Of a stretch of DNA of 64,000 bases, positions 1-64,000 are shown in pieces. Origin of the DNA: Massalongia carnosa (lineage: Eukaryota); NCBI GenBank assembly GCA_965645245.1, contig OZ287084.1, positions 1,240,001 through 1,304,000 of the forward strand, written 5' to 3'. Both the position numbers and the translations under genes were made by a program. The notes beneath the pieces were generated by a model. It was not told the DNA's origin and did not search any database. It saw nothing but the letters and a program-made list of their open reading frames with translations. The first letter of the stretch is position 1, and each line of letters starts with the position of its first letter.

Positions 1-3000
1 CGTCCGATCCCGCATCGAGGGACCCGGCTTCGTCTTCCTCCCCATTTTCTGTAGCGGTGTCCAGTTCCTCTACATTGTCGCTTGCCTCGCTACCCTCCAA
101 CTCAGGTCGGGAATCCACAAGGGCCTTCCATATCTCATCTTCATTGTCCTCTTCGCCATCACTCGCGATTTCACCCTTCAGCTCTGCTTTCCGCTTTTGG
201 GCCTTCTCTTTACCCTTCCCCATGGTGCTGAAATATTTGTGGAAGAAAACCTCATCAGCTCCCACCTTGTCACTTTCCATCTTCCAAAAAGCCTCGGAAT
301 TTACCGGTCCACTAATAGCCAACTTGGATTGAGCAGATACCAGAAGACCACTCGCGTCCCCCCCAGCCATTGGCTGCATGATCGATGCTCCCCGAGGGCC
401 ACCTGCGAGCTTTGGGTTCTTATATACAAAGCGATCGAGAAAATGAATAAGGGTATGTAAAGAAAGATCCGGTTTCGGTGGCATCGCCTCGTGACTGGTA
501 ATTTTTGAGGCAAACAAGACCACTGAAGGATGAAAATGTAGCAATAAAGGAGCCTGGCCATGCCTTGTTAGCTGCATAGCTATCAAAGATGATGAACGAT
601 TGACTCACAAGTTCCCAGAGACAGCTTTTCTCGGCATTGCTATGTTCGGGATCTCGTTTCCGGCCATCATATACCTGAGAACGTGAAGCCCTTGCAGGAG
701 ACGCAACACCAGATAACCTAGTGCCTTCGGAGAACGAGATTTGGCTGTTTTCATTATTCTCCACTACGTCCTGGAAGTTCTCCTCCTCGTCGCTATCATC
801 TTCTTCAGGGTCGTCAATTAAGGCTCGAAGGCTCGCAAATACGTTTTCAAGCTCTCGTACAAGATACAAGGTCCCACATGCAAAAGAGGCCTGATGCATA
901 GCAATAACTTGTAACAGTCGCTTTGAGAACGCCTTGATACGCTTCACATTAACATCCGACTTCAATGCTCGGAACAGAACGTTTAGATACAACGTCTGTT
1001 TTGATGAAGTCAGGAGCCTAGGATCAAGCAAAGACTCATACAATGTTCGATAAAATCTGTCGTTTGTGCTTGGGTGTAAAGCAATCAGCTGTTGGATCAG
1101 CATCAATGCCTGGATACTAGTATTGAAGTTTGAAGAGTGGGTTACCCTGAACAGTGTGTCCAAGTGCCTTTCGAACCTATGAAGCGTCAGCGAAGCTCCC
1201 TGAAACTAGCTCGGCCAGCCTACGATTCGTCATCTGTTGTGGTGTAAGGCATGGCGCGGTTCACTCCGGTGAGTACCGCGGAAAGCATCTTCTCACGCGT
1301 TTCTTCATCAGAGCCGGCGTTTTTCTGCTTGGTCTTGACTTTACGTTGAGCTTTCTTACCCGAAGCCCCACCGCCTCCCTGAACTTCACCTTTGCTATTT
1401 AGAATTTTTGTATTGACCTCTAAGTTGGACGGCTTCTCGGCCGAAGGCCGTTCCAAAAGCTCGACAAACAAGCTGAAATAGATATCAAGCAGTTTTCTTG
1501 CAACACCTTCTTCCTTCCCGCTCAATACTGTCTGATTCAGAGTAATTATAGCATAGTACTTTGCGTGTAAGCTTTGTCCAGGTCTAAATAGCAAGTCCGA
1601 CTCTATAGACGCAACGATTGTTGGCTTCATAAGGGGATGGAAGTTTTCAAGCTGTAACACGTTATATGATGTCTTAGATGCAACCTTCTTGTCTGTATCA
1701 CCAAGTTTATTGACAAGCAGGCGTAGCAGATTGGCTTCTTGCTCAGGCTTCTCTTTCAAGAGCTGGTAAACGTAATCGACGGCCTTGGACCTAGCAAAGA
1801 CAACTTCGTCATTGCACCATGTCTCGAGGATCTTAAGCACTTCGAAATATGTAGATTTTAACCAGTCCTCGTAAGCCCAAGAGACCAAATGAACTTCCTC
1901 AAGTGGTGCCGGTAACCTATCTTCTGATGTCCATGTATGACTCGAGTTGGAGACCCCGTATAGCCCTGGCTGGCTGGAGAAAGCCTTCAGCTTCCGATCT
2001 GACGGCAGCAGAGCTCCAGGTCCAAACAAATCCTTCAAGGCCCCTAGCACTTCAACGGCTTGACCTCTGCTGCGCTTCCGCGCTAAGCCTACTAGGCTTT
2101 CCAACGCTTTCATATTATGAAGCGGAGATTCCTGAACGGATAAGGTCAAGGCTGATATTTTATCTGAAAGGGTACCCGATGTCATAATTGTTGCGTAAAA
2201 CTGGTTTGCCGAAGAGGCAGATTTACGTCTCAATGCATAATGTGTATTCTCAAGCTCCAGAAGCGACTTCGCATGCTGACGGAGTCGAATAGCAAGATCG
2301 GGTGAGAGAGGTACCTGGGCGTGAGCTGGCGTTGGGATTTCAGGCAGCAGAGTAGAATACCATTCTGACAGCGGCTCAAAGTACTAGAGGCAGCCGATCA
2401 GCAAAAGCTGCTCCCCAAGATGAAGATAAGCAAATCTAAGAAAGACTTACAAGCCGAGGGGACCCGTTACCTAGAGGTCTTCTAGCTACTGATTTTGATG
2501 GTTCATCCTTTTCTGTTGCTAATATTTTATTCTTCATGTGTTTTGACTTCTTACTCTCTATGTTTACCTGCTCCTTTTGTTTGAACATGGATGATTGCTC
2601 TGGCTCCTTCCTATCCCTTTGGTCTATGCCAAGATCTTGTACAAATTTTTGCAAATCTTGTCCCAGACTCTTGCGTGAACCTCTTGCCGGTTCTCGATCA
2701 TCTCCTTCAATCTCGGAGCTCGAAGAGATATCAGCTACCAATTTATAGTCATCCAAGGAACCCCCAAGCGCGAGAACTTCTTCCTCAAGCCCAGATTGGC
2801 TAGGCTGAGCATCCCTAGCCATAGTCCTGATATGCTTCGTGCCATCAGCGCCTTTGGGAAGTGAACTTGAACCCTTGACCTGCCCGTCTCGAAGCCTTTT
2901 TTTTCCATGTTGCTTTGGAAGGGGGGCCGGCAAGGGTAAAGCTTTGTGGCCCTTGCTAGCTACGGGATATTTGAGTTCATTGGGAGCTTTTTTAATTATC

Positions 3001-3215
3001 GGCAGAGATACTTCTGCGGTATTAATTGATTGAGTCTTCGACCTCCTTGGCTTTATCCGATCAGCTTTCGATGGTTTCTCCGGTGGAGCTTTATGTAGGT
3101 TAAGCTCAATCTTCTTGCTCAACCTTGACAGCGCATCTGCTTCAAAAGTGGGGAGCTGGGTTTCCGAGGCTACCAGAACCCCATTGGTGGATGAGCTCTT
3201 AAGCCTGGCCGGCAT
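1..3215 (-). CDS. MAK21: Ribosome biogenesis protein Mak21/Noc1 (CBF/Mak21, CEBPZ family); 3' end runs off the window
   Basis: Exons ~3215-2451, 2383-1224, 1176-609 and 553-<1, joined by GT-AG introns. Contains family-typical segments GTLSDKISALTL, LLVNKLGD, VLTGVNRA, TLFRVTHSSNFNTSIQALMLI, RFYRTLYESLLDPRL, YDGRKRDP and HFLDRFVYKNPK. Confidence 0.93.
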
Positions 3216-3381
3216 GCTGTAAGAGTTGTGGGGAAATTCTTGGTTGTCGTAAATGTTTGCATTGATAGCCGAGTCTCTTCAACGAAGTCAATCCACGCTA
3301 GTAAAGTCACAAGCCGCTACCCGGACATTGGTTTGGGTACAAACAGACCTGTCATTCCGCCCAGTTTTCAATTTTCCTCCT

Positions 3382-3570
3382 TTAGCTCTCTTTGCCTTTT
3401 GGCTTAGATCAAGTGTAGTATCTGTTCTTTTCAGTTTAATCTCTGAAATTTTCCTACGGGAAAAATCAATGATTAAATCTATTTTTGTACTTCGTGAAGC
3501 ATCCTCTGGGCTTGCCTACGATGCTTCTCACTGTGTCCCCGGTCTTACACTACCGCCGGGCGACGCGAAA
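3382..3570 (+). ncRNA. U2: U2 spliceosomal snRNA
   Basis: 5' region AGCTCTCTTTGCCTTTTGGCTTAGATCAAGTGTAGTATCTGTTCTTTTCAGTTTAATCTCTGAAA matches the conserved U2 5' domain. Branch-point recognition GTAGTA at 3415-3420, Sm site ATTTTTG at 3481-3487, then two 3' stem-loops (SLIII ~3495-3531, SLIV ~3533-3567). Ends are approximate. Confidence 0.95.
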
Positions 3571-4203
3571 TCTATTTTTCATCAATATCTTCAGCTTGTC
3601 TGAAGTTTTGAAGAAGAACAGAAAAACAATCATGCAGGTATCACTATTCGGCACGTAATGTATGTATATGTTTGTGTGCGTTTGGTGCAGTGGAGTAGTT
3701 TGGAAATCCTTCACGTTCGACCATGCTCCCATCAAAGATAATCTATCAAAGTACTCACAAAACCTAGTGAAATGGGAGAGATCACCTCGTACTATTTGCC
3801 CCAACTATCAACATATTCGCGATACATGATGGCGATACATAACCCCCTACTAGTTGACGTCAAACGTAGGTCAATAATGACAGCGAGATTGTTCCTGAGG
3901 AGTTTGTGTGTTATGAAGAGTCAACTACCCACTGGAATATGGCACTGAGCGATTAGACTACAATAATTATTAGATTACAACATACAGATGAGAAAGCGTT
4001 TTACTACATCTAACTGTTCACACTAAGGATGGTTTCCAAGAGGCAACCCCCCCAAAGTTGATGACTGCGTGTGTAAAGTGTAACTAACTCGTTCATCTGG
4101 GACTACATGCAGACTATCATCATAGCAACCCAATTTAGTGACAGGTTGTCGACGATATTCTTTATGTTTTCAACCGTTCCAACCACTCCTTTCAACTGAC
4201 TGC

Positions 4204-5625
4204 ATGATGTCTAAAAATATCAAGTATCTTCTCGTATCACTGCCAACATCAATATCCCCCGCCAATGACCATGATGAAGCTCTCACGGCTCTTCGTTCTG
4301 CCGTAACGACAGACTATGGGACGGTCTTCCCCTTCCAGGTGCCAGAGCTCAAGATTGGCACATTGGATGCGCTGGTGCAACAAGCGGATGAGCTAGCTAA
4401 GCTCGAATCGGGCTGTGAAACTGTTGTGGGCAAAGTTGGAGACTCGCTGAGGGCCATACTCGAGGGAGATGAGGAGAAAATTGCCCAGCAGAAAACAATC
4501 CATGACAGTGAGTGAATGGGGGTTCCAAGGGATAGAACCAAGATTGACGTCGAGTGTAGAACCCGCCGAGCAGTACCTAAAGACATTTCATTGGAACAAA
4601 GTCAAATACCGGGCGGATAAGCCGTTGGGCGAGACAATTGATACGTTGCGGAAGGTTTCATTGGTCGTCATCTTCGAGTCCTTGAATCTATATGCTGACC
4701 CCGCTGCACTTAGGAAGTCTCCAGCATCGATAACGACGTCAAAAATAAGCATAATCAGTACAACCAAGTCAAGACTACCCTAACGAATCTGCAACGGAAG
4801 CAGACGTATGCCTTTCCATCGAGATTGCTTGGGTTATAAGGGACGTGCTGACGTTCGTAGTGGTAACCTCTCCAACAAATCCCTGACCACGATTGTCGAC
4901 CCTTCGCTCCTGGTTCAAGACTCGGAATACCTCGAAACCCATCTTGTCGCCGTGCCCAACACCATCGCCAAAGAATTCATGAAATCCTACGAGACTCTGT
5001 CCCCCATGGTCGTCCCCCGGTCTGCGTTATCCATAGCTTCAGACGACGAGTTCACTTTGTACGCCGTCACGACGTTTAAGAAACACAGCCAAGAATTCCT
5101 CCACAAATCCAGAGAGCATAAATGGACACCGCGGGACTACCAATACATAGAAGGAGGAAAGGAGGCGGAGCAGAAGGAGGTTGACCGTGTCGCAAAAGAT
5201 GAAAGGAAGGTATGGGGGGAGGCTCTGCGGTTAGGAAGAACCGCTTGGGGAGAGGCTGTCATGGCTTGGGTGCATGTTTTAACCTTACGGGTGTTCGTGG
5301 AGACAGTGTTGCGTTATGGGCTTCCCCTGAGTTTTGTTTGTGGCTTGATCAAGGTGTGTGATTTGCGACCCATCCTTTCGCTCCCCGTTGAGGCTATGCT
5401 AAACCTCGCCCTGATGGACAGACGACTCCCAAGCTCGCGAAAAAAGCCCGAAACTCGCTTGATTCCTCGTATTCCTACCTTGCTGGCAACGCGTTCGGAC
5501 GAGACAAAAAGGGCCGGGCCACCAAAGACGATTCGTCGACGTCTGCGGACATGCAAGCCGCCGGGCATACTGGCGACGCGGGCGATTACTCGGCATACGT
5601 ATGCTATGAGTTTGAGATCCGGTAG
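4204..5625 (+). CDS. VMA5: V-type proton ATPase subunit C
   Basis: Multi-exon gene (introns near 4508-4559, 4655-4713, 4806-4860, 5354-5421). Motifs LKIGTLDALVQQADELAKL, FHWNKVKYRADKPL, SEYLETHLVAVP, YETLSPMVVPRS and LRVFVETVLRYGLP; C-terminus YSAYVCYEFEIR* with TAG at 5623-5625. Confidence 0.95.
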
Positions 5626-5719
5626 CCATAAACACACTCATCTATTGAGAGAAATCTCATCATATCTCGTAGCCAAACTTACCCTAAACCCCAGCCTCCA
5701 TATTCCCGACGCATTGTCG

Positions 5720-6605
5720 TCATCCCACCAGCTCCCTCTCCAGAAATCCCTTCCCCTCCAAGTACCTCACTATCTGCACCACCGCCTCCTCCACCCCCGT
5801 CTCCGCGCTCCGCACTATTATCTCCGGTCCATCCGGCTCTTCGTACGGCGCACTCACCCCGGTAAAATCTTTAATCTCCCCCTTCCGGGCTTTCGCATAC
5901 AGGCCCTTGGGGTCGCGCGCCTCAGCTACGGCGAGCGGAACCTGTACGTATATTTCCACAAATGGAATGGAGCGGGCGTCATGCAGAGAGCGGGCGAGGA
6001 GACGATCGGCACGGTATGGGGAGATGAAAGATGTGAGAGCGACGGTGCACGAGTCGGCGAAGAGAAGGGCGACCTATGCGAGAGGGGAGGGGGTTGCGCC
6101 GCCTAGTTAGCCATTCATTTGAATCAAACCACACCTCTCTCCCCAGCCCCCTTTGCCAGATAGATAACCAACCCTTCCCCGCCCCCTAAACCAAAAAAAA
6201 TAAATAAATAAACACAAAAACACAAAACCCCCTCACCTCCGCAATCCGCCGAATATTCTCCCCGCGATCCCGTTCGCTGAACCCCAGATCGCGGTTCAGC
6301 CCGAAGCGCACGTTATCCCCGTCCAGCCGGTACGCAACCAAGCCCCGCTGCAGCAGGAACTGCTCCAGCGCGGTGGCGATGGTGGATTTCCCGCTAGCAG
6401 ACAGGCCCGTGAACCACAGCGTGCAGCCGGCCTGGCCGCGGAGAGCGCGACGCTCGGCGGGCGTGAGGGATGGGTGCCATGTTATGTTTCTATTGGGGGG
6501 GGGGGGGATTGTCAGTTTTTTAGGGTTTTCTATGAATGAGGTTTGGAATGGGGGGAGGATTTGAGGGGTTTGGGGGAAGCGGACCTACGTTGCGGCGGCG
6601 GCCAT
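5720..6605 (-). CDS. MET14: Adenylyl-sulfate (APS) kinase
   Basis: ATG at 6605 with introns at ~6587-6491 and ~6236-6076. P-loop [39 protein letters not shown] and [28 protein letters not shown]. Confidence 0.95.
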
Positions 6606-7051
6606 GGTGGGATGTGAGGAGGTGGGTATGTATTGGTTCGAATGGGGGTGGCAAGGGTGATAGATAGGCGGGGGCGGGAAAGGTGGGACACCTACTTTAT
6701 GTGTACATATATAGGGCTGATTGCTTTCTTTTTCACCACAAGATTAACTCATCATTAGCATAGTCAATCATGAACATCACCATCAGGCTTTCAAAGCATT
6801 CCGATAATAGGGAGTTGAAAAAGTACAACTAGTGATATTTTCTTCTAATCTTGCGTTTATGATCAGCTTTTGAGGCTGGGAAGGAGCCAGCTTCTGTGTC
6901 CCTGTTTTGCGTATCAACGCTTCGTTTGCCGTCATTATCTGCTCTACTTAACAACTCTCCTTTCTGCCATCAGCCATTCTCATTTCCATGAACGCTGGTC
7001 CTCGACATTGTCGCTGTTCTCCTTGCTCCCTCCGTCTCTCATCTTAACTAA

Positions 7052-8163
7052 CTAATAGTCCTTGGTATCCCTCTCCTTGTCTGGAATGTCCTCCAAACTT
7101 TCCTCCTCCGTGTTGTAATCGCCGTGATCAGGTCTTCGAGGGGAACCACAACATCCGTCACAGTAGAGGCTGTCAGCACACTGCTTGCACACTCCACAAT
7201 GCCATTCCTTTCGGCTCTTGCAAATGCCACATGCACGGCAATGCCACATGCGGCTTTTTCGCTTCCACCCTTGTTGGCAAATGGAGTAAAACCATCTTCC
7301 ATTAACATCTGCTAATGCATACCGGACCAGCTCCTGACTGTGTCGGTGTCGTTCACTTTCGTTCGTGTCGTGTTGGCCCCAGTTCTCTAGCCACCGTTTA
7401 AGGTCGAGCGGATAGTCACTTTTTGGCTTCATAAGAAGGTGCCTCAAAGGCTCGAGAGATATGATTTTTGCCACCGCCGGAGCAATGGGAACCTGTCTGG
7501 AAGGCTCAATAGCTGTCCTTTTTGGCATCGTCAAAACAACAGGAACCTGTTTTGATGGCTCAGGACTTATACGTCTTGACGTCATTAAAGCGCTAGGGAC
7601 CGCTTTATAAGGCGTCAGCCTGTGGATTATGTGCGGGCGCGGGAAATTGTAGATGAGGGCGTCCATATCGGTCCATGTACCATCCATCAAATATTGCCCG
7701 AAGCAAGCGTTAGGGCGGAGGGGGTTGTCGTCCTGAATGGTGATCGGGTAGCCTCCGTTGCTAATCTCTCCATACCCGTCATTGCTCCCAAGGCTCAAGT
7801 TGGTGCGTGAACCGAAAATCTCCGAGAGCCTCATCAGCGGATTTTGGCAGTTTGGACCGGCGGCGCAGCGACACCTCACGTTGCAGCGGGAGCCAAGTTT
7901 CCGGCAGCTGCAACCGTTGGAGCGGCAAGTACTCCTGCACCGGCATCGGTCGGGTGTGGGAAAGCTATTGCTAGCCTGGGCGGGCCAGGCGTACGGTTAG
8001 CAGGTTGACGAGAGTATTAACGCATCAGAGAGGCCTAGAGTACCTCTGTCACCACCCTCTCCGGTGCAGTCTCGATGCTGGGGAAAGGAATGTCTTTAAA
8101 GTCGCTGGTTCGCAACTCCGCCAGAGCTTGCTCCGAGTTTCCGTCCTGAAGTCTGCCGGGCAT
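7052..8163 (-). CDS. Uncharacterised Cys-rich protein with an N-terminal CXC-like cluster and a C-terminal CxxC zinc-finger-like cluster
   Basis: ATG at 8163, exon 1 to 8044, GT...GCTAAC...CAG intron, then a frame continuous with ORF 7052-7879. Reads CRCRSTCRSNGCSCRKLGSRCNVRCRCAAGPNCQNP near the N-terminus and WHCRACGICKSRKEWHCGVCKQCADSLYCDGCC near the C-terminus. Confidence 0.65.
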
Positions 8164-8752
8164 GTCCACTTGTTCTTGATTCGCCTTGTGAAGTTGAGTT
8201 GAGGAGGAGTCACTGCTATAAAGAAATACCCTGATAATACTCTTCTTCGTGATATGTGAAGTCTTGTACTGCAATCAACGTCGACAAGACTGAGCTCGAC
8301 ACCGAATAATCCCCCCTCCCGGTTGCTCTTGCTTTTCTTCCATACCAATCGTCCCCAGCAACGCGAATATCAAACTTTATCTTTAACCACACACAGCGCT
8401 CCTCACACCTACCTACTTCCCCTTTTACTCTGTATGGGCTTTCCCCCCAAGCCCGCGTTAATTTTTTTTTTCGGAAATCTCGACCAACTAGCTAGTTAGG
8501 GAGTCAGTGACAGATTAGGATCCTCGAAACCCCTTTGTTATCATACATGACTAATTCCTCTATCCCCGCATAATATTACTAATAGTACTAATAATGGAAA
8601 AAGAAAAAGAAAAACTCCTCCAGAAACTCAACGTATGTAAATAACTAACCTAAATAACTTCCACCCCTTTTTTTTAAATCCTCCCCGTTTAAACAATATC
8701 ATTTACCCCCTTTTTGGGGGGAGGATGGACGGGTGGGGATTTGATGGATTTG

Positions 8753-8786
8753 ATGGAAATGGAAATGGAAACGGAAACGGAAATCC
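8753..8786. repeat. Short (GGAAAY)n microsatellite
   Basis: Tandem GGAAAT/GGAAAC units, intergenic. Confidence 0.6.
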
Positions 8787-9146
8787 AAATAATAGAGAGG
8801 GGACTGACTGCCCCCCCCCCTCACCCAGACTGTCAAGAAAGAAGAGAGGGAAAATAGAAGATCTCGCGAGAGCAAATGTACAGGTGGATATGTTTTGGTC
8901 TGTATGTACGTATGACTTTCGTGAAAAAAAGACGATGATGATGATGATGATGCAAGCAAACAAGCAAATACGCAAGGCCACTCATTAAATTTAAATAAGC
9001 AAGCGAAGTCCCTTGTACATTTTAAAACCATAAAAAAATCTATTATGTTCCCTAAGTACAGCATCGCATCGCACCGTCCTCTCTCACTCCATAAACGCCT
9101 TTCCTTCTCCTTTCCTCTTCCCCCTTTCCCCCACCACATCACATCA

Positions 9147-10091
9147 TCAAAGCCTCCAAACCTCAAACCTCATCCCGCGATCGCCCCCATCCCTCCACAC
9201 TGACTCCGGCTCGCCCTCCCTCATCGTGAACCCTTCTGTGGCCTCCAGGACAACCTCGACCCTCCACGCGGAGCCCATCTCCCGGCCCACATCCGCCCAC
9301 AACTCGCGCTAGCTCCGCGCGTCGTGGCGGAACATGTCGCGCTGCTGGCTTGGGGCGGCGCCATGGCTGTAGGTGCCTGGGCGGACGTTGCTGGTTTGCC
9401 GGCCGAGGATGAGCGAGCCGGGCGCGGGGCGAAGGAGCCGCACGAGGCGCTGGGCAATGAACATCTGCGAGGCGAGCGGGAACAGGTGGAAGAATGAGGC
9501 GGCGTGGATGATGTCTAGCGTGCCGTCTTCTAGCTCGTTTTAGTTCCGGTTCCGCGGCGAGGACGTCGCCAGTGAAAAACTTTGAAGTCAGCTTCTCCCA
9601 GTCGAGGAACAGGTCGTAGTCTAACTCGATGAAGCCGCGGTGGAGATCGGCTCCGTATATGTTCTGGGGCGGCGCGCCGTCGGCGACAAGTTTGCGCTCG
9701 TCTTGCCCGAAGCAGCAGCCGATGTCAAGCAGCCGATGTCGAGCAGCGTGTGGCCGGACTGGAGACGCTGCACGATGTGCGGGTAGAGGGAAGATTGGCT
9801 GAGGGGAAGATCTAGGAAGCGGAATTGCCCGATGCAGGGGTAGGGCCAGATGGACCAGGCGCGATCTCTCTACGGGTAGGGGGGGGCGAAGGGTTAGTTG
9901 GCGATGGCGGCGGATGGGGAGGTAAGACATACGATATCTAGGATGTGAGGGACGACTTGTTCGGGTGGAATTTTACTGTATTGCTCAAGCAATGCCCTCG
10001 CCGATGGCTGGAGATCTGTGAAGTCTGCTGTGTACCATGGCACGTTTTTGTCGCGAGCGCTGCTTTGCACTTCTTCAGAGTTTAACGTCAT
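9147..10091 (-). pseudogene. Disrupted class I SAM-dependent methyltransferase (resembles the fungal AusD/Trt5-like type)
   Basis: Family segments WPYPCIGQFRFLDL, LLDIGCCFGQD, IYGADL, LDIIHAASFFHLF, LLRPAPGSLILGRQ and MFRHDARS fall in different frames. Lesions: 14-bp tandem duplication at 9717-9744, +1 in the T-run at 9538-9541, in-frame TAG at 9309-9311. Confidence 0.85.
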
Positions 10092-10345
10092 TTCAATCTC
10101 ATCTTCTTTTCAGGTCTGTTCAGCTCACAGTAGCTAACCGCAGCTAACTTTTGCAGCTCTCTATGATGTTAAGGCTTTAGATTAGGAACAACAACAGATG
10201 GGGGAATCATTTGTAAAGGCGACTGGTTTGGAGCCATATGGTTTCAATTCGAAGATCAGTCCTAGGTGAAAGACCCTCTAACCGAACACAAACAAGATCA
10301 TCGACCATATGGCCCCCATCAGTACCCAAATGATAACCCCCAAGA

Positions 10346-13279
10346 TTAGAGAAGACTCTCATACGCATCGAGACCTTTCTTCTGAGTCTGTGGCTGGCTG
10401 GCGCCTACGGGCCCGGGCATGGGATTTCCGCCTCGACTCACGCTCCCCAGGCCTCCACCGTAAACTATATGCGAATTTGACCGTGAAGGTTGCATAGGGG
10501 GTGGAGCAATAGAAAAGCTAGGAAACATGCTTTGCGATGTTGGTGGAGGAGGGATAGAGAAGCTGGGTTGAAAAGGGTATTGTTGCTGTGGTGGCGGCGG
10601 CATAGCTCCTGTTGGCGTTACGTTAAATGACCATGATGATAGCGATGGTGTAGTTAGAGGTTGGGGAGTAAGATTGCTAAAGCTACTCAGTGTTGTGTTT
10701 GTACTGTTCATGGGACGGTTGGTGTTCGATGTCAACGTAGCAAAGCTATTGAGAGTGTGGTCCGGGGTAATGGCTCGAGGATTTTGTTTTGGCGCGGGAG
10801 TCAGAGCGGGGGTGGACCATGAGAAAACCGAAGCTTCCGCTTGTGTCGATTTCGCTCGTTGAGGCTGAGGCCTAAGGGTTTCGCCAAGCATGTTGTCTCC
10901 TTTTCCAGCCGATTTACCCAGGACAAGGCGTTCAAAGTCGTTCTCTTCAACAGCACCCGCTCCGTTGAGATTAGTAATCCCACTCCCATCGCTGACACTT
11001 AGGAAATCGGTGGATCTTGAACCCGCCAAGGCGCCGTTGGAGTTCGAAGACAACTCCCTCAGCTTCCGGGTTTGCTCTTGCTCAATTCTCAACGATAAGC
11101 TCTTGGTGAGCGTCATGTACTCCTGAAATTGCTCCAGATTTAGCAACGGTCCAAGGCTAAAACTCCAAAGCAGCGGAAGAACATCCATGGCCAGGAACTC
11201 TGCGTCCGCAATTTTGCCAACTTGCCTAAAGACCCTAAGGCAAGCCATCATGACTGCTGGCTCTTTAGTTTTGATCGCTTTCAATAACGGCACAACCTTT
11301 TCTTGCACAGTGTATTTGTCTAAGATAGAGCTTTGGCTGGGCTTCATGCCGGTAGAGCCACTAGCATCTCCATTAAGCCCATCACTGAGCTCGTTGCCAT
11401 CGCTTGCAGAACCCCCGCAGAAGATAACGAACGCCTCCAGTCCTCGGATTTTGATGCCCAAACTATTCGTTTTGCTGAATACAGCTGCAACTACTGGGAA
11501 AAGCTCATTTTTAATAGTGGAGAAATCGAGTATACCCAAAATCGTTGGAAGACAGCCCAAAGCCTTGTCGACAATGGAATGAGTCGTGGACTCTATGCCC
11601 AGTTGCAATATTGGTAAAATATCTTCATGTTTTTAGCTTTAATAACGACATGACAAGGAAACGTACCTTCTTTGAACTCTTTGCCAGAACAGTTTTCGCC
11701 AATAAGCCCCATATTCTCTATTACTACAACAATCCCTGCTTCTTTTGCAGCATCTCGGTCTGTTGAATTGGATTTCCCTCCTGTGGCCAGGAAAACGTCA
11801 CGTAAATGTGGAATGACTTTTTCTGTGAATGCCCGTTGGCCAGAGGGTAGGATTTTGATAATTTGAAAAACATTCTGAAATATCAAAGACAAGAGTTCTC
11901 GATCTTTCATCTCCTCAAGCAGGGCAGGAAGGACTTTTTTCTCAAGAACAGATTTCGGGAACTGGGCTAAGATTCTGGGGAGCCCACGCATAAACTGTGT
12001 TTTTTCATTCGGGGTCTTCGCCGGAAGGGAATCCAAGAATCGAATTGAAGAGACTAAGATGTTATCAAAAAACGGCGACTGTTGGAAGTCACGGGCGTTC
12101 ATTCGCTGGCCTGGCCTTCTTGTAAGAAGTTGTGGGAGAACATCCGATATGAGTTCTTTCGGGAGTGGTCTGGAGCAGAGAAAGTTATTGCTTGATGAAG
12201 GAGTAGTTGATGAAGAAGTCATTAATTTCTTATAGTTAGCAAGGTTAGAGTTAGTGTTAAGCGGAGACGTATGTGGCGAATTGTAAAGAGCCAGTATCAA
12301 AAGGCCTAAGGAGAACAGATCTGTAGATGTAGAGACGTTGCTATCGAGCGCAAAATCAGGCGAAGTATAATCGAGATTGAGTTGCAGCGAGCGCGGTAGA
12401 CGAGGGTCGTGATACAGCGCCTCCGATAGAGAAATAGGGGTTAGAGTGGTTTGGACGTTGGAGGTATCCGGTGGACCCGAAAAGGAAAATCCAGCTATTT
12501 TCCAGTCCGACTTATAACGAGAAAGCGTTAGCATTCACGTCTAAGATTAAATAAAAAAAACTAGATGAAATTAATATGGTTGAAGCGAGATCGCAAAATC
12601 CACAAAGGGCAGGAGCTATCATGATTTGCTGTCAAGCTGCCTTACGACTGAATAGCAATGAACAAAATAGGCCTACTTTGACATTGACATATATCGCTTC
12701 TGGTGTCAAGTTTCCATGAATCAAGCTTGCGGATTCGTGCAGAAATTGAAGGCCCTGAGCAATTTGTAGTAGTCCTTTTTGTATTTCCAGTTCGTCGATT
12801 TCAAGCTCTCTTCTTCTTCGTTGCCCATCCGCCTCCTCAACGACATAGCGACTTGGCCTTCCTGAAACCCCTCCAGCCCTCTCCTGATCATCCTTCTCTT
12901 GTAAAAGTCCAGCTAGAGATGCAGTAACTGCTTCTGTTGCAAACATCAGGCCTCCATTGCGGGTATCCTCAATAGGTTCTGCAAGCTCCAGGATGCTGGG
13001 ATGTCGAAGCCTGGCCAGGAGATTTGACTCTTTCTTTACCCTTAAGATTACCTCATCATGCAATCTTTTCAAAGATGCGCCACCTGAACGTCCACCAAGT
13101 CCTCCAGATTGGGGATCCAACGACTTTCGGTCAAACACAAAAACCGAGACCGCTTTGCCCGTGGTCTTCTTCTTACCATCGTAGACTTTCCAAGCACCTG
13201 ATACTGAGGTTGGTGTTGTGGAGATTGTATAATTAGCTGATATGTTTGAGGTGAACGACTTCAATGCTGAGGTGAACAT
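10346..13279 (-). CDS. SCY1: SCY1-like protein pseudokinase with HEAT-repeat region
   Basis: Three exons (ORFs 12632-13279, 11593-12534, 10346-11608). Motifs LARLRHPSIL, LQFLHESASLIHGNLTPEAIYVN, DWKIAGF, LDYTSPD and KTKEPAVMM; Pro/Ser-rich tail ending GLDAYESLL. Confidence 0.92.
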
Positions 13280-13728
13280 GGCCGCAATTGGGGCATCAAG
13301 GAGTGTAGGGGAACTCTCATGAGCCCTGCCTGGCTCTTGTCGTCCTATTAGCGGCTCGAGTAGAATTAGGATTCTAAATCCGAGAGCTTTCCCGACAAAT
13401 CAAGAGTTTGAATGGAATGAAGCATCATCTTCCATCAACATTGCAGAAATGAGAGAGGTAGCTGACGTGTTGCTGCTTCAGATATTCAACAATATTCAAC
13501 AACTTTCTCGCGTTTTAAGGCAGAATCTTATCTTATCTAGATTAATTAACTACCCGAGCTTCGGGACCTAGTTAAAGAATATTGAAGATGCATAACTAAC
13601 GAGCCTTGAAAGCCTCTGCTTTAACATCACATCTCAGGGAAAGCTTTTATTTGAGTAATGCTATTATGAGAGTATTCTAAATAACTCAATGTTGTTGGAT
13701 CCTTAAGGGCAGATGTTTGACAGCCACA

Positions 13729-15087
13729 ATGGCCCGCCAAAGCATCTTCAAAACGGCCCAGTCTTGCCTACTCTACTCAAGAGCAGAGCTTCCTCCAAAG
13801 CAAAAGCAAGGGTTAAGACTTTACAATGTACAATCCAATGAAGCTGCGATCGCCAAACTACCGGGCATCAACCTTGGAGCACTATCAGTTACTAGAACAA
13901 CAACTCCTAAGAATCTGCTCCCCCCCGAAGAACTCGTATTTGGGAGAAACTTTACAGGTATACTTGGACATCTTTAAAATTAAACACTGAACTGAGGCGT
14001 CACTCCCCAGACCATATGCTATCGATAGAATGGACCGCCTTGGACGGATGGCTCCCACCCCGAATAACTCCTTATCAAAACCTCAGTCTTGACCCCGCTA
14101 CCTGCGTCTTCCATTACGCGTTTGAATGCTTCGAGGGCATGAAAGCCTATAAGAACAAAGATAATCAAATAAGCTTGTTTAGGCCAGATAAAAACATGGC
14201 TCGCCTGAATAAGTCCGCCGCACGCATTGCTCTCCCCACCTTCGAACCAAATTCCTTCCTCCAACTAATCTCTAAGTTCGTCTCAATGGAAGAACGCTTC
14301 ATCCCTACGTGAGATCATTCCCAACCCCTTTTTCCTCCAAACCCTCATTAATTCCCCCGCTTCCAGCGCCCGCGGCTACTCCCTCTACCTCCGTCCAACT
14401 TTAATCGGCACACAACGCACTCTCGGCGTTGGGCCCCCTGGCTCCGCCCTCCTCTACCTTATCGCCTCCCCTGTGGGTCCCTACTACCCAACTGGCTTCC
14501 GCGCCATCTCCCTTGAAGCGACCGACTATGCTGTGCGTGCTTGGCCTGGTGGCGTTGGCGACAAGAAACTTGGCGCTAATTACGCCCCTTGCATTGTGCC
14601 GCAGCTCGAGGCCGCCAAGCGCGGCTTTCACCAGAACCTGTGGCTATTTGGTGAGGAGCAGTTTGTCACCGAGGTCGGAACGATGAATTTCTTTGCCGCA
14701 GTGCGGGCCAAAGAGAGCGCGGGTGGCAAGAAACAGCTCTTAACTGCGCCGCTCGACGGGACTATTTTAGAGGGCGTTACGAGAACGACGATTCTGGAGC
14801 TAGCGAGGGAGAGACTAGTGCCTGAGGGGTGGGATGTAGTGGAGCGCAAATTCACGATGGGAGAGCTGGCCGAGGCCGAGGCCGAGGGGCGACTGATGGA
14901 GGCGTTCGGGGCCGGCACCGCCGCGGTGGTGAGCCCCGTGCGGAAAATCAGTTGGAAAGGTAAACTTGTGGATTGTGGACTGAAAGAGGCCGGGCAGGAG
15001 GCTGGGGAAGTGGCGAGTCGGATGAAGAACTGGATTGAAGGGATCCAGTACGGGGACGAGGAGCATGAGTGGTGTCATCGAGTCTAA
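13729..15087 (+). CDS. BAT1: Branched-chain amino acid aminotransferase, probably mitochondrial
   Basis: Three exons. Motifs [47 protein letters not shown]-binding lysine in [23 protein letters not shown] and [11 protein letters not shown]. Start codon is uncertain. Confidence 0.93.
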
Positions 15088-16010
15088 AAATGCTCAGGTC
15101 GAGAGATGATGCATGAACGCATATAGATGATATCAAGCGCATATAGAAGAAAAAAAACCCCTACTTACATACTTTTATGTTAAAAAAGCCGGGGAAAGCT
15201 GATGTACGCATATCATATCCACATCCCACGAAATAAGCAACAGCATCTATCTGCATGCCATCCTTTTTATTTCTCTGAAAACCATCAATCAGAGCGACAT
15301 TCGACCTCCTCCCCTCTCCCATCACCTCCTCCCAGTGAGGGACCCTCATCTTTTCGAAGGCCTCTACGACCTAGTATTTAGATAGATCCATCCTTTCACA
15401 TACACATATATATACACCTAGATGTTTGTGTAGGTAAGTATGTAAATGCTCGGGTAGATTAGGGGGTTGGTTTGATCGGCCACTTTTTGTTCCATGGAAT
15501 CTACTCTACTCTACCTCGACGACGACGACGATATATATAGGATGGATGACCGGGTTTCCCGAGGGGTAGGTAGAAATTTGGTCAGTGGGTGGGGATATGG
15601 AGTTCTGTAGATAGGTATTGTGCTTATCGCTGTTGGGGGTGCTACGGGTTAAAGTATGCACCCTTCTGGGGTTCTCTTTCTCTCTCTCTACCCAACTGGA
15701 CCGTGTTCTTTTTCAAGTTATTTATATTGGGCAGAATTATCCATGTGGTGATTGTATTTCTATTTGTATGTTTTTTTTTGGAAAATAAAAACGATGAAAA
15801 CTACACGAATAAAAAAGTATCAAATAAATTGGCCCTGGTTAGCCATGCGATGAATATAAATTTTCAAAGTTTGTCTGAGCGAAATGCTCCAGCTCTCAAG
15901 GCCATTCCTCCTTCCATTCCTTCGGGAACCCTAGAGCGGATTTGAGCTTCAGTTAGTAATTCGAAAACCCGGACAAGGGCGGCAAAAGTACTAAAATGGT
16001 AGAAGAAAGC

Positions 16011-16881
16011 AAGCCCCAGCCAGTTCTGTCTGGGTGTCTGCCATCCTGTTTCTTGCCCAAAGGACCCCCGATCATCCTTATTTCAATAAGACTCTTTCTA
16101 TAGAACGAGCTGTTCTACAAACCTCTTTCTACCCATGCCCGCGCCTGCGTTTGGGTGAGAGTCTCCAATCTCCGTTTTTTTGTGCAACATTCCCATTAGC
16201 CTGATTTCTTACATTCGAATCAGCACTCACTGCAGCTAAGACCAACAGCAGTTTCTGTCTGGGTGTCGGCCACCCTCTTCGTAGTTGTGATAGAACGATC
16301 TCCTGTATCTGGGATCATATCTTTGCCCTGGGAATGGTACGGAGGACAGATAGCAGAAGCCAATTCGATGGTGTTGCCAACCTTCGCCATAGGGATTCAA
16401 ACAGTATGGTATTCCCAAAAATACAGTTTTTCTGAGAGACCTACAGGCAGAGAAAGGCAATAACAGGTATTATTTGGTTGTCTTCATCTTTTCCTTTTGC
16501 CTCTGTGAAAGGCCATCGTCTATCAGTTGAATATAACCCTTGCAAGTCAAGCTGATTTTGGATCTTCGTCCACTAAGCCCAGCAGTTGTTTCTGTCTGGG
16601 TGTCCGTTTGCCACCTGCTTGCCTATAAAAGACACCATCGGTCTCCTCATTTTCACTGATGCTCCGCGCAGATTATACGGACTTGATCTGCAACTACCCC
16701 CAAGGCCAGCGGGAGTTTCTGTCTGGGTGTCCTCCATCCTCTTAGCTTCGCATCATGGCGCTGTCCATCTAGTCCTGCCATAATAGCTTACATGACACCA
16801 TGCAAAATGGCGGCACCAGAGGTTTGTTACCAGGCACGCAAAGCCAGCGATCTTTTCTGTCTGGGTGTCCCCCACCCTCTT
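16011..16881. repeat. Array of ~40-bp direct repeats (core TTCTGTCTGGGTGTC) separated by unique spacers
   Basis: Exact 15-mer at 16024-16038, 16253-16267, 16590-16604, 16717-16731 and 16855-16869. Semi-conserved flanks AAG-N-CCAGC upstream and CCAYCCTCTT downstream. Confidence 0.9.
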
Positions 16882-17059
16882 ATCTCGGCTTATATTTGAA
16901 AGGGTGGATCGAATTAATTACGGTCCCTCCGTCATCCACGGTTCGTTCAATTTGGACTTTTATTGGGGGACCAGAACTATTTGTGATGATATCTGCCAGC
17001 TATGGTCTACGAAGACTTATGATTGAATAATACCGATCAATCGTCCGCTCATAGCCCTA

Positions 17060-18340
17060 TAGTTTCAAAAGGCTTTTAAACTCTTTGAATCAGAACAGTT
17101 TTTCTTCGCAATTCTTGACAAGCTGCTTAACCGCCAGGTCGGATGTTACATCGTCTGTTCCGTCGGCTATCTTAGTCCAGAGATCTCACAATAGATGCCT
17201 ATATAATATATTAGTTCAATGGCAAGAACTCATTTGATTAACACCGTCTCTCACCTCCTCAAGCTCTTCATGTAGCCATTACTTCTAAGCAGAAGCATTT
17301 TGCATCTTGCACGCATGTGCCTTAGCCAAAGCAATAAAATCACTTTGCTTTAAATCGGTCTCGACCTTCTTCAACTTTGCCATCTCGCATACTGATTGCT
17401 CTATCCAAGCATATGGACTCTCTAGCAGGGCTCCGCTTTTGATAAGCCTATATCTCACTGCAGGATAGTCCATAGAGATTTTTTCAGAGGGCCCCGTTTG
17501 CAAGCAGCGCTTGAGTGCCGCCGATAAAGCTAGTTCAATCGATCTCGTTACACCAATTGTTATAATTAGACGCTTATGGTTGACATTAGCCATGATATAT
17601 TCCATCCTCATGCCTTCTTCGTTGATAATATTTTCTACGGGAACCTTCACCTCTTCCAGCTCAATGAAGGTTCTGCCAGTAGTACTTTGCCCAGATGTTT
17701 CCCAGAAGCGCCAATCGACGATAATCAGGCGACAATCAGGTAGCGGAACGACTAAAAGAGACAGACAACTAGAACAAGAGGCGCGGACCACCATCGTTAG
17801 ATAGGCAGGATAGATTCTATTTGTGATCCAGCAATGTTAGCTGGAAAAAAAAAATGTCGCTTTGAATATATCTAAGCGCCATTTTTTCGAGCCATTGACG
17901 ATGCAGTGCTTTACTGCCGGGGTTATGGTAGCCGTAATTTGAATATTTGCAACGTTAGATCCAGCATTCAGTTCTGTGATAGCTATGCAGATCTTCTTCC
18001 TTCCGTCAATGGTTCAGGCCAGGGCCATTCTTTCAATCGCTTGCTACTGAGTTCATGTAAGGGAGGAAGGCCGAAACAAATCCCCATTAACAGCGAGGCA
18101 GAAGGATATGCCTTTCTAGCCGCACCATCTATTCATGAAGACATCAGCTAGTCACATCCTGAACGGTGTATACAGTACTCCGAAAGATCGAACCTTATGC
18201 ACATAGTTCCTATTCACCACTTTTACCATCTCATGCATTCTTAGAATTTTCAGCTACGTCGCTGGCAATGGTGTAGATAAGCTGAGGATAGGTATGGTAA
18301 GATCTATGAATTGGCTCTGGCACCATAGGGGAGAAGCGGG
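17060..18340 (-). pseudogene. Degenerate acyl-CoA dehydrogenase pseudogene
   Basis: Recognisable but decayed ACAD segments in broken frames: KKICIAITELNAGSNVANI (~17940-18000), IVNGSKKW (~17880-17905), TFIELEEVKVPVENIINEEG...NHKRL...AVRYRL (ORF 17285-17794) and DDVTSDLAVKQLVKN (~17110-17155). Boundaries are approximate. Confidence 0.8.
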
Positions 18341-21300
18341 GAAGGCGCGACGCTTGATAGTTAACACCAAAACTCGCTTGACAGGCGATTTTCACTAAAA
18401 AAATTTCCAATATGTTGCTTTGGAACCTTTTCTTAAATAACCATGCTTCAGTATAAAATATCATGAGTTTAAAATCGAATATAAAACAAGCTGCACTTAT
18501 GAAATCACAAGTTTGAAAAGCTTATTAAATAATCTGATGTTGTTTATCAGACTGCAAACATTGTAAAGTTTGGTGTTCGGTGACCAAGTAAGATGCTGCG
18601 GGAATAAATTAGGCCGTAAAGGCGAACCTAAGTATGTACTATGGCTTTCGAAGGGGATTATGATAAATTAATTGAAGCAAGAGGTTCGAGCGCTGCCGGT
18701 TGGTGAAATTTGCTAAGTTTTAAACCGATTTTCATAGTTCTTTCATGATGATGATGATGTATTCATACTTTCATATGTCACTGGCTGTAGGCTGGCTCAT
18801 GCGGGTAAAGCTATCTAAGTTATGTTATATGGAAAACCTTTTTCAGATGTAAATCATGTCCCTTGATACCTGTCCGATGTGACATCGGGTCGACGCCGAA
18901 CGAAAGAAGCAGAGCAAAAAGCGTGTGAGGACTGTGACGCCTTGTGAGATGAGAAGAAAAAGAAAAGTGAAACTACTGTTGATTGTACAACAGTGTGGAT
19001 GCCAGTGAGAATTGAATCAGTAGATCTGTTTTCATTAGTCAAGCAGTTAATATCATTAGACTTTTTGATGTTTCGATCAGTTGTTGATAGTTGTTCGTGC
19101 CAGCGATGCGAAACATCTGTTCTCTATTGTCGATAAGTCTACAGAACATAATTACGTGTTCTGAAGTTTTTCTGTGTCAGTCACATGAGCAGGCCGATGA
19201 GATGACGGCGGGGACCCGCCGCTGATAGGGGAAGTCAGCTAAACCGATCTTACCGATGGACCTTTTCTCCATTTTTTACCAGCGTGTGTATTTTTTGTCG
19301 TTTTTTGCTCAAATGGACTGATTGAGCTATGAAGGGTTCGATGAGGCAATTTTTTATATGCGCGCCACGAGTCGTTCTAGACTCTCAGTTGTCGTGCTTT
19401 AATTGTCTGCTCACAGTTCTTTTATCACTTGAGGATAGAATGTTCTTTTCTTGCCATGTTTTATCACTGTGAATCTTAATAGCCTGGCCAACTCAGATAC
19501 TTCTATGATCTAGAATAACAAGACCCGGTCAATGGTCTCGAAGAGCGCCATCAACCCAGGTTGTCAGCAGCAGAACTAATAACCCCATTATTAAGACCTC
19601 ATAAATGAGCTCCACAAAACTATGGTCAAGAATAATCTAGATCTATCAGTAGCGGCGAAATATAACTGTTGAAGGGGACCATGAAACGATGTCAGCGCTG
19701 TACTTCTTTGGCCAAATCATTCCCATGACCTCGTAAAGCAGAAAAAGCATCAATGATTCAAGCCCTCCTGCCAAACAGACTTTACTTCTTGACAATAGCC
19801 TAGCATGCTGTCACCTCGCCACTGAACCCAGTTCCCCGGGCGTCTCGCTCTAATCAATTTTCCCGTTGACGCGGTGCAGGTAGAAATATAAACCAACGAA
19901 GGGCCTTTCCTTCCCTAAGTATATGATTGATGCCACGGCAAAGAGCGCACCAAGGTTTGAGGTTTAAGAATTGTCGTATGACAAATCCAGAGAGAGTATT
20001 ATTTTGATCTCTGGACTGCCCATAATAAAACCAAGGTACATCGAGTTGCTACCTACTCTTCACGTACGTCGAGGCTCCATTGCTGCCGTCTTCCCCCGAT
20101 ATAATAGCTGTAAGTAGCATGGACTTTATATGTATCATTGCTGACGAGCTGACGAGTATAGCGAAGCCCAGGTAAATGGTAATAGGCCTCCAGAAGCTAG
20201 CCGTCCAAATGTGCGGATTTCTGCCCGTCTCGCCAAGTCTTATCCATGTCATCAAGTCGCGGTCACTTGCTGTAACAGTGATCTTTGGTCGACATGATAT
20301 TTGTAGAACAACACCCCAGCTTTCAATCGTTCAAGGTTGCATTTACCATGTCAACTAAAAAGACCACGCAGGTAACAGGAGTACTAATCATGGTGGCGAC
20401 TTTTCTTTTTCGACAGGAATAAAAAGCAGAGATATATCCGTTAAGATGCCCTTGTTGGATTGGGTGGAAAGAAGTGTAGCTGTAAGAACCCTAGGCAAAC
20501 TCCGCTAACTAGCAGGCAGGAAATCGCCGAGTGTTGCAAACCCCAAAGATGTTTTCTTCAATAAAGTTTTTGTTAAGCTAACATTCTATCACTAACAGCC
20601 ATGTAGTCTAGCTGTAATACCGACGCAAACGTAAACGCACACCATGTCAGGTCGTATACGCACACCACGCCGGTTCGAACCCCCGATGGGGCATTGACAT
20701 TTACTGACATACTAATTTGTAGGAGAGATGTACATTGGAGGAAACAGTTCGAACCCTCCCCTTAAGGAATGAAAATTAAGGGAAAAAGAACTGTTTCTTC
20801 CTTTGGAACTCTTTTGCCATTTTAGAGTAAATAAAATATAGAGAAAAATAGAAACTTGACAATTTAACGTTATTTCTCATGTATGTGGAAATTGGACATC
20901 TTTTCTTTGTTTATTTTTTCGCAGTCTCTTTATTCCCTTCATCTGTCCTTGCTCTTCCCTTTCTCGTTATATACTCGTCTTTCATCTCTCATCTATTCCC
21001 CTCCCCTGCCTTCTCTACTCATCTTCTCCTCTTCTTCCCCTAGACGTTGTGAGGATTGGATAACAACACTGTATTTTATATCTGCCAAGGCATGGAGCCG
21101 GTCAATCATAGTATAGTCAATGTAATGAAGCCTCCCCTGATAGATGTACAGAGTATAGAATAGCGCTTACTTATCTGTATTCATGTACAGAGGTAAGCTA
21201 AGATGAATAAATTAGATCACATCCTTCACACTGTACCACACTCAGTCCTCTTAGTTGTTGGATATCGTAGCAGATAACTTTGCGCGCCACAATATACAGA

Positions 21301-21825
21301 GCCTTCTTGCGGCATCGTAAAATAGATAACGCAAATAGATAACGCGGGCGGTGCAGCATATCAGCCTTTCATAGGATAGGAAACACCAGTTGTTGAAAGG
21401 TGACGTACCTGTGAACCTTTCGCCGCATACATCATGCATACTCGTATGATGACCCAGGTTAGAACCCTTGTTCGGGACGGACCTAATTTTTGGGAGTCGA
21501 TCTTACGTCATCGCCCAATCCAACCTAACTTAGGCATTCAATTAGGGGTCCCGACAACTCCTCGAGAGGAACAAGCGAGAAGTGGCGTCCCACCAGACCC
21601 AATCCAGGCTTCGCTCACAAGACCAAGCACAAACTGCAAGTTTACATACTTTCGCCTTTTCCCCTCTCCTCGTTTCCACTCCTAGAATAGAAGACTTCCA
21701 GACGACGACCAATGTCTCCACTTTGTTTGGAGGGCTGTAAGAGTGACTGCACGGCTGTTCGCAAGTGAGGAACTTTGGTACCGCAACTCCATGATTGTTA
21801 CTGTCTCTACTCATAGAAAGTCTCA

Positions 21826-23415
21826 ATGACCATCTCAATCATGGCAGAAATTAAAGCAGACATTGAGATCTCTACTAACTTACGGCATATACCGTTATCA
21901 TACAACAGCGCCAAGTCGCAAATCTCAGCACTTCGACTAATCTTAACGCTCTTTCCCGAGTGGAAATATGAGGAGGGCAAAATCGAGTTCATTCGATTCA
22001 CTGATGGCATCACCAACACTGTAAGTCCTTTGTATTCAATGAACACCCTGTTATCATTCACACCAGCCGATTTTGCTGAATCTTCTGCTTTTAGCTTTTG
22101 AAAGCCATCAAACGACGGCCAGGTTATACTGAAGAGCAGATAGACCAGGAAGCTATTCTCCTCAGGGCATATGGAAGTGGAACAGAGATTCTTATTGATC
22201 GAGACCGTAGGTCTTCTAACTTAAGTCCCATGTTGTCTAGAGCGCTCTAATATAGCAATAGAAGAGACGGCCTCACATTCCTTACTCGCACAACATCATC
22301 TCGCTCCTCCGCTACTTGCCCGCTTCCAGAATGGCCTTTTGTATAGATTCATCCAAGGTCGTGTCTGCACCCCTGAAGATCTAAGGCGAGAGGAGGTGTG
22401 GCGGGCTGTGGCACGCCGCCTCGGAGAATGGCATGCTCAATTACCTATTATTGCTAGCCGTGAAAATGCCACACCTGCCATGGAGGAACGTGAGTCCGGA
22501 GAACCACACACAGTCTCACCGTCGGAGCAATGCCTCTATAATGAGACAACCAAAGCCATCAATGCTATAACCCCCCACATGGCAACACCAAACCTATGGA
22601 CTGTGTTGCAGAAATGGATATTTGCCCTGCCCACCAAAACCGAGGCTGAAGAAAAGAGAAAGAATGTTCTACAAAAAGAGCTTGAACGGACAGTTTCGGA
22701 GTTAGGAGATACCTCCGGTCTCGGCAAAGAAGGTGTTCGTTCCCCCGATTCCATGGTACTCCCCACATGAATTACATGCTTACTAGCCTATCAACAGCTT
22801 ATCTTTGGCCACTGCGACCTCCTAAGCGGAAATGTAATCATCCACCCCACACTTAACCTTGGCTCCACCCACCCTAATCCTTTGACCGTTTCCTTCATTG
22901 ACTACGAATACGCCACCTCTTGTCCCCCCGCCTTCGACCTAGCAAACCATTTCGCCGAATGGGGCGGTCTTTCCTGCGATTTCGGCATGCTCCCTACCCG
23001 CTCGACCCGTCACGCCTTTCTGCGCGAGTACCTTGACAGCTACACCCTCCATCATCCCCTTCCATCTTTCTCTCCTTCATCATCGTCGTCAGCATTAACT
23101 TCCGCCGCCCCGTCATCCCCATCAACCCCTTCCTCTGAATCCCCCGCCGAATCTCTCCAAGAAGTAATTTCCCAGGAGCAAAAACAGCACTTTGTTGACG
23201 ATCTGGAAGCGTGCCTTTTTGAGGAGGTGGATCGTTTCCGCGGCATCCCGGGTTTCTACTGGGGCGTCTGGGCGCTGATCCAGAAGACAATTTCGCAGAT
23301 TGATTTCGACTATGGGAGCTATGCCGAAGTAAGGCTGGGAGAGTATTGGGCTTGGAGGGGAGAGGGAGAGAAGGGCAAGGGAGAGGAAAGGGAAAGGCGA
23401 TGGGCAAGCGAGTGA
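21826..23415 (+). CDS. EKI1: Ethanolamine kinase (choline/ethanolamine kinase family)
   Basis: Four exons. Motifs FTDGITNTL, LLRAYGSGTEILIDR, LLARFQNG, Brenner motif FGHCDLLSGNVI, FIDYEYA, FDLANHFAEWGG, FYWGVWALIQ and IDFDYGSYA. Confidence 0.9.
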
Positions 23416-24338
23416 GTTTGTGGGATGGGTTTGGGGGCGAGTTGAGCGGATACGAAATGGGGTTGAGAGGCCTGATGGACGAGCCATTGGGTGTTAGGTA
23501 TATTCCTCCCGTAACCCACCCCAACATCCGCATCCCCTACCTATCTATCCCTTCTGCTAAATATTGGCTCCCTCTCCTGACATCGGCAGAATATCCTTTC
23601 CCCCCACAAGAACGGTCTCAACACCGATTGGGGTTACAAGTTGATCACATTTACTATTTATCCATCATATCAGCTTCGACCTAGAAGCCTTTTATACTCT
23701 TCAATTTGTTTTTTTGAAAAGAAAAGGAAAAAGATGAGGTGTGCAGTAATCTCGACGCCTGTTTACTTGTCTACTCCTAATCTCCCGGTTGAGTCTCTCA
23801 ATGGCGGGGGTAAAAGGGATGCCGGACCCACGAAGAATGATAGAAACTGAAAGATGATGTTTATTCTGTTTTCTTCAAGGTTTTCGCTTTTCCATCTTCC
23901 ATTTCTTATGTTCAAACCCCTCCATATCTACCTGTCTTACCACCTTACCCCATAAAAGATTTCCCGTGAATAGGCGAATGACTGATGCAAAAAGGATTCA
24001 AACAAACGAAAGGTACGCGAAAGCAAGGTTCACGATTATATCATGAAGAGAAAATGGACACGCACGCTAGGTACAGAAAATCAAGCTTGCTATCGCCCAT
24101 ATCTATGGAGTTCAGAAGAAAGAATTTGTTGCAAAATTTCGAAGGGCAGGGTGGAATATGAGGATGTATGTACTGCTCGAATAGCCTCAAAATGCGAAGA
24201 AAACTTTGACGATACCAGGCCTAGCTCGTCAGTGTGTCCAGCTTTGCCGAAATGGAACGAGTAATAACTTACGAATGGAACCCGCACACCACTTTATTAG
24301 CAACCCCTAGTCTTTCCCTTGCAACCAACACTATCCCA

Positions 24339-25420
24339 CTACGTCAATGTCTCTCCTCTCGTCAAAACCCCTACGCCCCTTTCCCCCTTTCCCAATCCAA
24401 CCCCGCCGACCCACCACCCTCCCGCGCGCACAATCTCAAGTAGGATGCCGACCTGGCTCTCATTCTGCGGTGCATATACCATGACGAAGCCGGCTGGCAG
24501 GAGATGTCTACCAAAGATAAGGCGGCCGGCTAGAGGATGGCGCTCGCCCCAGCCGTGGGAGATTATGATGGCAGCGTCGGAAGGATGGAGTGTTAGATGC
24601 ATGGATGAGTCCTGCGGTGAAAGGTGATGGATTAGTGCGGGATGGAATTGAAGAAATCAGTTTGACATAAAGCTTGTGAGAATGGTTGTGCTAATTAGGC
24701 CCCATCATTACAGTAAGATTAGACAAATGTCAAGTCATAAGATCAAAGCCAATAGGTACAACTTTATTCCATTAGCAAAAAGTACACAAAACTTACAGAT
24801 GCATGCAAATGGCATATTTCAGCGGTATCAGCACACGTTGGATTCAGATGAGTGGGTGATGGTAGCTTGGTGTCGATATGGCTCGGCTCTGGATGAGGAG
24901 CTACTGCAGATACTTCAAGCTCCCAGCAAGGAGCCATGAAGAGAGCAAGACCATGTTTTTCAAAGCAAGAGTTTCCTTTGCGAAGGAAGGTAGGATACAA
25001 GGCAGCGAACGAATGGAGAGCATTCTTAAGAACTTGATGCACTTGAGGAGAAGACTTCTGATTAATCTGACGATGAGGGGCGATGCCCACGACTTTGGGT
25101 CGAGGCCCAGGCCGAAACGGTAGGCGAAGGAGATAGCCATCAGGTGGGAGAGTGGCTGGCGTTGCACATGGAGGAGTGAATGGGTCTTTGAGGGTGAAAA
25201 GACGCAAACATGAAACTCGCAGATATCCAGCAAAGGTACTTGGCGTTCCGCCAGGCCCAAGAGAGAGAAAATCGCGGTAGTCTCGAAGGACGAACCGATA
25301 GGCCGGAAGCAAGATGGAGAGAACGAGGGTAGAGTAGAAAAGGTATTGGAAATTAGGGGAGGTTGAGGTGGATAGAATGCGGGTGACGAGGTGGAGAGGA
25401 TGGTCAAGAAAGGCTGCCAT
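24339..25420 (-). CDS. Luciferase-domain (DUF5519-like) protein with N-terminal transmembrane helix
   Basis: ATG at 25420, exon 1 to 24797, intron, exon 2 ~24611-24339. Motifs DYRDFLSLGPGGTP, RPGPRPKVVGIAPHRQ, SCFEKH, EICHLHAS-DSSMHLTLHPSDA, GWGERHPLAG and VYAPQNE. Confidence 0.75.
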
Positions 25421-27298
25421 GGTGAGCAATACCCAAGGTAAGCACAGGAGTGACAGAGAGGTACCTAGAGTATCATGGTCAATGGAGATTGATTGGGGTT
25501 GGGGGAGATATGTGACGCTTCTTAACTTGTTCAGAGTACTTTCTGTGCCTGTTGGAGTTATGTAGTTAGGTAGAGACGAGACTGCGGAGATACCTCTTAA
25601 ATGAGCTGTAGGGGTCAATTGACAGGGGAAGGAGAAAAGACCACAGCTATTTTGAAGCCGAGGAAAGAAAGGACAGAAGAGTTGGATAAGAAGGGTTTCT
25701 TTGGGGGGGGGTTCTACTGATATTTGTATCTGATGGGAGAGAATGAGAGTCCTGGAAGAGGTAGGCTTGACCAAGGTAGAAGGGGAACGATGTGACATCA
25801 GATACATGTACGTATTCCTGCAGAATATGTCACGGCTGGGGGATCCGTGTGGGCAGTAGATAATTAGGGCTAAATAGGCCCGGCTCTGGTTCTAGGATCA
25901 CGAGGATGACCTAACGGGGAAAGGTTAAAGCTGGAGATTGGATGCAGGAGCAGAAGCAGAAGCAGAAGACGATTATCGTCACGCGAACGTCATACGAACT
26001 GTCACAATGTATACACTATTAAGAACGGCAAGGGTACCTGATCATATAATCACTAAGCTCGCCTACGTATCGGTTCGCTCATCATACCCATCATATTCGG
26101 TACTCTGTACTGGAAGAGCAAAAGAGGAACGAAATATACCCACATCACTATGCGTACGAAGTACTATTACCCAAACCTCCAATGGAGAAACAAACACCCG
26201 AACTGTCGTGGGATTCAATAGGCGCCTATTGTAGTTATTGATCTGCTGATGAAAAAGCCGGAGAAGAGGAGGCGGCGGCGCTTTCCCATCAGTCACTCAA
26301 TCATTCAGTCACGAGCTGTAGACAATGTCTGGACAAACGAAGAATGCCCTCACACGAATGGTTTCATTTGCTGTCATCCAAAGCTGGACCCCCCCATGAC
26401 TGGTTAGGAATCCAATAACCTGACCTTTGCGATGAAGTTCTCAAGTAGTTTGCAGTAAACAGCCAATATTGTGAACGCCAATGTCAAAACGAGGAGAACC
26501 GGCGTCTGCGTTGCGTTCCTCCTGTGGAGCGATTCGAACAGACTAGTTGGATTAATACACAATATTAGGGCCAGATATCTGTACAAGTTATAATCCGGTA
26601 TTATCATGGATGAAGCATCCTACTTGACAATACTCTTAGGTGGCGGGCCTACAATTCATTCGGCATGTGCTGCACAACGTATGCACCTGTTGCCTATGAT
26701 CAAGCCCCTTTTCATGCCGCGCACGAACAACCCAACCGCATCAGGCTCGCGAAAACGTATCTCACGATGAATCAACATTCCATCTCGATGCACTGCGAAG
26801 ACTTTGCCAGTGGTAGCTGTTGAAGGGTGTTTGGGTTAGTTTTCCATCTTGTCATGGTTCCAGGGCTTCACAGAGGCATATTTTACAAGTTGCACCGTTG
26901 TACCCTGTGCTTTAAGCACGATAATACTACTCTGTACACTAGATGAAGAAAGAGTTCATGTTGCTGGAAAGGACAAGGCTGATGATAACCCCGACAGTCT
27001 AGTGATGAGAGACAAGCGAAGATAATCACCACATCAACCACTAGCGGTATTTATCTCATCAACGCCTAACGTCTGTACCGCTTCGTCTGAGATCATGATG
27101 GCTGGATTGCGCGCACTGATCAGAAAATCCATACCGCCTCTGGCAAAGCTCCCCACAACAGCTTGTTCCTCGTGCTTTCCTATGCTCTTGCCTACCAGGA
27201 ACCTATTCTCCATTCATAACCTTGCATCACCGTTAAGCTTATGTGCGCATTGCGGTCGGACGGTCCAGAGAAGCTGCTCTAGATAGGCCCTTCACAGA

Positions 27299-29803
27299 AT
27301 GAACATGGAGCAGAATAGCGGGCAGTGGCATTTTATTGACCAGGGAGATGATCAGAATAGCTTGGGGAATGCGCCATATTTTGAAAAGTATGAATTCCAC
27401 CGATCAAACTCATTGATCGATGGTCAAAATAGCCTTCGCTCTGCATATTCGAATTCAAGTTCATCTCGAGAAACATCTGGATCATTTCAACCCATGCTCC
27501 ACAAACCCCCAGCAAAACGGAAAAAGCATGGTTATTTCTACCGACTACCGCAGAGGACGATAAGATACATGTGCTTAGCTTTAATTTCAACAGTCATCAT
27601 ATTTATCCTAAGTTTAGTACGGCTAAGCTGGGTCTCTGCAAGGCAATTGGAAATGGGTGCGGTGGAGAAACAAGCGCCAAAACCACCTCCTTGGGAGAGC
27701 TTCGAGTTTTTGACCAGGTATTTTGGAGGTGTGCGAACGCTCGTGCCACGGGAGGAAAACATCCCGGAGTACCCCAAAGATAACGAGATAGGTGCTGATG
27801 ATGAGAAAAACTCAACGATGCTGGTGCGAGAACGAAAACAAATCCCCAGAAGTAGTCCCTTCAATCCATACCCAGATTACAGCTCAGCAGATTATCTGGC
27901 CGAGCATGCGGAAAAACATGAGTGTTACCTAGACGACAAGAATCTGTTGAGAATACCAAAAGTTCATTATCATTCAGGAGTACCCCAGGGCTTTCCTGAT
28001 GCTGTCATGGGCTCATATAATGTTCTTGGGTTACGAGACGATATCTGCTTTGAACGGTTTGGACGACTCGGGCCGTATGGATATGGATACAGCGTGAGAA
28101 GAGGTGGGACTGGGGCAGGATTGAATGGCGATCGTGATGGAGCAGATGACGTTTGGAAGGATGTCGGGGGCATCTCTGAAGTTGACTACTCAAAGGTTCA
28201 GTGGGCCCAAGCACAGCGCGCTTGTGCTCTGAAGAATGAGAAGCGATTCGAGCCTAAATCTGAGGTGAATGATCATCTATTTCAGGATATGCACACTAGG
28301 GAGGAGAAGTCAGCGAAGGAGCTGAACCATGGTGATGTTATTTCTACTAGGATGAAAAGTGCAGAATCAGGTAGAGGTTCATTGCCACGCAATAGTACCT
28401 ACACTGGAAAGGAAAACATACCGACCAAACACGATCTGCTTCCCAGGACTGCAATCATTATCCGTACATGGTGGAACTTAGAGTATAGCCAGGAGGACAT
28501 CATCTATCTGCGATCTCTAATTACCGAGCTTTCCCTCTTGTCCGGGGGCGAATATACCCTGCATTTCCTTATTCATGTCAAGGATGATAACGTCCCCATC
28601 TGGGCTGATAAACGAATATACGATCGTATTCTTGAGAATGCTCTACCTCGGGAATTTCAAGGCATGGGGACTCTTTGGAGCGAAAGGCAAATGGGTCTCA
28701 TCTATGGGGGTCTCCAAGAAAGCTACTTTCGTAGTCTTCCTGTTCATGGGGTGTATCGTGGTACATTTTTGCCCATACAGTATTTCTCCTATCAACATCC
28801 CGAGTACGAGTACCTCTGGAATTGGGAGATGGATGTTCGCTATACCGGCCAATGGTATCATCTCTTGGAAAGAGTCAGAGAATGGACCAAAGCCCAACCT
28901 CGAAAGGGGCTTTGGGAACGAAACGGTCGGTTTTACATCCCGTCTGTCCACGGTAGCTGGGAAGACTTTAAGCAGATGGTTCGTGTGCAAACTGAGATGG
29001 GCACCAAAAATCCCAATAACATGTGGTCTGGCTTGAAAACCAGCGCTGTAAACATGCCTGGTGCTGGGATTGCTCAACCCAAAATCGATACGCCTGTGTG
29101 GGGCCCTCTAAGCCCTCCGGACATGCTAGGCGCCCAGGAAGATCCGATGCCTCCCAGTACTATGGAAAAAGACAAGTACGAGTGGGGCGTTGGTGAAGAA
29201 GCTGACCTCATAACTTTTAATCCGATGTTCGATCCCGATGGCACAACATGGTTCCTAACAGAAGACGTAACCGGCTACAACATCACCAATGGACTTCCAC
29301 CTCGCCGCGCAGCCATTACTACTACATCGCGCCTGTCCCGACGCCTTCTCCAAACAATGCATCGCGAGACCGTGCTGGAGCGGCACACCATGTTCTCGGA
29401 GATGTGGCCTGCATCTTGCGCCTTGCACCATGGCTACAAGGCCGTCTACGCGCCGCACCCGGTGTATATTGACCGCAGTTGGCCGACCTCCTACCTGGCG
29501 GCCGTGATGAACGGGGGCCGAAATGGGGCTTCAGGCGGCGCCCGAACGAGCGTATTTGGGAGTAGAGAGCATAATTTCAAAGGAACGACCTGGTTCTACG
29601 ATGCTGGCTTTTCGCCCAATTTGTGGCGCCGGTGGCTAGGCTACAAAGTCGACAACGATGGAGGGGAGCAGGAGGAGATGGCAGGCGAGGGGAGGATGTG
29701 TCTTCCTGGTATTCTTTTGCATCCAGTGAAAGGCGTCAACCTGGTCGTTGAAGGTGGTAAGCAGCCCATGGAGCTGGAGGTAGGACCAGAAACAGGGACA
29801 TAG
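27299..29803 (+). CDS. DUF3405 family type II membrane protein
   Basis: Single 834-aa ORF with one N-terminal TM segment. Family-like segments RTAIIIRTW, LRSLITELSLLSGGEY, HPEYEYLWNWEMDVRYTG, GLWERNGRFYIP, WGVGEEADLI, SEMWPASCALHHGYKAVYAPHP and LLHPVK. Confidence 0.8.
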   Translation: MNMEQNSGQWHFIDQGDDQNSLGNAPYFEKYEFHRSNSLIDGQNSLRSAYSNSSSSRETSGSFQPMLHKPPAKRKKHGYFYRLPQRTIRYMCLALISTVIIFILSLVRLSWVSARQLEMGAVEKQAPKPPPWESFEFLTRYFGGVRTLVPREENIPEYPKDNEIGADDEKNSTMLVRERKQIPRSSPFNPYPDYSSADYLAEHAEKHECYLDDKNLLRIPKVHYHSGVPQGFPDAVMGSYNVLGLRDDICFERFGRLGPYGYGYSVRRGGTGAGLNGDRDGADDVWKDVGGISEVDYSKVQWAQAQRACALKNEKRFEPKSEVNDHLFQDMHTREEKSAKELNHGDVISTRMKSAESGRGSLPRNSTYTGKENIPTKHDLLPRTAIIIRTWWNLEYSQEDIIYLRSLITELSLLSGGEYTLHFLIHVKDDNVPIWADKRIYDRILENALPREFQGMGTLWSERQMGLIYGGLQESYFRSLPVHGVYRGTFLPIQYFSYQHPEYEYLWNWEMDVRYTGQWYHLLERVREWTKAQPRKGLWERNGRFYIPSVHGSWEDFKQMVRVQTEMGTKNPNNMWSGLKTSAVNMPGAGIAQPKIDTPVWGPLSPPDMLGAQEDPMPPSTMEKDKYEWGVGEEADLITFNPMFDPDGTTWFLTEDVTGYNITNGLPPRRAAITTTSRLSRRLLQTMHRETVLERHTMFSEMWPASCALHHGYKAVYAPHPVYIDRSWPTSYLAAVMNGGRNGASGGARTSVFGSREHNFKGTTWFYDAGFSPNLWRRWLGYKVDNDGGEQEEMAGEGRMCLPGILLHPVKGVNLVVEGGKQPMELEVGPETGT

Positions 29804-30181
29804 CGAGCATGCCGTCAAATAGCATTTAATATATCCTTCTGTAAGCAGAAATGTAGGAGTCGTCTGGGTAGATTTTTAGCGAGGGAGTTTTGGTATCGAG
29901 GAGGCTGGCGATTAGGCGTCATGGTATTTCCTACATCTTGCATATGGGTATGAATTGAACGAAAAGCTGCCCACTTTTGACTTCTTCGTGTGGATACCTG
30001 TGTATCGGGGTGAATGAATCTAAGGAACTTGAGAAATAATAATTTTACCTAGCTAAGTATATGCCCGTCTAAAAGTTTCTTTCTGTTACCTTAGGGTTTC
30101 ATCAGCCCTAACTAGGAAGCGAGTTGGGAAATTTGAAACCAACAATCCAAAATGATCTCGTATTTGCGTTGAGCAAACCTA

Positions 30182-32506
30182 ATGGCACCACAACTTCTTA
30201 CGAGGAAGCGAAAAGTAATTACCCATGATGCAATTGAAGCTGATGAGGTTCTGCTCAGCGACGGTGGAGAGGATTTGGAAACAGGCCCGCTTGACGGAAT
30301 TCTTTCTCAGAGCGAAGACGAAACAGACGAGGAAGATGGAGCGGCAAGTGATGAGTTACAAGAGGATAGCAGTGATGATGAGAGCTTGGAAGATAAAGAT
30401 GATGATGACGAGCAGGACATACTTTCTGATGAGATTCCTCCAGACCAGAGCGACGGCAAAAGAATTGAGCTGGGAGGTTCATTTGTATATAGGAGAGATG
30501 GCCTAGACGAGGATCAACCAGTGAACTATACTATCACAGAGGACGCAAATGGCAACCCCCGGTATGTCTACCAGGCAATCGATACTGTCTATGACTCGGA
30601 CGATTCTGACGCTCCTGCGACAACCAATACGATTGGCAATATCCCTCTTTCATTCTATGATTCGTACCCTCATATTGGATATGACATCAACGGTAAGAAG
30701 ATCACGCGGCCAGCAAAGGGTGAAGCATTGGACGCATTGTTGGATAGCATTGATGTCCCCAAGGGTTGGACAGGATTAACAGACCCCTCTACTGGTAAAC
30801 CCCTTGAGCTTAGCCAACAGGAGCTGGAGATTTTGCGGAGAATACAAATGAACGAAGTCCCCGAGGAGGGTTACGATCCTTACCCAGCCACGGTGGAGTA
30901 TTTCACCGGCAAAACAGAGGTTATGCCTCTCAGCGCAGCTCCAGAGCCGAAGAGGAGGTTTGTTCCATCGAAGCACGAGGCAAAAAGGATGATGAAAATA
31001 GTGCGAGCGATCAGGGAAGGCCGTATTCTACCTTATAAGCCCCCACTAGAAGAAGACGAAGAAGAACTAGAAATCAAACGCTACGATATATGGGCGAACG
31101 AAGCCCCTCGTCCAGATCATCCTATGAACATACCAGCGCCCAAGCTGCCTCCGCCGGGATACGAAGAGAGCTATCATCCGCCTCCTGAATACCTTCCGGA
31201 TCGGTCGGAGAAAGAGGCATGGGAGAATGCGGACGAAGAGGACAGAGAAAAGGAGTTTTTACCCACTAATCATGACTCGCTGCGTAAAGTACCCGGTTAC
31301 GACAAGTTTTTAAAGGAGAAGTTCGAACGGTGCCTCGACCTTTACCTTGCACCGCGTATTCGGAGAAGCAAGTTGAATATAGATCCAGAGTCCTTACTCC
31401 CTAAGCTGCCTAGTCCAGAAGAGCTGAGACCGTTTCCTACTACATGTGCAACGGTGTTCCGTGGGCATGAAGGTCGTGTGCGCAGTTTAGCCGTGGATCC
31501 GTCAGGTATTTGGCTTGCAAGCGGAGGTGACGATGGCACGATTCGAATTTGGGAGCTTCTCAGCGGACGACAGATTTGGCATATCAAATTGGGAGATTCC
31601 GAAGCAGTTAACGTTGTACGATGGCGCCCAGGTCCAGGTACCACTGTTCTTGCGGCTGCTGTTGGAGAGGATGTATACCTTATAGTGCCACCAATAATGG
31701 ACCCCGAGGTTGAGACCGCCAGTAGAACCATTACCGATGCAGGGTGGGGATATGCCGCGAATGGACTTTCCAATGGCGCCCCGAAGAAGGAACCGGCGGC
31801 CAAATGGACCCGGCCGGATAACCTGTTTGAGGACGACGGGGTTTTAGTCAAAATCAGTCTCCGTAAGACGGTTAAAGTCATTTCATGGCATCGACGTGGG
31901 GAGTATTTTGCCACAGTCTCCCCACAAGGCCAAACGAGCGCTGTTGCTATTCATACACTCTCGAAGCATCTTACCCAGCTTCCGTTCCGCCGCCTCAAGG
32001 GCCTCGCACAGTCCGCCCAATTCCATCCTTCTAAACCTATATTTTTCGTCGCCACGCAACGTATGATCCGTAGTTACGATCTCGCCAAGCAAGAGCTCCT
32101 TAAAATCCTTCAACCGGGCGCACGCTGGATATCCTCATTCGATCTTCACCCAGGCGGTGACAATTTGATTGTTGGGTCTTATGACAAACGACTCTTATGG
32201 CATGACCTCGACCTCTCGGTGTTACCTTACAAGACCCTACGCTACCACAAAAAAGCCATTCGAGCGGTTAAGTTTCATCAAGGAGGTCTACCCCTTTTCG
32301 CCGACGGGAGCGATGATGGGAGTTTGCAAATTTTTCATGGGAAAGTGGTGGTGGATTTGATGGAAAACGCGACGATTGTGCCTCTGAAGGTATTAAGGGG
32401 ACATACGGTGAAGAAGGAATTGGGAGTGCTGGATCTAGACTGGCATCCCAGGGAGCCGTGGTGTGTAAGCGCAGGGGCGGACGGAACATGTCGATTGTGG
32501 ACTTGA
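30182..32506 (+). CDS. ERB1: Ribosome biogenesis protein Erb1/BOP1 (BOP1NT + WD40)
   Basis: Intronless 774-aa ORF with [55 protein letters not shown] and C-terminal WD40 repeats. Confidence 0.97.
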
Positions 32507-32755
32507 ACATTATAGCGCAAAGGCATTGCAAGCATCATAACTTATCTGTTCAGTCAGAATAGCTTTCAGCCCTTAACCTAAAGTAACAAAACACGATGGG
32601 CTTATCCAAAAGGGATCGGTCTATCCGTTTGGTAAGATGTGTCCATTGCTACGTCATTAGGTCTTGCATGTGATCGGGGGAATGAATAGGTAGTCTTCAA
32701 GGCCAGCGAGGTACTCTGAAGCTGTAAAGCTGAGAATGTCTCAGCGCATATCTCC

Positions 32756-34587
32756 ATGGCTATCACATCAATATGGGGATTGTTGGCTGAAGTAGGAAGC
32801 TACTGGCAAACTGTAAGCTTTCATTTCTTCCGTACACCTATTATCGAAATCTAACTCGCTGCAGAAAGCATACCGATGGTGGACCAAGAAGCGGCCTGAG
32901 AAGGCTTTGGTCGAGATTCTCTTCGATGCAGAGTCCTACGAAGAGTGGGAAGAGGCCGCTTTCCAGCTGGATGAGCTCCTTCATACGGATCTGTGGCGGC
33001 AAAACGCCTCGAGCAGACATTATGACTACAAGCTGATGAACGAGCGGCGCCGTGCCATTATCAAGGCACGGGAAGAGGAGGATATCCTGGGCTTGGTGAA
33101 CCTTCTTCGCTCAGGCCTTGTTCGGAACTTGGGAAATATCACTGCTCCTAGGCTTTTCAACCGGGCTTATGCTGGGACGAAACTGCTTATTGAAGAATAT
33201 ATTACGCAGGTTGCGCTGGCGATTGAGTATGTCACCGAGTTACCAACGACTCACGGTGACGAGAACGGATGGACCTCGCAGGCCAAGCTGGATTTACTCC
33301 ACGATACCAGGCAAGCGTTTGGGAGGTCGACTTTGGTGCTGCAGGGAGGAGCCATGTTCGGGCTCTGTCATCTTGGAGTTGTCAAGGCGCTGCACTTACG
33401 AGGATTACTTCCGAGAATTATCACCGGCACGGCTACCGGTGCTCTGATCGCAGCGCTAGTGGGAATACATACCGAGGATGAGCTTCTCGATTTTCTCAAT
33501 GGGGATGGTATCGACTTGACGGCGTTTGCGAGGCATGAGAGGGAAACGAGAGCCACTGTGGAAAATGGGTTCATGTCGGAGTTTCCGAACAACAAGGTTC
33601 AGACAATCCTGCGTCAAATTCGGCGATTCGTTCAGAAAGGCTATTTTCTGGACGTCAATATCCTCGAAGAATGCGTAAGGGCCAACGTTGGCGATTTGAC
33701 ATTTGAGGAGGCCTACGCAAAAACAAGCAGAGTCCTGAACATTACAGTCGCCACCTCTGGCCGCGGTGGTGTCCCCAATCTCCTAAACTACCTCACAGCT
33801 CCCAACGTAGTGAGTTTCCTACGTCTTTATCCATCCCAACGAATTGCCTGCTAACCCCTCATTCCTCAACCCGCAGCTTATCTGGTCCGCTGCCCTTGCC
33901 TCCAATGCCTCCTCTACCACCTTCTACTCCCCCGTAATCCTTAAATGTAAGGACGAAACCGGCGCCATTGTCCCCTGGGCCTCGAGCCAGGAAATCACCT
34001 TCCGCTCCTGGCGCCAGGCCAATTACTCTGACCGTGAATCTCCCCTCACCCGCATCGCCGAGCTCTTCAATGTCAACCACTTTGTCGTCTCTCAAGCTCG
34101 CCCATACATTGCTCCTTTCCTCCGCTCCGACCTTCAGCGCCCTTCCCCCCGCCAAGCCGCCACCGGCCGCCGCCGTGGCCTCGCCATCCCCCTCCTTCGT
34201 CTCACCGGGCTCGAGATTCATCACCGCCTACGCCAGCTCGATTCTCTCGGCTTCCTCCCGGCAACCCTGCGTCGCCTGCTCGTCGACGAGGATATCCCTG
34301 GCGCGAGCATCACCCTCGTGCCTGACCTCGGCGCGGGCGATTTCTGGCGCCTGCTCGAGACGCCGACGAAGGCGGGGCTAGAGTACTGGATCTTGCACGG
34401 GGAGCGCAGCGTGTGGCCTGCTGTCGGAGCGCTCAAAGTCCGGTGTGCGGTCGAGGTTGAGCTGGACAAATGCTATCAGGTGGTTCGGCGGCGAAAGCCG
34501 TTCGATGCGAGTACGCCGGCGTCGGCGAGAAGTGCGTCGGCGGCCGCTGGAAAGAGGAGGAGGGCTGCTAGCTTAGGACTAGGGTGA
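32756..34587 (+). CDS. Patatin-like triacylglycerol lipase family protein (Tgl3/4/5-like), catalytic motif altered
   Basis: Three exons (introns ~32813-32864 and ~33808-33875). Motifs FGRSTLVLQGGAMFGLCHLGVVKAL, LLPRIITGTATG, GDLTFEEAY, LLNYLTAPNVLIWSA and ELFNVNHFVVSQARP. Confidence 0.88.
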
Positions 34588-35218
34588 ATTGGGACGAGGG
34601 GAAAAGGTCGATGGACAAAAACTGTAACCAAAAAAACGAGAGATTCAACGGAAGAATTTTTAATCGTGATACATACTCTCTATTGAACTATTTCGAAGTG
34701 ACTCGATCACCTTCAATTATTCATATATTTCAAATCCCTCTCTCTACCTAACCAGCTAACTCAAGCATGCAGTTTATCCCAAAATGAAAACCCCCCACGA
34801 GAGACGCAACCCCTTTCCATCTTCCATCTTCCCTTCTTCTGCTTGCTTGCTTGCTTGCTTGAACTCCATAGCAGCGAGGTACATATTCACACCACTCTGT
34901 AGATAGATAAGTATCCAGCACCCATAACCTGCCTGTCTACCTACCTACCTTTACTCCCCCTTTCATGAAGCGAGAATTGGAAAAACTGGAAACGAAGTCA
35001 ACACCAGAAACAAGAATATGTAAGAAGAACGCAGGCTAGATACATAGACAATTGAGCCAATCGATTTGACGTTTTCCCACCTTTTTGGGGGGGCTTTTTT
35101 CTTTCCTCTCTTCCTCTCTTCCTCTCCTATTCGCTCATTCGTTCGCTATCCGATTGTTTCTTCTCTTCTTGGGGGGTGTTTGGGGAGGGGTTTGGGAGGG
35201 GACGGTGTTGGAGAAATG

Positions 35219-35320
35219 GGAGGAGGAGGAGGAGGAGGAGGAGGAGGAGGAGGAGGAGGAGGAGGAGGAGGAGGAGGAGGAGGAGGAGGAGGAGGAGGAG
35301 GAGGAGGAGGAGGAGGAGGA
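35219..35320. repeat. Perfect (GGA)34 microsatellite
   Basis: 102 bp of uninterrupted GGA between the convergent TGL-like and SAS10 genes. Confidence 0.97.
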
Positions 35321-35612
35321 GAATGGGAGCTGTGAATGAGGAGGAGGAGAATAGGAGCTGTGAATGAAGAGCTGAGAAGCGGGGGGGTTTGGACTTGACA
35401 GTGAGTGCGAGAGTGTGTATTGATGAGAGATTTAGGGGGGTTTCAAAGGATTGAGGGATTGAAGGACTGAGAGACTGAGAGATTGAAGGAGTAGGAAGAG
35501 GGAAATGAGAAGAAGAAAATGAATGAATGACATAGTTAGGACAGAGAAGCAAGAATGAGTTCATTCATTTCTCTCAACAGAATACCGATCGTGTCTAATC
35601 CATTCTTCAATC

Positions 35613-37711
35613 TCACAACTTGATACTCCTCACCAACCCCTTTGTAATGCCAGTCTTCTCGCCCCCATACCCGCCCCTGCCCTCCCCGCCCTCCTTGTAC
35701 ACCTTCCTCACGCTCCCCAGCTTCTTCATCTTCTCCTCGTACTTCTTCCGCTTCTTGACGCGGGGGTTCCGCACCTCCTTTTTCCGCCGGGGCGCCAGGC
35801 CTTTGTTCTTCTCGATCGCGTACGTGATGGCGCGCTTGCCGTCGGCCGTCATCTGGTTTTCGTCGCCCTCGTGAGGTTGGTGCGAGCCGAGGAGGGCTTC
35901 GTTTGTGGAGGCGGCAAGGGCGGCTTTTTGAGCTTTTTTGGCGCTCGATCGGGCGGTTACGACGCCGTAGTAGTCTTCCTCCTTCTCACCTTCACGCAAT
36001 TCATCCGCAGCGCGCCGATCTTCCTCGTCGCTTTCTCCACCCAGAGCCTCACCTTCTAGACTCCGCTTCCCCTTCTTCCCCCGGCCCTCCGTCTCAGTGG
36101 TCAACCGCGCCTGGCGATCCCTTAGTCGCTCCCGGTACGGCAGGTCATCATCGCCACCTGCGTTACGGCCTGCGTTGTCTCGTTTCTGCGACTTTTGCGT
36201 GATCTGCGAGGTGTAAAAGCGTAGGCTTTTTTTCCGTTTGGCCTTCTCCTCTGCTTCTTGGGCGGTTAAGGTCGTTTGCTCGCCGAAGTCGGAGGAAAAA
36301 CCGGGGGACGGGTCGCGGGATTTGGTGCTTTGAGGCGGGCGAGAAGGTTTGCGGAGAGCCGACGAAGTAGGAATGAGGGCGGAGAGGCTGAGGAGGTCTT
36401 CTTCGGTTTTTTCAATTCGAGCGATACGGCGTGCTTCGGCATCGACTTGAGCTCGAGCAAAGGCTTTTTGGGCTTTTGTTTTGCGGGCTTTCTTCCGCTT
36501 TTCTTTCGGTTGTGTTAATTCATTATGGTCCTTGGCTATAGATTTCTGGTCACGCTTTAATGAAATACCTCCGTTTGATAGATTGTGAAAGCCGTTGAAT
36601 GAGGCATGCTGTTCTGGCACAGATATATGCTTGACCTTTCCCCAAAGATCTCGACATTGAACCAGTGTTTCCATGACGGCATGGTCATGGAGTGTTGTTG
36701 GTGACATGGTAGTATTTCCCTTGTTTTCATCCCCAGCGTTTGAGGTGAGGAGTGCAAAATACATGCATAACGCAGCGAGGTATGCGCCCAGCGCACCCTG
36801 CTTCAATATTGCAATCGATGGCTTTTCCCCTTCTGCGCCAGCTGACTCGTCCCCATTAAGTTTGGATTGAGCTTGTAGCTGTAATGCTGTTGTAGCTGAA
36901 GCTGCAACTTTCAGGTCTTCATGCAATGCTTGCAAATCCACAAATTCCTTAGCTAAAGGTTCGAATTCCGGATATCTGGTTTTCAGAATCTTAAGCCGTT
37001 CTTCAGGCCCCATGGCATCCGTGATCTCGAGTTGCGGAAGGATCTCCACAGTAACATCCCCGCTCCCGTTATCGTCTCCCTCTCCGATACCCCCTTTGCC
37101 TGTTTCTAGCCAGTCTACCTCGTCAAAGCCAAAGTCTTCCTCCGTCAGACCCTGTAGTTGCTTTTGCTGTAATCTTCGAGCCTCTGCTTCTTCCTCCAAC
37201 GCATCAGCCTCCGTTTCAATCGCGTCGGCATTATAGTAGTCCTTTTTGGATGTGCCCCATCCACCAACATCGTCGTCTTCTTCGGCCTTGGCAGAGGCTT
37301 CGCTATCCGATTCATGGAGCGCAATTGAACGCGGGTTTGACCTCTTTGACTTTCGGACAGGGTCATTATCATCCTGATCTGTCTCATCAAATTCCGATAG
37401 ATCTGGGGATTCGGCCAAGATTTCTTCATCGGAGAAGTCGAGATATTCCTCTTTGTGGAGCTTTGGTCAGTCTAGATCCTGCTTCGAGGAGCTTTGTCAA
37501 TGCATCTCGTACCATCTTCCTGCGCCTGTCTCTGTCTCTTTTGCGCCGGACCCTCTTCTAACAATATTTTATCTCGATTGATAAAGAATTCATCCTCTGA
37601 ATTCGCCACATCTTGATACGTATTGACTTGCAGCTTACTGCTTTTTTCAGAGACATCATTCGATTTATCTTGACCAAATGGTCGACCTCCAGCTTTCCGC
37701 TTCTTCCCCAT
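35613..37711 (-). CDS. SAS10: Small-subunit processome component Sas10/Utp3
   Basis: Exon 1 MGKKRKA...DSEDEF-like acidic segment, short intron, exon 2 with WGTSKKDYY, RKKSLRFYTSQI, GGDDDLPYRER and the Sas10 C-terminal domain KRAITYAIEKNKGLAPRRKKEVRNPRVKKRKKY...YGGEKTGI. Confidence 0.95.
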
Positions 37712-37894
37712 GGTTGTGCAGTGATGAATAGAATTATAAATGAGGAAATACTTTTAGATTTCAAAAAGTTCGTGCGGTTTGCTTCGGAGCTGGCAAGATG
37801 TGCCGAGAATCCTGAACCTCAAGCCTTGGCACTAAAGTGTGCGTTCACAGAAACCGATCATACAGGATCAGATCAAACTGCAACTCTAATCTCA

Positions 37895-39062
37895 ATGCCA
37901 ATCGATTGGGTTTGGACATCGAGCTTGCTCTGCATCTTCGTCGGGATCCCTGTTATCAATAGAATGGGCGGTTTCCCCAGCAAAAACCACTTCCCCGTTG
38001 ACGGCCGAGTCTGTTCACCCCAACATCTCCAAAAAATCTACTCACAAACCCCCAGACTGTATTGATCACAGGCGGATCGCAAGGCCTGGGGAAAAGCGCC
38101 GCATGTATTCTCGCGCGAAGAGGAGCCAACATCATAATCATCGCGCGCAACATTGAAAAGCTCCAGAATGCCGTGAAAGAAATCTCCGTACCTCCCCCCC
38201 TCCAAACCCACCTCCCCAGCTGCTTGAACCATCTAACGCAAAAACTTTACAGGAATGCGCCATCCAGCCATCCCGCCAGCGCTTCCACCACATCAGCGCA
38301 GACCTCACCAATCCTTCCGAAGCCGCCCGCGTCATCGATGAAGCCACAACCTGGAACGATAACCGCCCCCCTCCCATAATCTGGTGCTGCGCCGGCGTCT
38401 CTATCCCGGGCCTCTTTGTCGACACCCCCCTCTCCACTCTTCACGACCAGATGAACACCAACTACTTCTCCGCGGCGAATGTCGCCCACGCCGCACTGCG
38501 AGCCTGGCTCCGCCCTCCTCAAAACCGTCCGTACATTCCCAACCAGCCAGCACACCACATCATCTTTACCGCCTCCGTGCTGGCGTTCTACCCCATCGCT
38601 GGCTACGGCCCTTACTCGCCCGCCAAAGCGGCTCTGCGTGCCCTCGGCGATACCCTCTCCCAGGAACTCCAGCTCTACCCATCCCCCCCCCACCCAGTCG
38701 TGAAGCCGCACGTTCTCTTCCCCGCCACTATCTTCTCGCCCTCGCTCGCCGCCGAGAACGCCGCTAAGCCGGCCGTGACGCGGAAGCTCGAGGAGGACGA
38801 TGGCGGCCAAACCCCCGACCAGGCGGCCGCGAGCTGCATCCGGGGCTTGGAGCAGGGGCGCGAGATAGTTACCACGGGGTGGTTGGGCTGGGCCATGGCT
38901 GCGGGCATGTTGGGGAGTAGCAAGCGGGCGGGGTGGGGGGTTGTGGATGCGATGGTGGGAGCGGTGGTAGGGGTGGTGATGCCGCTTGTGAGGCGGGACA
39001 TGGACGGCACGGTGCGGCGGTGGGGGCGCGAGCATGGGGTTGAGGGGGATGCCAAGGGGTGA
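37895..39062 (+). CDS. TSC10: 3-ketodihydrosphingosine reductase (SDR family)
   Basis: N-terminal TM, KNHFPVDGR then TVLITGGSQGLGK across an intron, IIWCCAG, QMNTNY, catalytic YSPAK, FPATIFSP, ENAAKP and a C-terminal hydrophobic segment. Confidence 0.9.
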
Positions 39063-39938
39063 TTTCGGTGGAGGAAAAGGGAAAGACATGAAGGAGGCAA
39101 ATGAGCCGGATTTCGTCTACTTCGCTGTCTATACATCCCCTTCCTCCCTTTTTTCGGAAAGGAATTACATTACTAACTCCAACAATCTGCCCCATTCGCA
39201 GCAACAGGAGCAAACCGCATCAAATTTCCCACCACTCCCCCTCATTCTCTCCCAAAAATAAATACCTACAACAACCAATTCATCAATCCATCCATCCACT
39301 CACAATCTCCCCTCCCCTCCATTTTCCCATTTTTCATTTCCCTAAACGTCCAAAAACCAGCCCTAATTATACAGTATACAGGCACAGAGACAGAGAGCCT
39401 TCACAATCCGTGTTGACCCAAAATAATAATAATAACCGAACAGTCTCCGAAAACCAGACACTTGGATAGATAGAGAGATAATTAAATAGACCAGGAAAAC
39501 GAGTTATATAACCTGTCCTGATGATGAAGAAAATAAGAACGATAAATATCCAAAGAGCAAGGGAAGGAGATAACGCTCTCCGAAAATCCGATAGAGAAAA
39601 CGGAAAACGGGAATAGATGGCTGTCTTTTCCGCACTTGCAATTCATTCATTCTTCTTGCTTCATGAAAGTTTTATCGTTACCGATCAGGTGGTTTGGCTA
39701 GTTGGTTGGTTGGCTGTAGAGGGAGAGGTGAGAATAGCACTCTAACGAAACCAACAAATGCTTTGCCGCCACTACGATCGCCCCCACCGTCGCTACATGC
39801 AAAAGCCTAACAAGCTTGGGTAGAGAATGCCAGACAGAGTATTGCATCAATGAACCAAGCCTTCCAGCTCCCCTTTTGCAGCTTCCAGCGCTACCCTCCT
39901 CCCCCAAAGATGCAATAAAAAAAACGAAATACGTCTCG

Positions 39939-41592
39939 TTACAGAATTAACTTCTTCTCCCTCCTCAACACGTCTGCCAGCCCCATGAGCGCCTTAGCCG
40001 CAACACCCTGCTCGCGCGCGCCACGCGGGAACTCCACCAGTGCCCTTCGGATGGCGGCGCGAGCGGCGTCGCCGTAGAAATCGATGAAACGCTGCTCGTT
40101 GCCTTCGATCATGGCCTTGAGCACGACGAAGTGCGTCGGCTGCACGAGCGCGGGGGGCACGTTGGTGATGGCCGCAAAGGCGCGCCAGTAGTGAGCCGAT
40201 GGGTAGGGGTTCTCGATCTTGACCTTGTCGTAGTTGCGCAAAGCAAGGGCGGCAAATCCGGCGCCGAGGCCCGTCATGCGCTCGCTGTGGCGCTGGGAGG
40301 AGACCCACGACGGGGTAGGGGAGTCCTTGTCTTCGCGCCACCAGCCCAGGTGCAACTTGCCATCGGTCGTGGCTTCGCTGCCGTAGATGCCCCAGAGAAC
40401 GGGACAGACAACGTGCATCTTGGCGAGGAGGATGTCGATCAGGGTGATACCGTGCCAGCGGAAGTCGGCCATCGAAAAGATGTGGCTGGCGACCACACCG
40501 ACAGGGTCGGCTGTCTTGGGCGAAACGCCAGCTTCGTTGATGAATTGCGAAACGATGGCTTTGGCGAAAATGTTGAGGAGATAGAGGAGAAGGGCTGGAG
40601 CTTGGGTGTCGGTAAGTGGCTGTGGAGGCGAGGCGAGGAACATGGTCAGGGCAAGCTTGGGCTCGGGAACCTTCAAGGCTTCTCGAAGAACGGCAATGAG
40701 TTGGGCAAGCTATTTGGATATTAGTTGGTGATGTTGTCTAATTGTACCGAGCAGGAGGGCTTACAGGGGCTCTGTTTGCGCCTTTGCCAATGGTCAGTTG
40801 CCCGACGCATTTTACAATCTCCCGACGCATGTCCCCCATCCGTGCCTTGAAATCCGGATGTTTCCCAGCCTCAGTCATCATCACCTTCCGAAGATTTTTC
40901 AAATTACGATGGATCTCGAGATAACGGTGATGCTCCGCTTCTCGTGCGGGATTTAGACTGATCTGTGGCGTTGACTGTGATGACGATGTAGCTTCGTTGT
41001 TGGCGGAGGTGGGTCGTGGAGCCGGGATGGATGTTTGGGGATTTCGTGCGGCAATTGCAGCTTCTCTAGTCTTTTGCCCGGCTTGCCGGGCAGCTTCTTT
41101 TTTCTGTGCCTCCGCATCTTGCGCGTCCTTCAGCCGCCTTGCTATCTCAGCATCTAGGAGCGCTTTCTCGGCTTTCTTCGCCTCCGCCGCGGCAGCTTCT
41201 GACCTACGCAGCTCTACAGCTCTTTTTTCCTCAAGCTCGGCTGCCTTTGCGCGCTCGATCTCTCTTCTCTTATCCGCAATCTCCTGATCTGCCTTTTCTT
41301 GACGTCTTCTCTCGAGTTCCTTGCGATCTTCTTCGTCTCTTCTTCGTCTTTCTTCTTGTAATTGTAACTCCAGCTTCTCCCGCTCTGCTTCCGCCCGCCT
41401 TCGAATGCGGGCATGCTCCGCTGCGGAAGCTGCCAAGGCATCTGTATGGAGCGCTTCTCGCTCCCGGCTTTCTTCATCGAGGCGTGCGTGGAATTTTTCT
41501 TGTGTCGAGATCCCCAGGCGGCTTAGTTCGTATAGTAGCTGTCTTGAAGGGCTATCTTTGGCGGTCTTGTAAGGGCTGGTCATAATATCCAT
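39939..41592 (-). CDS. GLE1: mRNA export factor Gle1
   Basis: Charged coiled-coil N-half (ORF 40738-41634), short intron, then a GLE1-like domain: REIVKCVGQLT, YLLNIFAKAIVSQF, ADPVGVVA, LLAKMHVVCPVLWG, GWWRE and ERMTGLGAGFAALALR. Confidence 0.88.
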
Positions 41593-41937
41593 TGCCTCGT
41601 CTTGGGACTTCAAGAAGTTTAGGATACAACCCACGCGCCCCCTCGCTTAATGGGCTCTTATAACGCAAATACGATCCAGCGATTGGCACAAATAGCGAAC
41701 GTGATGCTTCTTTGGGACAGAAGTTGAAAATCCAAGTGTTGGGTTAGTGAGTTGAGATAAAACGCGTGGAACAAAGATGTAGAAGATAACATTAAGGCTG
41801 GAAGAGGTTAGACAAGCGCAATCCTAAGAGATGTTTTGTGAAGTATGAAGGATGAGAAACGTATAACTTGGAGGTCATCCGAATCCGAAACTCATGGTAT
41901 TGTGCAACAGCTGAAAGCTCTATACCCAGTAATCGTG

Positions 41938-43857
41938 CCAAAACACTAAACCCCAACCGAGTCAGGGTCTAGTGCCCGACGGTCTACTGACACATACAGT
42001 CTACTGACGCACTTTTCCCATTTTCACTACCATTTCTGCTACAAATCGAGGACAACAACGGTTATGCAGAAACTGATTGATTATGACGCTGGTAAAATAG
42101 CTTCGCTTGTCTGGGCATCGATCTGGCGATTCTTTTATACCTTTTGTCCAGGGCAATCTGCTTCTTTTCAGCAGCTAGTGTGGCACGTTCATAGGCCAGT
42201 CTGGTCTTTTCCACCTCGTTCTGACAACGTTTCGAGGTTTTGGCCCGTACATCTCCTACAGTTATGACCCCTCCCTTCTGGGCGACCTTACCATCCAATT
42301 TTCTACGGGCCGCCTTCGCGATGGACTGTTGTTGACTGGCTCGAAGGTCCCGCTCAATAATCTGACGTGCATGCGCATTGGAAATAGAGCCCTTCACAAA
42401 TCGATTCACATGACAATCCCATTCATTGTCCAGCACGTTGTATTTCTTCAAACTCATTCGAAGGTGTAAGCCATATTCAACCACCTCTTTAGTCGTGCGG
42501 GGCGTTCTGGCGAGCAGAGGGGCTGACAAAGGTGGGGGGGTAGCAAGTCTCCGAGTTTGAATTTCCTCCAGCTTTCGAATTACCACATTGGGGTTATAAG
42601 GCACCAGACCCGTGTTTCTGAATGACGATAATATGGTAGATGAGGTGAATGTTTGATTTCGCATGCGCTGAAAAATGGACAAAAATCCAGTTTGTCGAAA
42701 TCTGCCCCTCCGAGTCGCACCATCTCGTCAATGCCTTCGGAATGATAATTTTTGAACGGCTGAAAACATCCTACATCCAATGGCTGAGTGAGATGTGTTG
42801 AATGAGGAGGCAAACGAAACAATTCAATGTGATTTCGTTTGGCATATGTAAAAAACTCATATGTCATATGAGATCCATACCCGTCCATGATCAACATACG
42901 CCAGGCCCCTACCTGACCCTTTCGACTGTGTTTATCGAAATGTTTCAACCAATCAATAGCCAAATCATCATTGGAATAGCCGGTAGGACTAGTAGTCAAC
43001 AAAACATCGTCATTCAGATCGTTTTGTTGTGTCCACTTTTCGAGAATCAAAACCCCCGCTATAATCACCATGGGGGGAATGTTTCGCCCCCCAGCACTAA
43101 TACACTCACACGAGGTGACATATTCTCTATTATCTGGATCTGTCAATAGCAAGGGCTTTCTGGAGTGAGTTGATATAACCCAATGAGCCCTGTCACAGCC
43201 AATTCGAAAGCCCATTTCATCCATGTTCCAAACGTCCTCGTCCGCTATTCCCCGCGTCTTTCGCGCAGTTCGATATGCTTCAAAATACTCGAGCCTGTCC
43301 TTTGCATTGTGCGCGTGTTTTCGCTCAGCGGCCAGAGGTTTGTGTTTTCGCTTGAAAAATTGAGGATGACGATTGAGGAAACGTTTGGTCCAGGCCTCGC
43401 TGACGTGAGGGGGGGGGATGGAGGCGTCTAAATGAGCTTCTCTTAGTAGATAATTAGCAGCCCCCCGAACCATTGAAAACCTGGCTGATTGTTCGGCTTG
43501 ATCGAGCATCACAATATATTCACAAAGGGCCAATTCTTGTTCATCAGATAAGGCCTTGTTGGGGCCAGATCGACCGATGCGCGAACCCCCTCCAGCAAGT
43601 CGTCTTTGAAGCGTACGAATGTCGACATCGAAATCAAATGGCTACTGCGCGTATACTTCGAAATTCACCCGTGTTCCACGCGTTTATAGCATCGACAATT
43701 TGATCCTCCTTATTAGAATATGAGTTAGGCATGGTGGTGGTAGATGAACGACGTGGTGAAAATGGTAGTGAAAATGGGAAAAGTGCGTCAGTAGACTGTA
43801 TGCGTCAGTTGACCGTCGGGCACTAGACCCTGACTCGGTTGGGGTTTAGTGTTTTGG
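41938..43857. mobile_element. pogo/Fot1-type (Tc1/mariner superfamily) DNA transposon with long inverted repeats
   Basis: Inverted repeats 41938-42035 and 43760-43857 (98 bp, 2 mismatches) flank a DDE_1-type transposase. An inner TA|CAGT...ACTG|TA boundary lies at 41995-41997 and 43798-43800. Confidence 0.95.
42062..43732 (-). pseudogene. pogo/Fot1 transposase (HTH + CENP-B-like HTH + DDE_1) with two frameshifts
   Basis: ATG at 43732 (MPNSYSNKEDQI). +1 frameshift at 43636-43638 and -1 at 42681-42685. Catalytic aspartates intact in VWNMDEMGF, LIMDGYGSH and LPPHSTHLTQPLDVGCF; downstream SSFRNTGLVPYNP. Confidence 0.9.
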
Positions 43858-44249
43858 TGTTTGTTTCTGCTTTGGGTTAGATCTTATTCCGATCAATCGG
43901 GTCTTACTGTAGTAGGGAAGGGGTTAGTCATTAGCGCGGTATGGAGTACAAGGTACCTTCGGTAAAACGAGGCGCCAAATTAGCCGAGCATCCCAAAGTA
44001 ACTAGATAACTCGTATGGTGGTGCAATAGTTCACACCTATCAGCCCCATGGTCCCACCCTTGCTGCGTCTGTACGCGATCATGAGACCCTAAGAAGTTGA
44101 GACTTGCATTATCGAAAATGTGCAAGGCAGACTCCGCCACCTCGAACGGTCAAACAGGTTCAGGTACTCTGTTCTCGAGAGGAGGCTCCCCAGGTGTCTG
44201 AAGATACAAAATAGCAGGTTGGTCATTCAGCTTGTGTAGATGATCCGCA

Positions 44250-46014
44250 ATGGATGAGCTCACAAAACTGATAGGTGCACCCCCTTCCACCTTCAACTAT
44301 GATAGTGGTACCATTCGCTACCAAAACTTAACAAGGCTCGATCCCAACAACTACTACCTCATCCCGCCTCCCGGAGCTCCTAAGGACACCGTGAGTGTCA
44401 AAGCGTGCGAGTTGCTTGCAGGTCCAGGCTATGGCACGTACGGGCGTGGAAATACTCTTGATGCGATTGGTACCTGGGTCGTGCCGCTGTTGGTTTTGGT
44501 TGGCAACGTCAATTACGCATCCTTTAGTTCGCACAAATATTGGAATCAGATCACCGTCGTGGTGCAATTGTTTGGAAATCCCATACATGCGATTTGGGCA
44601 CTGCTCCTAAAGCTTGATGTGAAGCGTCGATGCGAGGCGCGTTGTAGGGCAGAGCTGAAAGGTGTCAAAAATGCAGAGGATGAGATTTGGATCTACTCGA
44701 CTCTTCTTTACGCCTTAGATGACTTCGCATTTTCCGAGCGTTTCGACGACCATTTCGAGATCTTAATGTGCATTGCAAAATCTAGGCAATCGAGGAGTAA
44801 AACAGCATGTCGCCGGGCGGCCGTCCAGCTTACATTGTCTCGTGTCAACAACACCCGGAGAGCACTCTTTGCAATCTTGGGTTATTTGGCTGCCATCACC
44901 GCCAATGTCCTACGCGCAGTCTTCTCAGAAACGATACAGCTCCACATTTCACACACCATTGCCCTCAGAGAGCTCAATTTCTGGCTTATCTCTGCTATTA
45001 TCCTAAGCGCCAGAGTCGGCGGGTTTCCTTCAGAATGGGAGGCAGTTCGAGTTTTGTTAGATCTACAGTCACAATTAAAGGAGCCAAGAACAAACCAACG
45101 GCAAACAATAGGGCCAGAACGAAAGCGATATGAATTTGGTTTGAAGCGGCTGGAACCTTGGACTGGCGGCAATTATACTTATCGGCCCAAGAAAGATAAT
45201 TCGAAGGAAATCTCCGGTTTCTCGGATTACCGATTCTTAATTCTGGCTTCCTTGGCCTTTGCCAGCGTAACAATTGCAATGCTGACAAGTTTATGGATGT
45301 CTTATCTAACGCCCACCTCGGGAATAGGTGTCCGAAGTATTGTCGAGCTCAGTTACTGGGCGTGGTGGTGCTTCAATGCGGGATTGACGTATGCGGTTGA
45401 TCAGATTGGTGGCATCTCAAAAAGGAAGTGGTTGTATACCATTGGTAAAGACGGCGTATCGGCTGTTTTTACGATAGTATTTCTCTTTTCCGCCTGGTCT
45501 GGTAAGTACCTGGCTCATTTGAGTCCTAAGCTTGAAAGTATAGAGACTGACTGTATTCATAGGATGGTGGAATTCCTGCCATCATTGGTCCATGGCCATG
45601 TTTCGCAAGGAGAAGGCTTACATCGATCTCGTCAACATGAAGTCAAATATCCTTGGGCTTATGAAGAAACGTTTTCCAATAATCCTAGGGGTCGGTTTCG
45701 GTCTTCAGTTAGCCCTTGTAGCCTTCATGATCTGGTACAGCCAAGGAACCCTAACACCTCCAGCAATGAAGGCTGACGAGCCGGATAATCTATTTTTAGC
45801 GCTCCTGGACCCAGACGCTCATAGTAACCCTTCTCCTGCTAAACCACTTTCCAAACCGAAGCGGTCATGGAGGATTCTTCGACCTCAAATGTGGTTTAAC
45901 AGAAGTTCGACGCGTGCGTTTAACGAGATGAGTGCTACCATGGAAGAGGGGGAATCTTTTCAGATGCCATTACTCAACCATGAGGCAGATGCTCTACCTG
46001 GACATCTCATTTGA
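44250..46014 (+). CDS. Uncharacterised multi-pass membrane protein
   Basis: Long ORF from 44250 to the GTAAGT donor at 45502, intron to ~45562, second exon in the 45592-46014 frame. Several hydrophobic helices; no recognised catalytic motif. Confidence 0.75.
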
Positions 46015-47956
46015 TAAGATTACGTCGCACTAAACAATGGACCGGCCAATCTCGCAGCTCTCTCTTCTGTTTCCTTAACCGTTGACATGATCGGTTATAT
46101 ATATAGATCCTTAAACAATAACAAAAAAAAGGATGATTACGGCTTATGGCCCCTCTAGGCGTCTGTGTAAGCTCAACAGCTGCGATTGCTCGATGGAGGA
46201 AAACCCTAGCCGTAGAACAGTTTAGAGCATTCTAGCGAAACTTCGTTGCAGGAATCATACAATCCTTCAACATGCAAGGCTTCAACCATTCCATAATTGG
46301 CAGCACAGACACTATTCTATATATTGTATATTGTGCACAAGAACAACGGCTAGATCGTTGTACATACCGCCGTGCTCTTTATATCACTGTAAAGGGCGTA
46401 GGAACTGACATTTTAAGGACTTGCAACTGGATGCTATTCAGGAAACTGAGAACTTAGGATGTCTCTTCTCAGCCCCTGCGCATACATATAAGAACAGCTC
46501 CGCAGAGTACTGTGAACGTTCCACATGTATTGAGTAAATCTCTATCATCTTTTTTCCGTGAAGGCCAAGGATATCTTCCATGTATCTTGTATGCGCCGTT
46601 TGAACAGTGATCCAATCATTACTGACAAATGTCTCCGACCCCCCTTTATCAACAGCAGCATTTTTATATCAGCGTGATAAGCAATTGCAAGACCTTGAAA
46701 CCATTCCAGGTTTTTTTTAAATGTGCGTTCAGAAAGAAAAGATTTGAGTCAAGAGGCACTGCAAGTAACAGCTGCATATGTTTTGTACCGAGTACTCTCT
46801 AGGCCAAACGCTTTTCTCGACTCCAGCACCGCGTGTCTGCCGCCTCATGGAACATGCATGAGAATCCTATCATGTTTCGGGAAGATCCAAATCAGTGGAG
46901 TGCAGATCATCTACCAACACCCTACTGTGAATCCAAGGGGTTTGGTTCTGGGCCTTGGGTTACATGATGCACTTTCTTCATCACGATCGGTTTTCAGCTA
47001 GGCTGGTAGTGGCAAGGCCATCTGGATGGAAACGATTTTTTATTCTGTATTCGTAATGATTCTCTGAAATATACACAGACAAACCATGCCGTGTATTGTG
47101 TATATTTCATCCATTACCAATCACTCTTTCCTCTGTACAAAGTATGTCTGTACAGAGTACTTCTATACCAGTACTGGAGCATTCTTCACCCATGCTTCGA
47201 TCCTTGCAAACAGCGGGCCGGAACCCGACTGACCCTGCTTTTGCGAGGCAGAAAGAGCAAAAAGACCGAGGGATGCGAGACGGAAAGGCAATTTGTTCCG
47301 CTTCCCGTACCACAATTTAATACATCTGTACTCTGTACCCTACATCATGATCTTGTTTGTAATAAAATCACTCTAGGTAATCCGACAACTTACTCTATTG
47401 GGATCATCCTCGTCCTCATCATCATCTCTCCTCCCCTCTTCCACGTCGCTCCCTTCGCCCATACACACCCCTACCTCACCTTCCTTCTTCAACGATCCAC
47501 AGTCCCTTAGCTGCAAAGTATTCGTCACCGTCGTGACAGGTAATCCCCGACGCTCTGTCTGTTTGCTGCCTGGCACACCGTGTTCTCGACAATTATTTTT
47601 CTTGGCGGGGAGAAAACTCACGTCAACCCGCTCGCAAACGGTGTATGCAGCGCAATACGACACGTTGATTTACGACTGACTATCAGTTCTCTTCCTTTCG
47701 ATATCCTCTCCTTGCAAGTACACTTTGACGTCTTCGATTGCGACTCCCTTCTCGCATTTGGCCTTTGGAAGGAACTGACCGCACTCAACATCCCTCTTTT
47801 CATCATCGATCAGCCATACCTGGTTTCGGTAGTTGGTGCATCGATAAAATATTCCTCAACACTCGTTGGCTCCAGCGGCTCAAGGCGTAGGTCCTGTTGT
47901 GCATTCGGCTTCGTACAAACTTATCGAGAACCGCTGGCACATTTGACGATTTGACC

Positions 47957-50900
47957 ATGGATCAACAACAACATACCGGGGTTCCGGGCCCGGCAGGGAG
48001 AAGACTTCATATTGCACATAGGCGTAGTCCTTCAGAAATGACTCCCATGATCAGTAAGTTCATCTGCTCGCTACGGTCAGCCTCGGGGTAGATCGTTTGT
48101 CAGAGCAACTTACCGGAATGATCCGGGACATGAAAGGCCACCTGTGCTGACCACTCCTTTTTCTGCAGTGGAACAACTAGCTATACAGCAACAGATTGAA
48201 CTTCTTCAGCAGCAACAGCAGCAAATAGCTGCTACCCACCAACAATATGTAAATATGGGTATGATCCCACAGCAACAACAACTACCAACCGTCAATTTCC
48301 CATCGCAACAAGTATCTCAGGGACAAGTAACTATGTCGGGAATGTCCCCACATGCCAATGCTTTCCAATTCCCACAACAGCTTCAGCAGCAGCAGCAGCA
48401 GCAGCTGGGCATCCCCATGAATGCCCCTACGCAGCCGTCGTCACATCGACGCAATCAGTCAGCGCTTCCCAATATGAGCATGGGCCCACCTCCTGCACCC
48501 TCTTCTGGTGCGTCAGGTTCAGCGTTTGGTGAGTTTAACCAGCAGGGTCCCATAGCCCAAAGTCGCGAGAATGGATCTCAAAGAGGCGGACGAGGCGGTG
48601 GCCCTGCTGGTGGCGGCCATCAGCGCCGTCATTCTCTCGCTTTACCAGAGGCCAAGAAAGCAGCAGAATTAGCGCAACAGAAACGAACAACCTCTGGTTT
48701 CCAATTCCCAATCCCTGGAGCTTCAGGCGCTTCGCCGACGAGTGCCACAACCACCAGGTCAGAAAGCCCAGGAGCGTTGGAGGACAAAGGTAGCGAAACT
48801 CACCAACCACTTTTGAACCCTGCTGGTCTGAGTGTTCGTGCAGGCAACCGCGGTGCTGGAGGCCATGGTAGAAGTCAAAGTATGGCTGTCGGTAACGGCC
48901 GAGGTGCTCCACAAGGTCGGGGTGCCAGCGGGTTCCAGTTTCCACCACCTATGGCAACGAATGATGCTGGAGCAAACTCTGCAGGCCAGCAGTCTGATTT
49001 TCAACGGCGGGGGAGTCAGAATGGGCATGGCCGCACGTCTTCCAGAAACTTTGATGGTAACTGGAGACAGCAAAGCGCGAACCAACCGCAGGTGCAGCAG
49101 GAGCAGCCGCAATTGGGTAACTTTGCTCAAAACCAGAATCCCAATGTAAACGCGTTCCAGCCTGGGCACCGAATCCGGGGCTCCATGAACCAATCAGTTG
49201 GCTCAATTGGCCAATTTCAGTTCCCAAATCAGCCACAGTTGGTTCAGCTGCCGCAAGGACAGGTCATGATTCAGCAGCCTCAAATGTTTGGTGGTCAGCA
49301 AATCAGTCCACTTCAGTTGAACCAGCTGCAAGCGCTACAGGCTGCTCAGTTAAATGGCCAACAATTTGGTCTTCAGGGGAGCCAGCATGGTCAGCCGCAG
49401 CTTTCTTCGCAGCAACAGCAACGCAAGACGCTCTTCACCCCTTACCTTCCTCAAGCTAGTTTACCAGCATTGCTGTCTGATGGACAGCTTGTGGCGGGTA
49501 TTCTTCGAGTAAACAAGAAGAATCGCAGTGACGCGTATGTTACCGCAAACGACTTAGATGCCGATATCTTCATCTGCGGAAGCAAAGATAGAAACAGGGC
49601 ACTCGAAGGAGACTATGTGGCTATTGAGCTCCTAGACGTCGATGAGGTATGGGGACAAAAACGGGAAAAGGAAGAGAAGAAGAAACGCAAAGATATCACA
49701 GATACCAGGACTAGCGGTAGTAGCAACAATAATGAAAGATCGTCCCGCAATGATTCCGGGGCAAACGGCGATGCCGGACAGACGGGCGCCAATGAAGGCG
49801 GATTAAGGAGGAGAGGGAGCTTGAGACAGAGACCCATCCAAAAGAAAAATGATGATGTTGAAGTGGAGGGACAGAGCTTGTTGTTGATGGAAGAAGAAGA
49901 AGTCAACGACGAACAGAAACCGCTTTATGCCGGTCATGTTGTTGCTGTTGTGGAGCGGGTTGCCGGGCAAATGTTTTCCGGGTAAGCCTGCCAAGTTTGG
50001 GTCCTGAAAGCTTTCTCTAACACTTTGTAGCACCCTCGGTCTGTTGAGACCCAGTAGTCAAGCCACGAAAGAGAAACAGGAAGCCGAACGTCAACAACGA
50101 GAGGGCAATTCTGGTCGATACCAACAAGACCGCCAGCAAGACAAGCCAAAAATAGTTTGGTTTAAACCTACGGATAAGCGTGTCCCCTTGATTGCCATTC
50201 CAACAGAGCAGGCTCCGCGCGACTTTGTTGAAAGGCATCAAGACTATGTCAACCGCATCTTTGTTGCTTGCATTAAGCGATGGCCGATTACCTCACTTCA
50301 TCCTTTTGGTACATTGGTGGAGCTCCTGGGTGAAATGGGTGATCTTAAGGTTGAAACCGATGCATTGTTACGGGACAATAACTTCGGCCCAGACGATTTC
50401 TCCGATGCGGTACTCAAGAACATTGGTTTTGACGAGTGGTCCGTCAGCAATGAGAATGAGGAGGCCCTGGCCTCAAGGCGTGATTTCCGTCAAGAAACAA
50501 CCTTTACCATTGACCCGAACGGGACTCAAGAACTTGATGATGCTATCCACGTCAAAGAACTCGATGACGGCAAGGTCGAGATTGGAATTCACGTTGCGGA
50601 TGCAGCTCATTTCATCAAGGCTAACTCACTTGTGGACCGTGAAGCTAAGAAGCGTGGCACCGGGGTATACTTGATGAATCGAGCCGTCAATATGTTGCCG
50701 CCAAGACTATCTTCTGAAATCTGCTCGTTGAGTCCTGGAGAAGAGAGGTTCACAGTTAGTGTGGTCTTCCAAGTTGATCTGGTTAGCGGGCGTGTTGTCG
50801 AAGAGAAGACGTGGATTGGGAAGGCAATAATCAAGAGTGCTGGCAAGTTAACATATGATGAAGTCGATGCGGTAATTCATGGAGAAGGCAAGGTTGAGCT

Positions 50901-52509
50901 TCAGGGAGCCACTGCAAACGATATTCAGATTTTGAAGGTAAGGCTCTTGGATGAGTGGGAAATGAGCGGTCCTGACTTGAGACAGAAAGTTGCGCAGAAG
51001 TTCCGGGAAGCGCGTTATGGCTCTCGTTCAGAGGACGTGCCTCCGCTTCGTTTACTCCATCAGCTTGACGATGAGAATGTGCCCGTGGAGCATAATATCT
51101 TTGACTCTACACCGGCACATGAGATCATAGAAGAACTTGGCCACAAAGCAAACGCCTACGTCGCACAGAAGATTGCTGTTGCCCTACCTGAGAAGGCATT
51201 TTTGCGTCGTCAAGCTCCACCCAACCCAAGAAGGTTGCAGACTTTTGCTAATCGGATGACAAGGCTTGGTTATGAAATTGATACTACAAGCAGCGGAGCC
51301 CTTCAAAATAGTTTGTTCAATATCGCAGACTCCGACATACGGAAGGTTTGACTCTCCTCTATGCTCCGGTGAGCCTTGCTAAAATTTGATGCAGGGCATG
51401 GAGACTTTGCTTGTGAAGGCCATGCAACGTGCTAAATACTTTGTTGCTGGCCGTGCACGCGAAGATCAATATCCTCATTATGCTCTGAATCTGCCTTTGT
51501 ACACTCATTTTACAAATCCGTCCCGCCGCTACGCAGACATTGTCGTACATCGTCAGCTTGAAGCGGCTTTATCCAACGGGACTATCGAATTCACTGAAGA
51601 TGTCGATAGTTTGGCCAAAATTGCCGAGGGATGCAACACGAAGAAGGACTCTGCGCAAAGCGCACAGGAGCAGAGCGTCCATATTGAGTCCTGCCGTATA
51701 ATGGACAAGAAGCGGGTCGAGCTTGGAGGCGATTTCATTAGCGAAGGCATCGTCATCTGCGTTTACGAGTCAGCGTTCGACGTGCTAATCCCCGAGTATG
51801 GTTTCGAAAAACGTGTTCATTGTGATCAACTTCCGTTGAAGAAAGCAGAGTTTCGTAAGAACGAACGGGTGTTGGAGCTTTACTGGGAAAAGGGCGTGCC
51901 TTCGTCGGCGTATGTACCTGAAGATGAGCGACCAAAAGCTGGATCGGGATCAGGACACCAAGGGAGCACTGCTGGTCGTGCCAGTGGCCGTTACGCAGAA
52001 CAGGCCAGGCAGCAGGCCAAAGAGAGCGACGAAGCGCAGCGCCGGCAAACGGAGACTGGGACTATGTCTACGGATGATGTTGACGCGCTCTTTGATGACG
52101 AAGAATCTGTGTCTGAGATCACAGAGATGGCATCTGGTGTTTCTCTGAGTCTCTCCAATGCTGATCGGCCCACTCAGAGTATGCCGCCTTCGCCCACACG
52201 CAGTTCTGCAGCCGACCAGGCTCCCCATCGCACCCGCTCTGATCCAAAGCTCGCGACTAGCGCGGGCGAGTCCCCTGAAGCAAATTTAACCAACAAGGAG
52301 AAGTATCTTGGCTTCTTCAAGCTTAGAGAAGAGGGTGGCGAGTACATTCAGGATGTCACTGAGATGACCCGAGTGCCTGTCATTCTCAAGACTGATCTCA
52401 CCAAGAGCCCGCCGTCAGTATATCCGATCCTACCCCCTGCTGCTGAACGTTGTACTCACATGTGTCTAGTTGCCTGACAATCCGCTCGATGAACCCCTTT
52501 GCGCTGTAG
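47957..52509 (+). CDS. SSD1: Ssd1/Gul-1 RNA-binding RNase II-family pseudonuclease
   Basis: Multi-exon gene. LHIAHRRSPSE and HRRNQS/HQRRHSL/HGRSQS kinase-site motifs, Q-rich N-terminus, RKTLFTPYLPQA, GILRVNKKNRSDAYV, PKIVWFKPTDKRVPLIAIP and RNB domain YTHFTNPSRRYADIVVHRQL; ends MNPFAL*. Confidence 0.96.
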
Positions 52510-54030
52510 ATGGTGAATGCTCAATCCTCGACAACGGATGAATCCCAACCTGATCTATTTCGAGAACGCGCTGTACAGACAAAACAATCGCACTCTTCGC
52601 GTCGTGGGACTGCTCGATGTTTTTCAAGAATCCCACCGTTGCGCTTTTCTTGGCTCCAAATTGCAGGGGATCGGCTTAGACTCTCGCTCGTTAGGATCTA
52701 CTGCGGAAGGAGGCAAGGAAAAGGGATGTAGGCTTGACAGGGTACGATGAGGGTCGTGAAGGCGAAGGCGAAAGCGCGTGAACGAACGGTTGTGCGGCAT
52801 AACAGAGTATGGCTTGAGATTTGATGTTAGTTATTTAAACAGCTTAGCCCATATTATGCTTCGGAATACATGCACACCCCAACATTTACTGTCCATTCCC
52901 CACCTGCGTGATGTCGTACCGTTAGGAAGTACAGAGTACTCTGTAGGTATTCCACACTGAGTACCTAGATATATAGGTAATAGAACCCATAAAAATCAGG
53001 AGGTTGGATCGGTTTTTGATCACATCATATACGAATATCCGATAGATACCTTTGGGCGTTTCTCTCCACAAGCAAAAGAAATCCTCCAGAAAAGGATGTT
53101 CGTATCCGCGTACTCGGGTTCTGCAGGTCCGCCAAAGGGTGTCATGCAGGGCAGGCAAGGCAGCGAGTCAGAATCCTCAACTCAACTCATGGCCGATCGC
53201 ACGCTTGGCTAGTGGATCGAGCCCCCGCCAGAGTAGAGTAGTGGATGGACGAGTGGACGGAAGTGGGACATTGTGGCTCGGGGGGGGGTGAACCGAAAGG
53301 ACAGATATTCATATGCACAGCAGAACCGCTAGATTCGTCAAGTGGCAAGATGAAAACGTGTGTTTTGCAGTTGAATACCGAGTAGCTGTCGGAATGAAGT
53401 AGGCAGTTCTACCGAGTACTCTGTATACATCTCCAATCAAAGTGTGTTGTGTGGGATTGCCACGCTGTCATTGGCCAAGGGGGCAGTTTGACCACTTGTT
53501 CGGTTCTGCTCCTCCCCTTCCCTTCCCTTCCCTTCCCTCTCAGAGCTGTCGCGACCCCTACAATTCTCGGTTTTCTTCATCAGACCTTGAGAAGCTTTCG
53601 GGGAACAGCCGGAGAATAATCCGCCTTCATCACATGTTTCCCTGTCGAAGTGCAACGCATGTGAACTTCTCAGCGTATTCATCCCTGGTACCTCGAAACG
53701 TCCCTTCCGCCTTCCACCTTTCACCCATTTTCCCTCCGCTCAGCCGAAAGCTGAGCCCCTCGCATCGCCATCTCTTCTATCGTTCACGACCGGAAATCTA
53801 CAGCTGTTACTGTTCCAGTCAAACTTTGAGAAAATCTTGCTCGAAGACCGGTAATCTGATCATAGTCCTCGAGGCAACCGTCAAAGGGTCGTCGGCTCAG
53901 GTGTCTCCACTACCAGATCGACCAAGTCGAGAGGTCCGTTAACATCCCACTTCGGCATCCTACAGGGAATTAATCTTCCTTCCTACCCGTCCACATTACA
54001 GAAATACTTGGAACTGTTTCTTTGCCCCTA

Positions 54031-55575
54031 ATGATGGAGCCGTGGCAAAGCTGGGGCATCGTTGCCATCATCGGCGTAGCGGCGTATGTTTACTACAGCC
54101 AAACAGGCAAACCCAAACGTCCGCAAGGGAAGCCCCCAATTGTTTCCGTTCATCTTCAGCGGCGTGACAATAAAGTGCGCGAGGACAGCAAAGCCCAGCG
54201 CAAGCGAGGAGAAATCTCTGGTGCATCCGATCAGGGCATCAGCGACGTTGCAGAAGGGTCTTCGGCCTCGGTAACCGTTAGTGGGAAGAACCGTGATAAG
54301 AAGAGAAAAGGTGAGAAGAAACCGCCTAGTTCGCTTGCCCAAAGCTCTACCGCCAACGTGGACTATGTTTCGAAGGCGGAAGTTGATCGTGTCCACGATG
54401 GGAAGGATGAGGTGGATAATAAAGATTTTGCGAGGCAGCTATCAGAGCTTAAGACTGGGACTTCTTTGACCAAGCCGGCCAATACAAACGAAACAAAGAG
54501 GGCCCGCAAGCAAGGAAAACGGAACGAGCTACAGCCAGGGGCTGTGAAAGGGGACGCTGGGAAGACAAACGAGGCACCACCATCAAAGGATCTGTCCACT
54601 GCATCGTCGACTACAGGCGCAGATGCCGATGATGACCTTTCACCAGCCATGTCTCCCGCCTTGGGTGCCACGCAGTCAGCAAAAGTCGCTGGGGACGTTT
54701 CCGACATGCTCGAAGCGCCTGCCAAAGGACCCTCGGTTCTCCGTCTCACCGAAATTGCCCAACCCGAAGCTATGCGTCATCCTCAGCCGAAGAAGAAAGC
54801 CGAAGAGCCAGAAACGAAGAAGCAAAGGCAAAACCGAGAGAAAAACGAGCAAAAGAAGGCTGCGCGCGAGCAGGCCGAAAAAGAAAGGCGTGTGTTGCTG
54901 GAGAAGCAGCTTCGTACCGCCCGAGAAGCGGAAGGGAGGCCGGCGAAAAACGGATTGGGGGCTTCGAAAGCACCCATTGCAAACGCATGGACCAAACCAG
55001 GAATTGGCACAGAAGCATCCGCCGTCGTTGCTATGCCTGAGGCGAGCGGTGCACTACTAGATACTTTTGACCAGACCAATGGCACGGCTGGGAATAACCC
55101 CGGTCGTGGTGGAAACGGTGCATCTAGAAAGGAAAAGGTTTGGGAACATGCTTTGCCGTCTGAAGAGGAGCAATTGAGGATGCTTGGCGAGATGGGTGGT
55201 GACGAAGGCTGGAACACGGTAGAGAAAAGCGGTAAAGCCAAGAAGAGAGCCACAAAGATAGCGGACAACGGAGAGAAAGCGGCCAGCACGAATGGGGGCG
55301 GCCTCGTTGACGATTCAAATCCCATAGCTAGTGACAAGGGACTGGATGGAAACTCGAATATCTACCCAAGCTATAAGTCTGACTCGTCTGCAAGCAAAGG
55401 ACAGACTACCAGCAGAAACAATGGTGTAACCTCACAGAAACGTAAACCCTTCAATGGCAAGGCTGATCCTGCCATTTGGAACCTCAACAACATCCACAAA
55501 CATCCGGATTATGACCCCGAATATCCTTACGCCTTAACGGGGCATCCAGATGATTCCGACTGGGCTGTTGTTTGA
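54031..55575 (+). CDS. Uncharacterised protein: N-terminal TM anchor, long charged/low-complexity body, coiled coil
   Basis: Intronless ORF of ~514 aa from ATG 54031. Hydrophobic WGIVAIIGVAAYVYY, then STASSTTGADADDD, ETKKQRQNREK...EKQLRTAREAEG and LPSEEEQLR; ends DSDWAVV. Confidence 0.8.
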   Translation: MMEPWQSWGIVAIIGVAAYVYYSQTGKPKRPQGKPPIVSVHLQRRDNKVREDSKAQRKRGEISGASDQGISDVAEGSSASVTVSGKNRDKKRKGEKKPPSSLAQSSTANVDYVSKAEVDRVHDGKDEVDNKDFARQLSELKTGTSLTKPANTNETKRARKQGKRNELQPGAVKGDAGKTNEAPPSKDLSTASSTTGADADDDLSPAMSPALGATQSAKVAGDVSDMLEAPAKGPSVLRLTEIAQPEAMRHPQPKKKAEEPETKKQRQNREKNEQKKAAREQAEKERRVLLEKQLRTAREAEGRPAKNGLGASKAPIANAWTKPGIGTEASAVVAMPEASGALLDTFDQTNGTAGNNPGRGGNGASRKEKVWEHALPSEEEQLRMLGEMGGDEGWNTVEKSGKAKKRATKIADNGEKAASTNGGGLVDDSNPIASDKGLDGNSNIYPSYKSDSSASKGQTTSRNNGVTSQKRKPFNGKADPAIWNLNNIHKHPDYDPEYPYALTGHPDDSDWAVV

Positions 55576-56585
55576 GGTCATGCTCTCGGCTGTATGATGC
55601 GTTTTTTCATGCCGATTAGTAGAGGACGATGGCTAACAGGTTCACAGATTTCGTGACGGAGCTACCAATACGTGAGATATTACATACATGGTTCGTGTGC
55701 AGAACAATCTAGAATGGAGTTATTTGGAGACGGCGGTTGTAAAATTCAAGTTTGCAGTTTGCAGATGGTGTGAAAAGAAAAAAATTGCATGTTTGCGTTG
55801 ATATGCTGGAAGACGTATCTACGGTAAAGGGCGTCCATTACTACCTGTGTACATGTACGAACGGCGTGCTTCCAGAGTTTCTGCGGCGCTTGCTTGCGAG
55901 CTGCAAGAGCTTTTTTTGTACCTTCCGGGCTGTTTTCCTTCACTCCTGGCTATATTTTCTTCCGTGGCTAGCCAGGAGCTTCACCTACCACATGGGGTCG
56001 GCTTGAGATGTACTTTTACTCTATGGGGCTTTGGCAATGGCACTCGGGTCTGGACACTCTGGCCAAGGGCTTGGAGGTTCCGATATTGTTCATGGCTTGA
56101 TATAAAGCTTTTCTTGCTTTCAATGTCTACACGGATATTCACTCTCTCGCAGGCCCTTACAATTTCGTAGACCTAGGCATTGAGAGACAAATTCTTAGTG
56201 CCCTGATATATGGACTTCGCTGTTCTAAATTCTATAGCCAGAGGGCTAATCAACAGTATGGTGATGCCACCACATCCAAACCAGATACCTACCTACCCCT
56301 TTTATGAAAACCGTTTAGATGTTGTTTAAGCCCTAAGCATCACGTGGTATTATCCCCCAAGCGAGTGGCCCGTGCATCAACGTTCCAATCCACATCGGCC
56401 GCTAAACCCAGTTGGCACATCTGGAATCGTGTCTTTTCATTTCAATCCCTTCACCGCAACCCCACGATCATCACCAGCCTCCACTACTACTTTGGTAGCC
56501 TTTGCTGCACCCATTTCGTTCTCTTTTTCTGCCTAGCATCAACATCCTCTGGCATACTTGTCCCATTGCATGAGGAAAAGCGACC

Positions 56586-57910
56586 ATGGCCCAAATTCGT
56601 GGCACGGCGGGCTACAACCTCGGCGCTCAAGACCGTTTCAACGGACCTGGCAGAGCCGACGCAACCAACGACCCTAGCCCTTTAGACGCCATTCGTGAGC
56701 AGACCAGCAAGATTGAAGATTGGTTGGATACATTGTCCGATCCTGTAAAACCGTGAGTGATCTTGTTCCTCCTGCCCTGGGACGATGTGCTAGGGCCCCA
56801 GAGAGGAAGGGAGGCAGGGGTGGCATGCGCCGTATAAGCGCGATTTTCTTTTTTTTTCGCCCAATGAGACGGCTGTGCGATGGCTGACTGGCGGTGATGG
56901 AGCCCGAGTAGATATCTACCGGCCATTGGAAGGTTCTTAATCGTCGTTACGTTTCTCGAGGATGCGTTGAGGATCATCACGCAGTGGAACGATCAGTTGA
57001 TCTACCTCCACGATTACAGACACAGTCAGTCTCTTCCTCCAGCCCCCATCTTCCGGAACCTGGAATCCAACATCACTTACCTCTTCGATACAATACTAAC
57101 AAATTGCTGCAGTCCCATGGGGTCTCACTCACCTCTTTCTTCTCATCAATGTTCTTGCCATGATTGCTTGTTCTACTCTTGTCATCACGCGCAAATACTC
57201 TGACTACGCTGTCTTCGGTCTCCTCGGCGTTGTCGTCACCCAGGCGCTTGGCTACGGTCTAATCTTCGACCTAAACTTCTTTCTGCGCAACCTTAGCGTT
57301 ATGGGTGGTCTTCTCATGGTGCTCAGCGACTCATGGGTGCGTAAGAAGTTCGCGCCAGCAGGCCTCCCTTCCATAGACGAGAAAGACCGCAAGATGTACT
57401 TTCAGCTCGCGGGCCGCGTATTGTTGATTTTTCTGTTCATCGGGTTCGTCTTCGCGGGCGATTGGGGCGTAGGTAGGGTGATTGTTAGTTTCTTTGGGTT
57501 CGTGGCGTGCGTGATGGTTGTGGTAGGGTTCAAGGCCAAATGGAGCGCCGTGATGTTGGTGGTGATTCTTAGCATCTTCAACATTCTGGTTAATAATTTC
57601 TGGACGGTACGTGTTTTCGCCCACTCTTCGCTTTAGCGTATCATTACGCAAGAGGCAAAACCCCGCTAACGTGTGTTATATCCAGCTTCATGAACATCAC
57701 CCACACAAGGATTTTGCCAAATACGACTTTTTCCAGATCTTGTCTATTGTGTACGTCTTTTTTGTCATCCTTATCTTCTCTTCCTTCTCCTAATAATATA
57801 TCTTCCAAACTAACTCTCCCCCGTCCCTCAAAAACAGAGGCGGCCTCCTCCTCCTTGTAAACATGGGTCCCGGGCAATTCAGCGTCGACGAGAAGAAAAA
57901 GGTTTACTAA
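56586..57910 (+). CDS. ERV29: ER cargo receptor Erv29/SURF4
   Basis: Multi-exon gene. SKIEDWLD, YLPAIGRFLIVVTFLEDALRI, FFLRNLSVMGGLL, QLAGRVLLIFLF, GFKAKWSA and KYDFFQILSI; C-terminal di-lysine SVDEKKKVY* with TAA at 57908-57910. Confidence 0.95.
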
Positions 57911-60900
57911 CCTCTCACCTCCGTTTCGTTCACCACTCGCCCACTCCACAACTTCCTATATCATCTCGTCCCCTTTTCATCCGGCCAACGATGAATCGGG
58001 GGGGGTTCAGTAGGGGATGATGAAGGAATACATATCACTCAAACCCTGCCACAGACGTATCCATCTTGTTTACTTTCCAAAACCCGAAACTCCAAAAGGT
58101 TACCTTTCCTGGCGCCCCGTTTCTCAGGCTGGATAGACAGAATCAAATCTATGTATTTTGCGCACATTACTGGGTTTGAAAAGATAACTTCAAGCTCCCA
58201 TCGAAGAGTATGTTTCTCTTGATGAAGATTTCTCTCTTCAATTTTTTCTTTCCTCTTCTCTCTTCTCTCTTAAAGCTTGCCTATCCACCAACCTTACCCG
58301 CGTCTATTTTTCCCTCGCCTGTTGAATGAGAGAAGTCAAAAACTTCCCACACTGGATCTTCCCGCCATTCACATTATCGTGAACATCGAGGGCAGAATTA
58401 GCCGAAGCGTGTGTATCTAAGTATTACTTGGCTTTTTATTTTTATTTTTATTTTTTTAAAAAAATGAGAAAACGATTAGCTTCAGTTCTACTCAACCCTC
58501 TGATCTCCAAATACCGGGCAGTTTCTCTCCACTTCTACCGAGGGGAATATCGTCGGCTTCTTTTTATTACGCATTTTGAAACTGAGTCCTTCGTGCCTGA
58601 ATGCCGATTGGGATCCTCTATTTTCCAGTCCCCAAGCCGAAAACTAGCATGTTACAGTTCTTCAGTCTGATAGCAAGTCTCAGCTTAAAAAAAAGCGCGG
58701 GGAGAATTGATTGCTATGGCCCTCCGAGTGGCCCCCATCCGGTGTATAACTGATCATCGCAGGTAACTTGGATATAGATGCATATTCAAAGAGACCCCAA
58801 AAAAATACATATGAGGAATTTAGTGGGCATTTTTATACCGCCTTTGGAAGTCCTACACTAGATTTCACGGCCTTTCTGACAATGCCAGGCCACCCCCTCC
58901 GCATCGTTGCCTCGCAGAAGTTTGATGAGTCCAGAAGACCAAATAGTGCCAGGAAAGAACATTCGGAATACGAGGGCTTGGGTTTTGGTAGCTAGAAGAT
59001 TGAACACCGGATTGTGAAGAGTAGATATATAGTGCCGGGTCTCTTACTATAGCTAGAGCAGACATGGGATACAAGGTAGCTCAGATAATCGTATCGAACA
59101 GAATGGTCACGGCGGAGAATCTAAACGGAACTTCTCTTAACTTACGTTCCATAAAGCGGAGAACGGGGCACAACACTATAGCTGTTCCGCCCCTGAGCAC
59201 TGTAGCTAGGTGTACGGTAGATGCAGCTTCTAATATAGCTTCCTGATGTGAAGCTCATGCCTGACTGGGCAACAACGGCTACATCTAGGAGAACAGCTAT
59301 AACTGCCTATGTACGTCAACACAGAGAACGTACCCAGAGTACAGGAGCCCGACGAGATAGAGGACAACCTAGACTTCCTAATGCGCTAAATATATACCAA
59401 GGTGCGTAATGTTAGTATGCCTGTGTCTATAACGTGTGTCCTGCTCACTGTGCTAGGGACTGGATATCATAGGCTGCGTCTACTAGGAGAAATATCTTCC
59501 GATCCCACTATGCAGGAGATCAGAGTTGCTAACCTACTTTTCGATATTTAAGCTGGCCTACTACATTCTTATTCCCTCGGAAAGCTGGCTTTCGCGATAT
59601 CGAGCTATCTCTGACCCTATTTATTAATTAAAGTCGGTTACAATGCGAACCATCTAATAGCAGAGGAATGGGATATACACCTGGTATAACCCAATCATGT
59701 GCCTCCACAAGCATCAACCACGCACTAGCATTCCTCAACACCCTCGCTCCAGCAAGCCCATTGAAGAACAGAGAACCATAGCGCATCCTAAACCAAAGAG
59801 TTTCAATATAAAATAGGAGACAGCATAATAGATTCCTACGGATATATAATATAGAATGAAGTTTAGACTGTAATATTCCAAGTAGAGGAATCCCTAGCAC
59901 AATGATACGATGCGATAAAAGAAACTGATTGCCTCAAAGCAAGTCGGACTCGAGAGACAGAAACACACTAAACCGCTGAGGCACGATGAGAAGAACAGAG
60001 CGCGTCTGTTATCATCCAACATGCAATATCAATCATGCCCTCCCTCACCGAACTTCGGAATAACACACGTTCCTTGTCCTGTCAAAAGGCCCTGGCATAA
60101 ACCACCCAGAATCAATCAGGCAATAGTAGCGCGCCTATCTTGGCCAGGGCAGAAGGGGAAAGCTCGGACGATTCCTCTTAAAATTTCGCACAAAATGGGG
60201 CTAGACTTTCTGAATGAATGAATGACAGAGGGAGAAATGGTCAGATGTTTCTGGAAAACAGGACGACGGCGACAAATGCTCTATTCGCGGTGAATCGTTA
60301 AGAAGCGAAGGACGACCTTGCATTACATGGAACATATTCAAATTGTCTTCCCGAAGATGTCATCTGTTCTTGAAAGCGATAAATCATGTACATGAAAAAA
60401 AAACACAAAAGATTCCGCAGGGTGAGGTTGTCATCCCAAAATGATATCATTATTTATGACGGCTCTCTCTGACATCCCAAACCCAATCGCCCGTACCCAA
60501 GAAAATGTCCTCGAGTACTTTGTTAGTTACAGTTCTGTTAAAACTTTTCCTAACTTCCTGTCGAGGGAACGCAAAAGGGTGCTGTCGAACAGCTGAGGAA
60601 GTGGATATAACGAACAACGATGACGAAAGCTCGAGAAAGCCTACACTTACAGAGGTTGTAGCTATCTAGACACTTCGAAAACTCAACAGCTAGGCTATCA
60701 TCCTTGGTTGAGTGATGAGATCGATCATCGAGCCAAGAAAGCGTGTGGCGAAAAACGGAGGCGGTGAGTACTGGGAAAAGCGCTGTGAGATAGGTAGTGT
60801 TTTGGGGAGATGGTTTTCTTCCATTCGTATGTATGTGTTTACGTAAAAGGACGATATTCTCAACGTCTGGGTTCAAGTCGATTTATATAGATGGGAATGA

Positions 60901-61407
60901 ACGAATAAATGCATGTGTGAAGCTTTGGAATTAAAGTCACTTGGAGTTCCCTTTGTCAGACTATTTTTTTTATAAAAAAATCCTTTCCTACCTTTTCATT
61001 CTCGTGTCTTTCTCCCTCTTCCCCCTTTCGGGCCCCCTTCTTTCTCTTTATCGATTCTTCTCTGCCTCTCCTTTTCTTCTTGAAATAAACAATTAAATGT
61101 CATCGGGAAATAATGAATAAATGGATATTCTTGTTTTAAAAAGTTACTCGGGCTTTGAGAGAAAAATGAAAGATTGAAAAAAATAACAAACGCGAAGAGA
61201 CTGATTCAGATATATAAAAGTCGGTCGAAGAGTTAGCAGGACAGACAGACCGACAGAATCGTGTGATGAAGCTTGGTTTTTATTGGATTTTGAACGGATG
61301 AATGCTTTTCGAGAAAGAGAAAGAGAGGGAAAGAAAGAAAAAAAGAAAAAAAGGGATATTCTACGATTTTTATCGGGTTTGGAAAGCAGAAAGTGGGGAA
61401 AAGAATC

Positions 61408-61450
61408 AGAGAGTGTGTGTGTGTGTGCGTGAGAGAGAGAGGAAGAGAGA
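61408..61450. repeat. Compound (GT)n/(GA)n microsatellite
   Basis: AGAGAGTGTGTGTGTGTGTGCGTGAGAGAGAGAGG in an AT/purine-rich intergenic region. Confidence 0.7.
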
Positions 61451-62563
61451 CAAATAGAGATAGAGATGTCGAGGGAGGGCCAGTGGACGTCTGACTGATA
61501 TATAAGCTAGCTAGATAGTTATCGATTACTCAGATCTGATCTAATATTTCATTCAAGAAGAGCTTCGCTCCTCGATTCTTCGATTAAGATAACGAAGGCT
61601 TATGTAGAATGAAGACCGAATTTATATGGAGATTAACGTAGAATAAATAAATGAATTCTCGTCATCTCAGTAAGAAGATTGGTCGTCTATTAAACATGAT
61701 ATCTATTCGTTCTTTCAGGGCATCGATGTGAATCGTCTTTAACGCGGTCTCCTTTCATCATAAAAGCTACGATAAGTTATCCCGGCTGCTGCGTCTGTTT
61801 GTCGCGTGATCTACTGTTTTGCTAGTAGGAAGGCTTTCTCGACGCTAGAGGTTGTAATGTCTAAATTCGGGGTTCGTGGTTGAGACCATTGTGGTTGTGT
61901 TGAGTCTGTTAACCTATGATTAATTAACTTGATATCGAAAAAATCTAAAGATAGAGAGAAATATCTACCCGAAAAGGATGAGATGATGACCGTCGTCAAG
62001 GAATCTTCAAAGACGATCGCTATCGTCGAATGAAATGTTTTCAACGTCTTTTCAGGATTTTGTTTTCCTCGCTTCAAGTTGACATCAACTCCCGTTTCGG
62101 TAATGATCTGTCGTCTTCATCACACCCACCCGATGCGTGTACAAGCATAAACAACAAGCCGAAATATTGAAAACATAGTTAACACTGCTTAGGCTGATGG
62201 TTCCGTCTTTGAACTCCTCCTTTAAAGTCACACAACGGTCAATCGCGCAGCTGGTAAACGGCGAGGTCGTTGTACAAAGAGGTGCAGTGAACGAAGATGC
62301 CATTTCTGACCAAGTTGCGCCATGGAGACCGTCATACTGCCTGCATGGCGCATGAACCAGTCATCCAAGAAATCGATTGCTCAATTTGCACTGGTGATGC
62401 CACCGGATATATTTGACAGGATAAACATTCTTGACCAAATTCTGTCGTTTTTCCACGAAGCCTCTCCCTCTTGTGCATAATTTTTCTAAAATAGGACTGG
62501 CTATCAAGTCTCAAGCACCTACAGGCTACAATCTCAACGGTGATAAAGCCTCTTCACAACGCC

Positions 62564-64000
62564 ATGGCTACGGTAAATGGGCCGAGTCATCCTGTCCCAA
62601 ACTCAGCGGGTGTCGATCCCTCACAAGTGGCATATCCTCGTTCGGATCTTAAGCTTGAAAATCATCCATTAGACGATATACGTAGCCTGAGAGTTGCAGT
62701 GATCGGTGCTGGTATGTCGGGAGTTCTCGCTGGGGTTCTACTCCCGGCCAAAGTACCGAGCATTGATCTGAAGATATATGAGAAAAACTTTGAAGTGGTA
62801 TGTATCAAACTCCTAGAACGCAACCAGATAGTTGATTCAGAGAATCTCATTATCAACATTTTCAGGGAGGTACGTGGTTGGAGAATATCTACCCCGGTGT
62901 TCGCTGTGACATACCGGCCAATGTCTATCAGTGCTCATTTTCTCCAAATACTCAATGGACTGAAGAATTCGCCCAGGGAGCGGAAATCCGAGAGTATTGG
63001 CAGAACGTTGCTAAGAAATATAATGTCTACCGCCTCCTTAAACTAGGCCAGCAGATAGAGAAGATTGAATGGGATGAAAGCGAGTCGGTATGGCATCTGA
63101 CTGTGCAGGATGTGCGAACGCGGGAAACTTTCCATGACCGAGTCGACTTTGTGCTAACAGCAGTGGGGCGATTCAACGCCTGGAGGTTGCCAGACTATCC
63201 CGGCATTAAAGATTATCAAGGGCTACTTCGGCATGCTTCCAACTGGGATCCAGGATTTGATCCAGCCGGTAAGAACATTGCTATCATAGGGAACGGAGCT
63301 AGTGGAATCCAATTAGTTCCAAATCTGCAAAGGTCGCTAATCGTATTGATCATTATGCCCGCAGCAAAACCTGGATCGCCGCCTCGTGGGCTGGCGACGA
63401 GCGGAAAATTGAGCCCCAGTATTTCTCTGCTGAACAATTGGAGTCTTTCAAGGATCCCTCGACGTACCTAGAGTTCCGAAAGAAGCTTGAGGTAAAGTAC
63501 TGGCGGAGGTTTAGCGCCATGTTTCGAGGATCCAAGGAGAATTCGACGATGCGGCAGGATTTCATCCAAATCATGGTGAAGTGTCTTCAGAAAAAGCCGG
63601 AGCTGCTGGAGCACATGGTGCCTGACTTCTCCCCTTACTGCCGTCGGCTAACGCCAGGCCCAGGTTATCTAGAAGCTTTGTGTGAGGAAAACGTAGAGTA
63701 TATCCGGGACAGCATTGACAAATTCACCACCCATGGAATCCAGACCGCTGATGGTAAGGTCCGCAATGTGGATGCCGTTTTCTGTGCCACGGGTGCCAAC
63801 GTGGATGCTGTGCCTCCGTTCCCGATTGTATCTAGAGGGCTTGATTTAAGAACAGCATGGAAGCCTGACGGGATATTCGGCTTTCCATACACGTACATGG
63901 GTGTCGCCACTCCGGGCTTCCCCAACCTATTATTCATTGGCGGTCCGCACGGATCGGCTCCATCAGGCACAATGCCCCATGGCCTTGAGATCCAGCTGAC
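62564..64000 (+). CDS. Flavin-binding monooxygenase (BVMO/FMO-like) with a single-base frameshift; 3' end runs off the window
   Basis: VAVIGAGMSG, intron ~62798-62864, GGTWLENIYPGVRCDIP, BVMO-type fingerprint YQGLLRHASNWD, IIGNGASGIQ, frameshift at ~63329-63331, then RSKTWI, CRRLTPGPGYLEAL, VDAVFCATG and PGFPNLLFIGGP. Confidence 0.85.

What the first reader, a model, noticed from the sequence alone, without database searches (positions are those of the whole stretch)
16011..16881. CRISPR-like repeat-spacer array in a fungal intergenic region: invariant 15-mer plus conserved hairpin
Seen: five exact copies of TTCTGTCTGGGTGTC in the same orientation (starts 16024, 16253, 16590, 16717, 16855; gaps 229, 337, 127, 138 bp) in a ~40-bp consensus AAG-N-CCAGC-N-TTCTGTCTGGGTGTC-N-CCAYCCTCTT, while the spacers look mutually unrelated. 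Every copy can fold the same stem: GGGTG-TCTGC-CATCC, GGGTG-TCGGC-CACCC, GGGTG-TCCGTTTGC-CACCT, GGGTG-TCCTC-CATCC and GGGTG-TCCCC-CACCC. The loops vary, and the stem variants are tolerated as G-U pairs only on the + strand. An ordinary tandem duplication would decay evenly rather than keep an invariant core between divergent spacers. Inference: iterated functional sites, for example RNA processing sites in a polycistronic ncRNA, recombination or cassette-integration sites, or protein-binding iterons. No Cas, recombinase or reverse transcriptase ORF is adjacent in this window, so this is not called CRISPR.
Basis: partly seen in the sequence, partly recalled or inferred. Interest (0 to 1): 0.85.

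Follow-up and report, generated by a model that had tools for sequence, protein, structure and literature searches.

The report
Five conserved motifs between fungal genes
A roughly 45-base sequence with a perfectly conserved 15-base centre occurs five times, separated by unrelated DNA, in a gene-free gap of a fungus found in lichen samples; it is real and probably a set of docking sites for one binding factor, but it is not CRISPR-like and its function is unproven.

Summary
TTCTGTCTGGGTGTC occurs exactly five times, all on the + strand, at the stated coordinates. There is no sixth copy in 64 kb even with 2 mismatches (0.08 expected). Each copy sits in a 40-46-nt three-block unit. The stretches between units are unrelated to each other and to the rest of the window.

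The "conserved hairpin" is a 5-bp stem with no compensatory change. It is the predicted fold in 2 of 5 copies and is no more stable than shuffled sequence.

No CRISPR, cassette, snoRNA, tRNA, Rfam, coding or transposon-end feature was found. A relative about 1% diverged carries the same five units and four spacers with no indel, so no spacer turnover is seen.

A run of 15 invariant columns inside partly diverged flanks is not even decay (p about 1e-5), so selection on the core is likely.

Best reading, at low confidence: iterated docking sites for one sequence-specific factor, lying between a transaminase gene and a dead acyl-CoA dehydrogenase gene that converge. No genome, distant relative or RNA data could be reached. 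Whether the sites are read as DNA or RNA, and what they do, stays open.

The parts
16011..16050 (+). Unit 1 (AAG .. CCAGC .. 15-mer at 16024-16038 .. CCATCC TGTT). It is 3 nt shorter than the other units between CCAGC and the core.
16238..16279 (+). Unit 2 (AAG .. CCAAC .. 15-mer at 16253-16267 .. CCACCC TCTT).
16575..16620 (+). Unit 3 (AAG .. CCAGC .. 15-mer at 16590-16604 .. CCACCT GCTT). The 3' block is shifted by 4 nt.
16702..16743 (+). Unit 4 (AAG .. CCAGC .. 15-mer at 16717-16731 .. CCATCC TCTT).
16841..16881 (+). Unit 5 (AAG CCAGC .. 15-mer at 16855-16869 .. CCACCC TCTT).
16051..16840 (.). Four unique stretches between the units: 16051-16237, 16280-16574, 16621-16701 and 16744-16840. 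They are not alignable to each other or to the window. They show no coding signal, no Rfam or tRNA hit and no stable fold.

Best explanation
The five units are copies of one composite cis-element of about 45 bp. It has three blocks: CCAGC, a variable 3-6 nt, (T)TTCTGTCTGGGTGTC, a variable 2 nt, then CCAYCC(T)CTT. The copies arose by old local duplications, which explains the shared orientation. Purifying selection kept the blocks while the DNA between them drifted apart. Most likely they are iterated docking sites for one sequence-specific nucleic-acid-binding factor. I lean slightly to a reading on DNA, meaning a multi-domain DNA-binding protein that contacts a 15-16-bp core. Both neighbours point their 3' ends at the array, so an oriented barrier, terminator or boundary role fits better than an upstream activating sequence. 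Shown: the repeats exist, are unique in the window and are unevenly conserved, and the spacers are unrelated. Inferred: selection, binding by a factor, the DNA reading and the role.
For: Five exact cores against 0.08 expected. The three-block conservation has variable positions between blocks: the two bases after the core differ in every copy (TG, GG, CG, CT, CC), while the next block is kept. A run of 15 invariant columns among 21 invariant of 41 has p about 1e-5. The array region shows no coding signal above shuffles: the best 48-codon score is 9.0, reached by 30 of 200 shuffles, against 13.9 for the transaminase exon region. No stable or covarying RNA structure was found. No known RNA family matched. 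Location: the Aminotran_4 gene ends at 15087 on the + strand, and the acyl-CoA dehydrogenase relic on the - strand ends near 17087. Several oriented protein-binding repeats within under 1 kb are a known architecture for polar barriers. S. pombe RTS1 is an 859-bp fragment whose region B, about 450 bp, holds four repeat motifs bound by the Myb-domain protein Rtf1 (PMC10473836, passages). Multiple Sal boxes sit downstream of mammalian rRNA genes (PMC5368702, passages).
Against: No binding protein, no functional readout and no conservation beyond a relative about 1% diverged. Within the array that relative has 3 substitutions, all in spacers. This is what chance gives (p 0.45), so it says nothing about the units. 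Fifteen invariant positions in all five copies is more than most transcription factors demand. The whole 15941-16910 stretch, spacers included, has fewer differences from the relative than the non-coding flanks: 3 in 970 nt against 16 in 853 and 3 in 176 (Fisher p 0.005-0.03 by comparison, boundaries chosen after the fact). It is not lower than the dead gene next to it (p 0.15). If real, this would fit a transcribed unit better than isolated DNA sites. The C/T differences in the 3' block keep a G-U stem on the + strand only. The blocks are spaced differently in units 1 and 3. Sequence likeness to known barrier motifs was not tested.
Confidence: 0.35

Rival explanations
1. RNA-level modules. 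The region from about 15.9 to 17.0 kb is an unannotated + strand non-coding transcript. The five units are its repeated functional modules: docking sites for an RNA-binding protein or a trans-acting RNA, or punctuation where a precursor is cut. This would resemble the repeat units of long non-coding RNAs such as the Xist A-repeat or NORAD (both recalled, not checked).
For: All five units share one strand. The C/T variants keep G-U pairs on the + strand only. An invariant 15-mer is what pairing with a trans RNA would require. The whole stretch, spacers included, has few differences from the 1%-diverged relative (3 in 970 nt). A TATAAAT sits at 15855-15861, about 150 nt upstream of unit 1, after an A+T-rich stretch. 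This last point is my reading, not a test.
Against: Sliding 120-nt windows across the array give z from -2.4 to +1.7 on both strands. There is no covariation. No Rfam match passed in 14500-18500 at E up to 10; the best of four weak rows scored 17.9 bits against a gathering score of 49.5. No spacer has a paired C-box and D-box pattern. The + strand is pyrimidine-rich here, as it is over the neighbouring minus-strand gene relic.
Confidence: 0.28
2. Mobile-element or recombination sites. The units are termini or subterminal binding sites of a transposon family, or target sites where unrelated short pieces were inserted one after another, so the 'spacers' are inserts.
For: Unrelated stretches of varied length sit between like-oriented conserved sites. 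Each unit holds short inverted repeats, CCAG/CTGG and GGGTG/CAYCC. An intact-looking pogo/Fot1-type transposon in the same window shows that mobile DNA is active in this genome.
Against: No transposase, integrase, recombinase or reverse transcriptase domain lies in 15100-21800 (73 six-frame pieces). The pogo element's 98-nt terminal repeats are unrelated to the unit. Only these five copies occur in 64 kb. The relative shows no gain or loss of a unit or spacer. Unit flanks show scattered mismatches, not sharp copy boundaries. A genome-wide count could not be made.
Confidence: 0.1
3. Neutral relic. An old tandem duplication is decaying without function, and the identical cores are chance or the result of short-tract gene conversion.
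For: Local duplication explains the shared orientation. Weak 12-13-nt similarities between spacers 1 and 2 and between spacers 3 and 4 could be remnants (families D12 and D10). No function has been shown.
Against: Flanking unit positions differ by 17-35% between copies, yet none of the 75 core positions (15 x 5) has changed. A run of 15 invariant columns has p about 1e-5. Conserved blocks are separated by fully variable positions. Conversion tracts limited to 15 nt would be unusual (my own knowledge).
Confidence: 0.1
4. Coding. The units encode a conserved peptide segment in small genes or exons, for example the + frame that reads SVWVS, or the - frame that reads KR..DTQTE.
For: The + frame reading SVWVS is open for 40-87 codons around every unit. 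The length difference in unit 1 is 3 nt. The base after the core varies as a synonymous third position (TCT, TCG, TCC) in that frame.
Against: Three of the four gaps between cores are not multiples of 3. No frame scores above shuffles. Only one canonical intron candidate lies inside the array span, on the + strand. No Pfam match in any of the 17 six-frame pieces that overlap 15941-16910. In 5.8 billion protein clusters, one ORF found only its own counterpart from the 1%-diverged relative and the other found nothing. The synonymous positions inside the core are also invariant.
Confidence: 0.04
5. A CRISPR-like adaptive array or an integron-like cassette array.
For: Only the outward pattern of repeat, unrelated spacer, repeat.
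Against: See the membership tests. This is a eukaryotic locus. The units are only 65-82% alike. Spacer lengths vary about threefold. No associated genes are present. No match to phage records was found, and matches of the 15-mer in viral contigs (37) and metagenome contigs (20) are all single. Spacers are the same in a diverged lineage.
Confidence: 0.02

Closest known systems
RTS1 replication termination site of Schizosaccharomyces pombe (region B repeats bound by the Myb-domain protein Rtf1)
   Same: A handful of like-oriented repeat motifs within under 1 kb of non-coding DNA. RTS1 is an 859-bp fragment with four motifs in about 450 bp; here five units span 871 bp. The proposed function depends on orientation. 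(PMC10473836, passages.)
   Different: No sequence comparison was made. No Rtf1/Reb1-type protein is known or was tested here. The locus is not a mating-type locus. The spacers are longer. Fork or transcription arrest is pure inference.
Sal-box and Ter terminator arrays downstream of rRNA genes (TTF-I / Reb1)
   Same: Multiple copies of one protein-binding box behind the 3' end of a transcription unit, acting on transcription and on forks. (PMC5368702, passages; PMC6089867, abstract start in the listing.)
   Different: This locus is not rDNA. The neighbouring genes are RNA polymerase II genes. Box sequences were not compared.
Homotypic clusters of transcription-factor sites (fungal upstream activating sequences; recalled, not checked)
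   Same: Several copies of one motif at irregular spacing in non-coding DNA.
   Different: The array faces two 3' ends, not a promoter. The units are long (about 45 bp) with a 15-bp invariant core, and all share one orientation.
Repeat modules of long non-coding RNAs (Xist A-repeat, NORAD units; recalled, not checked)
   Same: A short conserved core repeated between diverged spacers after internal duplication.
   Different: No transcript is known here. No structure is supported. No such case in a filamentous fungus is known to me.
CRISPR arrays and integron attC cassette arrays
   Same: Direct repeats alternate with unrelated sequence.
   Different: See the membership tests: repeat identity, spacer-length regularity, associated genes, host domain and turnover all fail.

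Membership tests
CRISPR array | Near-identical full-length repeats (about 23-55 nt) | tested here: not met
   Only 15 nt (16 in four copies) are identical. The units are 65-82% alike over 34 nt.
CRISPR array | Spacers of nearly uniform length | tested here: not met
   Between 15-mers: 214, 322, 112 and 123 nt.
CRISPR array | cas genes nearby; prokaryotic or viral host | tested here: not met
   No such domain in 73 six-frame pieces of 15100-21800, nor in the 47 ORFs scanned elsewhere. The window has a U2 snRNA and intron-bearing genes.
CRISPR array | Spacer turnover between lineages, or spacers matching mobile DNA | tested here: not met
   A contig about 1% diverged is colinear, with 3 substitutions and no indel in 15941-16910. 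No match in 50,697 phage records.
Integron cassette array (attC) | Integrase gene and cassettes that carry ORFs | tested here: not met
   No integrase or recombinase domain. No coding signal above shuffles.
Tandem repeat / minisatellite | Head-to-tail units alignable over their whole length | tested here: not met
   Tandem Repeats Finder gives no row in the array. Spacer-to-spacer alignments are at shuffle level: 1 of 30 at p 0.01.
Box C/D or H/ACA snoRNA cluster | C and D boxes (or hairpin-hinge-hairpin-tail) in each unit; match to an Rfam family | tested here: not met
   The strict C-box pattern occurs once in 15100-17300 on the + strand (16983, outside the array) and not at all on the - strand. 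No snoRNA family appears at E up to 10. No stable folds in the spacers. Complementarity to rRNA was not testable, because no rRNA sequence is held.
Structured RNA motif (conserved hairpin) | Pairs kept through compensatory change; fold better than shuffles | tested here: not met
   0 pairs with changes on both sides. It is the minimum-energy fold in 2 of 5 copies, with z from -2.3 to +1.8.
Transposon terminus or subterminal repeats | Copies elsewhere in the genome, at element ends, next to a transposase | tested here: inconclusive
   No other copy in 64 kb. The pogo-type element at 41938-43857 has unrelated termini. A genome-wide count was impossible because no genome is held.
Polar barrier or terminator arrays (RTS1, Ter, Sal box) | Several like-oriented copies of a protein-binding motif within about 1 kb of non-coding DNA | tested here: met
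   Five units on one strand in 871 bp.
Polar barrier or terminator arrays (RTS1, Ter, Sal box) | Bound by a Myb/SANT protein of the Reb1/Rtf1/TTF-I type; orientation-dependent arrest of forks or polymerases | not testable with these tools
   This needs binding assays and 2D gels or run-on assays.

The most novel reading that the evidence does not exclude
The locus is a punctuated non-coding precursor. A + strand transcript of about 1 kb would be cut or bound at five identical 15-nt signals, releasing or displaying four to five different short RNAs that are themselves under constraint. That would be a eukaryotic 'repeat-spacer' RNA operon of a kind not described in fungi. The only hints are the single-strand orientation, the G-U-compatible variants, and the low divergence of the whole stretch, spacers included, from a 1%-diverged relative. 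Nothing excludes it, because no RNA data could be reached.
Probability: 0.07. Interest if true: 0.75.

Novelty: new member of a known kind. Interest (0 to 1): 0.3.

Why it matters
If the units are selected docking sites, this is a clean natural example of a long composite cis-element iterated in a fungal gene-free gap. It would point to an unknown sequence-specific factor in a poorly studied group, the fungi found in lichens. It might also be a barrier or boundary element outside rDNA or mating-type loci. As it stands, it is a well-defined local oddity seen in one species lineage, with no expression, binding or deep-conservation evidence. Its value is as a lead for anyone who has the genome and RNA data of this fungus.

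Tried and rejected
- **Genome-wide count:** no whole genome is held for the window.
- **Expression:** no RNA holder was listed among 9 runs, and all four runs laid were contigs. Nothing can be said on transcription.
- **Relatives elsewhere:**
  - The core plus CCAYC pattern found 20 metagenome contigs, each with a single match and no second core within 2 mismatches.
  - The 15-mer found 37 viral contigs, all single matches.
  - blastn of 15950-16950 against phage records gave no match.
- **Protein space:** the translated ORF 16773-17027 found only a 76-aa counterpart at 97% identity on a 14,995-nt contig, the same length as the relative's contig. ORF 16200-16460 found nothing.
- **Papers:** the 15-mer, its reverse complement and 13-nt parts occur in 3 papers, none of which is about fungi by title and abstract.
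- **Earlier findings of this scan:** none for this genome or sequence. Two word matches concern bacterial repeats and did not bear on this locus.
- **Pairing of the core with the window's U2 snRNA:** no better than shuffles.
- **Helical phasing of the gaps:** it depends on the period chosen, so I dropped it.
- **snoRNA boxes, tRNA, canonical introns:** only one candidate intron lies inside the array span, on the + strand.
- **Codon-usage scan:** isolated 96-nt windows reach +4 to +7.5 in changing frames, with at most three in a row in one frame. The calibrated test is at shuffle level.
- **Divergence inside the array:** the 3 substitutions in the relative all fall in spacers, but chance gives that with p 0.45. 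It is no evidence that the units are better kept between isolates.
- **Recalled resemblance:** the reverse complement of the core resembles the budding-yeast Rap1 site and a neighbouring CT-box. This comes from memory and was not tested. That DNA-binding mode of Rap1 is, as far as I know, not expected outside budding yeasts.

Full report
**What is there**

The sequence of 15400-17600 and a pattern search confirm five exact copies of TTCTGTCTGGGTGTC. All are on the + strand, at 16024, 16253, 16590, 16717 and 16855. With up to 2 mismatches there is no further copy on either strand of the 64-kb window. Shuffles give 0.08 matches on average, and 0 of 100 shuffles reached 5.

Each copy is the centre of a 40-46-nt unit built from these blocks:
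- AAG
- 0-2 nt
- CCAGC (CCAAC in unit 2)
- 3 or 6 variable nt
- (T)TTCTGTCTGGGTGTC
- 2 variable nt (6 in unit 3)
- CCAYCC, then CTCTT or a near variant

A profile built from the five units finds only these five in the window (E 3e-15 to 4e-13; the next row has E 3.1). Tandem Repeats Finder sees no array here.

The stretches between units do not align to one another. Of 30 strand-wise local alignments among four spacers and two flanks, each against 200 shuffles, one reached p 0.01. They also do not align to anything else in the window.

**Is the pattern more than decay of a duplication?**

In the MAFFT alignment of the units, 21 of 41 non-gap columns are invariant, and 15 of them form one uninterrupted run. 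If the invariant columns were placed at random, a run that long would have p about 1e-5.

The blocks are separated by positions that differ in every copy. The two bases after the core read TG, GG, CG, CT and CC. Mismatches in the flanks are scattered rather than ending at sharp copy boundaries. This is the signature of constraint on a composite element. It does not fit even decay, and it does not fit recent copying of pieces of varied length.

**Surroundings**

To the left, a class IV aminotransferase gene (Aminotran_4, E 8e-21) runs on the + strand and ends at 15087.

To the right lies a decayed acyl-CoA dehydrogenase gene on the - strand:
- middle-domain profile positions 1-36 of 97, in 17840-18013
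- C-terminal-domain positions 4-100 of 150, in 17288-17836
- a last recognisable piece in another frame, down to about 17087

Both neighbours therefore point their 3' ends at the array.

The stretch 15100-21800 is poor in ORFs. Its 73 six-frame pieces of 45 codons or more give no Pfam family at E 0.01 or better other than those two dehydrogenase fragments. There is no Cas, recombinase, integrase, transposase or reverse transcriptase domain.

Elsewhere the window holds ordinary fungal housekeeping genes, one U2 snRNA and one pogo/Fot1-type transposon 26 kb away. That transposon's termini are unrelated to the unit.

**Tests of specific readings**

- **RNA families:** nothing in 14500-18500 passes at E up to 10. 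All four rows listed are far below their gathering scores. One of them overlaps unit 5 on the - strand (17.4 bits against 53.5). No tRNA was found.
- **snoRNA cluster:** the strict C-box pattern occurs once in 15100-17300, outside the array. No spacer has a C-box and D-box pair on either strand.
- **Hairpin:**
  - The five 5-bp stems exist, but the 5' arm is part of the invariant core.
  - No pair changes on both sides, and the shuffle control cannot discriminate.
  - The same holds for an alternative CCAG/CTGG stem.
The units fold no better than shuffles on either strand (+ strand z -2.27, 0.10, -1.33, +1.75, -1.18).
  - Sliding 120-nt windows across the array stay between z -2.4 and +1.7.
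- **Coding:**
  - Every frame is open across some units, and the + frame reading SVWVS is open for 40-87 codons around each.
  - Three of the four gaps are not multiples of three.
  - Codon-usage scores are positive only in isolated windows in changing frames.
  - The best 48-codon window scores 9.0, which 30 of 200 shuffles match. The transaminase exon region scores 13.9 and the non-coding left gap 10.1.
  - Only one canonical intron candidate lies inside the array span, on the + strand.
  - Two translated ORFs found nothing in the large protein collection except the counterpart from a close relative.

**Comparison between lineages**

No whole genome is held. Five of the nine runs listed hold the stretch. 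I laid four of them:
- X1 carries the whole stretch without a difference and may be the source of the window.
- X3 is also identical where it was laid.
- X5 is identical over the parts it covers, apart from at most one difference that the table does not show.
- X4, labelled lichen metagenome, spans 13600-18400 in one contig at depth 26, with 41 substitutions and 9 gap letters (6 indel events are listed).

In X4 all five units and all four spacers are present and colinear. Within 15941-16910 it has 3 substitutions (16140, 16429, 16757) and no indel. So there is no spacer turnover at this distance.

All three substitutions fall in spacers, but chance gives that with p 0.45.

Event density by region in the X4 comparison:

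| Region | Coordinates | Events per 100 nt |
|---|---|---|
| Array stretch | 15941-16910 | 0.31 |
| Non-coding stretch to the left | 15088-15940 | 1.88 |
| Non-coding stretch to the right | 16911-17086 | 1.70 |
| Transaminase gene | 13729-15087 | 1.03 |
| Dead dehydrogenase gene | 17087-18013 | 0.76 |

The array stretch has fewer events than the left gap (Fisher one-sided p 0.0009) and than all other sequence (p 0.011). It is not lower than the dehydrogenase relic (p 0.15). One X4 difference is not shown in the table; if it lay in the array these p values roughly double or triple. I also chose the boundaries after seeing the data. This is a weak hint that the whole 1 kb, spacers included, is constrained.

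Searches for the motif in metagenome contigs (20 single matches), viral contigs (37 single matches), phage records (none) and the literature gave nothing related.

**What it most likely is**

The evidence supports a selected, locally duplicated composite element and rejects the named families. Its architecture is a long invariant core, two partly conserved side blocks at nearly fixed spacing, one orientation and irregular gaps. That is what iterated docking sites for one sequence-specific factor look like.

I cannot tell whether the sites are read as DNA or as + strand RNA.
- For DNA: no RNA structure or family, and the strictness of the core.
- For RNA: the G-U-compatible variants, the single strand, and the hint of constraint on the spacers.

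I lean slightly to DNA (0.35 against 0.28). Both neighbours converge on the array, so an upstream activating role lacks a target. An oriented barrier, terminator or boundary role fits the place.

The nearest architectural precedents:
- S. pombe RTS1: an 859-bp fragment whose region B, about 450 bp, holds four repeat motifs bound by the Myb-domain protein Rtf1 and acts in one direction only (PMC10473836, passages).
- The Reb1 Ter sites and TTF-I Sal boxes behind rRNA genes (PMC5368702, passages).

This is a likeness of architecture only. I compared no sequences and tested no binding.

**Verdict**

The feature is real, statistically solid and unexplained. It is not CRISPR-like, and the hairpin is not supported. 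It is seen in one species lineage, and no expression or deep-conservation data could be reached. Interest is modest. It becomes interesting only if a transcript with ends at the units, or a specific binding protein, is found.

Noticed in passing
window 17087-18013 (- strand): Decayed acyl-CoA dehydrogenase gene. Fragments of the middle and C-terminal domains lie in different frames with stops between them. It sits tail to tail with the aminotransferase gene, which also acts on branched-chain amino acids.
   Followed up: partly
window 41938-43857: Intact-looking pogo/Fot1-type DNA transposon. It has 98-nt terminal inverted repeats that are 98% complementary, each with an internal direct sub-repeat. 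A 353-codon ORF on the - strand carries DDE_1 and HTH_Tnp_Tc5 domains.
   Followed up: partly
window 3382-3574 (+ strand): U2 spliceosomal RNA gene (Rfam 159.7 bits, full length).
   Followed up: no
window 15580-15700: A stretch 300 nt upstream of the array folds markedly better than shuffles on both strands in a 120-nt window (z -3.7 and -3.6). The signal is weaker (z -1.8) for 161 nt. It ends in a CT-rich tract at 15672-15692.
   Followed up: partly
window 52929-52945, with partial copies at 26100, 47150, 47328 and 53414: A palindromic motif (GTACAGAGTACTCTGTA) recurs in several intergenic places. It may be a transcription-factor site.
   Followed up: no
window 274, 23889 and 34814 (same strand): The 13-mer TTTCCATCTTCCA occurs three times, far apart.
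   Followed up: no
window 13600-18400: A contig from a run labelled lichen metagenome matches this stretch at about 99% identity. The window therefore probably comes from a lichen-associated, likely lichen-forming, fungus.
   Followed up: partly
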